From: a virus
IMG/VR virus record: IMGVR_UViG_3300028844_002785
Coordinates: 23,129 to 87,128 of that record
Length of the DNA stretch: 64,000 nt
Reading direction: 5' to 3' (one strand)
Shown here: in pieces, positions 1-64,000 of the stretch
How the letters are laid out: the number at the start of each line of letters is the position of its first letter
Numbering within the stretch: position 1 is the stretch's first letter
Position numbers and translations under genes: made by a program
The notes under the pieces: generated by a model
What the model was told of the DNA's origin: nothing
Databases searched by the model: none
Seen by the model: the letters and a program-made list of their open reading frames with translations, nothing else

Positions 1-3000
1 ATTACTGATGAAACTGAAACTCCAGTAGCAGTAACATCTGTACAAAATGCAACTGCATATACAGGATCATCTGCAACAATTCAGTCTGGTGTTTATTTTA
101 TACGTGGATTTTTTGTAGAGGTAGCAACTCAAAAAATTATTTTAGACCAATATGCAAATAAACCTTCATATAAAATTGGTCTTCAGGTAAATGAAAGTTT
201 GGTGACTTCTGATGATGACTCTACTATATTTGATAATGCTTTAGGTTCAACTAATTTTGCTTCTCCTGGTGCAGACAGATTAAAGATTGAACCAAAATTT
301 GTAAAACAAAATTTAACTTTTTCAAATAGTGCTGATTTTATTGAATTACTTCGTTTAGAGAATGGGAAATCAACTCTAACTTCACTTTCCGAGAATTCTA
401 TATATAATGAACTTGAGAAAAATTTAGCGAGAAGAACTTTTGATGAATCTGGGGATTATACAGTAAAACCATATAGATTCACAGTTAGAGAAGCTTTAGA
501 TACTGGAAATAATAATGGTGTTTATAAATCCGGTGAGAGAGTAAAGGATGGCAGAACAATTGTAAGAGTTCCATCCTCAAGTGATCCAGCAGATTCAATT
601 CTTGGAGAAGATTTTTATGCTTTAGAACTTTCTCCTGGAAAAGCATATGTTAAAGGATTTGAAGTAACTAATGATAGAAAACAATATGCAATTGTACCCA
701 AACCAAGAGAAACAAATACTCTCAATAATAATGGTTCTGCTTTAAATATTGGTTCGTATTTTAAAACCAATCATTCTACAGTAAAGGGAGCGATTTCATT
801 TCCAAATGCTATTACTCTAAAGGATGTTGACGGGATTGAGATTGGTAGAGGTATTGCGGTTGGTTTGACAGAGGGTAAACTATATACAACTGAAATTTGT
901 ACATATCAAACAATCACAATAGCTTCTGGTCAATCTCACAATTTTGCATCAAATGATTTTATGACCGGAGTTTCCTCTGGTGCTACTGGTTTTGTGAAAT
1001 CTGTTTCTGGTCAGACTATTGTACTACAACAGAGTACTGGTACTTTTGTAACTGGAGAGGTTGTAACTAATAGTAGGTATACTACAGGTCAACCAACAAT
1101 ATCAACAATTTCCAAAGAAAAATTAGAAGATGTAAGAAAAATTGAAAAAATTTCTGGTGGATTTGAAGTACAATTACAGTTGGAACCAGTTAAGATAAGT
1201 GGTTCTTCTTTCAGTGTAACCAGTAATAGTTTAAGTGGAATCGGAACTTCGTTTTTAGAAGAACTTTCTGCAAAATCAAAAATTAGAGTTGGTGTAACTG
1301 ATGTGGAAGTTACTAGTCTTACTTCAAGTGCCGTTGTAATAGCATCAGGTGTTTCAAATGGCACTTATTATGATGTTAAAAAATTGATTGCTAAATTTTA
1401 TTCATCCAGCAATGGTTATACAACTAGAGTTTCCTCTAGACCAGTAAAAGATATTTCTGATAGTGTTGTAAACAAATTGGTCTATACCGGTGAGTATGTA
1501 ACCAGTTCTAATGGTGATTTTGTTATCCAAACATCTCCATCAGAAACTATTGATAAAAATTCAGTTGTAATTACTACATCTACAGGACTTGCTTCTGCTG
1601 TTAATTTAGTACAACCAGCTAATTCTGGTAATGTAATTAATGTAGATACTGGTGAATCTGCAGGTGTTCCTGTTAGTGTATACTACAATAGTAGAGTTTC
1701 TAATCCAAAGATAAGAAAGAAAGAACTGGAACCATATACTTTCTTAATTGTTGATAAGATAAAGGATGGTACTACTAATGACAATAATATCTATGGAACT
1801 AGAGTTCAGGATAAAGAAATTTCACTAAAATTTGCTGATGTATCAAAAATACATAAAATCCATGAAGCGGTTAGACCAGAAGATGATACTAGTGCATTAT
1901 TAGATTCTCTTATTCTTAATACAGTATCTGGATTAAACGTTGGTGATATTATTGAAACCGATAGTATTAAAGCATATATTGTTTCCATCAATACATCAAC
2001 GAATAAAGTTTATGTTACATATGAATCCACTAAATTTCAAATTGGTGACAATTTATCAATTGCTGTAACAATTCCATCTAATAGTGATGTTGAGGATATT
2101 TTTGTTAGACAGTCTTTACATGGTAGATATATTGATATCACTGATGATTTTGTTTTTTCCAGAAATGATACTTCAGATTTCTATAAACCATCGAAACTAA
2201 TCAGGAAGAAAAATTCTGCTGTTCCATCTAAAAAATTTATTGTTATTTTTGATTACTTTAAACATAGTAATTTAACTAATGATTTTTACTCTATAGAATC
2301 ATATGGTGAATTAACATATAAAGATATCCCAAGATCTTCTTTATCTACATCAATGGCTGATCTTATTGATTTTAGATTCTATACACCTCATTCTACAATT
2401 TCAAGTTCCACTCAGAATGGATCATTTGAGAAACCACATAGAGAAATCAATAGTGCTTTTAATACATATGCAGTTAATTATACAACACAAACTGTACCAT
2501 TCCCTGATACTGTGTTTTCTTCTGATGTAGAGTCATACTTGGGTAGGATTGATAGTATCTATCTAACACAAGATGGTAAACTAAAGGTTGTGAGTGGAGC
2601 TGATTCTATAAATCCAAAGTCAACTTTAGATTCATCAGTTGGACTATTAATTGGAACTGTACAACTACCTCCATATTTAAAGAGTGTTTTTGATGCAAAG
2701 GTAAGTTTTGAAGATAATAGACAATATACAATGAGGGATATTGGCAAGCTTGAACAAAGATTATCTAGTGTAGAAAATTACACAACATTAAGTTTACTAG
2801 AATCTAATACTGTTAATTTACAGGTTTTGGATGAGGATGGTAAAAATAGGTTCAAGAATGGTTTTATGGTAGATAATTTTAGATCTACTAGTGTTGCTGA
2901 CACCACAAATTATGATTATACAGCATCTATTGATTTAGATGAAGGTTGTGTAAGACCATATCCATATGTAAATAATGTTGGATTTACTTTCAATGACACT

Positions 3001-5979
3001 AGTAGTACTTCTACTAGAACTGGCGAGTATATAACTATCCCATATACTGAGGTTGCATATGCATCTCAACCATATGCAAGTAGAGTAGAGAATGCAACTC
3101 CATTCCTATCTTTCTCTTACATTGGAGACATGACTCTGGATCCTAAAAAAGATATTTGGTATGATACCAATAGAGAAATAATAGAAGGTCAAAGTATTGA
3201 TTTATCACAGAGTATTAGTACATTATTTGATTTGGTTGTTCCTGGTGGTATTGTTTGGGGTGACTGGGATCGTGGTGCTGGTGGAACTACTCGCGGTAAT
3301 GGTGGTAGAAATGTTACAGATATTAGAACTGGAACACAATACGATGTTGGAACTCTAGATGTAGAATTAGAATCTGGTGATACTATTAATGATATTACGG
3401 ATATAAGATATGCAAGATCCAGGATTGTTAATGTCTCTGTGAAAGCTTTAAAACAAAACACAGATCATGGAATGTTTGTTGGAAGTACTGATGCATCTAG
3501 ATTTACATATCCAAAAATACTAAGAAATCTAAAGAGTGATAATTCAAATAAATTTGTAGTTGGTGAACAAGTTAGATTAGTTCCAGCACTTGTATATACG
3601 CAGAGTGGAGTTAATAGGTGTATTCAAGTATTTCCAAATAGTGATAGGAGGTATATTGAAGCTACTGTTCAAGATCCAAGAACATTCCTTAGTTCTAAGG
3701 AAATTTCTACAAATGATTTTGATAGTAATGGATATACATCTAATACTACTATGTTGGTAATTGATAATATCAGAAACTGGGATAATACAGATAGTCAAGT
3801 AGTAGAACTTGGAGATGATTTTATTATTAGTGGTCAAACTTCATTGGCAAAAACTAGAGCTAATGGTGATAGAACTCAACAACTAACTTCTACTGCAAGC
3901 GGAACCCTGGAAGCATTTGTTATTATTCCACCAAGAACTTTTGAAACTGGAGACTTAGAATTTAAGTTATCTGATGATCCGAATAATTTCCAGGTTAAAA
4001 ACTTAACAGGTTCTTATTCAACTGGAGTTTATTATTCACAGGGAACAGAATTAGATGTATCATCTACAATAACTACTTTAGAAGTTCCAGAAGTTTCTAT
4101 GTTTACTGTAGAAGAAAGTACTATTAGATTTATACCAGATCCTCCTCCACCACCACCACCTGCTCCACCAGGCGGCGGTGGCGGTGGTGACCCACTTGCT
4201 CAATCTTTTATAATAGAAGAAACTGGTGGTGTGTTTATTACATCTCTGGAACTTTACTTCTTAACTAAAGATGATACTGATCCAGTAACAGTAGAATTAA
4301 GAACAGTTGAAAATGGTAGTCCAACCGCTAATATTGTTCCAGGATCTGTGGTAACGTTACCAGCTTCTAGTATAATAACTTCCACTGATTCAACTGTTTC
4401 TACTAAATTTAATTTTGCGAATCCTATATATCTCTCTGATTTAAATGAATATGCTTTTACTATTAAAAGTAATTCTACAAAATATAACTTGTGGGTATCT
4501 AGAGTTGGCGAGACAGATATTTCATCTGGAGTTACAATTGATAGACAACCTCATGTTGGAGTTGTATTTAAGTCTGCAAACGCTTCAACATGGATTTCAG
4601 ATCAATATGAAGATGTTAAGTTTATATTAAATAGGGCAAAATTTAACACTGGAACAACTTACTCAGCAATTTTAAATAACAAAATTATTCCTTCACAAAA
4701 ACTACAGTCAAATGCACTTTATATGGTGGATGGATCATCTGTAGTTAGAGTAACACAACCAAATCATGGTATGCATCAAAATGAGAATAAGGTTAGTATA
4801 ACTGGAGTTCAATCAGATACATCTTCTGGATTATTATCATCTGATATAACACCATCCGTAACTACAATTAGTATCAATGATATTACTAATTCTTCAATTT
4901 CAGGATTAGGTACAATTGAAGGTTGGGGTACTATTAATAATACTGCAATATCCGGATCAAATGCTGGATTTATTAAAATTGAAGACGAGATAATTTCTTA
5001 TACTGGATTATCTGGAAATAGTTTAACCGGGTGTGTTAGAGGTGCCTTAGGAACTACCGCAGCAATTCACCTGTCGCAAACACCAGTACAATGTTTCCAA
5101 TTGAATGGAATTCCATTGAATCAGATTAATACAGATGTACAGATAACAAACGTTATCAGTCTAGATGAATATGAATTTACTGTAGGTTATTCTGCTAACT
5201 CAACTAAGAGGGGCGGTGGAAATGATATTCGTGCATCTAGAAATATTTCTTATGAAGTAATTACCCCAAAAATTTCAACATTAGTTCCTCAGGATACTGT
5301 ATGTCAAGTTAAATTGGGTTCTGTGTCTGGAACTAGTATTGGAAACACTAGTCAAAAATCATTTGTTCAAAAAGGATATGAATCAGTTGAGAACAATGTA
5401 GAAAATTTATTAACAGATCCTAGAATTTCACTATCACCAATTAATAATACTACATACGCTGGTGGTTCTCCTGGTACATTAAATACACAAATTACATTAT
5501 CAACAACAAATGATTTTCTAAGTCCAGTAATTGATTTACAAGGTTCTTCTATTATTACTATTTCAAATAGAATAAACAAAGAAACTCTTGCTAGTGGTGA
5601 GTTAGATTTAACTTCAGAACTTCTACCAGCTGGAGGAAAACACTCTTCTTATATTACTAAAAAGGTATCATTAGAAAATGAATCAACATCAATAAAAGTC
5701 TTATTTGATGCTATTAGAACTGGAAACAATGATATTAAAGTCTTTGCAAAAGTCAAAGGCGATAGTCAACCTGGATCATTTGATAATATGAGTTATATTG
5801 AAATTCCAGCAATTTCTTATCCTGCTTCAGAAACAAGTACTCAATATAGGGCATTTGATTTTGAACTTAAAAATATTATTGAGTTCCAAGAGTTCAGTAT
5901 TAAGGTAGTGATGATAGGAAATGATCAAAGTAATGTTCCTAAAATTAAAAACTTTAGGTCAATGGCATTGGCAATTTAA
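1..5979 (+). CDS. Giant virion structural protein, DUF4815/VrlC-like (5' end lies upstream of the window)
   Basis: Frame 1 is open from base 1 (ITDETETPVAV...GVYFIRGFFVEV), so 199 is not the true start. Motifs LARRTFDESGDY, RFKNGFMVDNF and DPLAQSF are typical of this family; it lies upstream of the neck genes. Confidence 0.8.
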   Translation: MTDETETPVAVTSVQNATAYTGSSATIQSGVYFIRGFFVEVATQKIILDQYANKPSYKIGLQVNESLVTSDDDSTIFDNALGSTNFASPGADRLKIEPKFVKQNLTFSNSADFIELLRLENGKSTLTSLSENSIYNELEKNLARRTFDESGDYTVKPYRFTVREALDTGNNNGVYKSGERVKDGRTIVRVPSSSDPADSILGEDFYALELSPGKAYVKGFEVTNDRKQYAIVPKPRETNTLNNNGSALNIGSYFKTNHSTVKGAISFPNAITLKDVDGIEIGRGIAVGLTEGKLYTTEICTYQTITIASGQSHNFASNDFMTGVSSGATGFVKSVSGQTIVLQQSTGTFVTGEVVTNSRYTTGQPTISTISKEKLEDVRKIEKISGGFEVQLQLEPVKISGSSFSVTSNSLSGIGTSFLEELSAKSKIRVGVTDVEVTSLTSSAVVIASGVSNGTYYDVKKLIAKFYSSSNGYTTRVSSRPVKDISDSVVNKLVYTGEYVTSSNGDFVIQTSPSETIDKNSVVITTSTGLASAVNLVQPANSGNVINVDTGESAGVPVSVYYNSRVSNPKIRKKELEPYTFLIVDKIKDGTTNDNNIYGTRVQDKEISLKFADVSKIHKIHEAVRPEDDTSALLDSLILNTVSGLNVGDIIETDSIKAYIVSINTSTNKVYVTYESTKFQIGDNLSIAVTIPSNSDVEDIFVRQSLHGRYIDITDDFVFSRNDTSDFYKPSKLIRKKNSAVPSKKFIVIFDYFKHSNLTNDFYSIESYGELTYKDIPRSSLSTSMADLIDFRFYTPHSTISSSTQNGSFEKPHREINSAFNTYAVNYTTQTVPFPDTVFSSDVESYLGRIDSIYLTQDGKLKVVSGADSINPKSTLDSSVGLLIGTVQLPPYLKSVFDAKVSFEDNRQYTMRDIGKLEQRLSSVENYTTLSLLESNTVNLQVLDEDGKNRFKNGFMVDNFRSTSVADTTNYDYTASIDLDEGCVRPYPYVNNVGFTFNDTSSTSTRTGEYITIPYTEVAYASQPYASRVENATPFLSFSYIGDMTLDPKKDIWYDTNREIIEGQSIDLSQSISTLFDLVVPGGIVWGDWDRGAGGTTRGNGGRNVTDIRTGTQYDVGTLDVELESGDTINDITDIRYARSRIVNVSVKALKQNTDHGMFVGSTDASRFTYPKILRNLKSDNSNKFVVGEQVRLVPALVYTQSGVNRCIQVFPNSDRRYIEATVQDPRTFLSSKEISTNDFDSNGYTSNTTMLVIDNIRNWDNTDSQVVELGDDFIISGQTSLAKTRANGDRTQQLTSTASGTLEAFVIIPPRTFETGDLEFKLSDDPNNFQVKNLTGSYSTGVYYSQGTELDVSSTITTLEVPEVSMFTVEESTIRFIPDPPPPPPPAPPGGGGGGDPLAQSFIIEETGGVFITSLELYFLTKDDTDPVTVELRTVENGSPTANIVPGSVVTLPASSIITSTDSTVSTKFNFANPIYLSDLNEYAFTIKSNSTKYNLWVSRVGETDISSGVTIDRQPHVGVVFKSANASTWISDQYEDVKFILNRAKFNTGTTYSAILNNKIIPSQKLQSNALYMVDGSSVVRVTQPNHGMHQNENKVSITGVQSDTSSGLLSSDITPSVTTISINDITNSSISGLGTIEGWGTINNTAISGSNAGFIKIEDEIISYTGLSGNSLTGCVRGALGTTAAIHLSQTPVQCFQLNGIPLNQINTDVQITNVISLDEYEFTVGYSANSTKRGGGNDIRASRNISYEVITPKISTLVPQDTVCQVKLGSVSGTSIGNTSQKSFVQKGYESVENNVENLLTDPRISLSPINNTTYAGGSPGTLNTQITLSTTNDFLSPVIDLQGSSIITISNRINKETLASGELDLTSELLPAGGKHSSYITKKVSLENESTSIKVLFDAIRTGNNDIKVFAKVKGDSQPGSFDNMSYIEIPAISYPASETSTQYRAFDFELKNIIEFQEFSIKVVMIGNDQSNVPKIKNFRSMALAI

Positions 5980-6200
5980 TGGATAAATTAAAAGTTGAAG
6001 GTCATCCAGACCTGATAAGAGATCCAAAGTCTACTGCTGTAATAAACACCAGTAGACAGGATTACGAAGACTATATGAATAATTATAAAATTCGTAAGAT
6101 GAAAAATGATCGTGTGGATTCAATGGAATCTGACATGAAAAACATCAAAAATGAATTAGATGAAATAAAATCTCTCCTGTTAAGTTTGACTAATAGATAA
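5979..6200 (+). CDS. Conserved small cyanophage protein with C-terminal coiled coil
   Basis: KVEGHPDLIRDPKSTAVIN motif; TAATG stop/start coupling to the upstream gene. Confidence 0.75.
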   Translation: MDKLKVEGHPDLIRDPKSTAVINTSRQDYEDYMNNYKIRKMKNDRVDSMESDMKNIKNELDEIKSLLLSLTNR

Positions 6201-6215
6201 ATATTAAGGAGATCA

Positions 6216-6223
6216 TATAAATA
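6216..6223 (+). promoter_or_regulatory. T4-type late (gp55) promoter TATAAATA
   Basis: Exact TATAAATA in the intergenic gap before a structural gene. Confidence 0.7.
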
Positions 6224-6243
6224 AAAACAAGTGGTAAACTCCT

Positions 6244-6570
6244 ATGGCGGCTGTTCACAATCTTTATATTGACCAAGGGGCAGATTTTTCTGCTGATATT
6301 GGAATCTTCGATGATTTCAATACTGCTTGGAATTTGTCTGGATATACAGGCGCGGCTAAAATTAAAAAGTCATACTATAGTTCTACGTCAACTCCATTTA
6401 CAGTTTCTGTAAATGCTGCGGGAACTGTGACATTAGCTCTAACAGCAGCTAATACATCAACTCTCGCTGAGGGAAGATATTTGTATGATGTTGTGATTAC
6501 ATCATCTGGTGGAAGTAAGACCAGAGTCATAGAAGGTTTAGTAACTATAAACCCAGGAGTAACAACGTAA
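6244..6570 (+). CDS. Small virion/baseplate-associated protein
   Basis: NLYIDQGADFS...GRYLYDVVIT...TRVIEGLVTINPGVT, a recurrent myovirus structural family; follows a late promoter. Confidence 0.65.
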   Translation: MAAVHNLYIDQGADFSADIGIFDDFNTAWNLSGYTGAAKIKKSYYSSTSTPFTVSVNAAGTVTLALTAANTSTLAEGRYLYDVVITSSGGSKTRVIEGLVTINPGVTT

Positions 6571-6571
6571 C

Positions 6572-6778
6572 ATGAACACGAAAGTTACAGTATCAAATCA
6601 ACCGCAAGTAATCAAGGTCACATCCGGAGGAGTTAATACATTAACAAATCTATCTGACGTAAATTTTAATAATGCAACCGATGGCGCTCTTTTACAATAT
6701 GATGCAGCAAGTAATACGTGGATTGCTGAAAATGTTATCGAAAAAAGCGGTCTTAAAATAAACGGCGGCAACTTCTAA
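6572..6778 (+). CDS. Small tail-fibre-associated protein
   Basis: LSDV...DGALLQYD...W...INGGNF motif found in fibre accessory proteins. Confidence 0.6.
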   Translation: MNTKVTVSNQPQVIKVTSGGVNTLTNLSDVNFNNATDGALLQYDAASNTWIAENVIEKSGLKINGGNF

Positions 6779-6799
6779 TTCCCCAATAGGTATCAAAAA

Positions 6800-8875
6800 A
6801 TGGCAACTATTTTAAAGATCAAAAGATCTAGTACTAACCCAACAGCAACCCCATCAGCGCTTGGGCAAGGTGAACTTGCCTACGGTGAAGGTACTAGTAC
6901 GTATACTGACGCACAGAGTGCTTCAGTAACTTCTTTCGGTAAACTATTTGTTGGTAGAGGAACCGAAACAAATGGTGAAGCCGCTAATATTGATATTATT
7001 GGTGGTAGGTATTTTACCGACCTTTTAGATCACGGACATGGTACAATAACTGCAAACTCTGCAGCAATTGTTGACTCTGCTAACAAGGTCGATGAATGGA
7101 ACGTAGATAATATTACTTTAAATGGAAATACAATTTCCACAACAAACAGTAACGGTGACCTTACAGTAGATACCAATGGTACTGGTGATGTAATTATCTC
7201 TGGTGCGGCTACTCTAGGAACTAACACATTTAAGATTACCGATGGTTCAACTGACAGATTTGTAGTTGATTCATTCTCTGGTGCTATAGACATTACAACT
7301 CCATCACTAAGTACTGCAGATACAGCATTAAACATTGGAACTACATGGAACAATTCTGGTGCAGTATTTTATGGTATTGACGTTGATGTAACTAACAGTG
7401 CTTCTGCATCTGGATCAAGACTTATTAATTTATCTGTAGGTGGTGCTGATAAATTTAATGTTGATTTAAGTGGTAATGTCAGTATGACTGGCGATATCAA
7501 TTTTCAGAATGCTACTAATTTTTCTCTACAAGATGATACTGCAGATGCATTTACAATTAAAGAAGGTACTAATAAGTACGTTGATATTGATACCACAAAT
7601 GGTTCTGAGTTAATTACACTTGGAACTGGTAATGTTGATATTGATAACGATCTAAACATCGATGGTGGGGATTTAACCACCAATCAAACTACTTTTAACC
7701 TACTAGAAACAAACGCTACTACCGTCAATGCATTCGGTACTGCTACCGCAATTGACGTTGGTGCTACTTCTGGTACGTTTACTCTAAATAACCCAACTTT
7801 AGTTGGTACTCAGACAACACAGAACGTATTCAATGCAACTGCTACCACAGTTAATGCATTTGGTGCTGCTTCTGTACTAAACATTGGTGCAGCTGCTGGA
7901 ACAACTACACTACGTTCTTCGACTTTAGTTGGTACTGAGACAACACAGAACGTATTCAATGCAACTGCTACCACAGTTAATGCATTCGGCGCAGCAGCGA
8001 CAATCAATATTGGTGGTGCAGCGACAGATATAGTTAACATCGGTGATGATTCTACCGAAGTTGATTTTGGTGATCTAAGAATTCTTGGATCAACTATCTA
8101 TAGTGATAATAGTAATGCTCAAACAATTACTATTGACCCATATCCTGGCGGTGGTGATGCTGGTGGTAACGTTGTTGTTCGTGGTAACTTGCAAGTTGCT
8201 GGTACTACCACAACAGTCAACTCCACCCAGATGACCATTAATGATCCTGTCTTTACATTAGGAGACAGCATCAGCGAGAAGACTGTTACTGCTGCTGCAA
8301 ACAGTGGTCAAGCAGATGTTGTTCTTGATAGTGTAGATGGTTTAAATGCAGGTGATGTTGTTTCTGGAAATGCATCAGTTCCCAATGGAACTACTATTAG
8401 TTCCATCAACACTGGAACTAAAACTGTCACTCTCAGTGCAAACCTATCCAGTGGTATTGCAGCGAGTGTAAACGAAGCAGTTGTAACACTAACCTTCACA
8501 CAAGGTGCTGACGATAACCAAGACCGTGGTATTGAATTCAAGTACTATAACAGTGGACTCAAGACAGGTTTCTTTGGATACGACGAGTCTGGAACTTCTG
8601 AAGGTGGATCAACAACTTACTACTTCACATATATTCCAGATGCGACAAATGCTTCGCAAGTATTCTCCGGAACAGTTGGTAAAGCATACTTTGATACTGT
8701 AAAACTAGAAATTGGTAACCTCAATGGTGTTCCATTCTTTGATCAGTACAAGAGACTAACCACAACTGCTACTCCAGGTTCTGCTGATATTACTACATCA
8801 GATAAAATTCTGACTACTAATGGTGCAACTGGTGTTCCTGTATGGACAACTACTTTGGACGGTGGCACATACTGA
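6800..8875 (+). CDS. Tail fibre-like protein
   Basis: N-terminal IKRS...LGQGELAY fibre motif, Gly/Thr/Asn-rich repeats, GNLQVAGTTTTVNST motif, C-terminal LDGGTY. Confidence 0.75.
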   Translation: MATILKIKRSSTNPTATPSALGQGELAYGEGTSTYTDAQSASVTSFGKLFVGRGTETNGEAANIDIIGGRYFTDLLDHGHGTITANSAAIVDSANKVDEWNVDNITLNGNTISTTNSNGDLTVDTNGTGDVIISGAATLGTNTFKITDGSTDRFVVDSFSGAIDITTPSLSTADTALNIGTTWNNSGAVFYGIDVDVTNSASASGSRLINLSVGGADKFNVDLSGNVSMTGDINFQNATNFSLQDDTADAFTIKEGTNKYVDIDTTNGSELITLGTGNVDIDNDLNIDGGDLTTNQTTFNLLETNATTVNAFGTATAIDVGATSGTFTLNNPTLVGTQTTQNVFNATATTVNAFGAASVLNIGAAAGTTTLRSSTLVGTETTQNVFNATATTVNAFGAAATINIGGAATDIVNIGDDSTEVDFGDLRILGSTIYSDNSNAQTITIDPYPGGGDAGGNVVVRGNLQVAGTTTTVNSTQMTINDPVFTLGDSISEKTVTAAANSGQADVVLDSVDGLNAGDVVSGNASVPNGTTISSINTGTKTVTLSANLSSGIAASVNEAVVTLTFTQGADDNQDRGIEFKYYNSGLKTGFFGYDESGTSEGGSTTYYFTYIPDATNASQVFSGTVGKAYFDTVKLEIGNLNGVPFFDQYKRLTTTATPGSADITTSDKILTTNGATGVPVWTTTLDGGTY
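7796..7986 (+). repeat. 65-bp direct repeat (1 mismatch, 126-nt period) inside the fibre gene
   Basis: actttagttggtact(c/g)agacaacacagaacgtattcaatgcaactgctaccacagttaatgcatt at 7796-7860 and 7922-7986. Confidence 0.9.
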
Positions 8876-8901
8876 TAAATAATTAAAATTATGAGGTAAT
8901 T

Positions 8902-9111
8902 ATGTCTCCTGAAGAAGCGAACAATTTAATGCAAGTAATGAGTAATAAGATTAATCAATTAACACAGCAGAACATAATTCTTGAATCCCGTGTGATGACA
9001 TTATCCGCCGCGATGGAAAGTATGAAACAAGATGAATCCGGTGATGGTGGAAATTATGATGAGAACCCACCAGTAAAGCAAAATAATGGCAAAACCAAGC
9101 AGCAGGACTGA
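8902..9111 (+). CDS. Hypothetical coiled-coil protein
   Basis: RBS gagg; late-promoter-like GATAAATA upstream; usual position before gp13. Confidence 0.65.
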   Translation: MSPEEANNLMQVMSNKINQLTQQNIILESRVMTLSAAMESMKQDESGDGGNYDENPPVKQNNGKTKQQD

Positions 9112-9913
9112 ACTAAAGGAGTATTCTCTCCGTAAATTAGGTAAACCAGTTATTGAAATAAATGTTGATGAGGATCAAGTAGAAGATCTAATTGATGATA
9201 CGATTCAACTTTTCAATGAAAGGGTTTATGATGGAGTCGAGCGAGTATATTTAAAATATAAAATTACTCAAGATGATATTGATAACGGTAAGGGTAGAAA
9301 TATAACTACTCAAGAAACTGACACCAATGCCGGTGCAACTCCTGCTTCTAGAACTTTAAATTTTGAGGAAGGTAGGGGATATCTAACAGTACCAGATCAT
9401 ATTATAGGTATTCAAGGTGTACTACCTATGGCGAGTACCTATGTTAATAATATGTTTGGTTTTAGGTATCAATTTTTCTTAAATGATTTTTATAATTTTT
9501 ATGCATATGACATTCTAAATTTAGAAATGACAATGCAATATTTGTCAACCATGGAGTTTTTATTAGAAGGTCAAAAACCAATTAGATATAATAAAACACA
9601 GAATAGATTATATTTGGATGTAGATTGGGGTAGAGTTGCTGCAAATGACTTTGTGTTAATTGACTGTTATAGAGCTCTTGATCCAACTACATTTACTAAG
9701 ATATATAATGAAAGGTTTGTAAAAGAATATTTGACTTCTTTGATTAAAAAACAGTGGGGACAAAATTTACTTAAATTTACTGGGATTAAAATGCCAGGTG
9801 GAGTTGAATTTAATGGAAGACAACTCTACGATGATGCTCTTGCTGAATTGGAAAAAATTGAAAGCAAGATGTTAAGTACATACGAAACTCCACCACTTGA
9901 TTTTGTAGGATGA
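9086..9913 (+). CDS. gp13: Neck protein gp13
   Basis: LRKLGKPVIEINVDEDQVED and KKQWGQNLLKF..GGVEFNG motifs; synteny. Confidence 0.95.
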   Translation: MAKPSSRTELKEYSLRKLGKPVIEINVDEDQVEDLIDDTIQLFNERVYDGVERVYLKYKITQDDIDNGKGRNITTQETDTNAGATPASRTLNFEEGRGYLTVPDHIIGIQGVLPMASTYVNNMFGFRYQFFLNDFYNFYAYDILNLEMTMQYLSTMEFLLEGQKPIRYNKTQNRLYLDVDWGRVAANDFVLIDCYRALDPTTFTKIYNERFVKEYLTSLIKKQWGQNLLKFTGIKMPGGVEFNGRQLYDDALAELEKIESKMLSTYETPPLDFVG

Positions 9914-9914
9914 T

Positions 9915-11240
9915 ATGGCAAAAAATGTTTATTTCTCTGGTGGAACCAGATCAGAACAAAGACTTTACGAAGATTTAATTATAGAATCTTTGAAGATTTA
10001 TGGTCATGACGTTTATTATCTACCAAGAGAAATTGTAAGTAAAGATGACTTATTTACAGAAGACGTTCTTTCCAAGTTTGATGAAAATTATATGATTGAG
10101 ATGTACATCTCTAATTACGAAGGATTTGAAGGAGATGGATCTCTATTATCAAAATTTGGTGTAAGGATTGCTGATGAAGCAACATTTATAATTGCTAAAC
10201 GAAGGTGGGAAGATCTAATTGCATCTTCAAATAATTTAGTATCAGCCTTCAGACCTAACGAAGGTGATGCAATTTATCTACCATTAACAGATCAATTGTT
10301 CCAAATTAAATTTGTTGAACATGAAAAACCATTCAGACAATTAGATGGAATTCAGACATACGGTCTAGTTGCTGAATTGATGGAATTCTCTAATGAGAGA
10401 TTGGAAACTGGTGTTTCAGAAATTGATAATCTTGCAAGAATTACTGGTTACACTACAACGTTCAAAATTACAGATGGCATCAAAGATTTTATTGTTACAT
10501 CCGGTGGTAGTGGATATGGATCGGGAACTACAGCAACAATAGGTGGAACTGGTACTGGGGCAACTGCTACAGTAAGTCTTACAAGTGGTGTAGTAACTTC
10601 TGTAAATGTCACAGAACCAGGATTAGGATATACAACAGCCCCACCAATTAGTATAGTTGGAAATGGAACTGGTGCTGCAGTGACTGCTTTGATTGCATCA
10701 AAGGGTAATTTTGAGACAGGTGAAATAGTTAAATCACAGGTAAATACTGCAAAAGCAGTTGCATCTAGAACATTAAATACAGTTTCATCAATAACTTTAT
10801 ATGATAATGGTAATAAATATACCTACGTTCCCACTGTAACTATAAGCGGTGGCGGTGGATCTGGAGCTACTGCAACAGCAACTTTAAATTCTACTGGACA
10901 AGTTTCTGGTATTATCTTAACAGATACAGGTTCTGGATATACTTCAGATCCAACTGTAATTATACAATCACCACTAAATGAATCAACTGCTAAAGTGGTA
11001 AGATTTGATACTACAAATAAAGAATTAGAAGTAACTGATATTGTCGGTAAATTTACTGATAATGATAGTTTAATAGGTTTAACTAGTGGAGCTGAATGGA
11101 CGATAAATACGTTTAGTTCTATTGAGAATGAAAACGATCCTGAAGCAGAGAATCTATTCTTTGAAACTGAAGGAGACAGTATTATAGACTGGACCGAGGG
11201 CAATCCTTTCGGAGAATATGGTAATCAAGGAGTCTTTTAA
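9915..11240 (+). CDS. gp14: Neck protein gp14 with Gly/Thr-rich repeat insertion
   Basis: EQRLYEDLIIESLKIYGHDVYYLPR, RPNEGDAIY, C-terminal DWTEGNPFG. Confidence 0.93.
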   Translation: MAKNVYFSGGTRSEQRLYEDLIIESLKIYGHDVYYLPREIVSKDDLFTEDVLSKFDENYMIEMYISNYEGFEGDGSLLSKFGVRIADEATFIIAKRRWEDLIASSNNLVSAFRPNEGDAIYLPLTDQLFQIKFVEHEKPFRQLDGIQTYGLVAELMEFSNERLETGVSEIDNLARITGYTTTFKITDGIKDFIVTSGGSGYGSGTTATIGGTGTGATATVSLTSGVVTSVNVTEPGLGYTTAPPISIVGNGTGAAVTALIASKGNFETGEIVKSQVNTAKAVASRTLNTVSSITLYDNGNKYTYVPTVTISGGGGSGATATATLNSTGQVSGIILTDTGSGYTSDPTVIIQSPLNESTAKVVRFDTTNKELEVTDIVGKFTDNDSLIGLTSGAEWTINTFSSIENENDPEAENLFFETEGDSIIDWTEGNPFGEYGNQGVF

Positions 11241-12295
11241 TGTTAGGAACACATTTTTATCACGAAATTATACGTAAAACAATTGTAGGATTTGGAACTC
11301 TATTCAATAATATTGAATTGAGGCGAACTGATAGTTCTGGCAATGTTATCCAAACTCAAAAAATTCCACTCTCATATGGTCCGAGAGAAAAGTTTTTAGC
11401 TCGAATTGAGGCTGAACCACAACTAGATGGTCGTTCAGAAACTCAAATTACTTTACCTAGAATTGCATTTGAGATGCAAGGTATTACATATGATCCATCT
11501 AGAAAGTTAAGTCCAATACAAATTTGCACTTCTCCTAAAACTGATACAACTGATGCAGTATATAAACAGTATTCTCCAGTTCCATATAATTTAGATTTTG
11601 AATTAAATATTATTAGTAAAAACAATAATGATTCTGTTCAAATTTTAGAACAAATTTTGCCATATTTTCAACCTATGTTTAATATAAGTATTAAACTGGT
11701 AGAGTTAACAAAAGAAACCAAAGACGTACCGATTATTTTAAATAGTGTGGGTATGCAAGATGATTATGAAGGTGATTTTAGAACAAGAAGATCACTAATT
11801 CATACACTTACGTTTACTGCTAAAACTTATCTATACGGTCCTGTTGCTACATCTGATGTTATTAGAACTGTTAACGTTGATATTGGTGCTGCGATCGATG
11901 CTGGTGCTAGATATGTAAGATACAGTGCTACACCAAAAGCAACTGAAGATTATAATAATGACGGTACTGCAGTTACTTCTATCAATATTAATAGTAATAC
12001 ATTTACATTAGCAAATCACGGATATGTAACTAATGATTTCGTTACATTGAGAGTTGCAACTAGTGGAACGCCACCTGGTGGACTAGTTGATGGAAATGAA
12101 TATTATATTATTAAAATTGATAATGATAACTTTAGAGTTGCTGGAACAAAATATAATGCTACTCGTGGATATGCTTTAGATATAACTTCTATTGGTACTG
12201 GATTACAATCATTCTCTGTTGTAAATACATTAGATGATGCGTTTGTAGAACCAGACGATAACTTCGGATTTAATGAAACTTGGACTGATTATTGA
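11240..12295 (+). CDS. gp15: Tail sheath stabiliser/terminator gp15
   Basis: FYHEIIRKTIVGFGTLFN, PLSYGPREKF, QILEQILPYFQP. Confidence 0.95.
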   Translation: MLGTHFYHEIIRKTIVGFGTLFNNIELRRTDSSGNVIQTQKIPLSYGPREKFLARIEAEPQLDGRSETQITLPRIAFEMQGITYDPSRKLSPIQICTSPKTDTTDAVYKQYSPVPYNLDFELNIISKNNNDSVQILEQILPYFQPMFNISIKLVELTKETKDVPIILNSVGMQDDYEGDFRTRRSLIHTLTFTAKTYLYGPVATSDVIRTVNVDIGAAIDAGARYVRYSATPKATEDYNNDGTAVTSININSNTFTLANHGYVTNDFVTLRVATSGTPPGGLVDGNEYYIIKIDNDNFRVAGTKYNATRGYALDITSIGTGLQSFSVVNTLDDAFVEPDDNFGFNETWTDY

Positions 12296-12296
12296 T

Positions 12297-12707
12297 ATGG
12301 CTGACACATTTGGAAATTTAGATAAAACATTTAACGTAGAATCTGCAATAGAAAAAGCAGAGGAAACAGTTGTTGATATTAAAAAAATAAAAACTGATAA
12401 AGATGTCACCAATGATTATGAGTATACTAGAGGACAACTCTATAACCTCATAGAGAAGGGTCAAGAAGCTATTAATGGTATTTTAGACGTAGCACAGAAT
12501 TCGGACCATCCTAGAGCGTATGAGGTCGCAGGCAACCTCATTAAAAACGTTGCTGATATATCAGATAAACTGGTAGATCTACAGAAGAAAATGAAAGACC
12601 TTGATGAAGACAAGAAAGGTCCAACAACAGTTACAAATAATGCGATGTTTGTTGGTAGTACTTCAGAACTACAAAAGATGTTAAAACAGATGGGAAATGA
12701 TAAATAA
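12297..12707 (+). CDS. gp16: Terminase small subunit gp16
   Basis: DYEYTRGQLY, SDHPRAYEVA, NNAMFVGSTSELQKML; start moved to ATG 12297 just after the gp15 stop. Confidence 0.93.
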   Translation: MADTFGNLDKTFNVESAIEKAEETVVDIKKIKTDKDVTNDYEYTRGQLYNLIEKGQEAINGILDVAQNSDHPRAYEVAGNLIKNVADISDKLVDLQKKMKDLDEDKKGPTTVTNNAMFVGSTSELQKMLKQMGNDK

Positions 12708-12731
12708 TATGGTAAACCCTCGCCATTGATG

Positions 12732-13160
12732 ATGAAATATTTTAGAGAGTTTAAAGAATTAGCTGAAGCTAAGCGTGGTTTGTATGCGAACATTCACGCT
12801 AAGCGAAAGAGAGGAGAAGCACCAGCGAAGTCAGGTAGTAAGGACTACCCCGCTAAGGATGCTTTCCAGAAAGCGGCGAGGACTGCTAAACAAGAAAATG
12901 CCCAATACTCAGAAGGGGCAGCATGGACAAAAAAGTCAGGGAAAAACAAGTCCGGCGGTCTCAATGAAAAAGGAAGAAAATCATATGAAAAGGAAAATCC
13001 AGGATCTGACCTTAAAGCACCAAGCAAGAAGGTTGGAAATCCCCGTAGGTCATCCTTTTGTGCTAGAATGAAAGGTATGAAGAAGAAATTAACTTCAAAG
13101 AAAACTGCATCTGATCCAGATAGCAGAATCAACAAATCACTAAGAGCTTGGAATTGCTGA
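12732..13160 (+). CDS. Basic late protein (DUF6321-like), possible internal head protein
   Basis: GGLNEKGRKSY...RRSSFCARM...SRINKSLRAWNC; N-terminus MKYFREFKELAE; GATAAATA at 12699. Confidence 0.7.
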   Translation: MKYFREFKELAEAKRGLYANIHAKRKRGEAPAKSGSKDYPAKDAFQKAARTAKQENAQYSEGAAWTKKSGKNKSGGLNEKGRKSYEKENPGSDLKAPSKKVGNPRRSSFCARMKGMKKKLTSKKTASDPDSRINKSLRAWNC

Positions 13161-13161
13161 T

Positions 13162-13428
13162 ATGGCTAACACAAACTATGTAAGAAACGACAAAGATAAT
13201 ACTGCTGACGATCCACAACCAACATCAACAACTGTCACACACTTTGATGGGAATGAAGGTTGGACTCAAAGACAGTGGAAAGATTTTAACGGCAATTATC
13301 AAGCAAGAAAATCTAACAACACTACTAGAACACCTGGTACATACCAAGCAAGAAATTCTAACAACACCACTAGAACCCCCTCAGCATATCAAAGGCGAGA
13401 TAAAGACAATAACGTTGTGTCTGCATAA
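13162..13428 (+). CDS. Hypothetical protein with 15-aa tandem repeats
   Basis: YQARKSNNTTRTPGT / YQARNSNNTTRTPSA / YQRRDKDN. Confidence 0.7.
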   Translation: MANTNYVRNDKDNTADDPQPTSTTVTHFDGNEGWTQRQWKDFNGNYQARKSNNTTRTPGTYQARNSNNTTRTPSAYQRRDKDNNVVSA

Positions 13429-13438
13429 TCTAACGTAA

Positions 13439-13479
13439 GTATTAAAAAATACTGACTATGTTAAATAGTTTGGTATAAT
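13439..13479 (+). promoter_or_regulatory. Putative NtcA-type box (GTA-N8-TAC) with extended -10 promoter
   Basis: GTAttaaaaaaTAC at 13439-13452, a 21-nt spacer ending in TGG, then TATAAT at 13474-13479. Confidence 0.45.
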
Positions 13480-13508
13480 ACATTATACCATTTACCATAG
13501 GAACTTTA

Positions 13509-13808
13509 ATGGAAAACGATAAACAAGTATCCGACCTTAAATTACAAAGGAAGGAATGTGAAAAATGTGGCGCTACCTGGATTAATGGTCAGCATGTTTG
13601 GAGAGGAACTGGGAATATTGGCACTTCAAGTGAGATGGATCTAGCTGGTTTAGTTTGTAATAAACTTGGTAATGATCAATGTATCAATCCAATGAAAGGT
13701 AAAGACGGTGGACAAACATGGGAGTACCGTTCTGGTTTCATTGATGGGGTATTTTCAGAAAAGAAAAAAAATATGGAAGAATTAAGAGATAAATTTAGTG
13801 ATCTCTAA
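13509..13808 (+). CDS. Conserved cyanobacterial/cyanophage Cys-containing hypothetical protein
   Basis: CEKCGATWINGQH...DLAGLVCN...CINP; has its own promoter. Confidence 0.7.
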   Translation: MENDKQVSDLKLQRKECEKCGATWINGQHVWRGTGNIGTSSEMDLAGLVCNKLGNDQCINPMKGKDGGQTWEYRSGFIDGVFSEKKKNMEELRDKFSDL

Positions 13809-13832
13809 ATAATAATAGTTGTAGTATGATGT

Positions 13833-15479
13833 GTGACTGATAGCGTATATCTTGGTAATCCCAATTTAAAAAAAGCAAACACTCCAATAGAGTTTACTCC
13901 TGACCAGGTTCAGGAGTTTATTAAATGTAAAGGAGATCCGGTATATTTTGCTAGAAACTATATTAAAATTGTTTCACTAGACGAAGGTCTGGTGCCATTT
14001 AGTATGTACGATTTCCAAGAGGAAATGGTACGTTGTTTTCATAAGAATAGATTTAACATTGCAAAATTACCCAGGCAGACTGGTAAGTCTACTACTGTTG
14101 TTTCTTACTTGCTTCATTATATCATATTTAATGACAATGTAAATATTGGTATTCTTGCTAACAAAGCATCAACTTCAAGAGAACTATTATCTCGTTTGCA
14201 ATTAGCATACGAGAATCTACCGCGATGGATGCAACATGGTATCCTTGCGTGGAACAAGGGTAATGTAGAACTAGAGAACGGATCTAAGATTCTTGCAGCA
14301 TCAACCTCTAGTTCTGCTGTTCGAGGTATGTCATTTAATATTATTTTCCTGGACGAATTTGCGTTCGTTCCAAATCATATTGCAGAACAATTTTTTAGTT
14401 CTGTATATCCTACTATCTCTTCTGGTAAGTCTACCAAAGTTATTATCATCTCTACTCCAAATGGGATGAACATGTTCTATAAACTCTGGCATGACGCTGA
14501 GAGGGGTAAGAACGAATATACAACTACAGAAGTACATTGGTCTCAAGTACCCGGTAGAGACGCTGTGTGGAAGGAGCAGACGATTGCTAACACATCGCAA
14601 CGTCAGTTTACACAAGAATTTGAGTGTGAGTTCTTGGGATCTGTTGATACATTGATTGCCGCATCTAAATTAAGGATGATGGTGTATGAAGATCCATTAG
14701 AAAGAAAAAATGGTTTAGATGTATATGAGTTACCCATTCCAGAACATGAATATGTAATGACAGTTGATGTGTCTAGAGGTGTCAGTAATGACTATTCAGC
14801 ATTTGTAGTAGTAGATATTACAACTATTCCATATAAAGTAGTTGCAAAATATAAAAACAATAATATAAAACCACTGTTATTTCCCAATATCATACATCCA
14901 GTTGCGATGAGTTATAATCATGCATTTGTTTTATGTGAAGTAAATGACATTGGTGGACAGGTTGCAGACATCATGCAATTTGATCTTGAATATGATAATC
15001 TTCTTATGTGTGCAATGAGAGGAAGAGCTGGACAGATTGTTGGTCAAGGGTTCTCTCATAAATCACAGTTAGGTATTAAGATGACTTCCACAGTCAAAAA
15101 AACTGGATGTTCAAACTTAAAAGCACTTATTGAAGATGATAAATTATTGATTAGTGATTATGAAATTATTGCTGAGATGACAACTTTTATTCAAAAGAAA
15201 CAATCATTTGAAGCAGAAGAGGGATGTAATGATGACCTTGCTATGTGTCTTGTTATTTTCGCATGGTTGTCTGTGCAAGAGTATTTTAGAGAACTTACTT
15301 CTGATGATGTTAGAAAAAGAATTTTTGAAGATCAAAGAGAATCTATTGAAGAAGATATGGCACCATTTGGTTTTATATTAAACGGTAACGAAGAAGATAG
15401 TTTTGTAGATGAACAGGGTGATACTTGGAATAGAGCAAGTGAGTATGGAGACATGTCTTATATGTGGGAGTATAAGTGA
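13833..15479 (+). CDS. gp17: Terminase large subunit gp17
   Basis: YLGNPNLKKA, Walker A PRQTGKST, Walker B IIFLDEFAF, nuclease motif DDLAM; GTG start. Confidence 0.98.
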   Translation: MTDSVYLGNPNLKKANTPIEFTPDQVQEFIKCKGDPVYFARNYIKIVSLDEGLVPFSMYDFQEEMVRCFHKNRFNIAKLPRQTGKSTTVVSYLLHYIIFNDNVNIGILANKASTSRELLSRLQLAYENLPRWMQHGILAWNKGNVELENGSKILAASTSSSAVRGMSFNIIFLDEFAFVPNHIAEQFFSSVYPTISSGKSTKVIIISTPNGMNMFYKLWHDAERGKNEYTTTEVHWSQVPGRDAVWKEQTIANTSQRQFTQEFECEFLGSVDTLIAASKLRMMVYEDPLERKNGLDVYELPIPEHEYVMTVDVSRGVSNDYSAFVVVDITTIPYKVVAKYKNNNIKPLLFPNIIHPVAMSYNHAFVLCEVNDIGGQVADIMQFDLEYDNLLMCAMRGRAGQIVGQGFSHKSQLGIKMTSTVKKTGCSNLKALIEDDKLLISDYEIIAEMTTFIQKKQSFEAEEGCNDDLAMCLVIFAWLSVQEYFRELTSDDVRKRIFEDQRESIEEDMAPFGFILNGNEEDSFVDEQGDTWNRASEYGDMSYMWEYK

Positions 15480-15730
15480 TGGATTTAGATGAAGAAATTT
15501 CCCTGGAACATTTATTATTTCAACAAAGAAGATGTAGAACTTGTAATAAAGTAAAGGACCTAATGGATGGTTTTTATCTTACACGAAAAGATAGAGGTGA
15601 TATACCATCATCGTATTCTTATGAGTGTAAGGAGTGTACAAAGAAAAGAGTAACTAAAACTAGAAAGGATAACCCAGACATACCATATTGGTCAGTTCCA
15701 AGAATAAAAGATGTATATCCAGACTGGTAG
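15479..15730 (+). CDS. Small zinc-finger protein (CxxC...CxxC)
   Basis: RRCRTC...SYSYECKEC; occupies the usual slot after gp17 in cyanophages. Confidence 0.7.
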   Translation: MDLDEEISLEHLLFQQRRCRTCNKVKDLMDGFYLTRKDRGDIPSSYSYECKECTKKRVTKTRKDNPDIPYWSVPRIKDVYPDW

Positions 15731-15778
15731 TCTAGACTAGTAGCATGTTCATGCATTGTTTCCCCACCAAAGAATCGA

Positions 15779-15786
15779 TATAAATA
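15779..15786 (+). promoter_or_regulatory. T4-type late promoter
   Basis: TATAAATA upstream of gp18. Confidence 0.75.
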
Positions 15787-15824
15787 AATAGTTTTGAGAA
15801 AAAAATCTCATAGAGGTATAGAAA

Positions 15825-17849
15825 ATGACATTAGCTTCACCTGGAGTACTCATTAAGGAAATAGATTTTACAGCTACCGTTCAAGTAGCTGATCAAAATA
15901 TTGGTGTTGTTGCTATCGACGCAGAACGTGGTCCTACGGATCAAGTAACTTACGTTTCTAGTGAAAGAGAACTTGTAGAAATTTTTGGTAAACCAAATAA
16001 CTATAATTACGAGTCATGGTTTGCAGCTGCAACCCTAATTCAATATGGTGCAGTCGTTGCTGTAATTAGACCTACTGGCGCTACAGATCTTGGTCTTAAC
16101 AATGCTAATATCAAACTAGATGGAACTTCTTCCACTAGTCTGGTAATTAAGAACAAGGACGATTTCGATTCAACTACAACCAAGGATTATACTTGGGCAG
16201 CAAGAACTGCTGGATCATTTAACAATGCCGTTAAGGTTGTTGTCGTTGACCATGGCGCTGATCAACAAGTAACTGCAACCGGTCATGGTTTAACAGCAGG
16301 AACTTATTTCCAGTGGGTATCTGGTAGTAAAACTTATAAAGGTAACGTTTACAAAGTAGTAGACGTAGATACTATTCAAGTAACTCTATGGGATACCACT
16401 AAAAGACTAACTGGTAATGAATCATTAGTTGATGCAAGTAACGCTGCTCTTGCAACGGTATCTGCTCTTGTATCCGATGATGTATACGGTACACTAGAGT
16501 ATGGAACAAATAGAAAATGGTCTTCTATCGCACCACAACCAGGAACATCTGCTTCTGCAGTTACAAAAGGTGCTAAGTATGATGAATTTCATATTGCTGT
16601 TGTAGATGTTAATGGTACTGTTTCTGGTACTCCTGGTAGTGTACTAGAAACATTGACATTTGTTTCTAAAGCATCTGATGCAAAAAGTGCAGAAGGATCT
16701 ACTACATACTACAAAACAGTAGTTAAAGATCAGTCAGAATATATTTATCCTGGAGATAGTATATTTATTACTTCTGGCGAACAACTTGCATTAGCTGGTC
16801 AGGTTGGTACTGCGGCAGAAATTGGTGCAGCTCTTCAAAGTGCTACATTTAAGTTATTCGATTTTGATGGTACTGGTTCCGGTACTGGAACAACTGATGA
16901 TTCAGTTGGTACTCTTTCACTCGCAGATGGTGATGATTATAGTTATGTAGACTCTGCTGCTATTGCATCAGTTAGAGCCGGTCTAGTTTCTGGTTATGAT
17001 TTAGTAGAGGATCCAGAACTATTTGGTGATGTTGATTTCTTGGTTCCTGGTCATATCTCAACTACAGTAGTTGCTAGATTGATTGCAATCGCAGAAAAGA
17101 GAAGAGATTGTGTGGTTGTTGCTTCACCAGAAAAATCTGATGTTGTTAACTCCAACACCACATCTAAAAAGACTGATGACATCATCGCGTTCTTCAGAAC
17201 GTTACCAAGTACATCCTATGCTATGTTTGACTCTGGATATAAGTATATCTACGATAAGTACAATGATGTTTATCGTTACGTGCCTTGTGCTGCAGACGTT
17301 GCTGGTCTTTGTGTTTCTACAACCAACAATTCAGAAACTTGGTTCTCACCTGCTGGATATAATAGAGGACAGATCCGTAATGCAACTAAACTTGCTTACA
17401 GTCCAAAACAAGCAGAAAGAGATAGACTTTACACAGACAGAATCAATCCAATTGTTTCATTCCCTGGTCAAGGTATAGTTCTCTTTGGAGACAAAACTGG
17501 TCTTGCATCGCCCTCTGCATTTGATAGAATCAATGTTCGTCGTCTCTTTATTGAACTTGAGAAGAATATTGCAAACTTCTCTAAGTATCAACTATTTGAG
17601 ATCAATGATGAACTTACAAGATCTGGATTCAGATCTGCTATCGAACCTTATTTAAGAGGTGTACAAGGTAGAAGAGGTATCTATGATTTCCTAGTTGTTT
17701 GTGATAGTACAAACAACACTCCAGATGTTATTGACAGAAATGAGTTAGTTGCTGAAATCTTCATCAAACCAGCTCGTACAATTAACTATATTACTATCAC
17801 GTTTGTCGCCACTAGAACTGGTGTTTCGTTCAACGAACTTACAAACTAA
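15825..17849 (+). CDS. gp18: Tail sheath protein gp18
   Basis: LASPGVLIKEID, WFSPAGYNRG, FDRINVRRLF, IKPARTINYI. Confidence 0.98.
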   Translation: MTLASPGVLIKEIDFTATVQVADQNIGVVAIDAERGPTDQVTYVSSERELVEIFGKPNNYNYESWFAAATLIQYGAVVAVIRPTGATDLGLNNANIKLDGTSSTSLVIKNKDDFDSTTTKDYTWAARTAGSFNNAVKVVVVDHGADQQVTATGHGLTAGTYFQWVSGSKTYKGNVYKVVDVDTIQVTLWDTTKRLTGNESLVDASNAALATVSALVSDDVYGTLEYGTNRKWSSIAPQPGTSASAVTKGAKYDEFHIAVVDVNGTVSGTPGSVLETLTFVSKASDAKSAEGSTTYYKTVVKDQSEYIYPGDSIFITSGEQLALAGQVGTAAEIGAALQSATFKLFDFDGTGSGTGTTDDSVGTLSLADGDDYSYVDSAAIASVRAGLVSGYDLVEDPELFGDVDFLVPGHISTTVVARLIAIAEKRRDCVVVASPEKSDVVNSNTTSKKTDDIIAFFRTLPSTSYAMFDSGYKYIYDKYNDVYRYVPCAADVAGLCVSTTNNSETWFSPAGYNRGQIRNATKLAYSPKQAERDRLYTDRINPIVSFPGQGIVLFGDKTGLASPSAFDRINVRRLFIELEKNIANFSKYQLFEINDELTRSGFRSAIEPYLRGVQGRRGIYDFLVVCDSTNNTPDVIDRNELVAEIFIKPARTINYITITFVATRTGVSFNELTN

Positions 17850-17890
17850 TTCGTTCTCTTTCGCTAAATTACACTAGGAGATAAAGAAAA

Positions 17891-18532
17891 ATGGCAAGAG
17901 GTATTTCGGAGTTTAAGACTAAACTCATCAATGGCGGCGCAAGACCCAATCTGTTCTTGGTTCGTCTAAACTTCCCAACAACGCTAAATACGATCACTGA
18001 TATTGAATCAGTAGATTCATCAAACGTTATTACCGAAAGAGCAGAATTCCTTGTGAAGACTGCTCAATTACCTGCATCAACGATCGGAACAATCGATGTT
18101 CCTTTCAGAGGTAGAATGCTTAAGGTTGCTGGAGACAGAACATTTGAACCATGGTCTGTTACCGTTGTAAATGACGGTCAATTCGGTATCCGCAAAGCAT
18201 TTGAAACCTGGTCTAGAGGTATTAATGCACTAACTGAAAACGTATCACAACTTGGTTACGGTGATGATAATCCTGGTTATTGTGTTGACCTTGAAGTCTT
18301 CCAACTAGGTAGAGACCAACAGAAACCAAATAAAACCCCTCAGTCAATGAATTCTCAGGGTCGTGATGGAATGGAAGTTATTCGCGGATATAAATTCTAC
18401 GATGCTTGGCCTTCTTCACTTTCTGCAATCGATCTCTCTTATGAGTCGAATGATCAGATTGAAGAATTCACAGTAGAATTCCAGTATAACTACTATGAAG
18501 TCTCTAAGGCAAGCCTCGATACTGGGGTTTGA
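17891..18532 (+). CDS. gp19: Tail tube protein gp19
   Basis: GGARPNLF, VPFRGRMLKVAGDRTFEPW, IEEFTVEFQY. Confidence 0.97.
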   Translation: MARGISEFKTKLINGGARPNLFLVRLNFPTTLNTITDIESVDSSNVITERAEFLVKTAQLPASTIGTIDVPFRGRMLKVAGDRTFEPWSVTVVNDGQFGIRKAFETWSRGINALTENVSQLGYGDDNPGYCVDLEVFQLGRDQQKPNKTPQSMNSQGRDGMEVIRGYKFYDAWPSSLSAIDLSYESNDQIEEFTVEFQYNYYEVSKASLDTGV

Positions 18533-18563
18533 TAAATAATAGAGAAAGATTAGACTTTATACT

Positions 18564-20204
18564 ATGACTCAGTTATTTGGGTTCTCAATTGAGGAGCGCA
18601 AGAAGAAAGAAAAACTTTATTCACCCGCTCCTCCAAATAATGATGAAGGCACCTCCACAGTTGCGGCTGGTGCCTACTTTGGTCAGTATGTAGACCTTGA
18701 TGGTATCCCCAAAAATAATAATGATTTTGAGTTAATTAAAAAGTACAGAGAAATTGCTCTTCACCCAGAGTGCGATAGTGCTATTGATGACATCATCAAT
18801 GAATCTATTAGTAGTGACCTAGATTTTGCTCCTGTAAATATTGAGCTGTCTAACCTAGAAGTTGGTGATAAAATCAAGAAACAGATTAGAGAAGAATTTA
18901 AACTTATTCTTAAGTTATTGGATTTTGATAAGAAGTGTCATAACATTTTCCGTCGATGGTATATTGATGGTAGAATGCACTATCATAAAATGATTGACTT
19001 TGAAAATCCTAAAGAAGGAATCAAAGAATTAAGATATATTGATGCACTAAAAATTAAAAAAGTAAGAGAAGTTGTAAAGAAAAAAGAAACTCTTGCAGAT
19101 GTAGAAAGAGGACCTGCAGGAGAAAAATTTGATTATGGTGAAGTACTTGAATATTATATGTACTTTCCCCATGGATATAAAGCAACTCAAGCAAAAGGAC
19201 TAAAGATTGCTGATGATGCGATATGTGCTGTAAGTTCTGGTTTGATGGATCATAACAGGAACACTGTTTTATCATTCCTACACAAAGCAATTAAATCTGT
19301 CAATCAACTCCGTATGATTGAGGATAGTCTCGTTATCTATAGATTGTCGCGTGCTCCAGAACGTCGTATTTTCTATATTGATGTTGGAAATCTACCTAAG
19401 ATGAAAGCGGAACAATACCTAAAAGAGGTTATGAACCGTTATCGTAATAAGTTGGTATACGATTCAAATACTGGTGAAGTTCGTGATGATCGTAAGCACA
19501 TGAGTATGCTTGAGGATTTTTGGTTGCCTCGTCGCGAAGGTGGTCGTGGTACTGAGATTACTACACTACCTGGTGGACAGAATTTAGGTGAACTAGAAGA
19601 CGTTAAGTATTTTCAGAAAAAACTTTATAAGTCTTTGAATATTCCTCTTTCAAGACTCGAACAAGAATCGTCTTTCACTATTGGAAGATCAAATGAGATT
19701 ACAAGAGACGAACTTAAGTTTGCTAAATTTGTTGGTCGTCTCCGCAAAAAGTTCTCAGAACTCTTTCATGATCTTCTAAAAACTCAACTAGTTCTTAAGG
19801 GTATTATGACCCTAGAGGATTGGGAAGATTTGAAAGAAAATATTCAATATGATTTTATTTTTGATAATCATTTTACAGAACTAAAAGATAATGAACTTTT
19901 AACAGAAAGATTAAATACTGTTGGTTTGATGGAACCTTATCTTGGAAAATATTTTTCTGCTGATTATGTTCGTAAGCAAGTTCTTCACTTTACTGATGAA
20001 GAAATTGAAGAGATGGATATTCAAATAGAGAAAGAAAAATCACTCGGAATTATTCAGGATCCTATGGCAATGATGGGTGATGAGATGGGTGGTCAACTTC
20101 CTCCATCAGAAGGTGGTGCGGAAAATGGTGCCGGCGGAAGTGACTTAGACAGTGCTTTTGCTGCAGCAATATCATCTTCTGATTATAATAAAGGAAACAT
20201 TTGA
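18564..20204 (+). CDS. gp20: Portal protein gp20
   Basis: YRLSRAPERRIFYIDVGNLPK, MLEDFWLPRREGGRGTEITTLPGG. Confidence 0.99.
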   Translation: MTQLFGFSIEERKKKEKLYSPAPPNNDEGTSTVAAGAYFGQYVDLDGIPKNNNDFELIKKYREIALHPECDSAIDDIINESISSDLDFAPVNIELSNLEVGDKIKKQIREEFKLILKLLDFDKKCHNIFRRWYIDGRMHYHKMIDFENPKEGIKELRYIDALKIKKVREVVKKKETLADVERGPAGEKFDYGEVLEYYMYFPHGYKATQAKGLKIADDAICAVSSGLMDHNRNTVLSFLHKAIKSVNQLRMIEDSLVIYRLSRAPERRIFYIDVGNLPKMKAEQYLKEVMNRYRNKLVYDSNTGEVRDDRKHMSMLEDFWLPRREGGRGTEITTLPGGQNLGELEDVKYFQKKLYKSLNIPLSRLEQESSFTIGRSNEITRDELKFAKFVGRLRKKFSELFHDLLKTQLVLKGIMTLEDWEDLKENIQYDFIFDNHFTELKDNELLTERLNTVGLMEPYLGKYFSADYVRKQVLHFTDEEIEEMDIQIEKEKSLGIIQDPMAMMGDEMGGQLPPSEGGAENGAGGSDLDSAFAAAISSSDYNKGNI

Positions 20205-20232
20205 TAAATAAAAGAGTAGGTTAAGTATTATT

Positions 20233-20496
20233 ATGACTACTGTATCAAAAGAAATTGTTGATGCTATTCTAAGCAAAGATAATTTTAATGCCAATGAAAA
20301 AATTTATGATGCTCTTTACGGAAAAAGTTCTGAACAATTGCAGACTCGCAAAGTAGAAATTGCGAAACAGTTTTTTGATCCTGATGCTACAAATACGCAG
20401 GACACAGAAACTAACATTGCAGATGAAACTCCTGAGGCTTCTGCTAATAGTGAAGAACCTGAAAAACAAGAAACCGAGGAAACACCAGAACAATGA
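20233..20496 (+). CDS. Prohead core protein (gp67-like)
   Basis: Small acidic-tailed protein between gp20 and gp21. Confidence 0.6.
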   Translation: MTTVSKEIVDAILSKDNFNANEKIYDALYGKSSEQLQTRKVEIAKQFFDPDATNTQDTETNIADETPEASANSEEPEKQETEETPEQ

Positions 20497-21146
20497 AACT
20501 TATCTCCGAAGAAATTGTAGACGTTCAGTTTGTTACTGAAGATGCTAACGGTAAAAAAAGTCATTTTATTGAGGGAGTATTTCTCCAATCTGACATTAGA
20601 AATCGTAATGGTAGAATGTATCCTTTCGATACTCTAGACCGTGAGGTGTCAAAGTATAATGAAAACTACATTCAACGAGGTAGGGCCTTGGGTGAACTCG
20701 GTCATCCTGATGGTCCAACCATCAATTTAGATCGAGTATCACATAAAATCGTATCATTACGTGCCGAAGGAAAAAACTTTATCGGTAAAGCAAAACTTCT
20801 AGAAACCCCAATGGGTAAAATCGCGAAGAATTTGTTAGACGAAGGAGTAAAACTAGGTGTATCTTCTAGAGGACTTGGGTCCATTGAGAAGAGAGGTGAT
20901 ACTAATATCGTTAAAGATGATTTTATGCTCTCTACTGCTGCAGATATTGTAGCAGATCCTTCCGCGCCTGATGCTTTTGTTGAGGGTATTATGGAAGGAG
21001 CAGAGTGGGTTTGGGACAATGGAATCTGGCAACAGTCAGCACTCGAAAAGGCCAAACACCATATCGAGTCTTCTTCAAGGAATGACTTGACAGAAAGAAA
21101 GTTAAAAATGTTTGAAAGCTTTCTCTGTAACTTAAAAATTTCATAA
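20493..21146 (+). CDS. gp21: Prohead protease gp21
   Basis: NRNGRMY, ALGELGHP, GVSSRGLGS, DIVADPSAPDA. Confidence 0.97.
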   Translation: MKLISEEIVDVQFVTEDANGKKSHFIEGVFLQSDIRNRNGRMYPFDTLDREVSKYNENYIQRGRALGELGHPDGPTINLDRVSHKIVSLRAEGKNFIGKAKLLETPMGKIAKNLLDEGVKLGVSSRGLGSIEKRGDTNIVKDDFMLSTAADIVADPSAPDAFVEGIMEGAEWVWDNGIWQQSALEKAKHHIESSSRNDLTERKLKMFESFLCNLKIS

Positions 21147-21184
21147 ATATTATTAGAAAATACCATTTTCTTCGAGGAGAAACC

Positions 21185-22204
21185 ATGTCCGACAAAAATA
21201 TTGAATTAGAAGAATCTTCGGTGACTGCTAACGCAAAAGCCGGCGATCCTATGCCAAAGATTGACAACACTGTACCAGGTCAGACTGGTTCTGCTGAAGA
21301 TCTTGGTGGTCCATTAACTAAGCCTTCACCAGGTACTGAAGAAACACCAGGTAAGAAAGTTTCTGCGAAAGCATCGAAAGTTTCTAACGTGGTTAACAAG
21401 ACTGGTGGTACACCAGATCCAATGCCAACCATTGATGGTTCCGCACCTGGACAATCAGGCGTCAAGGAAGAGACCGAAGAAGTAGAAGAAATTTCAATCG
21501 ATGTCACACAAGATGTCGAAGCACTTCTACAAGGAGAAGAATTCTCCGACGAGTTTAAATTTAAAGCAGCAACCATTTTTGAAGCCGCTGTTAAAGCGAA
21601 GGTTGTTGAAGAAGTAGAAAAAATTCAAAAGACTTTTGAAGAAAAACTTCAGCAAGAAGTTGCTGAAGTCAAAGAGTCAGTAGAAACTAGAGTTGAATCA
21701 CATCTTGACTACGTTGCAGAACAATGGGTCAAGGAAAATCAACTTGCGGTTGACACTGGTCTCCGCAGTGAATTGAGTGAAGAGTTTATCCTTGGTCTCA
21801 AGGGACTCTTTGAACAACATTATGTCGATATCCCTGAAGATAAGTATGACGTTCTCGGAGAAATGTCCGAGAAATTAGATGAAATGGAAGAGAAACTCAA
21901 CGAGCAAATCGAAACAAACGTTGGTCTTAATGCGACCCTCGGAACTTATATTAGAAATGGAGCAATTGCAGAAATTTCCGAAGGTCTTGCTCAGACACAA
22001 AGAGAAAAGCTTGCCTCTCTCGCAGAAGGTGTTGAGTTCGTTAGTGAAGAATCTTATCGTGAAAAGATCGTGACGATCAAGGAAAACTATTTTCCTAGAA
22101 CACAAGCTTCATCTTCTGAAGATCTTGTAACAGAAGCTCAGGTTATCTCAGCTGAAGGTCCTATGGCTGCATATGCCGCCGCCCTTTCTAAATGGTCTAA
22201 CTGA
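21185..22204 (+). CDS. gp22: Prohead scaffold/core protein gp22
   Basis: FKFKAATIFEAAV, HLDYVAEQW; acidic coiled coil located before gp23. Confidence 0.95.
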   Translation: MSDKNIELEESSVTANAKAGDPMPKIDNTVPGQTGSAEDLGGPLTKPSPGTEETPGKKVSAKASKVSNVVNKTGGTPDPMPTIDGSAPGQSGVKEETEEVEEISIDVTQDVEALLQGEEFSDEFKFKAATIFEAAVKAKVVEEVEKIQKTFEEKLQQEVAEVKESVETRVESHLDYVAEQWVKENQLAVDTGLRSELSEEFILGLKGLFEQHYVDIPEDKYDVLGEMSEKLDEMEEKLNEQIETNVGLNATLGTYIRNGAIAEISEGLAQTQREKLASLAEGVEFVSEESYREKIVTIKENYFPRTQASSSEDLVTEAQVISAEGPMAAYAAALSKWSN

Positions 22205-22210
22205 GTTTTC

Positions 22211-22218
22211 TATAAATA
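22211..22218 (+). promoter_or_regulatory. T4-type late promoter
   Basis: TATAAATA upstream of gp23. Confidence 0.8.
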
Positions 22219-22261
22219 ATTCAGATTCCTAACATAACAAACAACTAGGAGAAATTCCCAA

Positions 22262-23632
22262 ATGTATAATTCAGAAAACCTTCAAGAGAAGTGGGCTCCC
22301 GTACTCGAGCACACCGGTCTTGATAACATCAAAGACAATCATAGACGCGCAGTTACCGCTGTTCTTCTAGAAAACCAAGAACGTTTCATGCAAGAAGAGC
22401 GTGGAATGCTTACTGAGACTCCAACCAACTCTGCTGGTACTGGTGGTTTTTCAGGTTCAGGTGCTAACCCACCTGTTGCTGGTTTCGATCCTGTTCTAAT
22501 CAGCTTGATCCGCCGTTCAATGCCTAAGTTGATGGCATATGACATCTGCGGTGTCCAACCAATGTCTGGTCCTACTGGACTTATCTTCGCAATGCGTTCA
22601 CAACGTGGTACTGACCGCGATGGTAACGGTGCGACCCCTAACGTATTCACTAACGAAGCATTCTACAACGAGACTCCAACTGGATTCTCTGCTGATGACG
22701 GTGCATATTCTGCCGCAACTGGCGAAGCTGAAACCAACCCTTCAGTTCTTAACGCTTCTTCACCTGGTAACTATGCCGCTGTCGGTGGTATGAACACCGC
22801 GACTCAGGAAGCACTTGGATCTTCTTCAGGAACCGCTTTCCGCGAGATGTCATTCTCGATTGAGAAAGTTGCTGTTGAAGCAAAAGGTCGCGCTCTGAAA
22901 GCTGAGTATTCACTAGAACTCGCTCAAGACCTTAAGGCGATCCATGGTCTTGACGCTGAAGCAGAACTTGCTAACATTCTTTCTGCTGAAGTTCTTGCTG
23001 AAATCAACCGTGAAGTTGTACGTACAATCTACGTAACTGCAAAACCAGGTGCTCAGAACAACGTTGCTAACGCAGGTTCATTCGACCTAGACGTTGACTC
23101 CAACGGTCGTTGGATGGCAGAGAAGTTCAAAGGACTTATCTACCAGATTGAAAGAGATGCTAACGCGATCGGTCAAGAGACTCGTCGCGGGAAGGGTAAC
23201 TTCATCGTCTGTTCTGCAGACGTTGCAAGTGCTCTAGGTATGGCAGGCGTTCTTGATTACGCACCTGCTCTAGGTGGTAACAACGGTTTGGCAGGTGTTG
23301 ATGACACCGAGTCAACTCTAGTTGGTACACTTAACGGTCGTATTAAGGTCTATGTTGATCCTTACTCTGCTAACATTGCAGACGATCACTTCTACGTCAT
23401 GGGTTATAAGGGTACTTCTGCATATGATGCAGGTCTCTTCTACTGCCCATACGTTCCTCTCCAGATGGTCCGTTCCATCGGTCAGGACACATTCCAACCA
23501 AAGATTGGTTTCAAGACTCGCTACGGCATGGTCGCGAACCCATTCTCCCGTGGAACCACTCAGTCAAGCGCTGCATTGACTGCAAACGCAAACGTCTACT
23601 ACAGACGTACTCGCGTTCTCAACCTTATGTGA
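22262..23632 (+). CDS. gp23: Major capsid protein gp23
   Basis: GVQPMSGPTGLIFAMR, ELAQDLKAIHGLDAE, FYCPYVPLQM, FQPKIGFKTRYG. Confidence 0.99.
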   Translation: MYNSENLQEKWAPVLEHTGLDNIKDNHRRAVTAVLLENQERFMQEERGMLTETPTNSAGTGGFSGSGANPPVAGFDPVLISLIRRSMPKLMAYDICGVQPMSGPTGLIFAMRSQRGTDRDGNGATPNVFTNEAFYNETPTGFSADDGAYSAATGEAETNPSVLNASSPGNYAAVGGMNTATQEALGSSSGTAFREMSFSIEKVAVEAKGRALKAEYSLELAQDLKAIHGLDAEAELANILSAEVLAEINREVVRTIYVTAKPGAQNNVANAGSFDLDVDSNGRWMAEKFKGLIYQIERDANAIGQETRRGKGNFIVCSADVASALGMAGVLDYAPALGGNNGLAGVDDTESTLVGTLNGRIKVYVDPYSANIADDHFYVMGYKGTSAYDAGLFYCPYVPLQMVRSIGQDTFQPKIGFKTRYGMVANPFSRGTTQSSAALTANANVYYRRTRVLNLM

Positions 23633-23652
23633 TTCGTTTTTCACATTCTTTC

Positions 23653-23680
23653 GGAGGGTCCCAAAGGGGCCCTCTTTTTT
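23653..23680 (+). terminator. Rho-independent terminator after gp23
   Basis: gagggtccc-aaa-ggggccctc stem followed by a T-run; late promoter TATAAATA follows at 23681. Confidence 0.85.
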
Positions 23681-23701
23681 TATAAATAATTCTAAAACAT
23701 T

Positions 23702-24226
23702 ATGGCATATTTTGCTGACAATCCAAACTGTCCTTCCAACTTTCTTTCTGGAATAGGATTTCAGTTTAATTTAAAAAAATTGCCTGGAGTATCTTTCTAC
23801 TGTCAATCTGCTAATATACCTTCAGTAAATTTATCCGTTGCTATGCAAGCAACTAGGTTTAATGCGATTCCAGAACCAGGAGATGAAGTTAACTATGATG
23901 ATCTTTCTATAAGATTTTTAGTAGATGAAAAACTAGTAAACTATAAATCTATTCATAATTGGATTAGATATCTAGGACATCCAGAAGGAGAAAAAGACTG
24001 GACCGATTATTCTGATGGAGATTCTTATCAAGAAAAACAATATAGTGATGGTCAAATATTTGTATTAGATAGTAATTTTAATAGAAAATTTGAAATTTAT
24101 TTCAAAGATTTATTTCCAGTATCTTTGGGAGGATTAAATTTTGATGCTACATATACAGACACTGAGTATTTTGCTGTAGATGCTACATTTAAATATACTA
24201 TCTATGATATAAAGGATGTAAGTTAG
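23702..24226 (+). CDS. gp3: Tail completion/tube terminator gp3
   Basis: NFLSGIGFQF, PGDEVNYDDLSIRFLVDE, FKDLFPVSL. Confidence 0.9.
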   Translation: MAYFADNPNCPSNFLSGIGFQFNLKKLPGVSFYCQSANIPSVNLSVAMQATRFNAIPEPGDEVNYDDLSIRFLVDEKLVNYKSIHNWIRYLGHPEGEKDWTDYSDGDSYQEKQYSDGQIFVLDSNFNRKFEIYFKDLFPVSLGGLNFDATYTDTEYFAVDATFKYTIYDIKDVS

Positions 24227-24253
24227 CCTAGATAAGATACTGATTGATTTTAT

Positions 24254-24685
24254 ATGATAACACTTGACGACATTAAATCCCAATGGGCTGAAGACTCAAA
24301 AATTGAACAAGATCTACTAGACGAAGAATCAATTAAAATTCCCCAACTACACAGCAAGTATTTAAATTACTTGTCTGATGTTAGGTTGTTAAAAATAAAA
24401 AAGGACCATGAATATAAATCTCTACTCAGAGATAAGTTTGAGTATTACACAGGTAAATCAGAACCAAGTGTGTACCAAGAAAAACCGTTTGACTTAAAAG
24501 TACTGAAGTCAGACCTAGGATTGTATATGGATTCTGATCCTGAATTACAGCTTCTACAAACTCGCATAAATTATTATGAAGAGATTATGTTTTTTCTTGA
24601 AAAAGTTCTCCAATGTTTAAACAACAGAGGATTTCAAATCAAGAATAGTATTGACTGGCAAAAATTTATGCAAGGTAGTATTTAA
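24254..24685 (+). CDS. uvsY: Recombination mediator UvsY
   Basis: ESIKIPQLHSKY, NRGFQIKNSIDWQKF. Confidence 0.93.
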   Translation: MITLDDIKSQWAEDSKIEQDLLDEESIKIPQLHSKYLNYLSDVRLLKIKKDHEYKSLLRDKFEYYTGKSEPSVYQEKPFDLKVLKSDLGLYMDSDPELQLLQTRINYYEEIMFFLEKVLQCLNNRGFQIKNSIDWQKFMQGSI

Positions 24686-26160
24686 TGACTGATGTAGTTA
24701 TTCAAAAGAAAAATGAAGTATATTTAACTGTTGAGTGTGAACCGCATATTAAATATGAACTGTCGGAGTATTTTACATTTGAAGTTCCAAATGCAAAGTT
24801 CATGCCTCAATATAAAAAAAGATTGTGGGATGGTACAATTAAATTGTTCAGTCCAGCTGATGGAAAAATATACTGTGGTTTGTATGACTACCTAGTTGAA
24901 TGGTTAGATTCCAGAGAGTATAGTTACGAAAACAAAGATAATGAATATTATGGTTTACCACAAGAAACCAATGATTTAATATCAGTTAATGGTATAGTAG
25001 ATTTTGTTAAGAGTTTAAATATACCTTTCAAGGTAAGAGACTATCAATACTATGCTATTTTTCAGGCATTAAAATATAATCGTAGGTTATTATTATCTCC
25101 AACTGCATCGGGTAAGTCATTAATGATTTATTCTATTACTAGATTTTTTGCAAATAGAGGAGATAGAATATTAATTGTTGTACCTACTACATCATTAGTT
25201 GAACAGATGTGTGGTGACTTTGATACGTATGGTTGGTCTTCTGAAGATAACTGTCATAAAATTTATGCCGGTAAAGATAAACAAACTAATAAACAAGTAG
25301 TAGTAACAACTTGGCAATCAATATATAAATTACCTAAAAGTTATTTTGAACAATTTGATTGTATTATTGGAGATGAAGCACATTTATTTAAAGCAAAATC
25401 TCTAATCAATATTATGACCAAGTTACATAATTGTAAACATCGTATTGGATTTACTGGAACTCTAGATGGATCAAGTACAAACCAACTTGTATTGGAGGGA
25501 TTGTTTGGACCAGTCAATAAAGTTATTAAGACAAAACAACTAATTGATAAAGGTCATCTATCAGCATTAAAAATTAATATTTTATTATTACAACATCCAG
25601 AATTATTATTTGATTCATATCAAGATGAGATGGATCATATCTGTACTATGGATAAGAGAAATAAATTTATTAAAAAACTTACATTAAATCAAACTGGTAA
25701 TACTCTTATCTTATTTGCATATGTAGAGAAGCATGGTCAAGTACTTTACGATATGATAAATAGCAGTGTATCAGAGAATAGAAAGGTATTCTTTGTCCAT
25801 GGTGGTGTAGATACTGAGGATAGAGAAGAGGTTAGACAAATTACAGAGACCCAAGATGATGCTATAATTATTGCTTCATATGGAACATTCTCTACTGGCA
25901 TTAATATTAAAAAATTACATAACATTGTATTTGCCAGTCCTAGTAAATCAAGAATAAGAAATTTACAATCAATAGGAAGAGCTCTTCGTAAAAGCAATCA
26001 AAAAGAAATAGCAACATTATTTGATATTGCAGACGATTTCACAAAAGGAGATAGAAGAAACTATACATTAAATCATATGGTAGAAAGAGTAAAAACTTAC
26101 TCTCAAGAAAATTTTAATTATGAGATTATTCCAATCAATTTTAGGAGAAAGGAAGAATGA
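24685..26160 (+). CDS. uvsW: SF2 helicase UvsW
   Basis: RDYQ, SPTASGKS, DEAH, GFTGT, QSIGRALR. Confidence 0.97.
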   Translation: MTDVVIQKKNEVYLTVECEPHIKYELSEYFTFEVPNAKFMPQYKKRLWDGTIKLFSPADGKIYCGLYDYLVEWLDSREYSYENKDNEYYGLPQETNDLISVNGIVDFVKSLNIPFKVRDYQYYAIFQALKYNRRLLLSPTASGKSLMIYSITRFFANRGDRILIVVPTTSLVEQMCGDFDTYGWSSEDNCHKIYAGKDKQTNKQVVVTTWQSIYKLPKSYFEQFDCIIGDEAHLFKAKSLINIMTKLHNCKHRIGFTGTLDGSSTNQLVLEGLFGPVNKVIKTKQLIDKGHLSALKINILLLQHPELLFDSYQDEMDHICTMDKRNKFIKKLTLNQTGNTLILFAYVEKHGQVLYDMINSSVSENRKVFFVHGGVDTEDREEVRQITETQDDAIIIASYGTFSTGINIKKLHNIVFASPSKSRIRNLQSIGRALRKSNQKEIATLFDIADDFTKGDRRNYTLNHMVERVKTYSQENFNYEIIPINFRRKEE

Positions 26161-26552
26161 TGATTCAAGAATTTATCGGAATGCTAAAGTTAGTTAGTGG
26201 TGAAGAAATTATTGGTAGAGTATTAGTATGTGAAGAAGAGAATGGATTTGTTATTGAGAATCCATTTAGTGTAGAAGAAACTATTATTGAAACACCAGCT
26301 GGTGAAATGGTAAAGATAGATTTGAGACCATGGGTTAAATTCTCTAGAGAAGAAATTCTATTTGTAGAGAAAGAAAAAACAATAACTATCTATGAAGCAG
26401 ATGATAGAATAGAAAAGATATACAATAGAACATTACGTAAATATTTCTTTCAAGAAGATACAAGTAAATTAGATCTTAATGAAGAGATGGGATTTAAAAA
26501 TAAAGTAAATGATGCAAGAGATAGCTTAGAGAAGATCTTTAAAGATAGCTAA
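26157..26552 (+). CDS. Conserved hypothetical protein (Sm-like KLVSGEEI family)
   Basis: LKLVSGEEIIG; usual slot between uvsW and gp55. Confidence 0.75.
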   Translation: MMIQEFIGMLKLVSGEEIIGRVLVCEEENGFVIENPFSVEETIIETPAGEMVKIDLRPWVKFSREEILFVEKEKTITIYEADDRIEKIYNRTLRKYFFQEDTSKLDLNEEMGFKNKVNDARDSLEKIFKDS

Positions 26553-26578
26553 GTTGTTCTCTGAACCTTAGCAGAGTT

Positions 26579-26607
26579 ATTATACAGACATTTTAACCAC
26601 TTGTCAA
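26579..26607 (-). promoter_or_regulatory. Consensus sigma70 promoter on the minus strand
   Basis: TTGACA-17nt-TATAAT on the minus strand, pointing antisense into the upstream gene. Confidence 0.7.
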
Positions 26608-26629
26608 GTCTTTGATAATGTGGTATACT
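26601..26629 (+). promoter_or_regulatory. sigma70-like promoter for gp55
   Basis: TTGTCA-17nt(TGG)-TATACT; overlaps the -35 of the divergent promoter. Confidence 0.6.
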
Positions 26630-26665
26630 ACTAACAATTACGAAAGCTAATAGCTGACATGTACC

Positions 26666-27136
26666 ATGAAGAAAAAAGAACATTATGTAAACAATAAAGA
26701 ATTTTTAGAAGCTATTACAGTTTATAGAAACAAAGTCATTAAGGCAAAAGAATCAGGTGAAACAAGACCAAGAGTACCAGAATACATTGGAGAATGTTTT
26801 TTAAAGATTGCAACACACCTATCATACAGACCAAACTTTGTTAACTATATGTTCAAAGATGATATGATTTGTGACGGTATTGAAAACTGTTTACAATACA
26901 TTGATAATTTTGATCCAGAAAAATCTTCTAATCCATTTGCTTATTTTACTCAAATTATTTACTTTGCATTCTTACGTAGAATACAGAGAGAGAAAAAACA
27001 ATTAGATATTAAAACACGAATCCTAGAGAAGTCTGGATTTGATGAAGTGTTTAGCGCAGATAGTTCGGTGTTAGGATATGATTCTTCTACGATGAATAGT
27101 ATTAAAGAGTCCCTTGAAATTAAAGTTAATCGATGA
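26666..27136 (+). CDS. gp55: Late transcription sigma factor gp55
   Basis: HYVNNKEFL, YRPNFVNY, NPFAYFTQIIYFAFLRRI. Confidence 0.97.
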   Translation: MKKKEHYVNNKEFLEAITVYRNKVIKAKESGETRPRVPEYIGECFLKIATHLSYRPNFVNYMFKDDMICDGIENCLQYIDNFDPEKSSNPFAYFTQIIYFAFLRRIQREKKQLDIKTRILEKSGFDEVFSADSSVLGYDSSTMNSIKESLEIKVNR

Positions 27137-28182
27137 CCATTGCCCTTATTACTGATCAACATCTTGATGGGAGAAAAAACTCTCAAGTGTTCTGGGATTA
27201 TTTCTTAAAATTTTATGATAATGTATTCTTTCCTTCTTTAGATAAGTATAAAATAAAAAATATTATTGATCTCGGTGATACGTTCGATAATAGAAAAAAT
27301 ATTGATCTTGCTGCATGGCATCGTATTAAGAAACACTATTATGATAAGTTAGCAGAACGTGGTATACGTGTTCATATGATTGTTGGTAATCATACTGCAT
27401 ATTATAAAAATACAAATAAAATTAATACACCAGAATTACTTTTAAATAGTTACGGTAACATTCATATCTATAGTGAGGTTGAAGATATTACTATAGAAGG
27501 ATTAAAAATAACGATGCTTCCGTGGATTAATTCTGAAAATTATGATAAAGTTTTTAATCACTTAAACAACACTGACTCTAAAATTATTATGGGTCATCTT
27601 GAGATCGATGGATTTCAAGCTATACCTGGTCATGTGTTTGAGGGTGGATTAAAATCAGAATCATTTAATAAATTTGATAAAGTTTTTTCAGGACATTTTC
27701 ACCATAAATCAGAAAGGGGGAATATAAAATACCTTGGAAATCCATATGAACTTTTTTGGAATGATTATAAAGCAGAAAGAGGATTTCATTTACTAGATGC
27801 TAAGACTCAGAAACTAGGATTTATTAAAAACCCATATCGTATTTTTAATAAAATATTTTATAATGATGTAAAAAATAATTATAAAAATTTTAATGCTTCT
27901 GAATATAAAGATATGTACATTAAAATTTTTATAGAAGAAAGAAATGATAATAACTTATTTGAACAAGTTTTAGAAAAATTATATGACACAGGTGTACATG
28001 ATATTAAAGTTATTGAAACTGATAATTTAAACTTAGATAACTCTGAAGAAACTTTTGAGGGTGAGGATACCCTTACTACTCTCAATAGATATATAGATGA
28101 AACAGAGAATATAAATCTTAATAAAAATAGTATTAAAAATATTATTAAATCGATTTATGTTGAGGCTTGCGAGGTGCAATAA
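27133..28182 (+). CDS. gp47: Recombination endonuclease subunit gp47 (Mre11/SbcD-like)
   Basis: TDQH, LGDTFD, VGNH, GHLE and SGHFH metallophosphoesterase motifs. Confidence 0.95.
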   Translation: MTIALITDQHLDGRKNSQVFWDYFLKFYDNVFFPSLDKYKIKNIIDLGDTFDNRKNIDLAAWHRIKKHYYDKLAERGIRVHMIVGNHTAYYKNTNKINTPELLLNSYGNIHIYSEVEDITIEGLKITMLPWINSENYDKVFNHLNNTDSKIIMGHLEIDGFQAIPGHVFEGGLKSESFNKFDKVFSGHFHHKSERGNIKYLGNPYELFWNDYKAERGFHLLDAKTQKLGFIKNPYRIFNKIFYNDVKNNYKNFNASEYKDMYIKIFIEERNDNNLFEQVLEKLYDTGVHDIKVIETDNLNLDNSEETFEGEDTLTTLNRYIDETENINLNKNSIKNIIKSIYVEACEVQ

Positions 28183-28454
28183 TGTTTATTCTCACGATGT
28201 CAGATGAAACTGAAGGAGCATATGCCGTTATAACACAGGAAGGTGAAAAAGTCCTTCAGTTGTTTGAAACTAGTGATGATGCTGAACGGTATGTTGGACT
28301 TTTAGAAGCAGATGGATTTCCATCTGTTGAAGCAACTGAGATTGAGAGTGAACAAGTAGTTGCGGCTTGTGAGAGATTCGGATATAATTATGTTATAATA
28401 ACACCAAACGACTTTGTAATCCCACCAAAATTTGATTCGCATGATTTTATTTAA
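28182..28454 (+). CDS. Conserved hypothetical protein (DUF3110-like)
   Basis: EGAYAV...LFETSDDAERYVGLLEAD; ATG at 28182 coupled to the gp47 stop. Confidence 0.7.
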   Translation: MFILTMSDETEGAYAVITQEGEKVLQLFETSDDAERYVGLLEADGFPSVEATEIESEQVVAACERFGYNYVIITPNDFVIPPKFDSHDFI

Positions 28455-30159
28455 GAGTGTAACTTATAAAAATTTTCTCGCTACAGGAAACAATCCTATA
28501 ACAATCTTTTTAGATTCTACTAACACAACTCTGATTGTTGGTCAGAATGGTGCTGGTAAGAGTACTATCATTGAAGCAATTGTATTTGCACTGTTCAATA
28601 AATCTTTTCGTAAAGTAAATAAAAATCAACTTATCAATAGTATCAATGAAAAAGATTGTGTAGTAGAAGTTATATTTTCAGTTGGTGCTACTGAGTGGTT
28701 AGTTCGACGTGGAATGAAACCTGGTATATTTGAAATTCATAAGAATGGAGTTTTACTTGATCAACATTCCTCTGCAGTAGATCAACAGAAATGGTTTGAA
28801 CAATACGTATTGAAACTAAACTACAAATCATTCACTCAAATTGTTGTACTTGGTTCTTCTACATTTGTTCCTTTCATGCAGTTACCTGCTGGATCACGTA
28901 GAGAAATTATTGAGGATCTTCTAGATATTCGTATCTTCTCTACAATGAATGTTATTCTAAAAGATAAAATTAAAACATCAGGTGAAGAACTTAGAAATTT
29001 TGAAACCGATATTGCTTTCTTGAAAGAGAAAGCAGAAATGCAAACTAATCATATTAAGTCTTTAGAGAAAACGGCAAAGAAAACTATATCTCAGAAGCAA
29101 GATAAAATTGTAGAACTAGAAGAGGGTGTTGAAGTATTAAATAAAACCATAGAAAAATCTAATACTCATGCAACTCAATTATTAGAAGAACTAACTAAAT
29201 TTAATGGTATTGATATAAAAATTAAAAAATTAGAAAAGGAAATTACAACTAATACTAACTTAATTACAAGAACTGAAAAAGAAGAAAACTTTTTTGTAGA
29301 TAACGATGTATGTCCAAAGTGTACACAACCTATAACTGAAGATGTTAAGAAAAAGCATATTCTTCAATCTTCTAAAATTATTCATGATACAACTGAAATA
29401 GTTAAAAAATATAAGAGTCAACTTCAGACAGCAAATAAGATTATTGAAAAACAATCTGATATGAATATGGAGGTATCTGATATTAATTGGGATATCAAAT
29501 CAAAATTGCAAACTATTAAAACAACTCAAAAAATTATTTCGGATATCAAAAGTGAGATTGAAGATTTAAAAAATGATAGTTTAGATATTGATAGTGAAAA
29601 AGAAAAGTTATCTGCCATCGGCACCGAAGGATTATCTGTACAAAAATCTATTACAGATATAAAAGATACTAAAAGAAACTATGATGTTATTTCTTCACTA
29701 CTCAAAGATGGTGGTATTAAGTCAATGATCATTAGGAAGTATCTTCCTGTTATGAATCAACTTATCAATAAGTATCTACAAGAACTTGACTTCTATGTAA
29801 ACTTTACTTTGGATGAAGAGTTTAACGAAAGTATTAAATCTAGACATAGAGATGATTTTACATACAGCTCCTTTAGTGAAGGAGAGAAGATGAGAATTGA
29901 CCTTGCTCTGATGTTTACTTGGAGATCTATTGCTAAACTTAAAAATTCTGCAAACACAAATCTTCTTATCTTAGATGAGGTTTTTGATTCTTCTCTTGAC
30001 GTTGGTGGTACTGATGAATTCCTTAGAATTATCAGAGGAGTTCAGGACGATACTAACATCTTTATTATCTCTCATAAAGGAGATGTTCTTCTTGATAAGT
30101 TTGATAGAGTTATGAAATTTGATAAGGTTAAAAACTTTAGTAAGGTCACAGTTTCATGA
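28441..30159 (+). CDS. gp46: Recombination ATPase gp46 (Rad50/SbcC-like)
   Basis: GQNGAGKST, zinc hook CPKC, FSEGEKMRIDLAL, LILDEVFD. Confidence 0.97.
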   Translation: MILFKSVTYKNFLATGNNPITIFLDSTNTTLIVGQNGAGKSTIIEAIVFALFNKSFRKVNKNQLINSINEKDCVVEVIFSVGATEWLVRRGMKPGIFEIHKNGVLLDQHSSAVDQQKWFEQYVLKLNYKSFTQIVVLGSSTFVPFMQLPAGSRREIIEDLLDIRIFSTMNVILKDKIKTSGEELRNFETDIAFLKEKAEMQTNHIKSLEKTAKKTISQKQDKIVELEEGVEVLNKTIEKSNTHATQLLEELTKFNGIDIKIKKLEKEITTNTNLITRTEKEENFFVDNDVCPKCTQPITEDVKKKHILQSSKIIHDTTEIVKKYKSQLQTANKIIEKQSDMNMEVSDINWDIKSKLQTIKTTQKIISDIKSEIEDLKNDSLDIDSEKEKLSAIGTEGLSVQKSITDIKDTKRNYDVISSLLKDGGIKSMIIRKYLPVMNQLINKYLQELDFYVNFTLDEEFNESIKSRHRDDFTYSSFSEGEKMRIDLALMFTWRSIAKLKNSANTNLLILDEVFDSSLDVGGTDEFLRIIRGVQDDTNIFIISHKGDVLLDKFDRVMKFDKVKNFSKVTVS

Positions 30160-30644
30160 TAGATAAATTTATAGACTGGTATGTGGGTTCATTTACCAAC
30201 AGGAAACAAGCATTGTCTCACCCATTCATGTTCAAGGAAGTTAACTTGAGTCATAAGTATATGGGTGACAATACTTTTTATGGAGAACAAAAAACAGTAT
30301 ATACTGATAATACATATCGAAAATTTAAAAATGTAATATCAGAATCTGATGGATTGATCATTGCAAAAAATTATACATTGGAGGATGAATATATGCCCAA
30401 CTGTGATATGGTTTTTAAATTTGATGGCAAACAATTTGTAGGTGAAGTTGAAGGTTGTGATTGTTTAGTGGAGAGAGAAGGAAAACAAACATATGTAAAA
30501 AATTCTACCTATCTTAGTGAAGACAGTTATAAGGTTTATGATAGAGGTTATGAGGTAGATACGGACGAATATATCTGGGGCTCTAGATGGGGACACTTTA
30601 AGTTCATTCGCATTGATAAGGAACCCATATGGATTGATGGTTGA
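30156..30644 (+). CDS. cpeT: CpeT/CpcT-like phycobiliprotein lyase (auxiliary metabolic gene)
   Basis: GSFTNRKQA..P, CDMVF, DRGY...WGSRWGHFKF. Confidence 0.8.
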   Translation: MIDKFIDWYVGSFTNRKQALSHPFMFKEVNLSHKYMGDNTFYGEQKTVYTDNTYRKFKNVISESDGLIIAKNYTLEDEYMPNCDMVFKFDGKQFVGEVEGCDCLVEREGKQTYVKNSTYLSEDSYKVYDRGYEVDTDEYIWGSRWGHFKFIRIDKEPIWIDG

Positions 30645-30669
30645 CACCACTCCCCTTTCATGGTATCTT
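30641..30669 (+). promoter_or_regulatory. sigma70-like (early) promoter
   Basis: TTGACA-17nt(TGG)-TATCTT. Confidence 0.7.
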
Positions 30670-30689
30670 AGCTGTATCGATAAAAAACT

Positions 30690-32840
30690 ATGTCAGTTTC
30701 TCAAGTCAAAAGCAATCTTGCAAAACTTCTTGCAACTGAAAACCTGACAGTTGAACATAGTAATGTCTCTACAGCATCTTTCAATGTTGAGACCAGAGTT
30801 CTTCAACTTCCTGTATGGGAAAACATTACAGAAGACATCTATGATCTTCTTGTAGGTCATGAAGTTGGACATGCTTTATATACACCATCAGATTATTATA
30901 CTGAGGATGTTCCTCAATCATTCCTTAATGTTATTGAAGACGCCCGTATTGAACGAATGATTAAGGCAAGGTATCCAGGACTTTCAAAGTCTTTTTACAA
31001 AGGATATGCAGAACTTAATAATCAAGATTTTTTTGAGTTACGTGGACTAAAACTGTCTACGATGAAATTGATTGATAGAATTAATATTTATTTTAAGATT
31101 GGTATTCATGATATCAATACAATTATTCCATTCTCACATCAAGAAAATAAATTTATTGAGATGACTAGGAATGCTGAAACTTTTGATGATGTTGTAGATA
31201 TTTGCAAAAAACTTATTAAATATATTAATGAGAGTAAAGATAAAGAAGATATTAATTTAGATGATGTAAAAAATATTTCAGAAACTGATCAACCTGATAA
31301 TGGTGAACAGATCCCAATTGAAATAAAAGATTCTGAGTCTGATAGTAATGATGCCAATTCTCAGACTGATGGTAATGAAGGTGGTGAGGGAACTGAGCCT
31401 GATAATGATTTAAACACTGATTATGATGAAGAAGAATATTCTTCTGATACGGATAGAGCATGGAATCGCAATACAAAAACTCTTGTAGATACTACGGCAA
31501 TGAAACATGTGTATGTAACTCCACCATCTATTGATTGGTCCGAATGCATTGAACCAATCAGTATGTTTACAGAAAACATGAATAAGAATATAGAATTTTT
31601 TGAGAAAGCATCGTTAGGTTATAATAATATTAATATTATTGATCTTTGGAAAAAATCTTTTACTTCCTTTAAAACTGAAAGTAGTAAATCAGTTTCTTAT
31701 ATGGTGAAAGAGTTTGAAATGAAAAAACAAGCTGATCAATATAATCGTTCTGGTATATCTAAAACAGGAGTTCTAAATACAAACAAATTATTTTCTTATA
31801 AGTGGTCTGAAGACGTTTTTAAAAAGAACACTATTCTTCCCAATGGAAAGAATCATGGGTTAATTATGTACATTGACTGGTCTGGATCTATGTGTGATAA
31901 TATGACTGGTACTGTTAAACAATTAATTAACTTAATTAGTTTTTGTAAAAAAGTAAACATTCCTTTCCAAGTATTTGCTTTTTCAGATCATGGTGTATAT
32001 GAACCTCGTAAACCATATCGTGAAACAATTAGAGATTATGAAATTGCAATAAGTCAACGTTTTCGTTTAATCGAATTGTTTAATAGCAAAGTTAAAAATT
32101 CTGAATTTGATAATCAATTATTTAAACTTTGGGCGTTGATGAAATGTATTGAAGCTAGGTCTGGTAATATGCCGCATGGAAATTATTCTTTGAGTGGAAC
32201 TCCATTGAATGATACTATTCTTGCCGCAATATATGTTTTTAATAAATTTAAACGGGAAACTAAAGTTGATAAAGTAAATACAGTATTTCTTACTGATGGA
32301 GAATCAAACGGGTTGGCGTATTGCACAACTAAAAAACATGTAGATGGTGAAAAATACATTTCTAGAACACCTATAAATTATGATTCTCAATATAATGTAA
32401 TTTGTATCAAAGATCCTAGTAGTGGATATGTAGATTTAAATATCAACGATAGTCATGATTACAGAACTTGTGGAATGAATGTAACAACTGCTTTGATTAA
32501 ATATTATAAGTGGATGACAGGATCAAATATTATTGGGTTTAGACTTTCTGAGTCATATAATATTAAATATATTATTAGGGCATCAGTTGATGGTGGAACA
32601 GACAATTATGATCACTACAAAAAAATGTGGAGATCTGATAAATGTTTTGTTATTAATAACTTAGGATATGATGAACTATATGTTCTTCCAGGATCAGGAG
32701 ATTTTAATGGTGCTGAAGCTGTAATCAATGCTTCAAATACTGATAGTAAAAGTAAAATTAGAACACAGTTTAAGAAATATGTAAAAACTAAAATGTTTAA
32801 TAAGATAATCTTATCAAAATTCGTCAATCAAATTGCTTGA
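30690..32840 (+). CDS. HEXXH-zincin + VWA domain protein (CobT-like partner of the AAA+ ATPase)
   Basis: HEVGH, NVIEDARIE, acidic linker, MIDAS DWSGSM, GTPL, LTDGE. Confidence 0.8.
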   Translation: MSVSQVKSNLAKLLATENLTVEHSNVSTASFNVETRVLQLPVWENITEDIYDLLVGHEVGHALYTPSDYYTEDVPQSFLNVIEDARIERMIKARYPGLSKSFYKGYAELNNQDFFELRGLKLSTMKLIDRINIYFKIGIHDINTIIPFSHQENKFIEMTRNAETFDDVVDICKKLIKYINESKDKEDINLDDVKNISETDQPDNGEQIPIEIKDSESDSNDANSQTDGNEGGEGTEPDNDLNTDYDEEEYSSDTDRAWNRNTKTLVDTTAMKHVYVTPPSIDWSECIEPISMFTENMNKNIEFFEKASLGYNNINIIDLWKKSFTSFKTESSKSVSYMVKEFEMKKQADQYNRSGISKTGVLNTNKLFSYKWSEDVFKKNTILPNGKNHGLIMYIDWSGSMCDNMTGTVKQLINLISFCKKVNIPFQVFAFSDHGVYEPRKPYRETIRDYEIAISQRFRLIELFNSKVKNSEFDNQLFKLWALMKCIEARSGNMPHGNYSLSGTPLNDTILAAIYVFNKFKRETKVDKVNTVFLTDGESNGLAYCTTKKHVDGEKYISRTPINYDSQYNVICIKDPSSGYVDLNINDSHDYRTCGMNVTTALIKYYKWMTGSNIIGFRLSESYNIKYIIRASVDGGTDNYDHYKKMWRSDKCFVINNLGYDELYVLPGSGDFNGAEAVINASNTDSKSKIRTQFKKYVKTKMFNKIILSKFVNQIA

Positions 32841-32865
32841 CGGACCAACCGTTGTGCAGTATAAT
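32837..32865 (+). promoter_or_regulatory. sigma70-like (early) promoter
   Basis: TTGACG-17nt-TATAAT. Confidence 0.75.
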
Positions 32866-32889
32866 AGCCAAGTAACCAAAGGACATCCA

Positions 32890-33984
32890 ATGAACTCTAC
32901 TGACGTAATTGTTTCAGATCTAATCTCTCGATTTGGGTCAAGCGTTACTCGTAAAAATATTTCCGAATACAGTGAGACTAGTGATGCTTCCTTTGTAACC
33001 TTGTGTAATCGACTAAAGCCATACAAGGTTGGTCGTGGTTTGTATAATCTTACAGTTAAAGAAAAACTAGAACAGAATTATTCAACTGATACTGGAGTTC
33101 CTTTTATTGAAATCCAAAATCTTGTTCCGGATAAAGATCCTACATATGTTCCTTTTGGAAATTTTTCTGATGTAAAGAAAATTATCAAGTCTGGTATTTT
33201 CTATCCAACGTTTATTACTGGTCTGTCTGGAAATGGTAAAACATTTAGTGTAGAACAAGCATGTGCTCAACTTGGACGAGAACTTGTTCGTGTAAACATT
33301 ACTATTGAAACTGATGAAGATGATCTTATTGGTGGTTTCCGTCTTGTCGATGGGGCAACTGTTTGGCATAACGGACCTGTCGTTGAAGCACTTGAACGAG
33401 GAGCAATCTTGTTACTCGATGAAGTTGACCTTGCTAGCAATAAAATCCTCTGTCTACAGTCCATCCTTGAAGGTAAAGGTGTGTTCCTGAAAAAAATTAA
33501 CAAATATGTTAATGTAACAGATGGGTTTAATGTATTCGCAACAGCTAATACTAAAGGTAAGGGTTCTGATGATGGAAGATTTATTGGTACTAATGTGCTA
33601 AATGAAGCATTCCTTGAAAGATTTGCGGTAACGTTTGAACAGTGTTATCCTAATCCTACAACAGAACAAAAAATTCTTGATGGTGTTTCATCAACTCTAG
33701 ATATGCAAGAGTCGTTAGATACGACATTCTGTAAAAATCTGGTGGACTGGGCAGAAATTATTCGTAAAACATTTGCCGAAGGTGGTATCGACGAAGTTAT
33801 TTCAACTCGTCGTTTAGTTCACATTATTCGTGCATACAGTATCTTTGGTAATGAATCTAAAGCCCTTAGTGTTTGTTTGAATAGATTTGACAATGACACC
33901 AAACAATCTTTCCTAGATTTGTTTGATAAACTAGTTGCACCTAAGGAAGAAACTTTTGATGATCAAGACTTGACAACACTGTAA
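32890..33984 (+). CDS. cobS: CobS-like/MoxR-family AAA+ ATPase
   Basis: GLSGNGKT, LLLDEVD, ATANTKGKGS, NEAFLERF, STRRL; start moved to ATG 32890, downstream of the promoter. Confidence 0.9.
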   Translation: MNSTDVIVSDLISRFGSSVTRKNISEYSETSDASFVTLCNRLKPYKVGRGLYNLTVKEKLEQNYSTDTGVPFIEIQNLVPDKDPTYVPFGNFSDVKKIIKSGIFYPTFITGLSGNGKTFSVEQACAQLGRELVRVNITIETDEDDLIGGFRLVDGATVWHNGPVVEALERGAILLLDEVDLASNKILCLQSILEGKGVFLKKINKYVNVTDGFNVFATANTKGKGSDDGRFIGTNVLNEAFLERFAVTFEQCYPNPTTEQKILDGVSSTLDMQESLDTTFCKNLVDWAEIIRKTFAEGGIDEVISTRRLVHIIRAYSIFGNESKALSVCLNRFDNDTKQSFLDLFDKLVAPKEETFDDQDLTTL

Positions 33985-34020
33985 ATAATTTGTATAATCA
34001 ATAGGGTGAAATTCCCTATT
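33970..34020 (+). promoter_or_regulatory. Consensus sigma70 promoter with a leader hairpin
   Basis: TTGACA-17nt-TATAAT (33970-33998), then aataggg-tgaaatt-ccctatt. Confidence 0.75.
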
Positions 34021-34036
34021 ATAATTTTGAATAACT

Positions 34037-34324
34037 ATGACAAAAAAATACAATGAAGATGCTCTGTTGAAAGAGCTGAGTGATTACATTGCTGGAACTT
34101 ATGGACAACACTATTCTGCTGGCAACGACAGCATTCAAACGTTAGATTTAATTGAAGCATGTGGAGACGCTGAGTCATTTTGTCGCAGTAACATCCTGAA
34201 GTATGCTTCACGTTATGATCGCAAGGGCACTGCCCGTCGTGATATAATTAAGATCCTTCACTACGGTCTTCTCCTTCTACATTTTTCTGACAAAGCTGCA
34301 GTTACTGAACCCTACCCACAATAA
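34037..34324 (+). CDS. DUF3310-like conserved protein
   Basis: TYGQHY, FCRSNILKYASRYDRKG...DIIKILHY. Confidence 0.7.
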   Translation: MTKKYNEDALLKELSDYIAGTYGQHYSAGNDSIQTLDLIEACGDAESFCRSNILKYASRYDRKGTARRDIIKILHYGLLLLHFSDKAAVTEPYPQ

Positions 34325-34326
34325 TT

Positions 34327-34992
34327 ATGAAAATTTCCATCGAAACTCTGAATATTCTCAAAAACTTTTCTAACATCAACTCTTCGTTGGTTGTTAAAAA
34401 GGGAAATATTCTGCGAACTATTTCTCCTGCAAAAAATATTCTTGCAAAGTTTGAATGTCCAGAATCTTTCGACAATGATTTTGCTGTATATGATCTAAAT
34501 GAATTTCTGGGTGGTCTCTCTCTGTTTAAGGATCCTGACTTTGATTTTGGTAATACTTCTTATCTTTCTATTCGCAGTAATAAATCTAGAGTTAAATACT
34601 TTTTCTCCGATCCCAGTGTGATTACTGCTCCTCCAGAAAAAGATATTGAACTACCAACTATTGATGTTGAGTTTACTTTGACTGAAGAAGTTCTTTCGTC
34701 ATTGATTCGTGCAGCAAGTGTGTATCAACTTCCCGATCTTTCCTTGGTTGGTGAGAATGGAAACATGAATCTTGTGGTTCGTACAAAGAACAATGATACA
34801 TCTAACAATTTCTCCGTCAAGGTTGGTGAAACTGAGAATGAATTTTGTTTCAATTTCAAAGTAGAGAACCTAAAACTTATGCCTGGAGTGTATAATGTTC
34901 AGGTATCTACTGCTAATATTTCAAAGTTTACACATGATAAGTGGAACTTGTCCTATCTTATTGCTCTAGAACCTGACTCTACTTTTAATTGA
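34327..34992 (+). CDS. gp45: Sliding clamp gp45
   Basis: TLNILKNFSNINSS, AVYDLNEFL, YLIALEPDS. Confidence 0.96.
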   Translation: MKISIETLNILKNFSNINSSLVVKKGNILRTISPAKNILAKFECPESFDNDFAVYDLNEFLGGLSLFKDPDFDFGNTSYLSIRSNKSRVKYFFSDPSVITAPPEKDIELPTIDVEFTLTEEVLSSLIRAASVYQLPDLSLVGENGNMNLVVRTKNNDTSNNFSVKVGETENEFCFNFKVENLKLMPGVYNVQVSTANISKFTHDKWNLSYLIALEPDSTFN

Positions 34993-34994
34993 TA

Positions 34995-35936
34995 ATGAGT
35001 GATTTTATCTGGGTTGAAAAATACCGTCCTACTAAAATTGAAGACTGTATTCTCCCCGAAGGTATCAAAACTACCTTACAAAGTTTTGTTAAAAAGGGGG
35101 AAGTTCCAAACCTTCTCCTTGCTGGTCCCCCTGGTATCGGCAAAACTACAGTTGCAAAAGCTCTTTGCAACGAACTTGGTGTTGACTTTTACGTAATTAA
35201 TGGATCTGACGAAGGACGATTTCTGGACACGGTACGGAACCAAGCAAAGAATTTTGCGACGACCGTATCACTTCAAGCAAATGGAAAACCAAAAGTTATC
35301 ATCATTGACGAAGCAGATAACACAACCAATGATGTACAACTCCTCTTACGGGCAAACATTGAGGCGTATCATAACAACTGCAGATTCATCTTCACCTGCA
35401 ACTACAAAAACAAAATCATCGAACCCCTCCACAGTCGATGTGCCGTCGTTGACTTCTCAGTCAACGGAAAGGAAAAGACAGCTATTGCGGGGCAATTTTT
35501 CAACCGTATCAGGTCTATACTTGAGAAAGAAACTGTTGATTATGATCCTAAAGTTGTCGCAGAAGTAATCAAAAAATATTTTCCTGATTGGAGACGTGTC
35601 TTAAATGAATTGCAAAGATATGCTTCTATTGGTAGTATTGACACAGGAATTCTAACTGCAGTTTCTGAAGTCAATCTGAAAGATCTTGTTGGTAATATGA
35701 AAAATAAAGACTTTAGTAAAGTTAGGAAGTGGGTTGTGGAAAACCTTGATAATGATCAAAGTGCAGTTCATCGTAAAGTATATGATACCATGTATACATC
35801 TTTGGAACCTGCATCTATTCCACAAGCTGTTTTAATTTTTGCTAAATATCAATATCAGTCTGCATTTGCTGTTGATCCAGAGATCAATACGCTTGCATGT
35901 ATGACTGAACTAATGTGTGACTGTAAATTCAAATGA
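34995..35936 (+). CDS. gp44: Clamp loader large subunit gp44
   Basis: WVEKYRP, GPPGIGKTT, IIIDEAD, PLHSRC. Confidence 0.97.
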   Translation: MSDFIWVEKYRPTKIEDCILPEGIKTTLQSFVKKGEVPNLLLAGPPGIGKTTVAKALCNELGVDFYVINGSDEGRFLDTVRNQAKNFATTVSLQANGKPKVIIIDEADNTTNDVQLLLRANIEAYHNNCRFIFTCNYKNKIIEPLHSRCAVVDFSVNGKEKTAIAGQFFNRIRSILEKETVDYDPKVVAEVIKKYFPDWRRVLNELQRYASIGSIDTGILTAVSEVNLKDLVGNMKNKDFSKVRKWVVENLDNDQSAVHRKVYDTMYTSLEPASIPQAVLIFAKYQYQSAFAVDPEINTLACMTELMCDCKFK

Positions 35937-36223
35937 ATGTAAAACTTATTCGTATGTCTTCTGGTGAAGACGTTGTTGCTACTATCGTCAGTGAAACTGA
36001 TAGTATACTTGAAGTAGAAGATGCTATTGTAGCAATTCCTACTGGTGAGAGCCAAATTGGATTTGCTCCATGGTCTCCTCTTGTATCAAAATCGGACAAA
36101 ACTTTGCCCGTAAATAAAAAATTTGTGGTTTACATTGCAGAGGTTGCAGAAGACATCGTAAACCAGTATAATCAGATGTTCAGTAAAATTGTAACTCCAA
36201 CTAATAAACTGATATATAAATGA
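35933..36223 (+). CDS. Conserved hypothetical protein (Sm-like)
   Basis: VKLIRMSSGEDVVA...IGFAPW; ATGA coupling to gp44. Confidence 0.75.
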   Translation: MNVKLIRMSSGEDVVATIVSETDSILEVEDAIVAIPTGESQIGFAPWSPLVSKSDKTLPVNKKFVVYIAEVAEDIVNQYNQMFSKIVTPTNKLIYK

Positions 36224-37332
36224 TTCTTTCTCCAGAAGATACTCTATACGCATACGGTAAGATCAATGAAGCATACGGTTCTATCAACCGTATTGATGAC
36301 TTCTTTCGTATGAAAAAAATTGAACGTATCAAAGAGATTCCACCAACTCTCTTTGGTTTGTCCCATGAAGATGATCTGTTTCAGGATTTCTCTATGCATC
36401 CTGAGGACATGAACTTTCGTATTGTTCAACCAGACCACAGCACGTTCAATACTCTTCTGGAAATGACTGCATCATTTACCTACGAGGAAGCACCAGGTAA
36501 AGAGATGAAACTGATGATCCAGGAGACCACCACAGGCACCGCTGTAGGGTTCATCAAACTGGGTTCTCCCATCATCAACTCCAAACCTCGTAACGAGTGG
36601 TTGGGAGGGGTTCCTGACCTGACCATCTTCAACAAACGTGCGATCATGGGATTTATCATCGTTCCTACTCAACCGTTTGGATTCAACTATCTTGGTGGTA
36701 AACTTCTGTCATTGATCTGTTGTAGTCATGAAGTTCGTGAGATGTTGAATAAGAAGTACAATACAGAAATGTGTTTGTTTGAGACAACATCGTTGTATGG
36801 TAATATCAAAGGTACCAGTCAGTATGATGGTCTAAAGCCATACCTTCGTTATCGTGGAGATACAGAATCTAAGTTTCTGTTGACTCTCCCAGACTTCATC
36901 TATCATGATCTGAGTAAGTGGTTTATTGAAAGGAATGGTGGTCCTTTAATTCATAAAGGTGCTTCTAGTCGCAAACTCAAAATTCAAACCAAGATGATTT
37001 CTATCATCAAAAATTCTCTGAAGGAATACTATCCAGATCTGTATACAGAGTTTGTTGCATTCATTAAATCTAAACAGGATGTGACAACTCAGAAACGTTT
37101 TTATATGTCTGACTATGGATATGAAAACGCTAAAGATGTTATACTTGGTAAAACTGAAACACTAATTCCAAACAAACAAAACTTCGATAAATTTTATCTA
37201 GAAAATATGGTACAATGGTGGAAACGAAAAGCTTCTAATCGTTACCAAAAACTTGTTAGTGAAAATTATCTGAGAACAGATATTGAAGTTTGGAATTCTA
37301 ATACTATGAACACTATTGACATTATCAGATGA
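36220..37332 (+). CDS. DUF4338 / DruA-like protein
   Basis: GFIKLGSP, PFGFNYLGGKLLSLICCS and FETTSLYG..SQY motifs. Confidence 0.65.
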   Translation: MILSPEDTLYAYGKINEAYGSINRIDDFFRMKKIERIKEIPPTLFGLSHEDDLFQDFSMHPEDMNFRIVQPDHSTFNTLLEMTASFTYEEAPGKEMKLMIQETTTGTAVGFIKLGSPIINSKPRNEWLGGVPDLTIFNKRAIMGFIIVPTQPFGFNYLGGKLLSLICCSHEVREMLNKKYNTEMCLFETTSLYGNIKGTSQYDGLKPYLRYRGDTESKFLLTLPDFIYHDLSKWFIERNGGPLIHKGASSRKLKIQTKMISIIKNSLKEYYPDLYTEFVAFIKSKQDVTTQKRFYMSDYGYENAKDVILGKTETLIPNKQNFDKFYLENMVQWWKRKASNRYQKLVSENYLRTDIEVWNSNTMNTIDIIR

Positions 37333-38672
37333 CGCTTACCAAATTCTTAACTGACCAAAAATTTGAAAAGACTATACGAATTTTAGTCTATCCAAACATT
37401 ACGTTCTCTAAGGATTTGACAAAGGATAGTTATATTCAAGTGATTACAAATATGATCACTGAGCTTAATAAGATTCGTACTGATTTATTTTTCTATTTAA
37501 TTCTCCCATCTTTCTTGGAGATGTTGGACTTTCCTAATACCAGTCAACTTATTATGAAAGTTCCTACGTATCCTCCTACGATGCGTTCTCATTTTGATGT
37601 AGATTTTTTCAGAAGACTTATCAATCATGATCTTGATATTGATTTAGTATTCTCTCATCTTCCAGAACATACACATGCTATTAAAAATACTATCAGTAAT
37701 GTAACTCATCATAGCCCTTCTTACTTTGGATATTGTCACTGGTTTGATCTCAAAGAAGTTGTTGCATGGAGTCAACCAAGTTTCAATCAAAATATTCTTG
37801 GACTACTTGAGATGGAACGTTGCTATCTCAATACACAGAGTCAAAAAAATCTTGTATTAAAGCAATCGACCGAAACCTTTAATAAGGGAACCCTTATTAA
37901 ACTTAAGGACATTCTTACACCACATCATCTAGGAGTTAAAGAATCTGATATTGTAGAACCAAATACAAATACCGATAAATTAATTGTTTTTAATCACAGA
38001 CCTGATACATATAAAGACTTCAATAACTTTATGAAGGTTCTAGAGTCTCTCAGAGAGGTTAGAGAAGACTTTACTGTGTGGATACCATTGTTAGAAAAAT
38101 CAGATAAGGATTGGATTACTACTGAGAAGTTTAATAAGCAACGTTATTACAAAAAACTTCAACAATGTAGAGTTGGATTTTCTCCAAAACAAGTTTATGG
38201 TGGATGGAGTGTTTCAACTACAGATGGTATTATGAATGGTTGTCCATATATTATGTACGACGCTGATTACTATCAAGAACTAAATCCAACTGCAGATTTC
38301 TTTACTGAAAATTCTACCGCTGTAAATCTTTTGAATAAGTATCTAGATGATCCTGGATATCGAAATGAGATGTCTGTCAAATCTCAATCTTATTTACGTG
38401 AAAATCTTATCTATACTGCTGAAATTAAAAACATAAGTGATTACATAGATGATCTTATTGATAGACAAAAATGTATTCAGTCTGATGTGACAACCAGATT
38501 AATTGATATAATTAAATCGAAGGGACAAGTTACTAAAAAAGAATTATTTAATTCCTACCTTGGTTGGGGTAGAGGAATTAAGTTTGGTCCTTACCGGAGA
38601 GCTTTGCTCAATCATGAAAATATCTATGATACAATAGATTCCACTCCTTATTATTGCTGGATTGACACTTAA
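37329..38672 (+). CDS. GT-B fold glycosyltransferase with C-terminal winged-helix-like domain
   Basis: DLVFSHLPE, IVFNHR..YK, GWSVSTTDGIMNGCPYI (GT4-like donor-binding segment), LLNKYLDDP..R; short helical tail RLIDIIKSKGQVTKKEL. Confidence 0.7.
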   Translation: MTLTKFLTDQKFEKTIRILVYPNITFSKDLTKDSYIQVITNMITELNKIRTDLFFYLILPSFLEMLDFPNTSQLIMKVPTYPPTMRSHFDVDFFRRLINHDLDIDLVFSHLPEHTHAIKNTISNVTHHSPSYFGYCHWFDLKEVVAWSQPSFNQNILGLLEMERCYLNTQSQKNLVLKQSTETFNKGTLIKLKDILTPHHLGVKESDIVEPNTNTDKLIVFNHRPDTYKDFNNFMKVLESLREVREDFTVWIPLLEKSDKDWITTEKFNKQRYYKKLQQCRVGFSPKQVYGGWSVSTTDGIMNGCPYIMYDADYYQELNPTADFFTENSTAVNLLNKYLDDPGYRNEMSVKSQSYLRENLIYTAEIKNISDYIDDLIDRQKCIQSDVTTRLIDIIKSKGQVTKKELFNSYLGWGRGIKFGPYRRALLNHENIYDTIDSTPYYCWIDT

Positions 38673-38675
38673 ATT

Positions 38676-39059
38676 ATGGAACTTAAAGACTGGTTGAACT
38701 CTATTAATCAATCAAAAATTAACTTGATTGATGAAGACTATGGTACAGAAAAAGATTATCCCCCATTCATTATCAATAAGTGTATGTCTGGTTTTATAGA
38801 CACAGTTCTTATCGCTAATGAAATGAATATTCATTCTGATCTTTCAAAGAAGATGCAATATGATTTTTTTATAAATATTGTGAGACCGAAAAAAAGATTT
38901 TCTCCATGGTTGAGAAAAGAAAAACTTGACACCCTAGAACTCATCAAAAATTATTATCATTATAATGATGAGAAAGCCAGAAGTGCTCTGAGACTTTTAT
39001 CGGAAGAACAAATTGAATTTATCAAACAAAGGATGAAAACTGGAGGAAAAAATGAGTGA
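38676..39059 (+). CDS. gp62: Clamp loader small subunit gp62
   Basis: LKDWLNSIN, YPPFIINKCMS, KKRFSPW. Confidence 0.95.
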   Translation: MELKDWLNSINQSKINLIDEDYGTEKDYPPFIINKCMSGFIDTVLIANEMNIHSDLSKKMQYDFFINIVRPKKRFSPWLRKEKLDTLELIKNYYHYNDEKARSALRLLSEEQIEFIKQRMKTGGKNE

Positions 39060-39486
39060 AGTTCTGGAGTACAATTGGTCGCCTGATAAAATGGTTGAGG
39101 TGACACTCAAGGAGCCTGATGATTTTCTGAAGGTTCGCGAGACTCTTACTCGTATCGGTGTTGCATCACGTAAAGAAAAAAAGATTTATCAGTCTTGTCA
39201 TATTTTGCATAAACAAGGTAAGTATTATATCGTTCACTTCAAAGAGTTGTTTGCTCTTGATGGTAAAAAAGCAAATCTTTTTGTAAATGATATTCAACGT
39301 AGAAATCGTATTGCTCAGTTGTTATCTGACTGGGGGTTGGTTGATGTAGTAGAATCTTCTATGGTTGAAGATTGTGCTCCTCTAAGTCAAATTAAAGTTC
39401 TTTCTTATAGAGATAAAGGTGAGTGGACTTTAGAAAGTAAGTATAATATTGGTAAAAAGAAAACAACTACTACTCAGTCAGTATAA
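39052..39486 (+). CDS. regA: Translational repressor RegA
   Basis: DDFLKVRETLTRIG, QSCHILHKQGKYYIVHFKELF. Confidence 0.97.
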   Translation: MSEVLEYNWSPDKMVEVTLKEPDDFLKVRETLTRIGVASRKEKKIYQSCHILHKQGKYYIVHFKELFALDGKKANLFVNDIQRRNRIAQLLSDWGLVDVVESSMVEDCAPLSQIKVLSYRDKGEWTLESKYNIGKKKTTTTQSV

Positions 39487-39623
39487 CCATCATCATCCTC
39501 TACGATAGTAACTCTACTATCATTAGTTAAATAAAAATCCTTATCGGAATAGATCTCAGATTCTAATTCGTTAAGGATTTCTTTTAGCTTTTTATGTAAT
39601 ATTTTTAGTTTAGATTTTTTCAT
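39474..39623 (-). CDS. Small hypothetical protein (49 aa; not in the ORF track)
   Basis: MKKSKLKILHKKLKEILNELESEIYSDKDFYLTNDSRVTIVEDDDGYTD; resembles a recurrent cyanophage ESE(I/V)YSD...DDDGY family. Confidence 0.65.
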   Translation of the reverse strand: MKKSKLKILHKKLKEILNELESEIYSDKDFYLTNDSRVTIVEDDDGYTD

Positions 39624-39649
39624 AGTTCTATATTTAAATGTATGTATAC

Positions 39650-39676
39650 AAAAAAAGGTCCCTCTACAGGGACCTT
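39650..39676 (-). terminator. Rho-independent terminator (minus strand)
   Basis: aaggtccct-gtag-agggacctt followed by a T-run on the minus strand. Confidence 0.8.
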
Positions 39677-39680
39677 AATA

Positions 39681-39851
39681 CTATTCTAATAAACTTTTAC
39701 ATATACGTTTGCACACAGTCTGACTTTCATCGCATTCAATTAAGCAGTCAAAGTAATCATTGACCAGATCTAATTCTTCATTACATCTGTCTAGAGTATT
39801 TTTAAAATGATTCCATTCTACTAATTGGTTACGGGAAACTATGTTATGCAT
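39681..39851 (-). CDS. Small Cys-rich protein (56 aa; not in the ORF track)
   Basis: MHNIVSRNQLVEWNHFKNTLDRCNEELDLVNDYFDCLIECDESQTVCKRICKSLLE; RBS GGAGGA; has its own terminator. Confidence 0.75.
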   Translation of the reverse strand: MHNIVSRNQLVEWNHFKNTLDRCNEELDLVNDYFDCLIECDESQTVCKRICKSLLE

Positions 39852-39983
39852 ATTTCCTCCATGTCATATTTAATTTTTAAAAAATAATATAGTTAATTTC
39901 ATATCATAAGCACCTCTATTCTACTACTATATAGGTTACTTTGTGTTTATTCACTAACATTTGTGTAATTTAAATATAAGTAT

Positions 39984-40012
39984 AAAAAAAGAGAGGGTTC
40001 TTAACCCTCTCT
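39984..40012 (-). terminator. Rho-independent terminator (minus strand) after the DUF4278-like gene
   Basis: agagagggtt-aag-aaccctctct followed by a T-run. Confidence 0.85.
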
Positions 40013-40025
40013 GTGAAGTAAGTTA

Positions 40026-40193
40026 TCACTTTGTATACAGATGACCGCGATAGCAAAATGTACCATGGGTCTCTTTTGATTCTACACAACGAGTAGAGTA
40101 CTCAACACCACGATATGAGGTGTGTGTAATCTGTGCGTCGTGAAGTGCAGATGCTTTGTTGATCTGCTTCTTGATCATGTTTAGTGTGTTCAT
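40026..40193 (-). CDS. DUF4278-like small protein (55 aa)
   Basis: Two YRG motifs (SYRGVEY, CYRGHLY); RBS AGGAG before ATG 40193; lies downstream of a glutamine-riboswitch-like RNA. Confidence 0.75.
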   Translation of the reverse strand: MNTLNMIKKQINKASALHDAQITHTSYRGVEYSTRCVESKETHGTFCYRGHLYTK

Positions 40194-40227
40194 TGTGTTA
40201 CTCCTAAAGTAATGAGGGTTTTTAATC

Positions 40228-40460
40228 CCCGTTCCTTCAGTCGTGTGCGTCCCAATACCATTGACATTCTGGTGCTGAGTCCTTAAGGGTCTCAACTAAC
40301 TCAATCTTAAGCTGATTGTTAAGATCATTATTGTTCTCAATCTTCAGCATGATAGCATCAGTTTGAGTACAGGTGAGTGTTGTATAGAATAATAGTTCTA
40401 GCATGGGATGAACGGCTCCGTTCCGCGACTTACTTGCGTCCGATTTCTCGGATGAACGAC
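40228..40460 (-). ncRNA. Tandem glutamine riboswitch-like RNA (glnA / Downstream-peptide type), second aptamer split by an ORF
   Basis: Aptamer 1: CGTTCA-TCCGA-GAAA-TCGGA-CGCA-AGTAAGTCGC-GGAACG. Aptamer 2: CGTTCA-TCCCA...TGGGA-CGCA-CACGACTGAA-GGAACG. It precedes a DUF4278-like gene, the known context of this riboswitch class. Confidence 0.75.
40237..40404 (-). CDS. 55-aa ORF nested in the riboswitch P2 loop (not in the ORF track)
   Basis: MLELLFYTTLTCTQTDAIMLKIENNNDLNNQLKIELVETLKDSAPECQWYWDAHD-stop. Confidence 0.65.
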   Translation of the reverse strand: MLELLFYTTLTCTQTDAIMLKIENNNDLNNQLKIELVETLKDSAPECQWYWDAHD

Positions 40461-40466
40461 AGGTCT

Positions 40467-40495
40467 ATTATAGACCTTATATAGTATTTAGTCAA
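40467..40495 (-). promoter_or_regulatory. sigma70 promoter driving the riboswitch transcript
   Basis: TTGACT-17nt-TATAAT; predicted start near 40460, the first base of aptamer 1; inverted repeat aggtcta-tta-tagacct covers the -10. Confidence 0.75.
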
Positions 40496-40496
40496 G

Positions 40497-40584
40497 TATA
40501 AATAATTATGTGTCTTTCGTGCGGCACACTCTACATTCGGAAAATACCATTTAATGGTACGGGTTTCGCACCGTACCATTTTTT
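40497..40584 (+). ncRNA. Candidate late small RNA (late promoter, hairpin, terminator)
   Basis: TATAAATA at 40497, stem gtgtc-tttcgtgc-ggcac, then aatggtacgg-gtttcgca-ccgtaccatt with a T-run; no convincing ORF inside. Confidence 0.45.
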
Positions 40585-40593
40585 ATGTTTTGC

Positions 40594-40601
40594 TATAAAT
40601 A
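40594..40601 (+). promoter_or_regulatory. T4-type late promoter for hsp20
   Basis: TATAAATA followed by a cUUCGg hairpin leader and RBS taaggag. Confidence 0.7.
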
Positions 40602-40656
40602 AATTCGATTGCCTTCGGGGATCACACAAAAAAACTCGCTTACTAAGGAGCATAAA

Positions 40657-41103
40657 ATGACGGGACTCACACGTTATACGTCCAGTGACATGGGCAAAAT
40701 TCTTGATGCTGTAGGAAAATATAGTGTCGGACTTGATGATGTTTTCCACAGGTTACATTCATATGGTATGGATAATCCTGGTGGTTCATATCCTCCATAT
40801 AATATTGTAAAAGAATCGAACGTTAAATGGCGTATCGAACTAGCACTGGCTGGATGGTCAAGGGATGACATTGAAGTCACTACAGAAACCAATGTTTTGA
40901 TCATCAAGTCCAAGTCTGCGAAGGATGATAATGATGTAGAATATATGCATCGTGGTGTAGCAACTCGCACCTTCGCTAGAGGTTTCAACTTATCTGACGA
41001 TGTTGAAGTTGGAGAAGTTAAATTTGAAAATGGTATGTTGATTGTTGATCTTAAAAGAATTATTCCAGATCATCAAAAATTGAAAACATATGAGATTGAA
41101 TAA
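40657..41103 (+). CDS. hsp20: Small heat-shock protein Hsp20
   Basis: YPPYNIVK, IELALAG, YMHRGVATRTFARGF, FENGMLIVDL; start moved to ATG 40657 after the RBS. Confidence 0.95.
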   Translation: MTGLTRYTSSDMGKILDAVGKYSVGLDDVFHRLHSYGMDNPGGSYPPYNIVKESNVKWRIELALAGWSRDDIEVTTETNVLIIKSKSAKDDNDVEYMHRGVATRTFARGFNLSDDVEVGEVKFENGMLIVDLKRIIPDHQKLKTYEIE

Positions 41104-41126
41104 ATAGTATTGAATATCGTCGCCGC

Positions 41127-41169
41127 AGAGGGGCAACTGGCAAAAACCAGTTGACGCCCCTCTTTTTTT
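41127..41169 (+). terminator. Long bulged terminator hairpin overlapping a sigma70 promoter
   Basis: agaggggc-aactgg-caaaaa-ccagtt-gac-gcccctct followed by a T-run; TTGACG(41151)-17nt-TAAGAT(41174). Confidence 0.75.
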
Positions 41170-41199
41170 ATGGTAAGATAATTAAAACCGGGAGTCCCT

Positions 41200-41451
41200 A
41201 TGAACCTGCATGTAATAGAGTTAATCAATGAGAAAATTGTAGTTGCTGATATTGAAGAACTTGATGAAGAACCATCTTGTTTTCTTAAAAATTGTAGAGA
41301 GATAATCGATACTGATGGTACAATAACATTTAGAAAATGGCCTATGTACACAGATGAAACCGATACATTAATCTATTCAAATCGTATTATAACTATTTCA
41401 ACTCCATCTGATGAAGTAGAATCTCTTTATAAGCAATCAATTAATTCATGA
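41200..41451 (+). CDS. Conserved hypothetical protein preceding gp43
   Basis: EPSCFLKNC...KWPMYT; RBS ggag; ATGA coupling to gp43. Confidence 0.7.
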   Translation: MNLHVIELINEKIVVADIEELDEEPSCFLKNCREIIDTDGTITFRKWPMYTDETDTLIYSNRIITISTPSDEVESLYKQSINS

Positions 41452-43937
41452 ATTTTTATACAAACATTCAACTAGTAGGGAATCAAATTCTTTATCGTGG
41501 ATACCGACATGGTGAACGTGTCATGTATCGTGATAAAATTAATCCCGTGCTTTTTGTTTCTTCGCAAAAGGAAACAAAGTTTAAAACCCTAGATGAAAAG
41601 TATGTGAAACCAATCAAGTTCCTTTCTCCTAGAGAAGCCAGGGACTTCATGAAAAAGTATTCTGAAGTTGATAACTTTGATGTATATGGATATGAGAGAT
41701 TTTTGTATCAGTATATTGCTGACGAATATCCTCAAGACGAAATTAAATTTGATATGTCGGTGATGAATATCATCAGTCTTGACATTGAGGTTGAGTGTGA
41801 AAATGGATTCCCTGACGTAGAAAGTGCTTCAGAATCTATTCTTTGTATTACTATCAAAGATATGAATACAAAGAAACTAATTGTATGGGGTACTAGAGAA
41901 TATGAGAACAGTCGTGATGATGTTGAGTTCATATATTGCCATGGTGAGAGAGACCTTCTAGATAAATTTTTGAATCATTGGGTCCAAAATACACCAGATG
42001 TTATCACTGGGTGGAATGTATATTTGTATGATATTCCATATATCTGTCGTCGATTGGAAAGAGTATTTACTGAGAAACATATGCGTTCTCTTTCTCCCTG
42101 GAACTTAATTAACTATAGAGAGTTTGAGATCCATGGAAGAAAAAATATTGCTTATGATCTTGGTGGAGTTTCCTGTTTAGATTATCTTGATCTATATAAG
42201 AAGTTTACATATTCTAATCAGGAATCATATCGTCTAGATCATATTGCTTTTGTTGAACTGGGACAACGTAAGTTGGATCACTCTGAGTTCGAGAACTTCA
42301 AAGCTTTCTATACAAACAACTGGCAAAAGTTTATTGATTACAACATCATTGACGTAGAACTTGTTGACCGTTTGGAAGACAAGATGAAATTGATTGAGTT
42401 GTGTCTAACGATGGCGTATGACGCAAAAGAAAACTATGAAGATGTATATTCACAGGTAAAAACTTGGGATAATATTATCTTCAATTATCTAAAGAAGGAT
42501 AATATTGTTGTCCCACCAAAGATTACACATAGGAAGGATTCTGCATATGCTGGTGCATATGTCAAAGAACCAAAAGTAGGACGTTATGATTGGGTTGTAA
42601 GTTTTGACTTGAACTCTCTATATCCTCACTTGATTATGCAGTACAACATTTCACCTGAGACATTAGTTGAAGATAAACATCCTACAGTCACTGTGGATAA
42701 AATCTTGAATGAACCTATTCTCTATGATGAGAAGTATGCTCTATGTGCAAATGGTGCTCAGTATAGGAAAGACTTCCAAGGATTTCTTCCTAAGTTGATG
42801 CAGAAAATGTATGATGATCGTGTCATCTTCAAGAAGAAAATGCTTATTGCAAAACAAGCATATGAGAATACACCTTCTACAGATCTGTCTAAGGAAATTT
42901 CTCGTTGTAATAACATCCAGATGGCAAAGAAGATCTCTTTGAACTCTGCTTATGGTGCTATTGGTAATGAATACTTCAGGTATTTCCGAATTGCAAATGC
43001 AGAAGCAATTACTTTATCTGGTCAAGTTTCTATCCGTTGGATTGAAATGAAGATGAATAGTTATCTAAATAAATTACTAAAAACAGATGGGGAAGACTAT
43101 GTTATTGCTTCTGATACCGATAGTATCTATCTTAATATGGGTCCTGTTGTTGATCACATATACAAAGGGAGAAAGGCTTCTAATGATAAGATTGTTACGT
43201 TCCTTGACAAGATCTGCAAAATGGAACTTGAGAAGTATATTGAAAGTTCTTATGAAACGTTGGCCGACAAGGTAAACGCATACGATCAAAAGATGCAGAT
43301 GAAACGGGAGAACATTGCTGACCGTGGAATCTGGACTGCTAAGAAGAGATATATTCTTAATGTGTGGGATAGTGAAGGTGTTAGATATGAAAAACCAAAA
43401 CTTAAGATCATGGGATTGGAGACTGCAAGATCTTCAACTCCTGCATTCTTCAGAGATAAATTGAAGAAAGCATTCACGATCATTATTAACAACACCAATG
43501 ATGATCTCATTTCATTTATTGATGCTGTTCGTAAAGAATCTAGAGAACAAGGTGTTGAAAACATTTCATTCCCAAGAGGATGTAATGGACTTGATAAGTA
43601 CAAAAGTTCTTCGGACTTATACAGGAAAGGTACACCAATTCAAGTTCGTGGTGCTATTCTGTACAATCATTTTATTTCTAAAATGAAACTGCATAATAAG
43701 TATCCATTGATTCAGGAAGGTGAGAAAATCAAGTTTGTATACTTGAAGACTCCAAATCCAATTGGTGAGAATATCATTGCTTATTTGCAAACTCTACCTA
43801 AAGAGTTGAACCTAGATAAGTATATTGATTATGATCGACAATTTGAAAAGAGTTTTGTCGAACCATTGAAGAACGTAGTAGAAACCATCGGGTGGCAAGT
43901 TGAGAGACGTGGGAGTCTTGAATCTTTCTTCGTTTGA
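41448..43937 (+). CDS. gp43: Family B DNA polymerase gp43
   Basis: Exo I DIEVE, SFDLNSLYPH, KISLNSAYG, SDTDS, KKRY; uninterrupted. Confidence 0.99.
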   Translation: MNFYTNIQLVGNQILYRGYRHGERVMYRDKINPVLFVSSQKETKFKTLDEKYVKPIKFLSPREARDFMKKYSEVDNFDVYGYERFLYQYIADEYPQDEIKFDMSVMNIISLDIEVECENGFPDVESASESILCITIKDMNTKKLIVWGTREYENSRDDVEFIYCHGERDLLDKFLNHWVQNTPDVITGWNVYLYDIPYICRRLERVFTEKHMRSLSPWNLINYREFEIHGRKNIAYDLGGVSCLDYLDLYKKFTYSNQESYRLDHIAFVELGQRKLDHSEFENFKAFYTNNWQKFIDYNIIDVELVDRLEDKMKLIELCLTMAYDAKENYEDVYSQVKTWDNIIFNYLKKDNIVVPPKITHRKDSAYAGAYVKEPKVGRYDWVVSFDLNSLYPHLIMQYNISPETLVEDKHPTVTVDKILNEPILYDEKYALCANGAQYRKDFQGFLPKLMQKMYDDRVIFKKKMLIAKQAYENTPSTDLSKEISRCNNIQMAKKISLNSAYGAIGNEYFRYFRIANAEAITLSGQVSIRWIEMKMNSYLNKLLKTDGEDYVIASDTDSIYLNMGPVVDHIYKGRKASNDKIVTFLDKICKMELEKYIESSYETLADKVNAYDQKMQMKRENIADRGIWTAKKRYILNVWDSEGVRYEKPKLKIMGLETARSSTPAFFRDKLKKAFTIIINNTNDDLISFIDAVRKESREQGVENISFPRGCNGLDKYKSSSDLYRKGTPIQVRGAILYNHFISKMKLHNKYPLIQEGEKIKFVYLKTPNPIGENIIAYLQTLPKELNLDKYIDYDRQFEKSFVEPLKNVVETIGWQVERRGSLESFFV

Positions 43938-43966
43938 TGGTAGAATAATTTTAAAAGGAGTATTTT

Positions 43967-45001
43967 ATGAGTTTTCTTAAATCTGTAATTTCAGAACTGG
44001 ATAATGAATATGCATCAGTCATTGAAGATGGAGTTGCGTCTGGTGACTGTGATTCATTTATTGATACCGGTTCATATATTTTCAATGCACTATTGAGTGG
44101 TAGTATCCATGGAGGACTGCCATCAAATAAAATTACTGCACTAGCAGGAGAATCTAGTACAGGTAAAACATTTTTTGCCTTGTCTATTGTTAGAAACTTC
44201 CTGGAACAAAATCCCACTGGTGAAGTAATCTATTTTGAATCTGAGTCTGCTATTACTAAAAGTATGATGAAGGAAAGGAACATTGATACTGCTCGTATCG
44301 GTTTAGTTCCTGTGACAACTGTACAAGAGTTTCGTACTCAATCAATTAAAGTTGTCGATGAATATATGAAGGTCAAAAAGACTGATAGACCTCCCCTGTT
44401 GTTTGTTCTTGATTCTCTTGGTATGCTCTCAACAACCAAGGAAGTGCAGGACGCTACAGACGGTAAGGAGACCAGGGACATGACAAGGGCGCAAGTCATA
44501 AAATCTATTTTCAGAATCCTGTCACTCAAGCTAGGTACTGCAGGCATCCCTCTAATCGTCACTAACCACACATATGATGTCGTGGGGTCCTATGTCCCTA
44601 TGAAAGAGATGGGAGGGGGTTCTGGACTCAAGTACGCTGCTTCTACAATCATCTTTCTATCCAAGTCAAAGGAGAAGGACGGTACAGAGGTTGTGGGTAA
44701 TATTGTGAAGTGTAAAACTTTCAAGTCTAGGTTTACTAAAGAAAATTCTCTTGTAGAAACCCGTTTGTTCTATGATCAGCGTGGTCTAGACAAGTACTAT
44801 GGACTTCTAGAACTTGGTGAAAAGTATGATGTCTTCACTAAGTCTGGTGGACGATACGAAATCAGCGGTACTAAGACATATGCAAAGACCATTTTGTCAG
44901 ATCCAGAAAAATATTTTACACCAGAGATCATGCAAGCGCTTGACGAATGCGCTAAGAAAGAGTATAGTTATGGTTCCTTTGATGGTGAAGTGAATGAGTG
45001 A
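43967..45001 (+). CDS. uvsX: RecA-like recombinase UvsX
   Basis: [29 protein letters not shown]. Confidence 0.97.
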
Positions 45002-46370
45002 TAGGATCGAGCACAAGATACTTTCAAATCTAATCCACACTGAAGATTACATGAGAAAGGTTATTCCTTTTATCAAAGATAGTTATTTTGATGTCTATTC
45101 AGAAAAAATTATTTTCAGTGAGATTAATAATTATATTGTAAAGTATGGTACTCCTCCTACGCAATCAATTGTAAGTATTGAAATTGAGAATCGTAAAGAT
45201 ATATCAGAAGAAATATTTAACGACTGTATTGCTACACTCAAAGACTTTCGTGAAGAAAAGATAGAACAACAGTGGTTAATTGATACTACAGAGAAGTGGT
45301 GTAAAGAGAGGGCAGTTTATCTTGCCCTTATGGAATCTGTGAAGATTGCTGATGGTAATGATAAGACTAGAAGTCGTGATGCAATTCCATCTATTCTATC
45401 CGAGGCACTAAGTGTTTCATTTGATGATCATGTTGGACATGATTACTTCCTTGATGCAGCTGCTCGATACGAGTTCTATCATCGTAAGGAAGATAAAATA
45501 CCATTTGATCTTGAGTTATTCAATAAGGTTACTAAAGGTGGACTTCCACGTAAGACTCTAAACATTGCTCTTGCAGGAACTGGTGTTGGTAAATCCTTGT
45601 TTATGTGTCATCAGGCAGCTTCTTGTTTGTTGGAAGGTAGAAATGTTTTATACATTACACTTGAGATGGCAGAAGAAAGAATTGCAGAACGTATTGATGC
45701 AAATCTTTTCAATCAAGATATCAGATCTTTGGTTGATCTTCCTAGACCAATGTATGATGGTAAGGTTGAAAAGATTATGAAGAAAACACAAGGAACTCTT
45801 ATTATCAAGGAGTATCCTACTGCTTCAGCACACTCAGGACATTTTGCAAGTTTACTAAGTGAACTTGCTCTTAAGAAAGGTTTTGCTCCTGATATTATCT
45901 TCATTGATTATCTCAATATTTGTTCTTCCAGTAGATTCAAAAGTTCTATTGTTAACTCATATACTTTTGTGAAAGCAATTGCAGAAGAACTTAGAGGACT
46001 TGCTGTAGAACATAACGTCCCAATTGTATCTGCTACGCAGACTACTCGTTCTGGGTATGGAAGTTCTGATGTTGATCTTACTGATACTTCAGAATCTTTT
46101 GGTCTTCCTGCTACTGCCGATCTTATGTTTGCTCTTATCTCTACAGAAGAATTGGAAGAGATGAATCAAATCATGGTTAAACAATTGAAGAATAGATATA
46201 ATGATGCAAATTTATTCAAAAGATTTGTCATAGGTATTGACAGATCCAAGATGAAGTTGTATGATGTAGAGAACAGTGCTCAACAGAACATTGTTGATTC
46301 TGGTCAGGAAGAAGATTACACTGACCGGTTAGATAAAAAATTCCGTAGTTTTGAAGGTTTTAAAGTATGA
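44994..46370 (+). CDS. gp41: Replicative helicase gp41
   Basis: [39 protein letters not shown]. Confidence 0.98.
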
Positions 46371-46846
46371 CACAAACAATTAATCTTTTTGATCCAGACA
46401 CTGGCGCCACACTAGAAAACGTTCCCGTGAATCAACCCAGTAAGAAAGTAAACACTGATGCATATCTTGAGTTTGTGAATGCTGTCACATCTCAACCAAG
46501 TAAAGATGCTGATGCATTTGAGTATCGTATCCAAGAACTACGTGGAGAAGGATTTGAAACACATCGACTTCTTACTGCTGCTGTAGGAATGTCTGCTGAG
46601 GCAGGTGAGTTTACTGAAGTTGTAAAGAAGATTATCTTTCAAGGTAAACCAGTAAACGAAGAGAACATGTTTCATTTGAAACGAGAACTTGGAGACATCA
46701 TGTGGTATGTTGCACAAGCATGTATGGGTCTCAATGTTTCACTAGATGAAGTGATTGAGATGAACGTAGATAAACTTAGATCACGATATCCTGGTGGTGA
46801 GTTTGATATTCATCATTCTGAAAACCGAGTTGATGGGGATGTGTAA
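46367..46846 (+). CDS. mazG: MazG-like nucleotide pyrophosphohydrolase
   Basis: AEAGEFTEVVKK, RELGDIMWY, NVDKLRSRYP. Confidence 0.93.
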   Translation: MTQTINLFDPDTGATLENVPVNQPSKKVNTDAYLEFVNAVTSQPSKDADAFEYRIQELRGEGFETHRLLTAAVGMSAEAGEFTEVVKKIIFQGKPVNEENMFHLKRELGDIMWYVAQACMGLNVSLDEVIEMNVDKLRSRYPGGEFDIHHSENRVDGDV

Positions 46847-46877
46847 TAAATAGCGGGGAAGAACTACCCCTTTTTTA

Positions 46878-48068
46878 ATGGCTTCTGATGCTATAGTAAC
46901 AGCTCAACAAGAATCTGCCTCTGCATTTACTTTTAAAAGATATATTGAAAATAATAGAATGCCAACATTGGCTGAAATTAAAAAAATATATCCCAAAGTA
47001 AATGCAAAATGGATGCAAACTTTTGAGGAGCAAGCAAAAGTTTTAAAAAAATATCTTGGAACTAATCGAGGTTATAATTATTCCAGGAATAAAGGTATAA
47101 TGAGTTTTATAGAAAATATTGCAAAATCTCAGTGTGGTGTTGAGGGCGGTAGTAGAATATTTGCAACCAAGGATACATGGAATCCTATGGATATTGTTAT
47201 GGTAAAACGTTCAGATGAAGCTTCAATTAGAAAGGTTATAACTGAAATTATGTCTATAGAAGGTCTTAGTGAAAAAGGAAAACTAGGACTATTAAATTCT
47301 GTAATGTATGAGTCTTTAAGAACAAAACAATTGATTCCAATATCATTAAAAAAAATATCTTTAAAACACGGTGTAGATCTAGAGGAAGAATTAAATACTG
47401 GAAATCCAGAAAAAAAAGATTGGCAAATTTTAAATCCCAAATGTTTAATTGAAATTAAAGATAGGAATTTTGTTAACTCAGAATTTTCAACTCATTTTCA
47501 ATTATCAAGTCCCCCAAACTATAAAATAAAATTACAAATAAGAAATAGACAACTTAGTAATCCAAACGGAACAGTTCAATTAGAATGTATTAATGAATCT
47601 AAACCGGCTGCAAAGTTAGGCACAGTACCAGCTGATTCTATTGATGAATTTTTAAAATCTCATGGATTAGAAAAACCAAATTCAATATCAAAACATCCTC
47701 AAATTCCAAAAGAATTTCCTGGTAAATGGACTGATGCTCAAATTAAATATTGGGTTGGTGTTTATACCAGTATAAACAATAAACAGATTGGTGGAAAGTC
47801 TGTTGACTTTGGTTCTTTATCTATAACTGGTGATGGATCGGATAATTCTGGGATAGAGTCGATTATAAAAAATGGTGCCTTGAATGAACAGATTATTGAT
47901 AGAAGTAATAACGGAAGATTTAGAAACATTTTAGTTGCTATGGAATATGTAAAAGTTATGCAAGAATTAAGCAAGAAAAACGCACTAAATGATTTCTTAA
48001 ATGTTTTGTATTTTGGTGCCAAAAAAGCATTTGATCCTTTGAATGGATCTTTTATAAAAATATTTTAA
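46878..48068 (+). CDS. Hypothetical protein, putative PD-(D/E)XK-like nuclease
   Basis: KDTWNPMDI...LIPISLKK motif pair; AT-rich; late-promoter-like AATAAATA upstream. The ORF is solid, the function is tentative. Confidence 0.5.
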   Translation: MASDAIVTAQQESASAFTFKRYIENNRMPTLAEIKKIYPKVNAKWMQTFEEQAKVLKKYLGTNRGYNYSRNKGIMSFIENIAKSQCGVEGGSRIFATKDTWNPMDIVMVKRSDEASIRKVITEIMSIEGLSEKGKLGLLNSVMYESLRTKQLIPISLKKISLKHGVDLEEELNTGNPEKKDWQILNPKCLIEIKDRNFVNSEFSTHFQLSSPPNYKIKLQIRNRQLSNPNGTVQLECINESKPAAKLGTVPADSIDEFLKSHGLEKPNSISKHPQIPKEFPGKWTDAQIKYWVGVYTSINNKQIGGKSVDFGSLSITGDGSDNSGIESIIKNGALNEQIIDRSNNGRFRNILVAMEYVKVMQELSKKNALNDFLNVLYFGAKKAFDPLNGSFIKIF

Positions 48069-48075
48069 AAAATGC

Positions 48076-48104
48076 TTGACAACCCAAACGTTTTGTAGTA
48101 TAAT
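48076..48104 (+). promoter_or_regulatory. Consensus sigma70 promoter
   Basis: TTGACA-17nt-TATAAT; predicted start site at or next to ATG 48111 (leaderless mRNA). Confidence 0.75.
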
Positions 48105-48110
48105 ATAGCT

Positions 48111-49307
48111 ATGGCAAAAAACACACATCTAGAGCACCTTGAAGATGACATCCTTAACTTTGGATCTGAGGGGGGTAAGTCTGCTGTTGCTTTTCTAAAA
48201 TCACTGGGTCTTATGTTGACCCAAGGAGATAAAAATAAATCAGTTAATATTACCACGAAGTGGGATGGAGCTCCTGCAATTATTTGTGGCATTCATCCTA
48301 CATGGAAATCTTTTTTTGTTGGTAATAAATCTGTATTCGCAAAAACACAACCTAAAATATGTATAGATAATTCTGATGTTGATGAATTCTATCCTACTAG
48401 TGGACTAAATCAAATCCTTAAAGATTGTTTAAAATATCTTTCACAGTTAAATATAGAAGGTGTTATTCAAGGTGATCTTTTATTCACTGAGAATACAAAA
48501 ACAATCACTAACGTTGGTGGAAAGCGTTGTGTAACATTTACTCCTAATACTATTACATATGCAATACCGTTGGATACAGACCTTGGTCAACGTGTTAATT
48601 CTTCTAAGATTGGCATTGTGTTCCATACCACTTATTCTGGCTCTACTATGGAAGGGATGTCGGCCGGTTTTGGTGTTGATGCATCTCCTTATCAGGGGAA
48701 CAAACATATTGCTGTTTTCTCTTCCGACTTCAACGACGCAAGTGGTAGTGCAAACTTTAACGGACAGGAACTAATCAAGTTTAATTCTGCAGTGAATCGT
48801 GCAGAAGGTTCTTTGAAACAAGCATCTAAGTTCCTTGATGTGATGAAAGGATCTGATCGTTATGCTTTCAATGCAATCTTTAAACAGTTCTTCAATACTT
48901 ATATCCGTAGTGGTAATACAATTCCTTCTGCTAATAAAGTAGTTACTGATTTTGCAAGATATTATTCTTCCTTGATTGACAAGGAGATTGACAAAAAGAA
49001 AACCGATAAAGCAAAAGAGAAGTGGGTTAAGTTAAAAGATGATGGTATGAAGTTCATTGCTGCAAACCAACGTTCTATCTACATGACTGCTGCAGCATAT
49101 AAGAATCTCTCTACTGCAAAACTAATGATCATTCGCCAGTTGGAGAAAGTAAAAGATATTGGTACGTTTATTAAAGATGGAAATGGATATCGTGTTACTG
49201 CACCAGAAGGATTCGTTGCAATTAAATCTGGACGTGCAACAAAACTAGTCGATAGACTTGAGTTTTCCGTTGCTAATTTCACTGTCGATAAGAATTGGGA
49301 TAAATAG
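48111..49307 (+). CDS. DUF6267-like protein with ATP-dependent ligase-type motifs
   Basis: NTHLEHLED, TKWDGAP (KxDG), IQGDLLF, PEGFVA, KLVDRLEFS. Confidence 0.65.
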   Translation: MAKNTHLEHLEDDILNFGSEGGKSAVAFLKSLGLMLTQGDKNKSVNITTKWDGAPAIICGIHPTWKSFFVGNKSVFAKTQPKICIDNSDVDEFYPTSGLNQILKDCLKYLSQLNIEGVIQGDLLFTENTKTITNVGGKRCVTFTPNTITYAIPLDTDLGQRVNSSKIGIVFHTTYSGSTMEGMSAGFGVDASPYQGNKHIAVFSSDFNDASGSANFNGQELIKFNSAVNRAEGSLKQASKFLDVMKGSDRYAFNAIFKQFFNTYIRSGNTIPSANKVVTDFARYYSSLIDKEIDKKKTDKAKEKWVKLKDDGMKFIAANQRSIYMTAAAYKNLSTAKLMIIRQLEKVKDIGTFIKDGNGYRVTAPEGFVAIKSGRATKLVDRLEFSVANFTVDKNWDK

Positions 49308-49334
49308 TTTATAGCTTATCTTGCATTCAATTTA

Positions 49335-50612
49335 ATGAAATCTTTCGATAACTTTTTTGGGGAAGCGCGAACTAAGGCAGGATTGGAAGCGGAAAAGAAA
49401 GGATTAACGCATACTGGTAAAGGTTATTACGCAGATAAGTCTGGTACCATTGTCGCAAAAGCAGAAGGTGGTGAACGTTTAACTAATGTATCAAAAGCAG
49501 ATCAAGCAAAGTTAAAGAGTGGAGAACCATTGAATGGTCCACAGTCTGTTGCTGATGTTCAAACGTTGCAACAGTTTGCTAAGAAAGCAAAACAAGCGCA
49601 ACAAGCTCCTTCTCAAGAATCATCCCCAGAACAAACTAAACAAACAGAAAAGTCTGATAAAGATACATCTCAAGTTCCACGTAATGAAGGTGGTAAGTCT
49701 ATTGTAATTACATTTGGTAGATTCAATCCTCCTCATACCGGTCACCTAAAATTAATGGATCGAGTTGCTGACGAAGCATATAAGAGTGGTGCCGACTATA
49801 TGATTTACCCAAGTCATAGTCAGGATTCAAAAAAGAATCCATTTGATTTATCAACTAAACATAATGTAATGAGTCAGATGTTTCCACATCACTCACAAAA
49901 TATTGCTAATGATCCTAATTCAGGAAAAAATATCTTTGATGTATTAAAAGATTTACATGCTAATGGATATGATGATGTTAAGGTTGTAGTAGGTGATGAT
50001 AGAGTAAAAGAGTTTTCAAATATTACTAGTAAGTATAATGGTAAGACATATAACTTTGGTAAGTTAGATGTTATTAGTGCAGGTGCTAGAGATGATAAGT
50101 CTGATGATGTTGAGGGTATGTCTGCATCTAAGATGAGACAAGCTGCTTCTGATAATGATTATGATGCATTTAAGAAAGGACTTCCTAAAGATTTAAAATC
50201 AAAAGAAGCGAAGAGTATCTATATGCAACTTCGTAAGTCTATGAATTTAGAAGAACAACTATGGCAGATTGCTCCAAAACTAGATTACAATTCTCTACGT
50301 GAAGAATATTATCAGGAAAATATTTTTAATGTTGGTGATATTGTGGAGAGTTTAACTACTGGTATTGAAGGTGAAATTATTGTTAGGGGAGCAAATTATA
50401 TTATTATGATGGATGAAGAAGGTAGAACATTCAGACAATGGTTGGATAGTATTACCGAGAAAGCACATTATGAAGTTGGTACAGATGTATATAGAATTGC
50501 ACTGCAACAACTAACTCCTGGTGAGAAAGTACAGTCATTTACAGGTAAGCCTGTACCCGAACCTGGAACTCCACCAGTCACTCAATCTGTAAAGAAAAAG
50601 ACCACTAAATAG
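49335..50612 (+). CDS. HIGH-family nucleotidyltransferase (cytidyltransferase-like) with C-terminal SH3/KOW-like domain
   Basis: FGRFNPPHTGH, VVGDDRV, MSASKMR; GATAAATA at 49299. Confidence 0.85.
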   Translation: MKSFDNFFGEARTKAGLEAEKKGLTHTGKGYYADKSGTIVAKAEGGERLTNVSKADQAKLKSGEPLNGPQSVADVQTLQQFAKKAKQAQQAPSQESSPEQTKQTEKSDKDTSQVPRNEGGKSIVITFGRFNPPHTGHLKLMDRVADEAYKSGADYMIYPSHSQDSKKNPFDLSTKHNVMSQMFPHHSQNIANDPNSGKNIFDVLKDLHANGYDDVKVVVGDDRVKEFSNITSKYNGKTYNFGKLDVISAGARDDKSDDVEGMSASKMRQAASDNDYDAFKKGLPKDLKSKEAKSIYMQLRKSMNLEEQLWQIAPKLDYNSLREEYYQENIFNVGDIVESLTTGIEGEIIVRGANYIIMMDEEGRTFRQWLDSITEKAHYEVGTDVYRIALQQLTPGEKVQSFTGKPVPEPGTPPVTQSVKKKTTK

Positions 50613-50632
50613 TATTAAAACAAGTATATCTA

Positions 50633-52399
50633 ATGGACATATCTAAAATTGCCTCCTTTATTACCTTAGAGCCTTCTCAACTCTTTCGTGCAGAAAGATG
50701 TGTTGAACAAGGACTTAAGATGTATAATTCTGATGAAGAATTAACAGAAGCTTATTTGAAGGAACATCTTCATGGTGTGACTCTAAATTATGCTATGCAT
50801 GTTTTAGGTGAATCTTCTACTTCATACATGGACGTTGCGATTCATAATCAGGGAGGTAAATTTAGTGCTCCTACCGCTGGTGTATATGGAGTCTCTTCAC
50901 GTCCTGAAATCAAGCAGAAGATCAAGGACAAAGTTCTCAAGAAAAATGAACTTGAGAAGAAACAGAAGTCGATGAAAAAGGAAGAGGTTGAGCTCGACGA
51001 ACTGTACAAGGGTAAGCACGGACAATCTGAGAAGCAGTATCAGGACAGTAGATCTGATGCAGGCAAGATGATCTCTGGTGACTCCAAGTCCAGTGGATCT
51101 AAGTATGCTCAGGGTAGAAGAACTGGTAGCGATGCTGGTCCTCAACCTGCTGGTGGTTCTGCAAGACCACAGAGTCAGGGTAAGATGGACTCTGGTTCAA
51201 GAACTGACCTCACATTCCGTAAAGCAGCACTCAAGAAGAAAGCAGCTGACATGAAGAAGGAAGAGGTTGTAAATGAAGAAGGTGCAGATTCACTAAAGGA
51301 TCGCCGCATGGAACGTGGTGGTGTTGACGGTAACAATCGTTATAACAAAGCACCAGGTAAATCTAATACCGCTGGTAAAAAACCATCGAGTGGAATGTCT
51401 GCATTCGATAAAGTATCTGCTAGTCTTAAGAAGAAGTATGGTGATAAAGCTATCATCTCTAAAAAGAGTACTAATGAAGAAGTAGTTCTAGAGAAGAAGG
51501 ATTATGATGGTGATGGTAAGATTGAGTCTGGTTCCAAAGAACATGCTGGTGTAGTCCATAACGCTATCCAACGTGCAAAGGGTAAAAAAGCAGATGGTAA
51601 GGACACTCGTAAAGAAGAAGTAGTAAGTCTTTCTGATTCTCTTACTGAAGGTAAAGCTACTTGTAAGAAATGTTCTGGTAAAGGTTGTGACGATTGTAAA
51701 GGAAAGGGTTATAAGATAACTCATAATTGTTCATCTAAGGTTGAACATGCTGAGTGGGGTTCTGGTGAGTGTATTAAAGAAATGCATACTCTAGATGAAA
51801 ATGGTCGTATCTCTCACTATGATGTTATTTTTGCACATGGTATTGAAGAGAATGTATCTGTACAAGATCTAACCACGTTAGTTTCTGAGATGCATGAACA
51901 TGCTATCAACGATGAAAAGAATGAAGTTGTTGAAAGTATGAAGCAAGCACGTAAGAACGTTGGTGCTTCTACTTGCTGGAAAGGATATAAAGCAAAGGGT
52001 ACTAAAACCAAGGATGGAAAAGTAGTTCCTAATTGTGTCAAAGAGGATGAAGAGATTGATGAATCGACGGTAGAGATTAAGGGTAAGAAGAAAGGTAATG
52101 TAATTATCAATCCTGAAGTTAAAAAAGTTAACGAGGATGCAGATGTTGCTAAAAATCAACAGGTTCAGAGAAGACAACTAATGCTCAATAAGCAAAAACT
52201 TGCTCTCCAACAAAAAGCAACCACTAAGAAAAAACCAACTGACATGCATATGGAAGAGACGGAAGACATTCAAGAAGTTGATATGTCAACACGTTCTGTT
52301 GACTATGGTCAGGAGATTGAGAACACTACTCTCAAGAGAAAGAAAGAAAAAAAATCACTTTCAAACTTCAAGAAACTTTCAAAACCTACTGAATCTTGA
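50633..52399 (+). CDS. Modular charged late protein, putative internal head polyprotein
   Basis: Basic modules separated by EEVELDE, EEVVNEE, EEVVLE, SLTE, NEVVE and EEIDE linkers; TAAATA at 50606. Confidence 0.65.
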   Translation: MDISKIASFITLEPSQLFRAERCVEQGLKMYNSDEELTEAYLKEHLHGVTLNYAMHVLGESSTSYMDVAIHNQGGKFSAPTAGVYGVSSRPEIKQKIKDKVLKKNELEKKQKSMKKEEVELDELYKGKHGQSEKQYQDSRSDAGKMISGDSKSSGSKYAQGRRTGSDAGPQPAGGSARPQSQGKMDSGSRTDLTFRKAALKKKAADMKKEEVVNEEGADSLKDRRMERGGVDGNNRYNKAPGKSNTAGKKPSSGMSAFDKVSASLKKKYGDKAIISKKSTNEEVVLEKKDYDGDGKIESGSKEHAGVVHNAIQRAKGKKADGKDTRKEEVVSLSDSLTEGKATCKKCSGKGCDDCKGKGYKITHNCSSKVEHAEWGSGECIKEMHTLDENGRISHYDVIFAHGIEENVSVQDLTTLVSEMHEHAINDEKNEVVESMKQARKNVGASTCWKGYKAKGTKTKDGKVVPNCVKEDEEIDESTVEIKGKKKGNVIINPEVKKVNEDADVAKNQQVQRRQLMLNKQKLALQQKATTKKKPTDMHMEETEDIQEVDMSTRSVDYGQEIENTTLKRKKEKKSLSNFKKLSKPTES

Positions 52400-52446
52400 T
52401 ATAGAATGAATGGGGGATAAATAATTTATGCCTATGTTATAAGATC

Positions 52447-52647
52447 ATGCTTTCAATTTTACTCCCCCTAGCATCGAAAATTATTAAAGATGCTGTTGCT
52501 AAAATTCCAGAGAACGAAGAACTTGGTGAGAAGATGGTTGAGATCTGTCTTGTTATTCTTGCTAAAGCAGTTAAGTTAACCAAGACTGATATGGATGATC
52601 AACTACTAGCTGTAGTTGAAAAGGCAATTCTCACTAGAGAAGAATAG
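52447..52647 (+). CDS. Conserved small cyanophage protein
   Basis: LLPLASKII...KAVKLTKTDMDDQLL; GATAAATA upstream and a hairpin downstream. Confidence 0.75.
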   Translation: MLSILLPLASKIIKDAVAKIPENEELGEKMVEICLVILAKAVKLTKTDMDDQLLAVVEKAILTREE

Positions 52648-52653
52648 TAACTC

Positions 52654-52684
52654 AGGGGGCTATACGTCCCCTTTGTTATAAATA
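52654..52684 (+). terminator. Terminator-like hairpin followed by late promoter TATAAATA
   Basis: aggggg-ctatacg-tcccct-ttgtt; TATAAATA at 52677-52684. Confidence 0.6.
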
Positions 52685-52715
52685 AGTTTAGGAATTAAAT
52701 TTATACAGGAGACCA

Positions 52716-53501
52716 ATGGCAATTTTTGGAACCATAGATGCCGCAACTTTTGCAAATAATGTAGGTGTCACACAAAACGATCCTACTGTCACTAAGAACG
52801 CTGCTGATGTAGTAGCAGAAGGTGATGTTTTAGAACTTGGTGGAGTTGCATACATCGTAAGAACAGTAACAAGTACTACCGCAATTGAATTACATAAAGG
52901 ATATGTAGCATCAACTGATGCTGCACTTGCTGGTGCAGTTCGCCGTACTCCACCAAAGAAGGTTGCTGAGTATGTAGTTAAAGGTGGAGATTCAATCACA
53001 GATTATCAACTTATCTTTGTTGATAGCACTGAGAAAGATGTTGCATCAAACAAAGCACGTGGTATCACTGGTCCTGGTTGGTGGTTATATAGAACGTACA
53101 CTGACGTTTCTGGTAGAACTCGTCATAAGGCAGAATGTCTTGCATTCGTTCATGCAACCGCTGCAGCAGCTGGTGATGATGCTGATGATACAGTAGCAGC
53201 AGATGTAATTGAGACCATCACGATTGGTACTCAACCTGCTGACCAGAATACATCTTCTGGTGGTGCAACATTCACCGTTGCTGCAACCGCATCTGCATCC
53301 GGTACACTTGCATATCAGTGGCAGAAGAGAACTGCTTCCTCTGGTCGCTTTGCTAATGTCTCCGGTGCAACCAGTGCTTCTCTTGCACTAACTGGACAAC
53401 TTGCTGCTAACACCGGTAACCAGTATAGAGTTAAGATCACCACATCCAAGGGTGCTGCAGAAGTTACATCTAGTGCTGCAACTCTAACATTCGTCTCCTG
53501 A
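52716..53501 (+). CDS. Virion structural protein with C-terminal Ig-like domain
   Basis: GITGPGWWLYRTY...RHKAECL; ITIGTQPADQ...YQWQK...YRVKIT Ig-like signature. Confidence 0.75.
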   Translation: MAIFGTIDAATFANNVGVTQNDPTVTKNAADVVAEGDVLELGGVAYIVRTVTSTTAIELHKGYVASTDAALAGAVRRTPPKKVAEYVVKGGDSITDYQLIFVDSTEKDVASNKARGITGPGWWLYRTYTDVSGRTRHKAECLAFVHATAAAAGDDADDTVAADVIETITIGTQPADQNTSSGGATFTVAATASASGTLAYQWQKRTASSGRFANVSGATSASLALTGQLAANTGNQYRVKITTSKGAAEVTSSAATLTFVS

Positions 53502-53514
53502 TAATTAATATTAT

Positions 53515-53877
53515 ATGAAATTTACTGAGTTGAATGAAAATAATTTTTTATTATTTGCTATAAAACATTATGATAATCCACATTGTTCTACAAGGGATGA
53601 TTTTTACGAGGATCTGAAAAGATTTAAATATATTAAACGGTTATTAAAAAAATATATTAAAACCGGTGATCTTAAAACTCATCTCTTATTGAATCATATT
53701 ATCATCATCTATAATATATTTGGTGATGCTGGAACACCTTTACTGTTTTTTAAATTAGAAACAGAGTATTGGTCTTCGTTAAAATCTATCTTAGTATTTT
53801 TGTCTAGGGTAGATGAAAGTAGTATGTCTAATGTCAAACTTGATGAGTTCTGTTTACAAGAGTTAAATAAATTATAA
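53515..53877 (+). CDS. Conserved T4-like hypothetical protein
   Basis: FAIKHYDNP.C...DLKRFKYIKRLL...LLLNHIIIIYNIFG. Confidence 0.8.
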   Translation: MKFTELNENNFLLFAIKHYDNPHCSTRDDFYEDLKRFKYIKRLLKKYIKTGDLKTHLLLNHIIIIYNIFGDAGTPLLFFKLETEYWSSLKSILVFLSRVDESSMSNVKLDEFCLQELNKL

Positions 53878-54362
53878 TGGATAAAAAAGATATCTATGGT
53901 ATGTGGGAAGACTCTATTGGTGGTGTACCTACCAATAATGCTTCAGGTGGTGCCGTTGCTGGACTTCCTCCAGATGAACCACCCATCAGAAAAAAGAAAA
54001 AGTATGATGGCCGCCGTAAGGATGTCAGAGAGTTTGTTGCAAAGTTATTGAAGAGAAGACAACAGAGAATAGAACAAAAATTTAAGAATCAAAGTAAATC
54101 ACTTGAGGAAGAGTTAGAAGCACTTCAGGAAAGTGGTGGTAAAGTTATTGATCAACTAAAGAAAATTGCTTTAGCAGGTGGAACTGGAACAGTTCAATTT
54201 GATGATGGATCAAAACAACCAGTCGAACCATCTGAGGCTGGTAAGATTGTTAATCTATATCAAAATTTAAATTCTAGTAATAGAGTTAAAATGATAAAAT
54301 CTATAAATTCTTCTACGAATGCGTATGAGAAAGTAAAAGCTTTTGCTCAATCTAGAACTTAA
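53877..54362 (+). CDS. Hypothetical modular protein
   Basis: PTNNASGGAVAGLPPDEPP, KYDGRRK, then after LQE a VIDQLKKI...VQFDDG module. Confidence 0.7.
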   Translation: MDKKDIYGMWEDSIGGVPTNNASGGAVAGLPPDEPPIRKKKKYDGRRKDVREFVAKLLKRRQQRIEQKFKNQSKSLEEELEALQESGGKVIDQLKKIALAGGTGTVQFDDGSKQPVEPSEAGKIVNLYQNLNSSNRVKMIKSINSSTNAYEKVKAFAQSRT

Positions 54363-54366
54363 AAAA

Positions 54367-54774
54367 ATGTTTACTCCATCTAAGATAGCTGTACTTGAAT
54401 CTAAACTTGGTATGTATGAAGAACTTTCTAGGGAAATGCTTTCTAAGTTGGAGAATGCTGTAGATAAAATTTCCGAAGGTAATCAACGAATTGCTATAGT
54501 ATTAGAAAGACACGAGAACAGATTAGATGAGTCGGATAAAGCTGACCAAGCAATTCTGCAGTTAGTCACTAGAGTAGAACATAACTTAGAAGATCTAGAA
54601 AAGAAAGTAGATCAACTATCAAGGTTCCGATGGGTTACTGTTGGTGTTGCTACTGCTGCAGTAGTCATCCTGAAATCTGCTGAGCTATTCGGATCCATTC
54701 TTTCTCTCCCCCAACAATCATTGACATCTTCTACCGTCTATGGTAGTATAGTGGAACGAGTGGACCCCATGTAA
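54367..54774 (+). CDS. Coiled-coil protein with C-terminal transmembrane segment
   Basis: EMLSKLENAVDKISE...VLERHE, RWVTVGVATAAVVIL. Confidence 0.7.
   Translation: MFTPSKIAVLESKLGMYEELSREMLSKLENAVDKISEGNQRIAIVLERHENRLDESDKADQAILQLVTRVEHNLEDLEKKVDQLSRFRWVTVGVATAAVVILKSAELFGSILSLPQQSLTSSTVYGSIVERVDPM
54721..54749 (+). promoter_or_regulatory. sigma70-like promoter for primase-nrdAB
   Basis: TTGACA-17nt(TGG)-TAGTAT. Confidence 0.65.
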
Positions 54775-55754
54775 TGTCCTTTATTGATCTGAAGTATATT
54801 AATATTATTTCCCCTCGTCTAGAAAAATTTTCAAAAAAGAAAGACTACCTCTATAATTTCCGTTGTCCCTATTGTGGCGATTCTAAGAAGAACAAGAATC
54901 GTGCAAGAGGGTTTTTCTTTCTGAAGAAATCAGATATGGTTTACAAATGTCACAACTGTGGTGTTGGTAGAACTCTTGCGAATTTTTTAAAAGATATGGA
55001 TGTGAGTCTCCATGATCAGTATGTCATGGAAAGATATAAGAGTGGATTTACTGGTAAGGGTACTAATACTGCTAGTCCTAAATTTGAGTTTGAAAAACCA
55101 GTTTTTTCTAGAAAGGAAAAACTGTTGAGTTTGAAGAAAATATCAGAACTAAATATATTACACCCCGCGAGAGATTATCTTGCAAACAGGAAAACACCAG
55201 AAAAATATTACTCTTCCCTGTACTATGCTGAAGATTTTAACAAGTGGGCGGGAACAACAAATAAATTTAAGGAGGGTAGGATTGTAATACCTTTAATGAA
55301 TCAATCAGGAAAAATGATTGGTTATCAAGGTAGGACATTAAATAAAAATTCTACGCTTCGTTATATAACAATTATGTTAGACGAAGATCATCCAAAAATA
55401 TATGGTTTAGATAAAGTAAACAAAACGAAAACCGTTTATGTCACAGAAGGACCCTTCGACAGTCATTTCATTACCAATGCTATTGCTATGTGTGGTAGCG
55501 ATGTTGACCTTAGCTGTTACGATTATCGATTCATATTCGTATTCGACAATGAACCGAGAAACAGAGAGATCGTTACTAGAATTGAGACTACGATTAAAAG
55601 AGGCAACGAGGTAGTTATTTTTCCTAAAGGAATTAAAGAAAAGGACCTAAACGATATGGTTCTTGCTGGACATGACGTACAAAATCTGGTAGACTCTAAT
55701 GTATACCAAGGATTGCAAGCAACAATTAAACTAAACGAGTGGAAAAAAGTATGA
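54774..55754 (+). CDS. gp61: DNA primase gp61
   Basis: NFRCPYCGDS, KCHNCG, VTEGPFDS, FDNEPRN, KDLND. Confidence 0.97.
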   Translation: MSFIDLKYINIISPRLEKFSKKKDYLYNFRCPYCGDSKKNKNRARGFFFLKKSDMVYKCHNCGVGRTLANFLKDMDVSLHDQYVMERYKSGFTGKGTNTASPKFEFEKPVFSRKEKLLSLKKISELNILHPARDYLANRKTPEKYYSSLYYAEDFNKWAGTTNKFKEGRIVIPLMNQSGKMIGYQGRTLNKNSTLRYITIMLDEDHPKIYGLDKVNKTKTVYVTEGPFDSHFITNAIAMCGSDVDLSCYDYRFIFVFDNEPRNREIVTRIETTIKRGNEVVIFPKGIKEKDLNDMVLAGHDVQNLVDSNVYQGLQATIKLNEWKKV

Positions 55755-58054
55755 CGAACGGAACAAAAGTAAAGAAGCGTAATGGAACTCTTGAGTCTCT
55801 TAACTTAGATAAAATCCATTCGATGGTTGAGTGTGCATGTGATGGTTTAGCTGGTGTATCACCATCACAAGTTGAAATTCAATCTGGTATTCAATTTTAT
55901 GACGGAATTACTACAAATGAGATTCAGGAAATTTTAGTTAAATCGGCTAGTGATTTGATTAGTTTGGACAATCCAAACTATCAATTTGTTGCTGCTCGGT
56001 TGCTTTTGTTTGGATTATATAAAAAAGTTTTTGGTGGTGATTGGAAAAATTCATTCACACCATTATCAGAACATCTAAAAAATAATAGTATCTACGATAG
56101 TAAAATCTATGGTAAATATAATGAAGGAGAGTGGTATGTAATTGATAAGTTTATTGATCACGATCGAGATTATTTGTTCACCTATGCTGGATTGAGGCAA
56201 GTTGTAGATAAATACCTAGTACAAGATAGAAGTTCCAGTACTGTTTTTGAGACGCCTCAGTACATGTATCTTTTAATCGCTGTAACTTTGTTCCAGGATT
56301 ATCCTCAAGATACAAGACTGGATTATATACGTAGATACTACAATGCAATCTCAAAACACAAAATCAACATCCCAACGCCCATCATGGCAGGCGTCAGGAC
56401 ACCCTTGCGTCAATTTGCATCTTGTGTTCTCGTTGATGTTGATGACACCCTCGATAGTATCTTTAGCAGTGATATGGCTATTGGTAAATACGTCGCACAA
56501 AGGGCTGGTATCGGTATTAACGCAGGCAGAATTCGTGGGATCAATTCTAAAATTAGAGGCGGCGAGGTACAACACACAGGTGTTATCCCCTTCCTTAAAA
56601 AGTTTGAATCAACTGTACGATGCTGTACACAAAACGGCATCAGAGGTGGTTCTGCTACAGTTCACTTTCCTATCTGGCACAAAGAAATAGAAGACATTAT
56701 TGTTCTTAAGAACAATAAGGGTACAGAAGACAACCGAGTGAGGAAACTTGACTACTCAATCCAAATTTCAAAACTTTTCTACGAACGTTTCATTGCGAAT
56801 GGAGAGATTAGCCTCTTCTCACCGCATGACGTACCAGGTCTCTATGATGCTTTTGGTACTGATGCATTTGACGCTCGCTATGTGGACTATGAATCAGATC
56901 AGTCTATTCCAAGAAAGACTGTCGGGGCACAAGAACTTATCCTAGATATTCTGAAGGAGAGAGCAGAGACTGGTCGTTTATATATTATGAACATTGATCA
57001 CTGTAATGATCATTCATCCTTCAAGGATAAGATCAACATGAGTAATCTATGTCAGGAGATCACTTTACCTACAGATCCTATTAATCACATCGATGATACC
57101 GCTGGTGAGATCGCTTTGTGTATTTTGTCTGCTATCAATATAGGTAAACTAAAAAAACTAGATGAACTAGAAGAACTTTGTGATCTTGCTGTTCGTGGTC
57201 TTGAAGAACTTATTGATTATCAAGGATATCCAGTTGCTGCAGCAGAAAGAAGTACAAAAGAACGTCGTTCACTTGGGGTAGGTTTTATTGGTCTTGCCCA
57301 TTATCTTGCTAAACAAGGATTTAAGTATGGTGATCCAGACGCTTTAAAAGAAGTTCATAACATTACCGAAGCGTTTCAATACTACTTGTTAAGATCCTCC
57401 AATAGTATTGCAAAAGAAAAAGGTGCATGTACAGGATTTAATCGAACTAAGTATGCTGATGGAATTCTTCCAATAGATACATATAAGAAGGACGTTGACG
57501 AATTAGTAACACCCGAGTATAATTATGATTGGGAAAGTCTTAGGACATCTATCACCACCCACGGTCTTAGGCACTCAACATTGTCCGCACAAATGCCATC
57601 GGAATCTAGTTCCGTTGTGTCAAATGCAACCAATGGAATCGAACCACCTAGAGACTACCTGTCCGTTAAAAAATCAAAGAAAGGACCTCTTAAGCAAATT
57701 GTTCCTCAGTACACTACCCTGAAGAATAATTACACTTTGTTATGGGATATGGAATCTAATCGTGGTTATATTAACATTGTTGCTGTAATGCAAAAATTCT
57801 TTGATCAAGCGATTAGTGGTAATTGGTCTTACAATCCGGAACACTATCCGGATAATGAAGTACCAGTATCTTCTATGGCTCAAGATTTGTTAACTACGTA
57901 CAAATATGGTTGGAAAACTTCCTATTATCAAAATACCTATGATGCTAAAAAAGATGAGGATGATTTAGATATCAAAGAGAGTAATTCTGGTTTGGATCAA
58001 TTGATGAAACAATTGGAAGAGTCAGAAGAAGATTGCGAAAGTTGTAAAATTTAA
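55751..58054 (+). CDS. nrdA: Class I ribonucleotide reductase alpha subunit
   Basis: ATP-cone VKKRNG, PTPIMAG, QFASCVL, SNLCQEI, MPSESSS, C-terminal CESCKI. Confidence 0.98.
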   Translation: MTNGTKVKKRNGTLESLNLDKIHSMVECACDGLAGVSPSQVEIQSGIQFYDGITTNEIQEILVKSASDLISLDNPNYQFVAARLLLFGLYKKVFGGDWKNSFTPLSEHLKNNSIYDSKIYGKYNEGEWYVIDKFIDHDRDYLFTYAGLRQVVDKYLVQDRSSSTVFETPQYMYLLIAVTLFQDYPQDTRLDYIRRYYNAISKHKINIPTPIMAGVRTPLRQFASCVLVDVDDTLDSIFSSDMAIGKYVAQRAGIGINAGRIRGINSKIRGGEVQHTGVIPFLKKFESTVRCCTQNGIRGGSATVHFPIWHKEIEDIIVLKNNKGTEDNRVRKLDYSIQISKLFYERFIANGEISLFSPHDVPGLYDAFGTDAFDARYVDYESDQSIPRKTVGAQELILDILKERAETGRLYIMNIDHCNDHSSFKDKINMSNLCQEITLPTDPINHIDDTAGEIALCILSAINIGKLKKLDELEELCDLAVRGLEELIDYQGYPVAAAERSTKERRSLGVGFIGLAHYLAKQGFKYGDPDALKEVHNITEAFQYYLLRSSNSIAKEKGACTGFNRTKYADGILPIDTYKKDVDELVTPEYNYDWESLRTSITTHGLRHSTLSAQMPSESSSVVSNATNGIEPPRDYLSVKKSKKGPLKQIVPQYTTLKNNYTLLWDMESNRGYINIVAVMQKFFDQAISGNWSYNPEHYPDNEVPVSSMAQDLLTTYKYGWKTSYYQNTYDAKKDEDDLDIKESNSGLDQLMKQLEESEEDCESCKI

Positions 58055-58063
58055 GGAGAACTA

Positions 58064-59233
58064 ATGGAGTTTATTAAAGAGACTAGTAAGACTGTTAAAG
58101 GTATGACAGTTTTTAATTCTAATAAAACTAATTTAAAGAAACAACCAATGTTCTTTGGTGCCCCTCTTGGGGTCCAAAGATATGATACGTATAAGTATCC
58201 CATTTTTGATAAACTAACACAGCAACAACTGGGTTATTTTTGGAGACCAGAAGAAGTATCATTGCAAAAAGATCGTGCGGACTATCAGACACTACGCCCT
58301 GAACAAAAGCACATTTTTACCAGCAATCTTAAATATCAGATCATGCTGGATTCTGTACAAGGGCGCGGTCCTGGGATGGCTTTTATCCCTTATTGTTCAC
58401 TACCTGAACTTGAAGCTTGCATGACTATTTGGGAGACTATGGAGATGATTCATAGTCGGTCGTACACATATATAATTAAAAATGTATACTCTGATCCAAC
58501 AGAAGTATTTGATACTATTCTAGATGACGAACGAATCCTCAGTCGTGCTGCAACTGTAACTGCATCTTATGATGAGTTAATTAAAGCTGCACAACAATAT
58601 GGCAATAGTAATGACTGGGAATATGCAATGGAAGATGTGGATTATGCTAAAGATTCTCTAAAAGAACTTAAGCGTAAACTATATCGTGCAGTTATGAATG
58701 TAAATATCCTTGAGGGTATCCGTTTCTATGTGTCCTTTGCTTGCACATTTGCATTTGGTGAACTTAAACTTATGGAAGGTTCAGCAAAAATTATCTCATT
58801 GATTGCTCGTGATGAAAGTCAACATCTAGTCATCACACAAAACATTCTTAAGAATTGGGCGAATGGTGATGATCCAGATATGTTGGAGATTATGGAAGAA
58901 GAGAAAGATAATGTATATCAAATGTTTAATACATGTGTAGAAGAAGAGAAGAATTGGGCAGAGTATTTGTTCAGAGACGGTTCTATGATTGGTTTGAATG
59001 CAAAACTACTTGACTCTTATGTTGAGTATATTGCTAATCGTCGCATGAAATCAATTGGTTTAAAACCAATGTTTGATACTCCTATGTCAAACAATCCTCT
59101 ACCATGGACTCAACACTGGTTAAATTCTAAGATGATGCAGAATGCTCCTCAAGAAACTGAGATTGAATCTTACGTAATTGGAGGAATTAAACAAGATGTT
59201 AAAAAAGATACGTTCGCTGGTTTCCAGTTGTGA
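58064..59233 (+). CDS. nrdB: Class I ribonucleotide reductase beta subunit
   Basis: FWRPEEV, EMIHSRSY, EGIRFYVSF, RDESQH, APQETEIESY. Confidence 0.98.
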   Translation: MEFIKETSKTVKGMTVFNSNKTNLKKQPMFFGAPLGVQRYDTYKYPIFDKLTQQQLGYFWRPEEVSLQKDRADYQTLRPEQKHIFTSNLKYQIMLDSVQGRGPGMAFIPYCSLPELEACMTIWETMEMIHSRSYTYIIKNVYSDPTEVFDTILDDERILSRAATVTASYDELIKAAQQYGNSNDWEYAMEDVDYAKDSLKELKRKLYRAVMNVNILEGIRFYVSFACTFAFGELKLMEGSAKIISLIARDESQHLVITQNILKNWANGDDPDMLEIMEEEKDNVYQMFNTCVEEEKNWAEYLFRDGSMIGLNAKLLDSYVEYIANRRMKSIGLKPMFDTPMSNNPLPWTQHWLNSKMMQNAPQETEIESYVIGGIKQDVKKDTFAGFQL

Positions 59234-59397
59234 TAAAAAAATCTTTGCCTGGTTGGAAGGTGAGAGCTCTAGCAGATGTTCACCTTCCAGACAAACACTG
59301 GACAATTCTGCAACTGGGTCCAACCAGTCTGTCAGAAGCTTTTATTCTCCAGGCAATAAAATGGAAATACCAGACCCGTGGGATTAGGGAGTCGTAA
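59230..59397 (+). CDS. Small hypothetical protein (55 aa, GTG start; not in the ORF track)
   Basis: MIKKSLPGWKVRALADVHLPDKHWTILQLGPTSLSEAFILQAIKWKYQTRGIRES; GTGA coupling to the nrdB stop; overlaps ORF 59178-59387 in another frame. Confidence 0.5.
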   Translation: MIKKSLPGWKVRALADVHLPDKHWTILQLGPTSLSEAFILQAIKWKYQTRGIRES

Positions 59398-59411
59398 GAC
59401 TCCCTTTTTTT
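59386..59411 (+). terminator. Rho-independent terminator
   Basis: agggagtc-gtaa-gactccct followed by a T-run. Confidence 0.9.
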
Positions 59412-59441
59412 ATCTAAATACAAGTGATACTGGATTTTTGT

Positions 59442-59759
59442 ATGCTATCTACACAATATCGTTTACGGATGGAGTATATCTGTAAACGTATATCACAAAA
59501 TTATGAAGTTCAGATTAGTGATATGATTTGGGCTCAGAAACTAGCTAAATCAAACAAATCTGCTGAAGCCATGTTAAGGATGGCACGTCGTAAATCATCC
59601 AACCCAGACGCGCCTGAAGGTGGCTTAGACGATTTTATGAACAGGATGGACTTGGGGGATCCTGATCCATCCAATCACAAAACAGGATTCCAAAATGTTG
59701 ATGAAATAGTTGATTGGTTTCATCAAGAAAAATCTGATGATTGGAGGCAACGTGACTAA
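59442..59759 (+). CDS. Conserved cyanophage hypothetical protein
   Basis: MLSTQYRLRME.IC...DMIWAQKLAK...LGDPDPSNH...DDWRQRD. Confidence 0.75.
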   Translation: MLSTQYRLRMEYICKRISQNYEVQISDMIWAQKLAKSNKSAEAMLRMARRKSSNPDAPEGGLDDFMNRMDLGDPDPSNHKTGFQNVDEIVDWFHQEKSDDWRQRD

Positions 59760-59856
59760 GAAACAATACAAACAACTGCTACTGGATCACTTCACAGAGC
59801 GATTGAATAAACTCACAGCTAAAGAACTGAAGGAACTTGCTGCGAAACATACATGA
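59752..59856 (+). CDS. Small hypothetical protein (34 aa; not in the ORF track)
   Basis: GGAGG RBS, GTG start, MTKKQYKQLLLDHFTERLNKLTAKELKELAAKHT; coupled to the next ORF. Confidence 0.55.
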   Translation: MTKKQYKQLLLDHFTERLNKLTAKELKELAAKHT

Positions 59857-59984
59857 AAGATTATGTCTGTGTCACCACATGGGATCCCATCTTTGAATGT
59901 ATACGATATCATTGGGTTCACAAGTCCGAAAAAAATCCCATGCAATTTGTCAAAAATCTCAACCCAGAGCAGAAAGTGTTATGA
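59853..59984 (+). CDS. Small hypothetical protein (43 aa; not in the ORF track)
   Basis: MKDYVCVTTWDPIFECIRYHWVHKSEKNPMQFVKNLNPEQKVL; ATGA coupling at both ends. Confidence 0.6.
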   Translation: MKDYVCVTTWDPIFECIRYHWVHKSEKNPMQFVKNLNPEQKVL

Positions 59985-60280
59985 GCAGTAAAATGATGTT
60001 CCTGGTCGCTAATGGCGACAATAAATGCATCAGTCATGACGGGTATATTCAATTAGGTAGTTTCTCTCATAGTGTAGAGAAGCATCTAGAGTTGAATCCT
60101 GAACAAGAATGGCAGGTGACCTATTGGATGCCTGATCCATTTAGTATCAGATACCCAAGACCTAACTATCAGCATACTATGAAGGCGAATGAAGGATCCC
60201 CCAAGACTGATAATGCGTTAGATAGTCGTCCTAGGGACTTTCCAGATCAAGCAACCAATCGTTTAGAGAGAACATTATAA
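59981..60280 (+). CDS. Conserved cyanophage hypothetical protein
   Basis: Start moved to the coupled ATG 59981 (MSSKMMFLV); WQVTYWMPDPF..RYPR. Confidence 0.7.
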   Translation: MSSKMMFLVANGDNKCISHDGYIQLGSFSHSVEKHLELNPEQEWQVTYWMPDPFSIRYPRPNYQHTMKANEGSPKTDNALDSRPRDFPDQATNRLERTL

Positions 60281-60283
60281 CTA

Positions 60284-60329
60284 TTGACAAACAAGTCAAT
60301 CTTCAGTAAAATAACTCTGCTAAGGTTCA
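60284..60329 (+). promoter_or_regulatory. sigma70 promoter followed by a 20-bp element also found at 26562-26581 (minus strand)
   Basis: TTGACA-17nt-TAAAAT, overlapping aataactctgctaaggttca. Confidence 0.7.
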
Positions 60330-60364
60330 AAGGGAAATATATAGCTTACAGTTAAAATTATAAT

Positions 60365-60697
60365 ATGAAACCTCAGAGTGCGAAAGCTAAAGGTAGAAAC
60401 TTACAGAAATGGGTTAGAGAAAGATTAATTGAATCATTAGATATACATCCAGAAGATATTGAATCTAGATCTATGGGTGCTGGTGGAGAAGATCTTATTA
60501 TGGCTAGAGCTGCTAGACAGAAATTTCCACATAGTATTGAATGTAAGAATGTAGAAAAATTAAATGTATGGGAAGCTTATGATCAAGCTAAAGCTAATGG
60601 TGGTAAGTATGAACCAATTGTAGTCATGAAGAAAAACCACAAGAAACCATTAGTGGTAGTTGATGCAGATTATTTTATAAGTCTTTTTAATAAATAA
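60365..60697 (+). CDS. Small PD-(D/E)XK nuclease-like protein (Holliday-junction-resolvase-like)
   Basis: SAKAKGRNLQ...GEDL...SIECKN. Confidence 0.65.
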   Translation: MKPQSAKAKGRNLQKWVRERLIESLDIHPEDIESRSMGAGGEDLIMARAARQKFPHSIECKNVEKLNVWEAYDQAKANGGKYEPIVVMKKNHKKPLVVVDADYFISLFNK

Positions 60698-60717
60698 TAA
60701 GGCCTTGTTTTTCATCA

Positions 60718-61134
60718 ATGTCAGAAGAAGTTAAAAAAGAAGAACCTAAGAAGAAAGGTATCTTAGGTAAAATTAAAGAGGCGGCAGATGACAAAGAAGA
60801 ACAACTTGCTATTCTGTCTACTTTTGTTAGGCTTGGTATCCTTGTTTGGAGCGGCGGAATACTCACGCTGGCATACATCAAGTTACCTCCAGCCCTTGGT
60901 ATTCCTGAACAAAAACTAGATCCAACTTTTATCGCAAGTGTCTTTACGGGGGTGCTTGCGACTTTTGGTGTTCAAGCAGCAAAGAAAGCAGGAGAAGGTG
61001 GTAATGGTGGTGGAATTACCAAAGAACAGATGGAAAGATTGATTGAAAATGCAGCACAAACTGCACCTTCACAGACTATTCGTCTTGAGCAGGGACCAAT
61101 TAAAATTTCTACAGACGATTCATACAAAATGTAA
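60718..61134 (+). CDS. Two-TM membrane protein
   Basis: VRLGILVWSGGILTLAY and DPTFIASVFTGVLATFGV. Confidence 0.75.
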   Translation: MSEEVKKEEPKKKGILGKIKEAADDKEEQLAILSTFVRLGILVWSGGILTLAYIKLPPALGIPEQKLDPTFIASVFTGVLATFGVQAAKKAGEGGNGGGITKEQMERLIENAAQTAPSQTIRLEQGPIKISTDDSYKM

Positions 61135-61145
61135 CGGAGAATAAA

Positions 61146-61406
61146 ATGCAAAAAGTAATTAATGTTTTAGCACTATTATCATTTGCAGGAACTGCTGGTA
61201 TTGTCGGAGGCGGTACTGCAGTATATCTCAATAAAGATTCTATTATTGAGAACGTAAAAGGACAAGTCGCTGCTGCAGCAGCAAAGGCAATTACTGGTGC
61301 TCTTCCTGGAATGATGGATTCTGCGATGCCAGAACTTCCTAGTACTACTGGAGGTGCTATTCCTTCATTACCATCTACAACTGGTCCTGCACTTAAATTC
61401 CCATGA
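61146..61406 (+). CDS. Membrane-anchored small protein
   Basis: MQKVINVLALLSF N-terminal hydrophobic helix; Pro-rich tail. Confidence 0.75.
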   Translation: MQKVINVLALLSFAGTAGIVGGGTAVYLNKDSIIENVKGQVAAAAAKAITGALPGMMDSAMPELPSTTGGAIPSLPSTTGPALKFP

Positions 61407-62008
61407 CAAATTCAAATGCACCAAACAAGTTTCCTGTCAAAGGTATTGCTTTAACATTAGGTGGACTATTTGCATTTGCTCATATAGGTCTTCTAGGGTA
61501 TGTTATCTATAGACCAGAAGAACCAGAACTTCCTAATGTACCTACAATCAATATCCCTCGTGGAGATTATTCATCTTATACTATCAAAGCAGGTAAGGAT
61601 GGATATGAAATTGAGTATCGTGCAAACGATCCTAAAGTTCTAGAGTCTAATAAATCATTAGAGCTTCAACAAAGTCAAAGTGGTTTCTTTGGTGGTAAGA
61701 AATATGAGAACCGTCGTGAATTTCGTAGCGATCAGTTCACTATGGAAGGTACTAGAAATATGGGAGGAGGTGCAACAGATGAAGAGGGAAAGTTAACTGC
61801 GAAAAACGTAGAGTGTATCGTGGCGGACGCTGGAGCACGGAGTCAAGGTGCGATGGCCGGTAGTGCTATTGCTGCTGGAGTTGCTGTTCCTGCCCTTGCT
61901 AGTATTCCTTATGTGGGTTGGTTAGCAGGTGGATGGGCACTTCTACTAGGACAGAAAGCAGGATCATCACTAGGTTCTACAGTTGGATCAGTGTTTAATG
62001 ACTGCTAA
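61403..62008 (+). CDS. Membrane protein with glycine-zipper-like C-terminus
   Basis: N-terminal TM segment; GAMAGSAIAAG...IPYVGWLAGGW...G...G...G. Confidence 0.75.
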   Translation: MTNSNAPNKFPVKGIALTLGGLFAFAHIGLLGYVIYRPEEPELPNVPTINIPRGDYSSYTIKAGKDGYEIEYRANDPKVLESNKSLELQQSQSGFFGGKKYENRREFRSDQFTMEGTRNMGGGATDEEGKLTAKNVECIVADAGARSQGAMAGSAIAAGVAVPALASIPYVGWLAGGWALLLGQKAGSSLGSTVGSVFNDC

Positions 62009-62058
62009 TCTGAGAATTTGGTGAAACTTGTTAAATAAGTATAGTTATTATACACATT

Positions 62059-62172
62059 ATGGCTACATCACCTTATAAGAAGCAACAAAAGAAGGAAGCA
62101 ACTGAAACATTTTTCCTGTATGTATTCTTTCATTCGATTTGGACAGGAATTTTTAAATTATTTGAAGACTAA
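62059..62172 (+). CDS. Small hydrophobic protein (37 aa; not in the ORF track)
   Basis: MATSPYKKQQKKEATETFFLYVFFHSIWTGIFKLFED; TAATG coupling to the next gene. Confidence 0.55.
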   Translation: MATSPYKKQQKKEATETFFLYVFFHSIWTGIFKLFED

Positions 62173-62984
62173 TGCCCGAGATACCCATCATTACAGGTGG
62201 TGATATTAGTATTAATGATATTCAAATCAATACTATACCCACCTATGACTTTAATAACACTTCAACCTCCTTACCATTAGCAGCTCCAGTAGTTGTAAAC
62301 ATTGGTGTGCCTGTGGTTAATATACCAGGATGTGTTGAGGCAACTGAAACTAATACTGCTAAAAATAATCAATTAAGAGAGGACGATCCTAATGGTGTGG
62401 TTACGTTTTGTGATTCTGGTGTTCCCAATTTTAATCCTCTTTCTTTTGAACCAAACCAGATGATTATGACTGGTCCACCAAAAGTGGATACTAGATCACC
62501 AGATACACCAACACCACCTGAAGTTAAACCACCACAAACAAAACAACCTGTTGTTAGTGCTGTCGTAGAATGTCCTACACCAGTACAAGAAGCACAAGAA
62601 CCTGTAGGAACATTAGTAGAAGGTTTTAGAAAGAGAGTTATTGATTATGAACTCATCGATAATACATGTGTTCAGATAACAGAACCAGTTTCTCTACCTA
62701 CACAAATACTTGCTGGTCTACCTAGTGGTGGACAGGTAATGCAGGTGGGTGGTATTGCTGTCATCGCTACATCATCAGCACTACTAGCAAAACCGCTGGC
62801 AGATCTACTATTGAAAGCAGTCAAACCAGCGGTTAAGAAAGTTATGAAAAAGATTGCTACCTTACGTGGTAAGAAACCTCCTATCTTGTCTGTAGGGGAG
62901 CGCCTAGCAGAGCAGCGTCAGATGAACCACGCTGTGAAGGAGCTTCGTTCTGTCTTCCCGAGGAGGAAGAAGAAGAAACGCTAG
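62172..62984 (+). CDS. Conserved cyanophage Pro-rich membrane-associated protein
   Basis: IGVPVVNIPGCVEA...IAVIATSSALLAKPLADLLLK; basic C-terminus. Confidence 0.75.
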   Translation: MPEIPIITGGDISINDIQINTIPTYDFNNTSTSLPLAAPVVVNIGVPVVNIPGCVEATETNTAKNNQLREDDPNGVVTFCDSGVPNFNPLSFEPNQMIMTGPPKVDTRSPDTPTPPEVKPPQTKQPVVSAVVECPTPVQEAQEPVGTLVEGFRKRVIDYELIDNTCVQITEPVSLPTQILAGLPSGGQVMQVGGIAVIATSSALLAKPLADLLLKAVKPAVKKVMKKIATLRGKKPPILSVGERLAEQRQMNHAVKELRSVFPRRKKKKR

Positions 62985-63795
62985 GAATCTCATGGTAGTG
63001 TGGATGCTTATGTCCTGGTGGATTGTTTACCACAACATCAGCACACACTTTATAGTAAGGACTCTTGGGGTGGAATTGAATTCCTTTTAATTTTAACTCA
63101 CCACAATTTTTAAGACGAGCTATCTCAAAGTCTAATCTTTTATTGGCAACAATTTGACTAGTCAATTCAATCTGTGTTGTTGCTGCTCTCTTACAAAGAT
63201 CTTGTAATTTCTTATCTGTAGGTGTGCTCCAGGTCATAGAGAAACCTACACCTAGACTATAGTTATCTTTCTGTCCAGTCCTGGTTCGTTTAAAGAAACT
63301 TATATCACCAGGATTATCTAAGATACCATCTCCAGTTGGATTCCCATCACCATCAAAGGCACCAAAGTTATCGGTGACATCATATACTGGGTCATCATAG
63401 TAAGGTTCATATGGTTTAGAAGCAGAGACACTACCTGTTACATAGGGTGTGAAATTGCGAGTGGGACCTTGACATTGTATACCTCCACCGTATGTGTTTG
63501 TAATGTAAGGTCCCTGAAGGACCTGAATAGCTTGGTTTGTAACACTACCTGAGGAATTAGCAACAGGATTAGCAGTAGCAGACACACCACCAACGGTTTC
63601 AGCATAAGAAGGATTGGCAAATAATAATGTTATTGAGAGAAGATACTTGTGGTATCGGTGAAACTTTCGACCTCGGTTACTCTTTGGATAATCGTTTGAT
63701 TGCTTAAACCAGGGCCTCGATAAGTTTCTGTGAACTGAAACGCTGCTCCTGGTATTGTTTGTGTGAACTGTGGTTTGTTTGTTGCTCCAGTCCAT
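62881..63795 (-). CDS. Conserved cyanophage secreted/outer-membrane-like protein (start uncertain)
   Basis: Signal-peptide-like KYLLSITLLFANPSYA, ANPVANSSGSVTNQAIQVLQGP, RLDFEIARLKNCGEL. Confidence 0.7.
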   Translation of the reverse strand: MDWSNKQTTVHTNNTRSSVSVHRNLSRPWFKQSNDYPKSNRGRKFHRYHKYLLSITLLFANPSYAETVGGVSATANPVANSSGSVTNQAIQVLQGPYITNTYGGGIQCQGPTRNFTPYVTGSVSASKPYEPYYDDPVYDVTDNFGAFDGDGNPTGDGILDNPGDISFFKRTRTGQKDNYSLGVGFSMTWSTPTDKKLQDLCKRAATTQIELTSQIVANKRLDFEIARLKNCGELKLKGIQFHPKSPYYKVCADVVVNNPPGHKHPHYHEIPSVSSSSSSGRQNEAPSQRGSSDAALLGAPLQTR

Positions 63796-64000
63796 GATGA
63801 AGTCACTCCATTTATAGTTACATTAGTAGCACCTGTTCCTGGTGAAAGGTTTCCAGATGCTGTTACACCAGAACCAGTAGCAGAATACTGATATCCAGTG
63901 TTATAATCCATCGAGTTGATGGTCTCAGTTATCTTTTGTGTGGTCTCTGTTCGGCTTGTCATTGAGCCTTGGGTGAAGTTTGGGACCACAGGGACCGCCA
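63630..64000 (-). CDS. Conserved cyanophage secreted protein (5' end beyond the window)
   Basis: AVPVVPNFTQGSMTSRTETT...TDTTSIFSQ; frame open to the window edge. Confidence 0.7.
   Translation of the reverse strand, partial: AVPVVPNFTQGSMTSRTETTQKITETINSMDYNTGYQYSATGSGVTASGNLSPGTGATNVTINGVTSSWTGATNKPQFTQTIPGAAFQFTETYRGPGLSNQTIIQRVTEVESFTDTTSIFSQ

What the first reader, a model, noticed from the sequence alone, without database searches (positions are those of the whole stretch)
36220..38672. DUF4338/DruA-like gene plus GT-B glycosyltransferase with winged-helix-like tail within the clamp-loader operon
Seen: gp44 and gp62, adjacent in T4, are separated by three ATGA-coupled genes. One has DruA/DUF4338-like motifs. 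The next is a GT-B enzyme ending in a roughly 60-aa helical domain (RLIDIIKSKGQVTKKELFNSYLGWGRG...YRRALL) resembling a winged helix. Established: T4 alpha/beta-glucosyltransferases are GT-B enzymes acting on DNA, whereas cyanophage LPS-type GTs usually sit in separate islands. Inference: a replication-coupled DNA hypermodification (anti-restriction) system of unknown chemistry. No hydroxymethylase or TET-like gene is visible in this window.
Basis: partly seen in the sequence, partly recalled or inferred. Interest (0 to 1): 0.7.

Follow-up and report, generated by a model that had tools for sequence, protein, structure and literature searches.

The report
Phage GNAT plus glycosyltransferase modification module
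Inside the clamp-loader operon of an uncultured marine T4-like phage sit two linked enzyme genes, an acyltransferase-fold DruA-family protein and a sugar transferase with a basic winged-helix-like tail, which most likely decorate the phage's own DNA with sugars, although the target is not proven.

Summary
In the order gp45-gp44-orf96-ORF370-ORF447-gp62-regA, three junctions are ATGA overlaps. ORF370 passes Pfam DruA/DUF4338 and models as a GNAT fold. ORF447 has no Pfam or PHROG hit but models confidently (pLDDT 86) as a GT-B/GT4 glycosyltransferase (Z 27.9). It carries an extra basic 66-residue tail with winged-helix topology.

New here: the glycosyltransferase is absent from 50,697 cultured phage records but common in marine viromes (263 IMG/VR loci). 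In all 73 loci with enough upstream sequence it lies downstream of a DruA-like gene. This holds in three genome contexts: after gp44/orf96, after gp43, and after hsp20.

The DruA-like gene anchors a variable island. Members are a heptose/glycerol-type nucleotidyltransferase, TAGT (the family of the T2/T6 second DNA glucosyltransferase) directly after the glycosyltransferase, and, in single loci, a TET/JBP dioxygenase and an N6/N4 DNA methylase.

This supports DNA glycosyl-hypermodification (about 45%). No hydroxymethylase or TET gene was found in the contigs carrying the glycosyltransferase. The GNAT is not Mom-like beyond the shared fold, and DNA binding is untested. Host envelope or another target remains a serious rival.

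"Replication-coupled" is not shown, because the glycosyltransferase follows the DruA-like gene, not the replisome genes.

The parts
33970..33998 (+). Sigma-70-like promoter (TTGACA-17-TATAAT, 12/12) upstream of the co-directional gene run
   Evidence: This is a consensus match only; the total number of promoter-like sites in the region is not above the shuffle expectation.
34327..34992 (+). gp45 sliding clamp (context)
   Evidence: Homologues at 43-97% identity lie upstream of gp44 in the related loci.
34989..35936 (+). gp44 clamp-loader large subunit (context)
   Evidence: Pfam AAA and Gp44_lid; phrog_168 E 8e-133.
35933..36223 (+). orf96, small conserved cyanomyovirus gene (phrog_527; T4-GC158). 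Probably not part of the module.
   Evidence: It is present between gp44 and gp62 in S-SSM7 and S-SCSM2R whether or not the module is there. It lies elsewhere in HTVC008M-type loci.
36220..37332 (+). ORF370: DruA/DUF4338-family protein with a GNAT-fold core (about residues 60-330; Pfam match at residues 68-193 = nt 36421-36798)
   Evidence: Pfam PF14236 at 41.3 bits; phrog_19197 E 4e-152. AF2 pLDDT 67; all of the top 50 VIA hits are GNAT-superfamily proteins, Z 6.0-7.6. The invariant loop QPFGxN..GGK lies between beta4 and alpha3, the position of the CoA-pyrophosphate loop.
37329..38471 (+). ORF447 catalytic body: GT-B fold, GT4-like glycosyltransferase (residues 1-381)
   Evidence: Conserved NHR..YK and WS..(D/E)G..G.P motifs. 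Distant family members score Pfam Glycos_transf_1 / Glyco_trans_1_2.
38472..38672 (+). ORF447 C-terminal tail (residues 382-447 plus stop): basic domain with winged-helix topology
   Evidence: H-E-H-H-E-E order at pLDDT 88-94. It lies outside all GT alignments. It is conserved down to 20% identity, with W413 and R423 nearly invariant. Net charge is +3 to +8 on an acidic body. No sequence-profile support.
38676..39059 (+). gp62 clamp-loader small subunit (context)
   Evidence: Pfam Phage_clamp_A E 2.8e-13; phrog_225.
39052..39486 (+). RegA translational repressor (context)
   Evidence: tblastn identity of 67-95% to this gene (regA in the cultured-phage records) in related loci. Annotated as regA in S-SSM7 and others.

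Best explanation
ORF370 and ORF447 form a two-enzyme accessory module of marine T4-like myoviruses, transcribed with the clamp and clamp-loader genes.

Shown by fold or sequence:
- ORF370 is a DUF4338/DruA-family GNAT-fold acyltransferase-type protein.
- ORF447 is a GT-B/GT4-type nucleotide-sugar glycosyltransferase.
- ORF447 carries an added basic C-terminal domain with winged-helix topology.

Shown by comparative context:
- The GT is always found downstream of the DruA-like gene.
- The pair sits in an island that in relatives also holds a sugar-1-phosphate nucleotidyltransferase and a TAGT-family glycosyltransferase.
- Single loci add a TET/JBP dioxygenase or a DNA methylase.

Inferred: the module hypermodifies the phage's own DNA after replication, to blunt host nucleases. 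The tail holds the GT on DNA. The GT moves a sugar from an NDP-sugar to an acceptor group on a base. The donor is host-made in this phage and phage-made where the nucleotidyltransferase is present. TAGT, where present, adds a further sugar, as in T2/T6.

The GNAT either creates the acceptor by acylating a base or acylates the sugar or donor. Which of these is not resolved.
For: Fold and family.

Linkage:
- Among 80 IMG/VR loci fetched with the GT, every one of the 73 with enough upstream sequence has a DruA-like gene upstream on the same strand.
- The order DruA then GT is kept in three contexts: gp44-[orf96]-DruA-GT-gp62; gp43-DruA-[insert]-GT; hsp20-DruA-NTase-GT.
- GT divergence between contexts (56-59%) matches that of DruA (60-62%), gp43 (about 53%) and gp44 (about 56%). 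This argues for long co-residence rather than recent insertion.

DNA-directed context:
- A Pfam TAGT (PF20691) gene lies directly after the GT in L065 and L115 (cyanophage type) and in L129, L130, L151 and L161 (E 1.4e-22 to 3.5e-12).
- TAGT is the T2/T6 enzyme that adds the second glucose to glucosyl-hmC DNA (PMC13216743, PMC13390438).
- L140 has DruA-...-Tet_JBP (68 bits against a cut-off of 34.9)-TAGT. L136 has an N6_N4 DNA methylase before TAGT.
- An RfaE-II/TagD-like nucleotidyltransferase is translationally coupled to the DruA-like gene in 19 of 56 informative loci.
- A phage cytidylyltransferase plus a GT-B enzyme was shown experimentally to make heptosyl-5hmC DNA. Those DNA GT-B enzymes also hit MshA and PglH structurally (bioRxiv 10.1101/2023.12.21.572611).
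- The solved DNA 5hoC-arabinosyltransferase of phage HY126 aligns at Z 22.4.

Other support:
- The tail is basic and is a conserved hallmark of the family.
- DUF4338 is described as a GNAT domain of DNA-centred defence proteins (PMC10853773).
Against: - No ThyA-like hydroxymethylase, ThyX, TET/JBP, TGT/DpdA or TAGT gene is in the window's 87-kb contig. No ThyA-like or TET gene is in five other GT-bearing records. All are fragments, 26-47% complete.
- A 91%-complete relative with the DruA-NTase-p328 form also lacks ThyA-like and TET genes.
- No known DNA glycosyltransferase works without a base hydroxyl.
- The closest solved structures are GT4 enzymes acting on small molecules, lipids, glycans or proteins.
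- The winged-helix call rests on predicted topology only. Pfam and Atlas gave nothing for the tail.
- The GNAT has no specific likeness to Mom, and its model is only moderately confident (pLDDT 67).
- TET and the DNA methylase occur in only 1 each of 56 informative loci (tblastn found the methylase in 3 loci of the wider set). The island is also a hot spot for homing endonucleases.
- No cultured phage carries the GT, so no chemical data exist.
Confidence: 0.45

Rival explanations
1. The module is a glycan or glycoconjugate auxiliary pathway aimed at the host envelope or a small molecule. One possibility is LPS or O-antigen alteration that blocks superinfection. Here the GNAT N-acylates an amino-sugar nucleotide, the nucleotidyltransferase activates the sugar, and the GT4 enzyme transfers it to a lipid or glycan acceptor. 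The tail would serve in protein contacts or regulation.
For: - The top structural neighbours are GT4 enzymes of polysaccharide, LPS, teichoic-acid, mycothiol and bacillithiol pathways.
- GNAT hits include the nucleotide-sugar N-acyltransferases FdhC and PseH.
- The nucleotidyltransferase is most similar to RfaE domain II and TagD.
- The pelagimyophage literature reads rfaE and GT genes as LPS-related auxiliary genes (PMC7029224).
- No base-hydroxylating enzyme was found.
Against: - TAGT, TET/JBP and a DNA methylase occur in the same islands.
- The island sits among replication genes, not in the tail-fibre/LPS hypervariable region described in PMC7029224.
- The basic winged-helix-like tail is conserved across the whole GT family.
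- The DruA-like gene occurs alone, without any GT, in 31 cultured phage records.
- DNA GT-B enzymes proven by experiment give the same MshA/PglH-type structural hits.
Confidence: 0.25
2. The pair modifies a protein or an RNA rather than DNA. The target could be a host defence or replication factor, a phage replisome protein, or tRNA. This would be a takeover or counter-defence device in which acylation and glycosylation inactivate or retarget the substrate.
For: - GNAT and GT4 enzymes include many protein- and RNA-directed members (SdgB, Naa80 and RimI appear among the hits).
- The genes are expressed with early/middle replication genes.
- Distant GT-family members lie in a bacterial integrase/defence island (PycTM-like, CHAT, helicase-REase neighbours) and next to an ARPP-1 conflict-system protein.
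- A winged helix can bind RNA or protein.
Against: - No substrate candidate is linked by gene order.
- The TAGT, TET and DNA-methylase neighbours point to DNA.
- The nucleotidyltransferase suggests an unusual sugar donor. That is typical of glycan or DNA hypermodification pathways rather than of single-site protein glycosylation.
Confidence: 0.17
3. The two genes are not functionally linked. ORF447 is an independent accessory gene that repeatedly lands in, or is kept at, a recombination hot spot that happens to lie next to the DruA-like gene.
For: - The spot is hypervariable. It holds homing-endonuclease-like, HNH, GmrSD_N-like and small unknown ORFs.
- DruA and GT identities to the window are uncoupled in some loci (for example L047: 94% against 67%), which shows recombination between them.
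- The DruA-like gene occurs without the GT in many phages.
- Distant GT-family members have no DruA-like neighbour.
Against: - Co-occurrence is 73 of 73 on the same strand and in the same order, across three unrelated flanking contexts.
- The two genes overlap by ATGA in the window and in many relatives.
- GT divergence parallels that of core genes.
Confidence: 0.08

Closest known systems
T2/T6 DNA glucosylation pair: alpha-glucosyltransferase (GT-B) plus TAGT (PF20691, GT-A)
   Same: In six related loci a GT-B enzyme is followed directly by a TAGT-family gene. Both systems are in T4-like phages. T4 alpha-GT also associates with the sliding clamp (PMC13216743).
   Different: ORF447 is GT4-like with a C-terminal winged-helix-like tail. 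T4 AGT and BGT did not appear among the listed structural matches. No dCMP hydroxymethylase was found. The window itself has no TAGT gene. A GNAT-fold partner is unknown in the T-even system.
Metavirome 5mYOX/ThyS-associated DNA glycosylation clusters (Pyle et al., bioRxiv 10.1101/2023.12.21.572611): HAD/APH enzyme + cytidylyltransferase + GT-B making heptosyl-5hmC
   Same: A cytidylyltransferase-family nucleotidyltransferase is paired with a GT-B enzyme. The GT-B models resemble MshA/PglH-type GT4 enzymes. One relative (L140) has TET/JBP + TAGT beside the DruA-like gene.
   Different: Those clusters are defined by an adjacent C5-methyltransferase and a TET or ThyS gene. Neither was found in the GT-bearing contigs here. 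The constant partner here is a DUF4338 GNAT-fold protein instead.
Phage Mu Mom (GNAT-fold adenine carbamoylmethylase; PF25680; PDB 8bv8)
   Same: Both have a GNAT-superfamily fold (VIA Z 6.8, rmsd 4.1, 162 residues) and are phage-encoded. One database record annotates a homologue of ORF370 as 'methylcarbamoylase mom'.
   Different: There is no sequence relation: no Pfam Mom hit, and hhalign probability is 0.3%. The structural score is tied with dozens of unrelated GNATs.
DruA of type I Druantia (PF14236/DUF4338)
   Same: ORF370 passes the Pfam DruA gathering threshold over the core of the domain and gives weak PADLOC DruA matches.
   Different: It is phage-encoded, has no DruB-E neighbours, and covers only profile positions 54-182 of 297. 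It belongs to a separate phage family (phrog_19197). The function of DruA itself is unknown, so the name explains nothing.
GT4 retaining glycosyltransferases (MshA, BshA, PimA/PimB', methylmannose polysaccharide mannosyltransferase 7qsg)
   Same: The two-Rossmann GT-B fold (Z 25-28 over residues 13-381). The R/K diphosphate-binding-type motif and the acidic residue in the WS..(D/E)G..G.P helix are conserved.
   Different: Sequence identity is only 9-13%, and ORF447 itself has no Pfam hit. It has an added C-terminal basic domain. It is phage-encoded inside a replication operon.

Membership tests
Pfam DruA / DUF4338 (PF14236) | Score above the curated gathering threshold | tested here: met
   41.3 bits against a cut-off of 27, E 1.4e-10, residues 68-193 on profile positions 54-182 of 297. 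99 of the 120 listed homologues carry a precomputed PF14236 hit. Atlas clusters are 74-99% DruA.
Type I Druantia defence system | druA accompanied by druB-druE (large YprA-like helicase DruE) | tested here: not met
   The neighbours are gp44, orf96, the GT and gp62. PADLOC gives only weak DruA matches (24 and 18 bits) and nothing for ORF447.
GNAT superfamily | GNAT fold (mixed beta-sheet with the beta4-alpha3 pyrophosphate-binding loop) | tested here: met
   All of the top 50 VIA-wide hits and all listed Foldseek PDB hits belong to the GNAT (acyl-CoA N-acyltransferase-like) superfamily; most are GNAT enzymes (Z 6.0-7.6; Foldseek probability 0.9-0.98). The invariant QPFGxN..GGK segment lies between predicted strand 141-147 and helix 159-167. 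The model has only pLDDT 67, and Z below 8 is modest.
GNAT superfamily | Acyl-CoA (or acyl/aminoacyl donor) binding and transfer | not testable with these tools
   Needs biochemistry.
Mom family (PF25680) | Sequence membership in the Mom profile | tested here: not met
   Mu Mom scores 253 bits on PF25680, while ORF370 gives no hit even at E up to 1. hhalign of A2 against Mu Mom gives probability 0.3%.
Mom family (PF25680) | Specific structural likeness above other GNATs | tested here: inconclusive
   8bv8 scores Z 6.8 at rank 8, within 1 Z of more than 40 unrelated GNATs. A BFVD Mom model scores E 0.09 at rank 21.
GT-B fold / GT4-like glycosyltransferases | Two Rossmann-like domains superposable on solved GT-B enzymes | tested here: met
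   VIA Z 27.9 (rmsd 3.1, 340 residues aligned) to 7qsg; 917 of 998 chains score Z of 8 or more. Foldseek E 2.6e-14. Model pLDDT 86.4.
GT-B fold / GT4-like glycosyltransferases | Pfam Glycos_transf_1-type sequence signal | tested here: inconclusive
   ORF447 itself has no hit. Family members do: P0104 has a precomputed PF00534 hit; P0206 scores 26.8 bits against 26.4; P0230 scores 30.1 bits on Glyco_trans_1_2 against 25.
T4 alpha-/beta-glucosyltransferase (GT72/GT63) | Closest structural or sequence relation to AGT or BGT | tested here: inconclusive
   Neither appears among the 48 Foldseek rows or the 50 VIA rows shown. The profile search of PDB sequences gave no GT at all. Absence from a capped list does not exclude a distant relation.
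Winged helix-turn-helix | H1-S1-H2-H3-S2-S3 topology | tested here: met
   DSSP of the AF2 model gives H386-398, E400-402, H403-411, H420-427, E432-435, E441-444, at pLDDT 88-94. This is topology only.
Winged helix-turn-helix | Sequence-profile match to a known wHTH family; nucleic-acid binding | tested here: inconclusive
   No Pfam hit better than E 0.15 for five tails. Atlas score is 0.75, below the useful range. The tail is basic, +3 to +8. Binding itself is not testable here.
TAGT (PF20691) DNA glycosyltransferases | A TAGT gene is present in the module | tested here: not met
   None is in the window or its 87-kb contig. TAGT is present directly after the GT in the relatives L065, L115, L129, L130, L151 and L161.

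The most novel reading that the evidence does not exclude
The DUF4338/DruA-family GNAT is itself a DNA-base-modifying enzyme. It would install an acyl-type group on a base without any hydroxymethylase or TET. The wHTH-tethered GT4 enzyme, and TAGT where present, would then glycosylate that group. This would be a new route to glycosylated DNA, used by a large share of marine T4-like phages. It would also give the first biochemical clue to what DruA does in Druantia.
Probability: 0.15. Interest if true: 0.9.

Novelty: new variant of a known kind. Interest (0 to 1): 0.62.

Why it matters
T4-like cyanophages and pelagiphages are among the most abundant viruses in the sea, and they are usually assumed to carry unmodified or merely methylated DNA.

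- The DruA-like family has about 6,600 clusters at 90% identity in public data, and the GT family about 1,500.
- Neither family has a known function.
- The GT is missing from every cultured phage record searched.

If the module glycosylates DNA, several things follow. Sugar hypermodification would extend to the dominant ocean myoviruses. A pathway without the known hydroxymethylase or TET entry step would come to light. There would be consequences for restriction, CRISPR escape and sequencing bias in marine viromics. DUF4338/DruA would gain its first testable activity.

If the module instead targets the host envelope, it is an abundant superinfection-exclusion device that lies inside the replication operon.

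Tried and rejected
The long contigs that encode close GT homologues, such as the 138-kb contig of P0036, could not be read.
- **Mom membership** was rejected: no Pfam Mom hit, hhalign probability 0.3%, structural score tied with generic GNATs.
- **Sequence support for the wHTH tail:** Pfam at E up to 10 on five tails and the ESM Atlas on residues 378-447 gave nothing usable. The tail could not be folded alone because of the fold cap.
- **PDB sequence searches:** profiles of both families, and of p328, gave nothing relevant.
- **Cultured phages:** tblastn of three GT subfamilies found no match.
- **Distant GT alignments** (A4, A5) were too divergent for the search for related loci. P0204, P0257 and P0243 are not in IMG/VR.
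- **PADLOC:** no model matches the GT family.
- **Acceptor-generating enzymes:**
  - PF00303 and PF12851: no match in the window's contig or in ten related records, except the TET of L140, which served as the positive control.
  - PF02511, PF01702 and phrog_842: searched in the window's own contig only, no match.
  - Nearly all records are fragments, so this is weak evidence.
- **Nanopore runs** holding this DNA: none was listed.
- **p328 against the GT family:** hhalign probability 15% over 19 columns, so no relation is shown.
- **Fusions:** the search for longer forms of the DruA-like domain found only a LAGLIDADG fusion and one 1,127-residue protein with no second Pfam domain. No GNAT-GT fusion turned up.


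Full report
**What the window is.** The window is part of an 87-kb IMG/VR viral contig, estimated 47% complete. DNA-level matches are to Synechococcus and Prochlorococcus T4-like myoviruses, at only 75-83% identity and only in core genes. The region reads gp45 (34327-34992), gp44 (34989-35936), orf96 (35933-36223), ORF370 (36220-37332), ORF447 (37329-38672), gp62 (38676-39059) and regA (39052-39486), all on the + strand. A perfect TTGACA-17-TATAAT lies at 33970-33998, and no convincing terminator lies on the + strand inside the run.

**Check of the observation.**
- gp44 and gp62 are confirmed by Pfam and PHROGs.
- The junctions gp44/orf96, orf96/ORF370 and ORF370/ORF447 are ATGA overlaps. ORF447 and gp62 are separated by 3 nt.
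- One qualification applies. In cyanomyoviruses gp44 and gp62 are normally separated by orf96 (phrog_527, T4-GC158), as in S-SSM7 and S-SCSM2R. Only ORF370 and ORF447 are accessory.

**ORF370.**
- It passes the Pfam DruA/DUF4338 threshold (41.3 bits against 27; residues 68-193).
- It matches phrog_19197 end to end (E 4e-152).
- The AF2 model from 17 sequences is moderate (pLDDT 67, pTM 0.63).
- Every listed Foldseek PDB hit and all of the top 50 hits of the Foldseek-independent VIA search belong to the GNAT (acyl-CoA N-acyltransferase-like) superfamily (Z 6.0-7.6 over residues about 60-330).
- This agrees with the statement in PMC10853773 that DUF4338 is a GNAT domain.
- An invariant QPFGxN..GGK segment sits between predicted beta4 and alpha3, where GNATs bind the CoA pyrophosphate.
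- It is not a Mom relative in any specific sense. It gives no hit to Pfam Mom, which Mu Mom itself hits at 253 bits. hhalign probability is 0.3%. The solved Mom structure 8bv8 scores Z 6.8, tied with dozens of other GNATs.
- The best viral structural matches are uncharacterised giant-virus proteins.

**ORF447.**
- It has no Pfam, PHROG, NCBIfam or PADLOC hit.
- The AF2 model is confident (pLDDT 86.4, pTM 0.84).
- It is a GT-B fold closest to GT4 enzymes. Foldseek gives E 2.6e-14 to 7qsg. VIA gives Z 27.9 (rmsd 3.1, 340 residues), with BshA, MshA, PimB', HepE, PglA and TarM at Z 24-27.
- The solved DNA 5-hydroxycytosine arabinosyltransferase of phage HY126 aligns at Z 22.4.
- Conserved NHR..YK and WS..(D/E)G..G.P motifs fit a working nucleotide-sugar site. 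This reading comes from alignments A1 and A3 and from my knowledge of GT4 motifs.
- Distant family members reach the Pfam Glycos_transf_1 or Glyco_trans_1_2 thresholds.
- Residues 382-447 lie outside every GT alignment. They are predicted as H-E-H-H-E-E at pLDDT 88-94, which is winged-helix topology.
- This tail is a family hallmark. It persists to 20% identity with W413 and R423 nearly invariant. It is basic (+3 to +8) on an acidic body in the marine clade.
- No sequence profile recognises it, and it could not be folded alone.

**Distribution and linkage.**
- The GT family is abundant in metagenomes. It has 1,533 clusters at 90% identity, 479 representatives at 50% identity and 263 IMG/VR loci.
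- It is absent from 50,697 cultured phage records.
- The DruA-like family is about four times larger, with 6,586 clusters and at least 594 IMG/VR loci. It occurs alone in 31 cultured phage records, among them S-SSM7, S-SM2, S-CAM9, S-T4 and HTVC008M.
- In the 80 loci fetched with the GT, all 73 with enough upstream sequence have a DruA-like gene upstream on the same strand. The other seven are cut at or near the GT.
- The order is kept in three flanking contexts:
  - gp44-[orf96]-DruA-GT-gp62, the window type;
  - gp43-DruA-[0.5-2 kb insert]-GT, the HTVC008M type;
  - hsp20-DruA-NTase-GT.
- GT identity between contexts (56-59%) is close to that of DruA (60-62%), gp43 (about 53%) and gp44 (about 56%). 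This suggests long co-residence.
- The GT therefore tracks the DruA-like gene, not the clamp loader.

**The island around the DruA-like gene.** I scanned 80 loci anchored on the DruA-like gene; 56 had at least 2.3 kb downstream.

| Feature downstream of the DruA-like gene | Loci (of 56) | Note |
|---|---|---|
| GT447-family gene | 31 | |
| p328, an uncharacterised 328-residue protein | 19 | never together with the GT |
| Neither | 6 | |
| RfaE-II/TagD-like nucleotidyltransferase | 19 | always with GT447 or p328; often ATGA-coupled to DruA |
| Pfam TAGT gene | 12 | 5 with the GT, 6 with p328, 1 with TET |

- Counting all loci fetched, TAGT lies directly after the GT in six: L065, L115, L129, L130, L151 and L161.
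- L140 has Tet_JBP (68 bits against a cut-off of 34.9) followed by TAGT. L136 has an N6_N4 DNA methylase before TAGT. L138 and L154 have an FkbM-type methyltransferase. L133 has another GT4 gene.
- Homing-endonuclease-like, GmrSD_N+HNH and ParB-like genes are also inserted here.
- TAGT is the T2/T6 enzyme that adds the second glucose to glucosyl-hmC DNA (PMC13216743, PMC13390438).
- A phage cytidylyltransferase plus a GT-B enzyme has been shown to make mono- and di-heptosyl-5hmC DNA. Those GT-B enzymes likewise resemble MshA and PglH (bioRxiv 10.1101/2023.12.21.572611).
- GNAT annotations are listed among the domains that co-occur with phage 5-methylpyrimidine dioxygenases (PMC13229309).

**What argues against DNA.**
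- No ThyA-like hydroxymethylase, ThyX, TET/JBP, TGT/DpdA or TAGT gene is in the window's contig.
- No ThyA-like or TET gene is in five other GT-bearing records, all 26-43% complete.
- Neither is in a 91%-complete 161-kb relative of the DruA-NTase-p328 type. The TET search was validated on L140.
- Known DNA glycosyltransferases need a base hydroxyl.
- The pelagimyophage literature interprets rfaE and GT genes as LPS-directed (PMC7029224).
- TET and the DNA methylase are rare in the sample (1 each of 56 informative loci; tblastn found the methylase in 3 loci of the wider set).
- The site is a general insertion hot spot.
- p328 in cultured HTVC008M lies 15 kb from the DruA-like gene, beside gp46/47. 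Its mutual exclusion with the GT may therefore reflect lineage rather than function.

**Wider family.**
- Distant GT-wHTH members (20-24% identity) occur without a DruA-like neighbour.
- One is in an Acidobacteriaceae MAG. It lies inside an integrase-bearing island with SocA/Panacea, PycTM-like, CHAT plus metallophosphatase, and helicase-REase genes.
- Others are in low-GC virus-like contigs, next to an ARPP-1 protein.
- The GT-wHTH architecture is thus a broader conflict-associated family. The DruA pairing is specific to marine T4-like phages.

**Verdict.**
- The folds and the operon structure are established.
- The functional link between the two genes is well supported by comparative genomics.
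- The target is inferred. I put DNA glycosyl-hypermodification at about 45%, envelope or other glycoconjugate at about 25%, and a protein or RNA target at about 17%. No functional link at all gets about 8%.
- The most novel reading not excluded is that the GNAT creates the acceptor on DNA, which would give a route independent of hydroxymethylase and TET (about 15%).
- I found no published description of this pairing in the searches made.

Noticed in passing
L144:5110-6096 (also L116, L119, L128, L133, L136, L138, L142, L149, L154, L165, L174): A conserved 328-residue protein (p328) follows the DruA-like gene in 19 of 56 informative loci and is never found together with the GT447 family. It has no Pfam, PHROG or PDB-sequence match. 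From memory, its C-terminal ...SRYPEAL..G.IPF... stretch resembles a GT-B motif; this is untested. HTVC008M has a 38%-identical copy beside gp46/47.
   Followed up: partly
L140:6128-7462 and 7644-8450: A TET/JBP dioxygenase (PF12851, 68 bits) followed by a TAGT glycosyltransferase lies about 1 kb downstream of a DruA-like gene in an HTVC008M-type marine phage contig. A MazG-like gene lies between them.
   Followed up: partly
L025:2619-3146; L077:6269-6823; also L036, L039, L040, L042, L043, L065, L108, L113, L149, L158: A 175-184-residue protein with no family match recurs immediately beside the DruA-like gene, upstream in cyanophage-type loci and downstream in HTVC008M-type loci. Its D...DVERWK stretch looks like a PD-(D/E)xK nuclease motif. 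That reading is by eye and is untested.
   Followed up: no
window 37329-37370 (ORF447 residues 1-14): The disordered N-terminus of the GT reads M-x-L-x-x-F-[LFIV] in the cyanophage-type clade (MTLTKFL, MNLTAFL, MNLDDFI). It resembles the C-terminal SLESFFV of this phage's own gp43, the position of the clamp-binding peptide in T4/RB69 polymerases. This is a possible clamp-interaction motif. It is untested.
   Followed up: no
L082:5359-6819; L073, L127, L135: A GmrSD_N (DUF262/ParB-like) + HNH protein is inserted between the DruA-like gene and the GT in several HTVC008M-type loci. A 324-residue ParB-like protein takes the same position in L083, L094 and L096. GmrSD-family enzymes are known to cut glucosylated DNA.
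   Followed up: no
L103:8001-9485 (Acidobacteriaceae MAG contig): A bacterial member of the GT-wHTH family lies in an integrase-bearing island with SocA/Panacea, a PycTM-like protein, CHAT protease plus metallophosphatase, and a helicase-REase_MTES_1575 gene. A co-directional 226-residue unknown gene abuts it.
   Followed up: partly
L182:8992-12447; L183:5431-8177: In low-GC virus-like metagenome contigs, a distant GT-wHTH gene is followed by a conserved ARPP-1 (PF20208) protein. Nearby are LicD, a cytidylyltransferase, a methyltransferase, a racemase and a PD-(D/E)XK nuclease.
   Followed up: partly
P0391, P0392; BFVD A0A3G4ZXG3, A0A5K0UAJ3, A0A3G4ZRA1: The DruA-like domain also occurs fused to a LAGLIDADG domain (871 residues) and inside 1,100-1,260-residue proteins of klosneuvirus-like giant viruses.
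   Followed up: no
window 40026-40495: Earlier notes of this scan report a tandem glutamine-riboswitch-like element with an embedded small ORF between regA and hsp20. I saw the strong minus-strand promoter (40495-40467) and the terminators there, but did not examine the element.
   Followed up: no

Follow-up and report, generated by a model that had tools for sequence, protein, structure and literature searches.

How can a single short leader hold two glutamine-type aptamers and, inside one of them, a complete protein-coding gene, and what would such an arrangement mean for a phage? The question is raised by a locus in a window of 64,000 nucleotides, the whole stretch analysed here (positions 23,129 to 87,128 of the 87-kb IMG/VR viral record IMGVR_UViG_3300028844_002785), in which all riboswitch, ORF and promoter elements are read on the minus strand. 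The neighbours mark a T4-like cyanomyovirus: hsp20 (PF00011) occupies 40609-41103 of the plus strand, and a gene for a family-B DNA polymerase follows from 41448. Of the named phages, Synechococcus phage S-MbCM7 is the nearest relative here and shows this layout as well (KF156338, positions 183410-183864); its GenBank annotation lists both small ORFs as hypothetical proteins (T4-GC_430 and T4-GC_937) and includes no RNA feature. Our overall best explanation, to which we assign a probability of roughly 0.7 with its mechanism included, is a nested double aptamer in which a stem (P2') closes around a gene and an anti-Shine-Dalgarno strand controls the gene downstream.

The anatomy of the transcript agrees well with the original prediction, which had a near-consensus promoter firing directly into the first aptamer. 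TTGACT and TATAAT, 17 nt apart and matching the consensus at 11 of 12 positions, are conserved among relatives and end 8 nt upstream of CGUUCA; a transcription start near 40460 is expected from this promoter. Both sets of CGUUCA and GGAACG, the complementary AGUCG and CGACU, and a 55-codon ORF at 40404-40237 were likewise found where they had been described. In the order of transcription, and named according to the nested fold argued for below, the elements are as follows.

40467-40495, minus strand: sigma-70-type promoter, with -35 TTGACT at 40495-40490, a 17-nt spacer and -10 TATAAT at 40472-40467 (11/12 consensus).
40454-40458, minus strand: outer P1 5' strand CGUUC, with its partner GAACG at 40234-40230 assigned from covariation, Rfam alignment and RNAalifold.
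40439-40452, minus strand: P2 hairpin of the outer aptamer, UCCGA-GAAA-UCGGA (41 closing-stem types, all paired, among 154 unique relatives).
40431-40438, minus strand: junction strand CGCAAGUA, with CGC as the pocket/triplex strand (a role taken from PMC6698751) and AAGUA as half of the E-loop; it fits the RF01739 consensus ACGGAAGUA.
40426-40430, minus strand: P3 5' strand AGUCG, partner CGACU at 40243-40239.
40419-40424, minus strand: first-unit GGAACG, set off from AGUCG by a C and followed by a GAGC linker.
40410-40423, minus strand: inner P1' hairpin GAACG-GAGC-CGUUC; its loop opens with G at 40418, a candidate linchpin G for the inner pocket.
40410-40414, minus strand: second-unit CGUUC, 3' of the GAGC linker.
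40404-40408, minus strand: P2' 5' arm UCCCA, ending in the A of the nested AUG.
40237-40404, minus strand: nested 55-codon gene (phrog_504; T4-GC_430 in GenBank).
40250-40254, minus strand: P2' 3' arm UGGGA, 149 nt after the 5' arm, doubling as W51 and the start of D52.
40244-40249, minus strand: inner junction strand CGCACA (CGCAAA in 121 relatives, CGCACA in 33).
40239-40243, minus strand: P3 3' strand CGACU, the U of which opens the nested stop UGA (40239-40237).
40229-40238, minus strand: GAAG at 40238-40235 (second half of the E-loop), outer P1 GAACG at 40234-40230 and linchpin G at 40229; these fit the RF01739 consensus GAAGGAACG.
40235-40240, minus strand: CUGAAG, the proposed anti-Shine-Dalgarno strand, overlapping P3 and the E-loop and covarying with CUUYAG.
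40201-40209, minus strand: CUUUAG (40209-40204) overlapping AGGAG (40205-40201), the Shine-Dalgarno sequence of the downstream gene.
40026-40193, minus strand: gene for a 55-aa DUF4278/IF17-like small protein (phrog_545), the regulated target in the proposed model.
39983-40012, minus strand: intrinsic terminator with a 10-bp stem (40012-39990) and a T run, closing a transcript of ~480 nt.

A small hairpin lies between the second unit and the AGGAG Shine-Dalgarno sequence. Metatranscriptome contigs from two studies span 40048-40496 piecewise, a weak hint of transcription, as strand and ends are invisible in them and the libraries may contain DNA.

To establish how these elements pair, we turned to relatives of the locus. 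By blastn, the region is matched in 419 phage records, nearly all of them Synechococcus cyanomyoviruses and 134 with at least 80% coverage, and the nested protein is encoded in 199 IMG/VR stretches; 154 unique doublets were parsed from the blastn, protein and motif-scan loci. Relatives free of the ORF are doublets of ~90 nt in which a simple hairpin replaces it. When four of these (L091, L111, L120 and L137) are aligned with Infernal and Rfam, the outer aptamer joins the first CGUUC to the last GGAACG, with P3 as AGU/ACU, and the second unit is aligned as a 38-48 nt insert within P3. RNAalifold on eight ORF-free relatives returns the outer P1, P2 and P3, an inner GAACG-loop-CGUUC hairpin, and P2'. 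The window itself, with the ORF removed in script, matches 59 of the 60 invariant columns of the ORF-free relatives and folds nested.

Covariation points to the same topology. The inner and outer pairs are canonical in 141 of the 154 unique relatives, 11 have an inner flip to GCAACG...CGUUGA and two add to that flip an outer CGUUU...AAACG, whereas a half-changed inner or outer pair occurs in none; the compensatory changes in P1 and P1' may trace to just one or two evolutionary events. All nested pairs are kept in the 13 variants; folded side by side, they would carry a mismatch in each P1 helix, and it is on this evidence that we abandon one part of the original prediction, a self-contained first aptamer (CGUUCA...GGAACG) followed by a second. 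Its proposal of a P3 built across the two units is borne out: AGUCG/CGACU is present in 142 of the 154, AGUCA/UGACU in 4 and AAUCG/CGAUU in 2 as compensated forms, a wobble in 6, and a disruptive change in 0. The inner hairpin loop is 3-6 nt long among the relatives and always begins with G. Covariation, RNAalifold and Rfam on ORF-free relatives agree, and by comparison they show the leader as a nested double aptamer with swapped strands, not two adjacent aptamers; its outer unit has the form of a canonical glnA aptamer of type 1, E-loop included.

Family scores have to be read with the inserted gene in mind. The original prediction had proposed Rfam searches with the ORF present and with it deleted in silico; natural ORF-free relatives take the place of the deleted form here. 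The whole window gives 0 matches at the gathering threshold, and four natural ORF-free relatives exceed the RF01739 cut-off of 35 bits at 38.4-43.6 bits. In E-value mode, RF01739 aligns to 40415-40460 of the window with 26.3 bits (E 0.0019), and RF01704 gives 21.7 bits on the first unit only, its cut-off being 33 bits. The features that define glutamine-I RNAs are otherwise visible in the window, namely, a three-way junction with P1 CGUUC/GGAACG, a covarying P2 directly after CGUUCA, the E-loop strands, and P3, the last with a very large insert; the score, 26.3 bits for the first unit alone, stays below 35. Assignment to glutamine-II is disfavored both by the 21.7 bits and by covariation, which favors nested helices over an H-type pseudoknot. 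A covariance model built from the eight ORF-free relatives found in the window only a spurious partial match (40334-40460, 30.3 bits), probably owing to limits on hit length or insert size. Standard scans miss the ORF-bearing form because the gene splits the aptamer.

The original prediction of a two-core, glutamine-riboswitch-like RNA in a cyanophage stands, and the window contains two sets of pocket nucleotides. In the crystal structure of glutamine-II, the pocket is made of a CGUUC:GAACG helix, a G on either side of GAACG, and CGC after the hairpin (PMC6698751). The corresponding nucleotides, CGUUC, GGAACG with a further G, and CGC, occur in both junctions of the window, and since all of them are present in the inner one, it looks like a candidate glnA-like core without an E-loop, having P3 in common with the outer unit. 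The pair flipped in the 13 variants is exactly C5:G36, one of only two nonconserved helix pairs in glutamine-II (PMC6698751). Glutamine is the predicted ligand of the window RNA.

What, then, is the 150-nt insertion? The AUG of the ORF starts at the last base of the UCCCA arm, and its final codons and stop, W-D-A-H-D-stop (UGG GAC GCA CAC GAC UGA), are the 3' half of the aptamer. Among relatives, the median pairwise dN/dS is 0.20 in frame versus 0.78 and 2.07 when the frame is shifted, the three codon positions have entropies of 0.55/0.24/0.77, with the second position the most conserved, and 182 of 186 share the stop, a UGA or UAA inside CGAC-UGA-AGG, at lengths of 49-66 codons. These measures uphold the earlier claim of a genuine nested gene. 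Every base of its last five codons (W-D-A-H/N-D) is invariant, save base 1 of codon 54, which makes that codon H or N; this pattern indicates an overlapping RNA constraint. The protein belongs to phrog_504, which PHROGs lists as of unknown function; across 66 diverse members it has a hydrophobic N terminus, an invariant C12, and a C47 present in at least 90%. The AlphaFold model, which is confident (pLDDT 81), has three helices. Pfam returned no significant match for the protein, the ESM Atlas only hypothetical clusters, and Foldseek against the PDB no E value below 2.7.

The stem that closes around this gene is, judged by its compensatory variation, a real long-range pairing. The UCCCA/UGGGA helix of the original prediction recurs as 19 closing-stem types (UCUAU/AUAGA and UCCUA/UAGGA, for example), four or more consecutive pairs span the ORF in 143 of 144 ORF-bearing relatives against a maximum of three in random controls, and in 137 of those 144 the start codon lies 4 nt inside the 5' arm. 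The stem may rarely close in vivo, because its arms are ~150 nt apart and translation could separate them.

A similar design recurs in the other half of the doublet. Approximately a quarter of doublets have an additional ORF of ~66 aa (phrog_6471), placed in the first unit's P2 loop. Its AUG pairs with a CAU adjoining its own stop, and the stop covaries with the bases that precede the start codon (UCUUAUG/CAUAAGA, UCUCAUG/CAUGAGA and UCCUAUG/CAUAGGA). Profile-profile comparison links phrog_6471 to the family of the window ORF (77.6% probability, E 1.9e-5) with both Cys residues aligned, and this link suggests that an aptamer-plus-gene module was duplicated. In one relative (L077), the first-unit loop holds an HNH homing endonuclease, a sign that these loops tolerate insertions. 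When retrieval used the motif only, 110 unique doublets were recovered, of which 73 have the ORF in the second unit only, as in the window, 27 in both units, 2 in the first unit only, and 8 in neither; at least one P2 loop thus holds an ORF in 102 of the 110 (93%). In the reverse direction, an exact 22-nt core is present in 34 of 39 unique leaders found via the protein alone. When bacterial and archaeal genomes were scanned, the matches listed for the doublet junction were nearly all due to chance, with at least one Synechococcus metagenome-assembled contig of true layout among them; this result is uninformative on whether hosts carry the doublet.

Three other accounts of the locus deserve consideration. 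Each CGUUCA might pair with its nearest GGAACG, giving two side-by-side aptamers bridged by a kissing helix of AGUCG and CGACU. The consensus sequence, the window included, also allows this pairing on paper, both Rfam models give a local match in the first unit (26.3 bits for RF01739, 21.7 for RF01704), RF01704 in L111 reaches 34.0 bits, above the cut-off of 33, on the second unit with the last GGAACG, and tandem glutamine doublets are a known class, with 157 counted in one survey (PMC9481103). However, all 13 flipped variants are mismatched at the junction-proximal pair in both of the P1 helices that this account requires, with the nested pairing kept in every one, and the higher-scoring Rfam alignments, like RNAalifold, are nested. 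The E-loop, moreover, is complete only across the units, since AAGUA (after the first P2) occurs in the first unit without GAAG and GAAG (before the last GAACG only) in the second without AAGUA. The nearest-neighbor energy of the core helices is -14.4 kcal/mol side by side versus -22.8 kcal/mol nested, i.e., 8.4 kcal/mol worse, and the bridge would be a pseudoknot. We regard adjacent aptamers as improbable, and we retain the nested, strand-swapped fold.

The remaining two accounts concern the insertion. The ORF could be a small phage gene lodged in a tolerant loop and cotranscribed without any link to glutamine, in which case the switch may be weakened or idle; that ORF-free relatives exist, that loop lengths vary widely, and that an HNH homing endonuclease occupies the first-unit loop of L077 all speak for such a passenger. 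Against it stand the invariance of the aptamer nucleotides flanking the ORF and the exact core in 34 of the 39 protein-found leaders, the covariation of the stem across the ORF, a start codon placed at a constant distance into the stem arm and a stop common with P3 in 182 of 186, the related ORF family housed in the matching first-unit loop, where its AUG pairs with the CAU beside its stop, and the presence of an ORF in 93% of motif-retrieved doublets. A gene of this kind therefore seems an unlikely explanation, if one with something in its favor. Alternatively, the insert could be a noncoding RNA domain and the ORF an accident, as the minimum free energy (MFE) fold does pair much of the insert internally. 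This reading was rejected on dN/dS, in frame against out of frame, and the conservation of the second codon position, the retention of frame and stop in variants of 49-66 codons, the two Cys residues and helix pattern kept across 66 diverse members, and the confident AlphaFold model (pLDDT 81) also oppose it; we consider its probability very small.

The association with DUF4278 that had been expected is supported by the downstream ORF (40193-40026), which matches PF14105 with E 5e-4 (20.7 bits, under the cut-off of 25.3) and phrog_545 with E 6e-36 and encodes a 55-aa protein with two YRG-type motifs. Glutamine riboswitches usually act on DUF4278 genes (PMC6212724), and in the published ON mechanism, glutamine binding withdraws a strand that blocks the ribosome-binding site (PMC6212724, PMC6698751). 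In the relatives, CUAAAG occurs with CUUUAG in 53 cases and with CUUCAG in 0 of 54, and CUGAAG occurs with either; these counts take relatives as retrieved, and the choice of G or A at this position also keeps the stop codon (UGA or UAA). The anti-Shine-Dalgarno helix is part of the leader's MFE fold, and this fold is 6.6 kcal/mol more stable than the best nested-aptamer fold. This complementarity fits the known glutamine ON switch.

These elements can be assembled into a working model. An early promoter of host type would yield the ~480-nt transcript. When glutamine is high, both pockets would lock P1, P3 and P2'; CUGAAG would be drawn from CUUUAG, AGGAG would be freed, and the DUF4278/IF17-like gene would be turned on. 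The same glutamine-bound fold would bury the context of the nested AUG, lowering translation of the nested gene. When glutamine is low, the anti-Shine-Dalgarno helix would form and ribosomes would translate the nested gene, each one that passes unwinding P2', P3 and P1. Some translational coupling to the downstream gene may be possible, because a ribosome terminating at the UGA sits on the anti-Shine-Dalgarno strand and would melt its helix. That ligand binding and translation of the ORF are mutually exclusive, as originally proposed, we infer from the anatomy, and nitrogen sensing and nested-gene translation probably compete on one mRNA. The full form of the model, in which glutamine binding to two strand-swapped pockets and ribosome traffic on the ORF antagonize each other, with low glutamine favoring the nested Cys-pair protein and high glutamine the IF17-like protein, is more tentative, and we would place it somewhat under even odds.

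Riboswitches are considered rare in phages. If the fold works as proposed, it would be, to our knowledge, the first case of helices common to a ligand sensor and a translated ORF, tying metabolite sensing directly to ribosome traffic, and abundant marine cyanophages would be reading the nitrogen status of the host directly to control an IF17-like protein, likely an inhibitor of glutamine synthetase. Among the 419 phage records that match the locus, most carry the form that standard scans miss. glnA RNAs have been reported in a few cyanophages (PMC5473149, PMC9964418), a 2017 survey finding just two glutamine aptamers there (PMC5473149), and they are reported to turn on DUF4278 genes (PMC6212724). 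Neither strand-swapped pairing nor a gene inside a glutamine aptamer is described in the literature searched, a search to which Ames and Breaker 2011 did not belong.

A parallel for an RNA fold around a protein gene lodged in a loop comes from outside the riboswitches. Group I introns carry homing-endonuclease ORFs in peripheral loops, and L077 has an HNH endonuclease in just such a loop of the doublet. In those introns, however, a ribozyme carries a mobile passenger ORF, whereas the window RNA appears to be a ligand sensor on an mRNA, with an ORF that shares its start and stop with the stems.

Among glutamine RNAs, the window most resembles glutamine-I (glnA, RF01739), exemplified by the Synechocystis gifB/IF17 leader (PMC6212724). 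It has the CGUUC/GGAACG P1, a covarying P2, the ACGNAAGUA...GAAGGAACG E-loop, P3, and the linchpin G, it lies upstream of a DUF4278 gene, and the 3' strand of its aptamer can pair by the ribosome-binding site, as in the published ON switch. It differs in that its P3 is no simple hairpin but holds a second glnA-like junction with one stem around a translated gene, and in that the aptamer halves are ~190 nt apart and score below the Rfam gathering cut-off. Glutamine-II (RF01704; PMC6698751) shares the pocket CGUUC, CGC and GGAACGG and has CGCA rather than CGGA after the hairpin, and its family varies at C5:G36, the pair that flips in relatives of the window; unlike glutamine-II, the window needs no H-type pseudoknot and reaches 21.7 bits versus 33. 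Tandem glutamine riboswitches, known as 157 doublets and 4 triplets (PMC9481103) and as tandem glnA RNAs (PMC2864571), likewise place two glutamine-type cores in one leader. Published doublets are treated as independent neighbors with their own expression platforms (pseudo-cooperative), whereas the units here are 3-6 nt apart and would swap P1 strands, share P3, and act through a single expression platform. The strand-swapped double aptamer bears on the true folds of the many tandem glutamine doublets already published.

The start codon of the downstream DUF4278 gene is complementary to part of the riboswitch, as AUGAAC at the start of this gene (window 40188-40193) matches GUUCAU in the 5' strand of P1 (40452-40457), and the two segments are paired in the minimum-free-energy fold. 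Among relatives, AAC is used as codon 2 of the gene 102 times and AAT 8 times, compared with 152 AAC and 98 AAT elsewhere in the same genes. The AUGAAC/GUUCAU pairing may provide a second means of masking the DUF4278 start codon.

Two further elements lie around the riboswitch promoter in the window:

40461-40477, minus strand: inverted repeat AGGTCTA-TAA-TAGACCT
40553-40580, plus strand: terminator-like hairpin with a stem of 10 bp and a T run after it

The -10 hexamer TATAAT is embedded within the inverted repeat, which ends just short of CGUUCA. Among 146 unique relatives, 106 have arms of 6 nt or more, versus 15 of 146 shuffles, and the arms covary among relatives, with pairs such as GGTCTA/TAGACC, TGGTA/TACCA, and GGGTA/TACCC. 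Promoter-linked stem-loops have been described in T4-type phages, and the repeat could be an element of this kind or an operator. The terminator-like hairpin separates the riboswitch promoter from the divergent hsp20 gene, and no obvious gene was found upstream of it on the plus strand of the window.

In some related loci, the first aptamer unit also carries coding sequence in its P2 loop. A second ORF of ~66 aa (phrog_6471) is present there in L032 (365-565) and in ~30 further loci, including L062, L087, L100, and L107; it was not found on the window's own contig. Its AUG is paired with a CAU adjoining its own stop, and the bases preceding the AUG covary with the stop codon. Comparison of the phrog_6471 family with that of the window's nested ORF, which occupies the second unit, points to a distant relationship (hhalign 77.6%, E 1.9e-5). 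One locus has a different occupant of the first unit's P2 loop, lying antisense within it:

L077:157-597, minus strand of the locus: HNH endonuclease, 146 aa (PF13392, E 9.7e-11)

The highly conserved aptamer DNA may be a homing target for this endonuclease.

Another structured RNA is found in a related contig, with no match to its family within the window:

L091:1021-1116: PhotoRC-II RNA (RF01717, 57 bits)

The doublet itself varies among relatives. In L078, an additional CGUUCAUCCCAUC... start, possibly a third unit, lies ~40 nt past the doublet, and in L075 (427-590) unrelated sequence sits immediately upstream of the second unit's CGUUCA, at the usual place of the first unit's 3' half. The expression platform differs as well: the window has a short GGGAUUAAAAACCC hairpin, whereas some relatives (L001, L010, and L047) have instead an extra domain of ~45 nt (GGGAAAAACGGAUCC...GAGAAGGUU...CACCC) downstream of the last GGAACG and ahead of the Shine-Dalgarno sequence.
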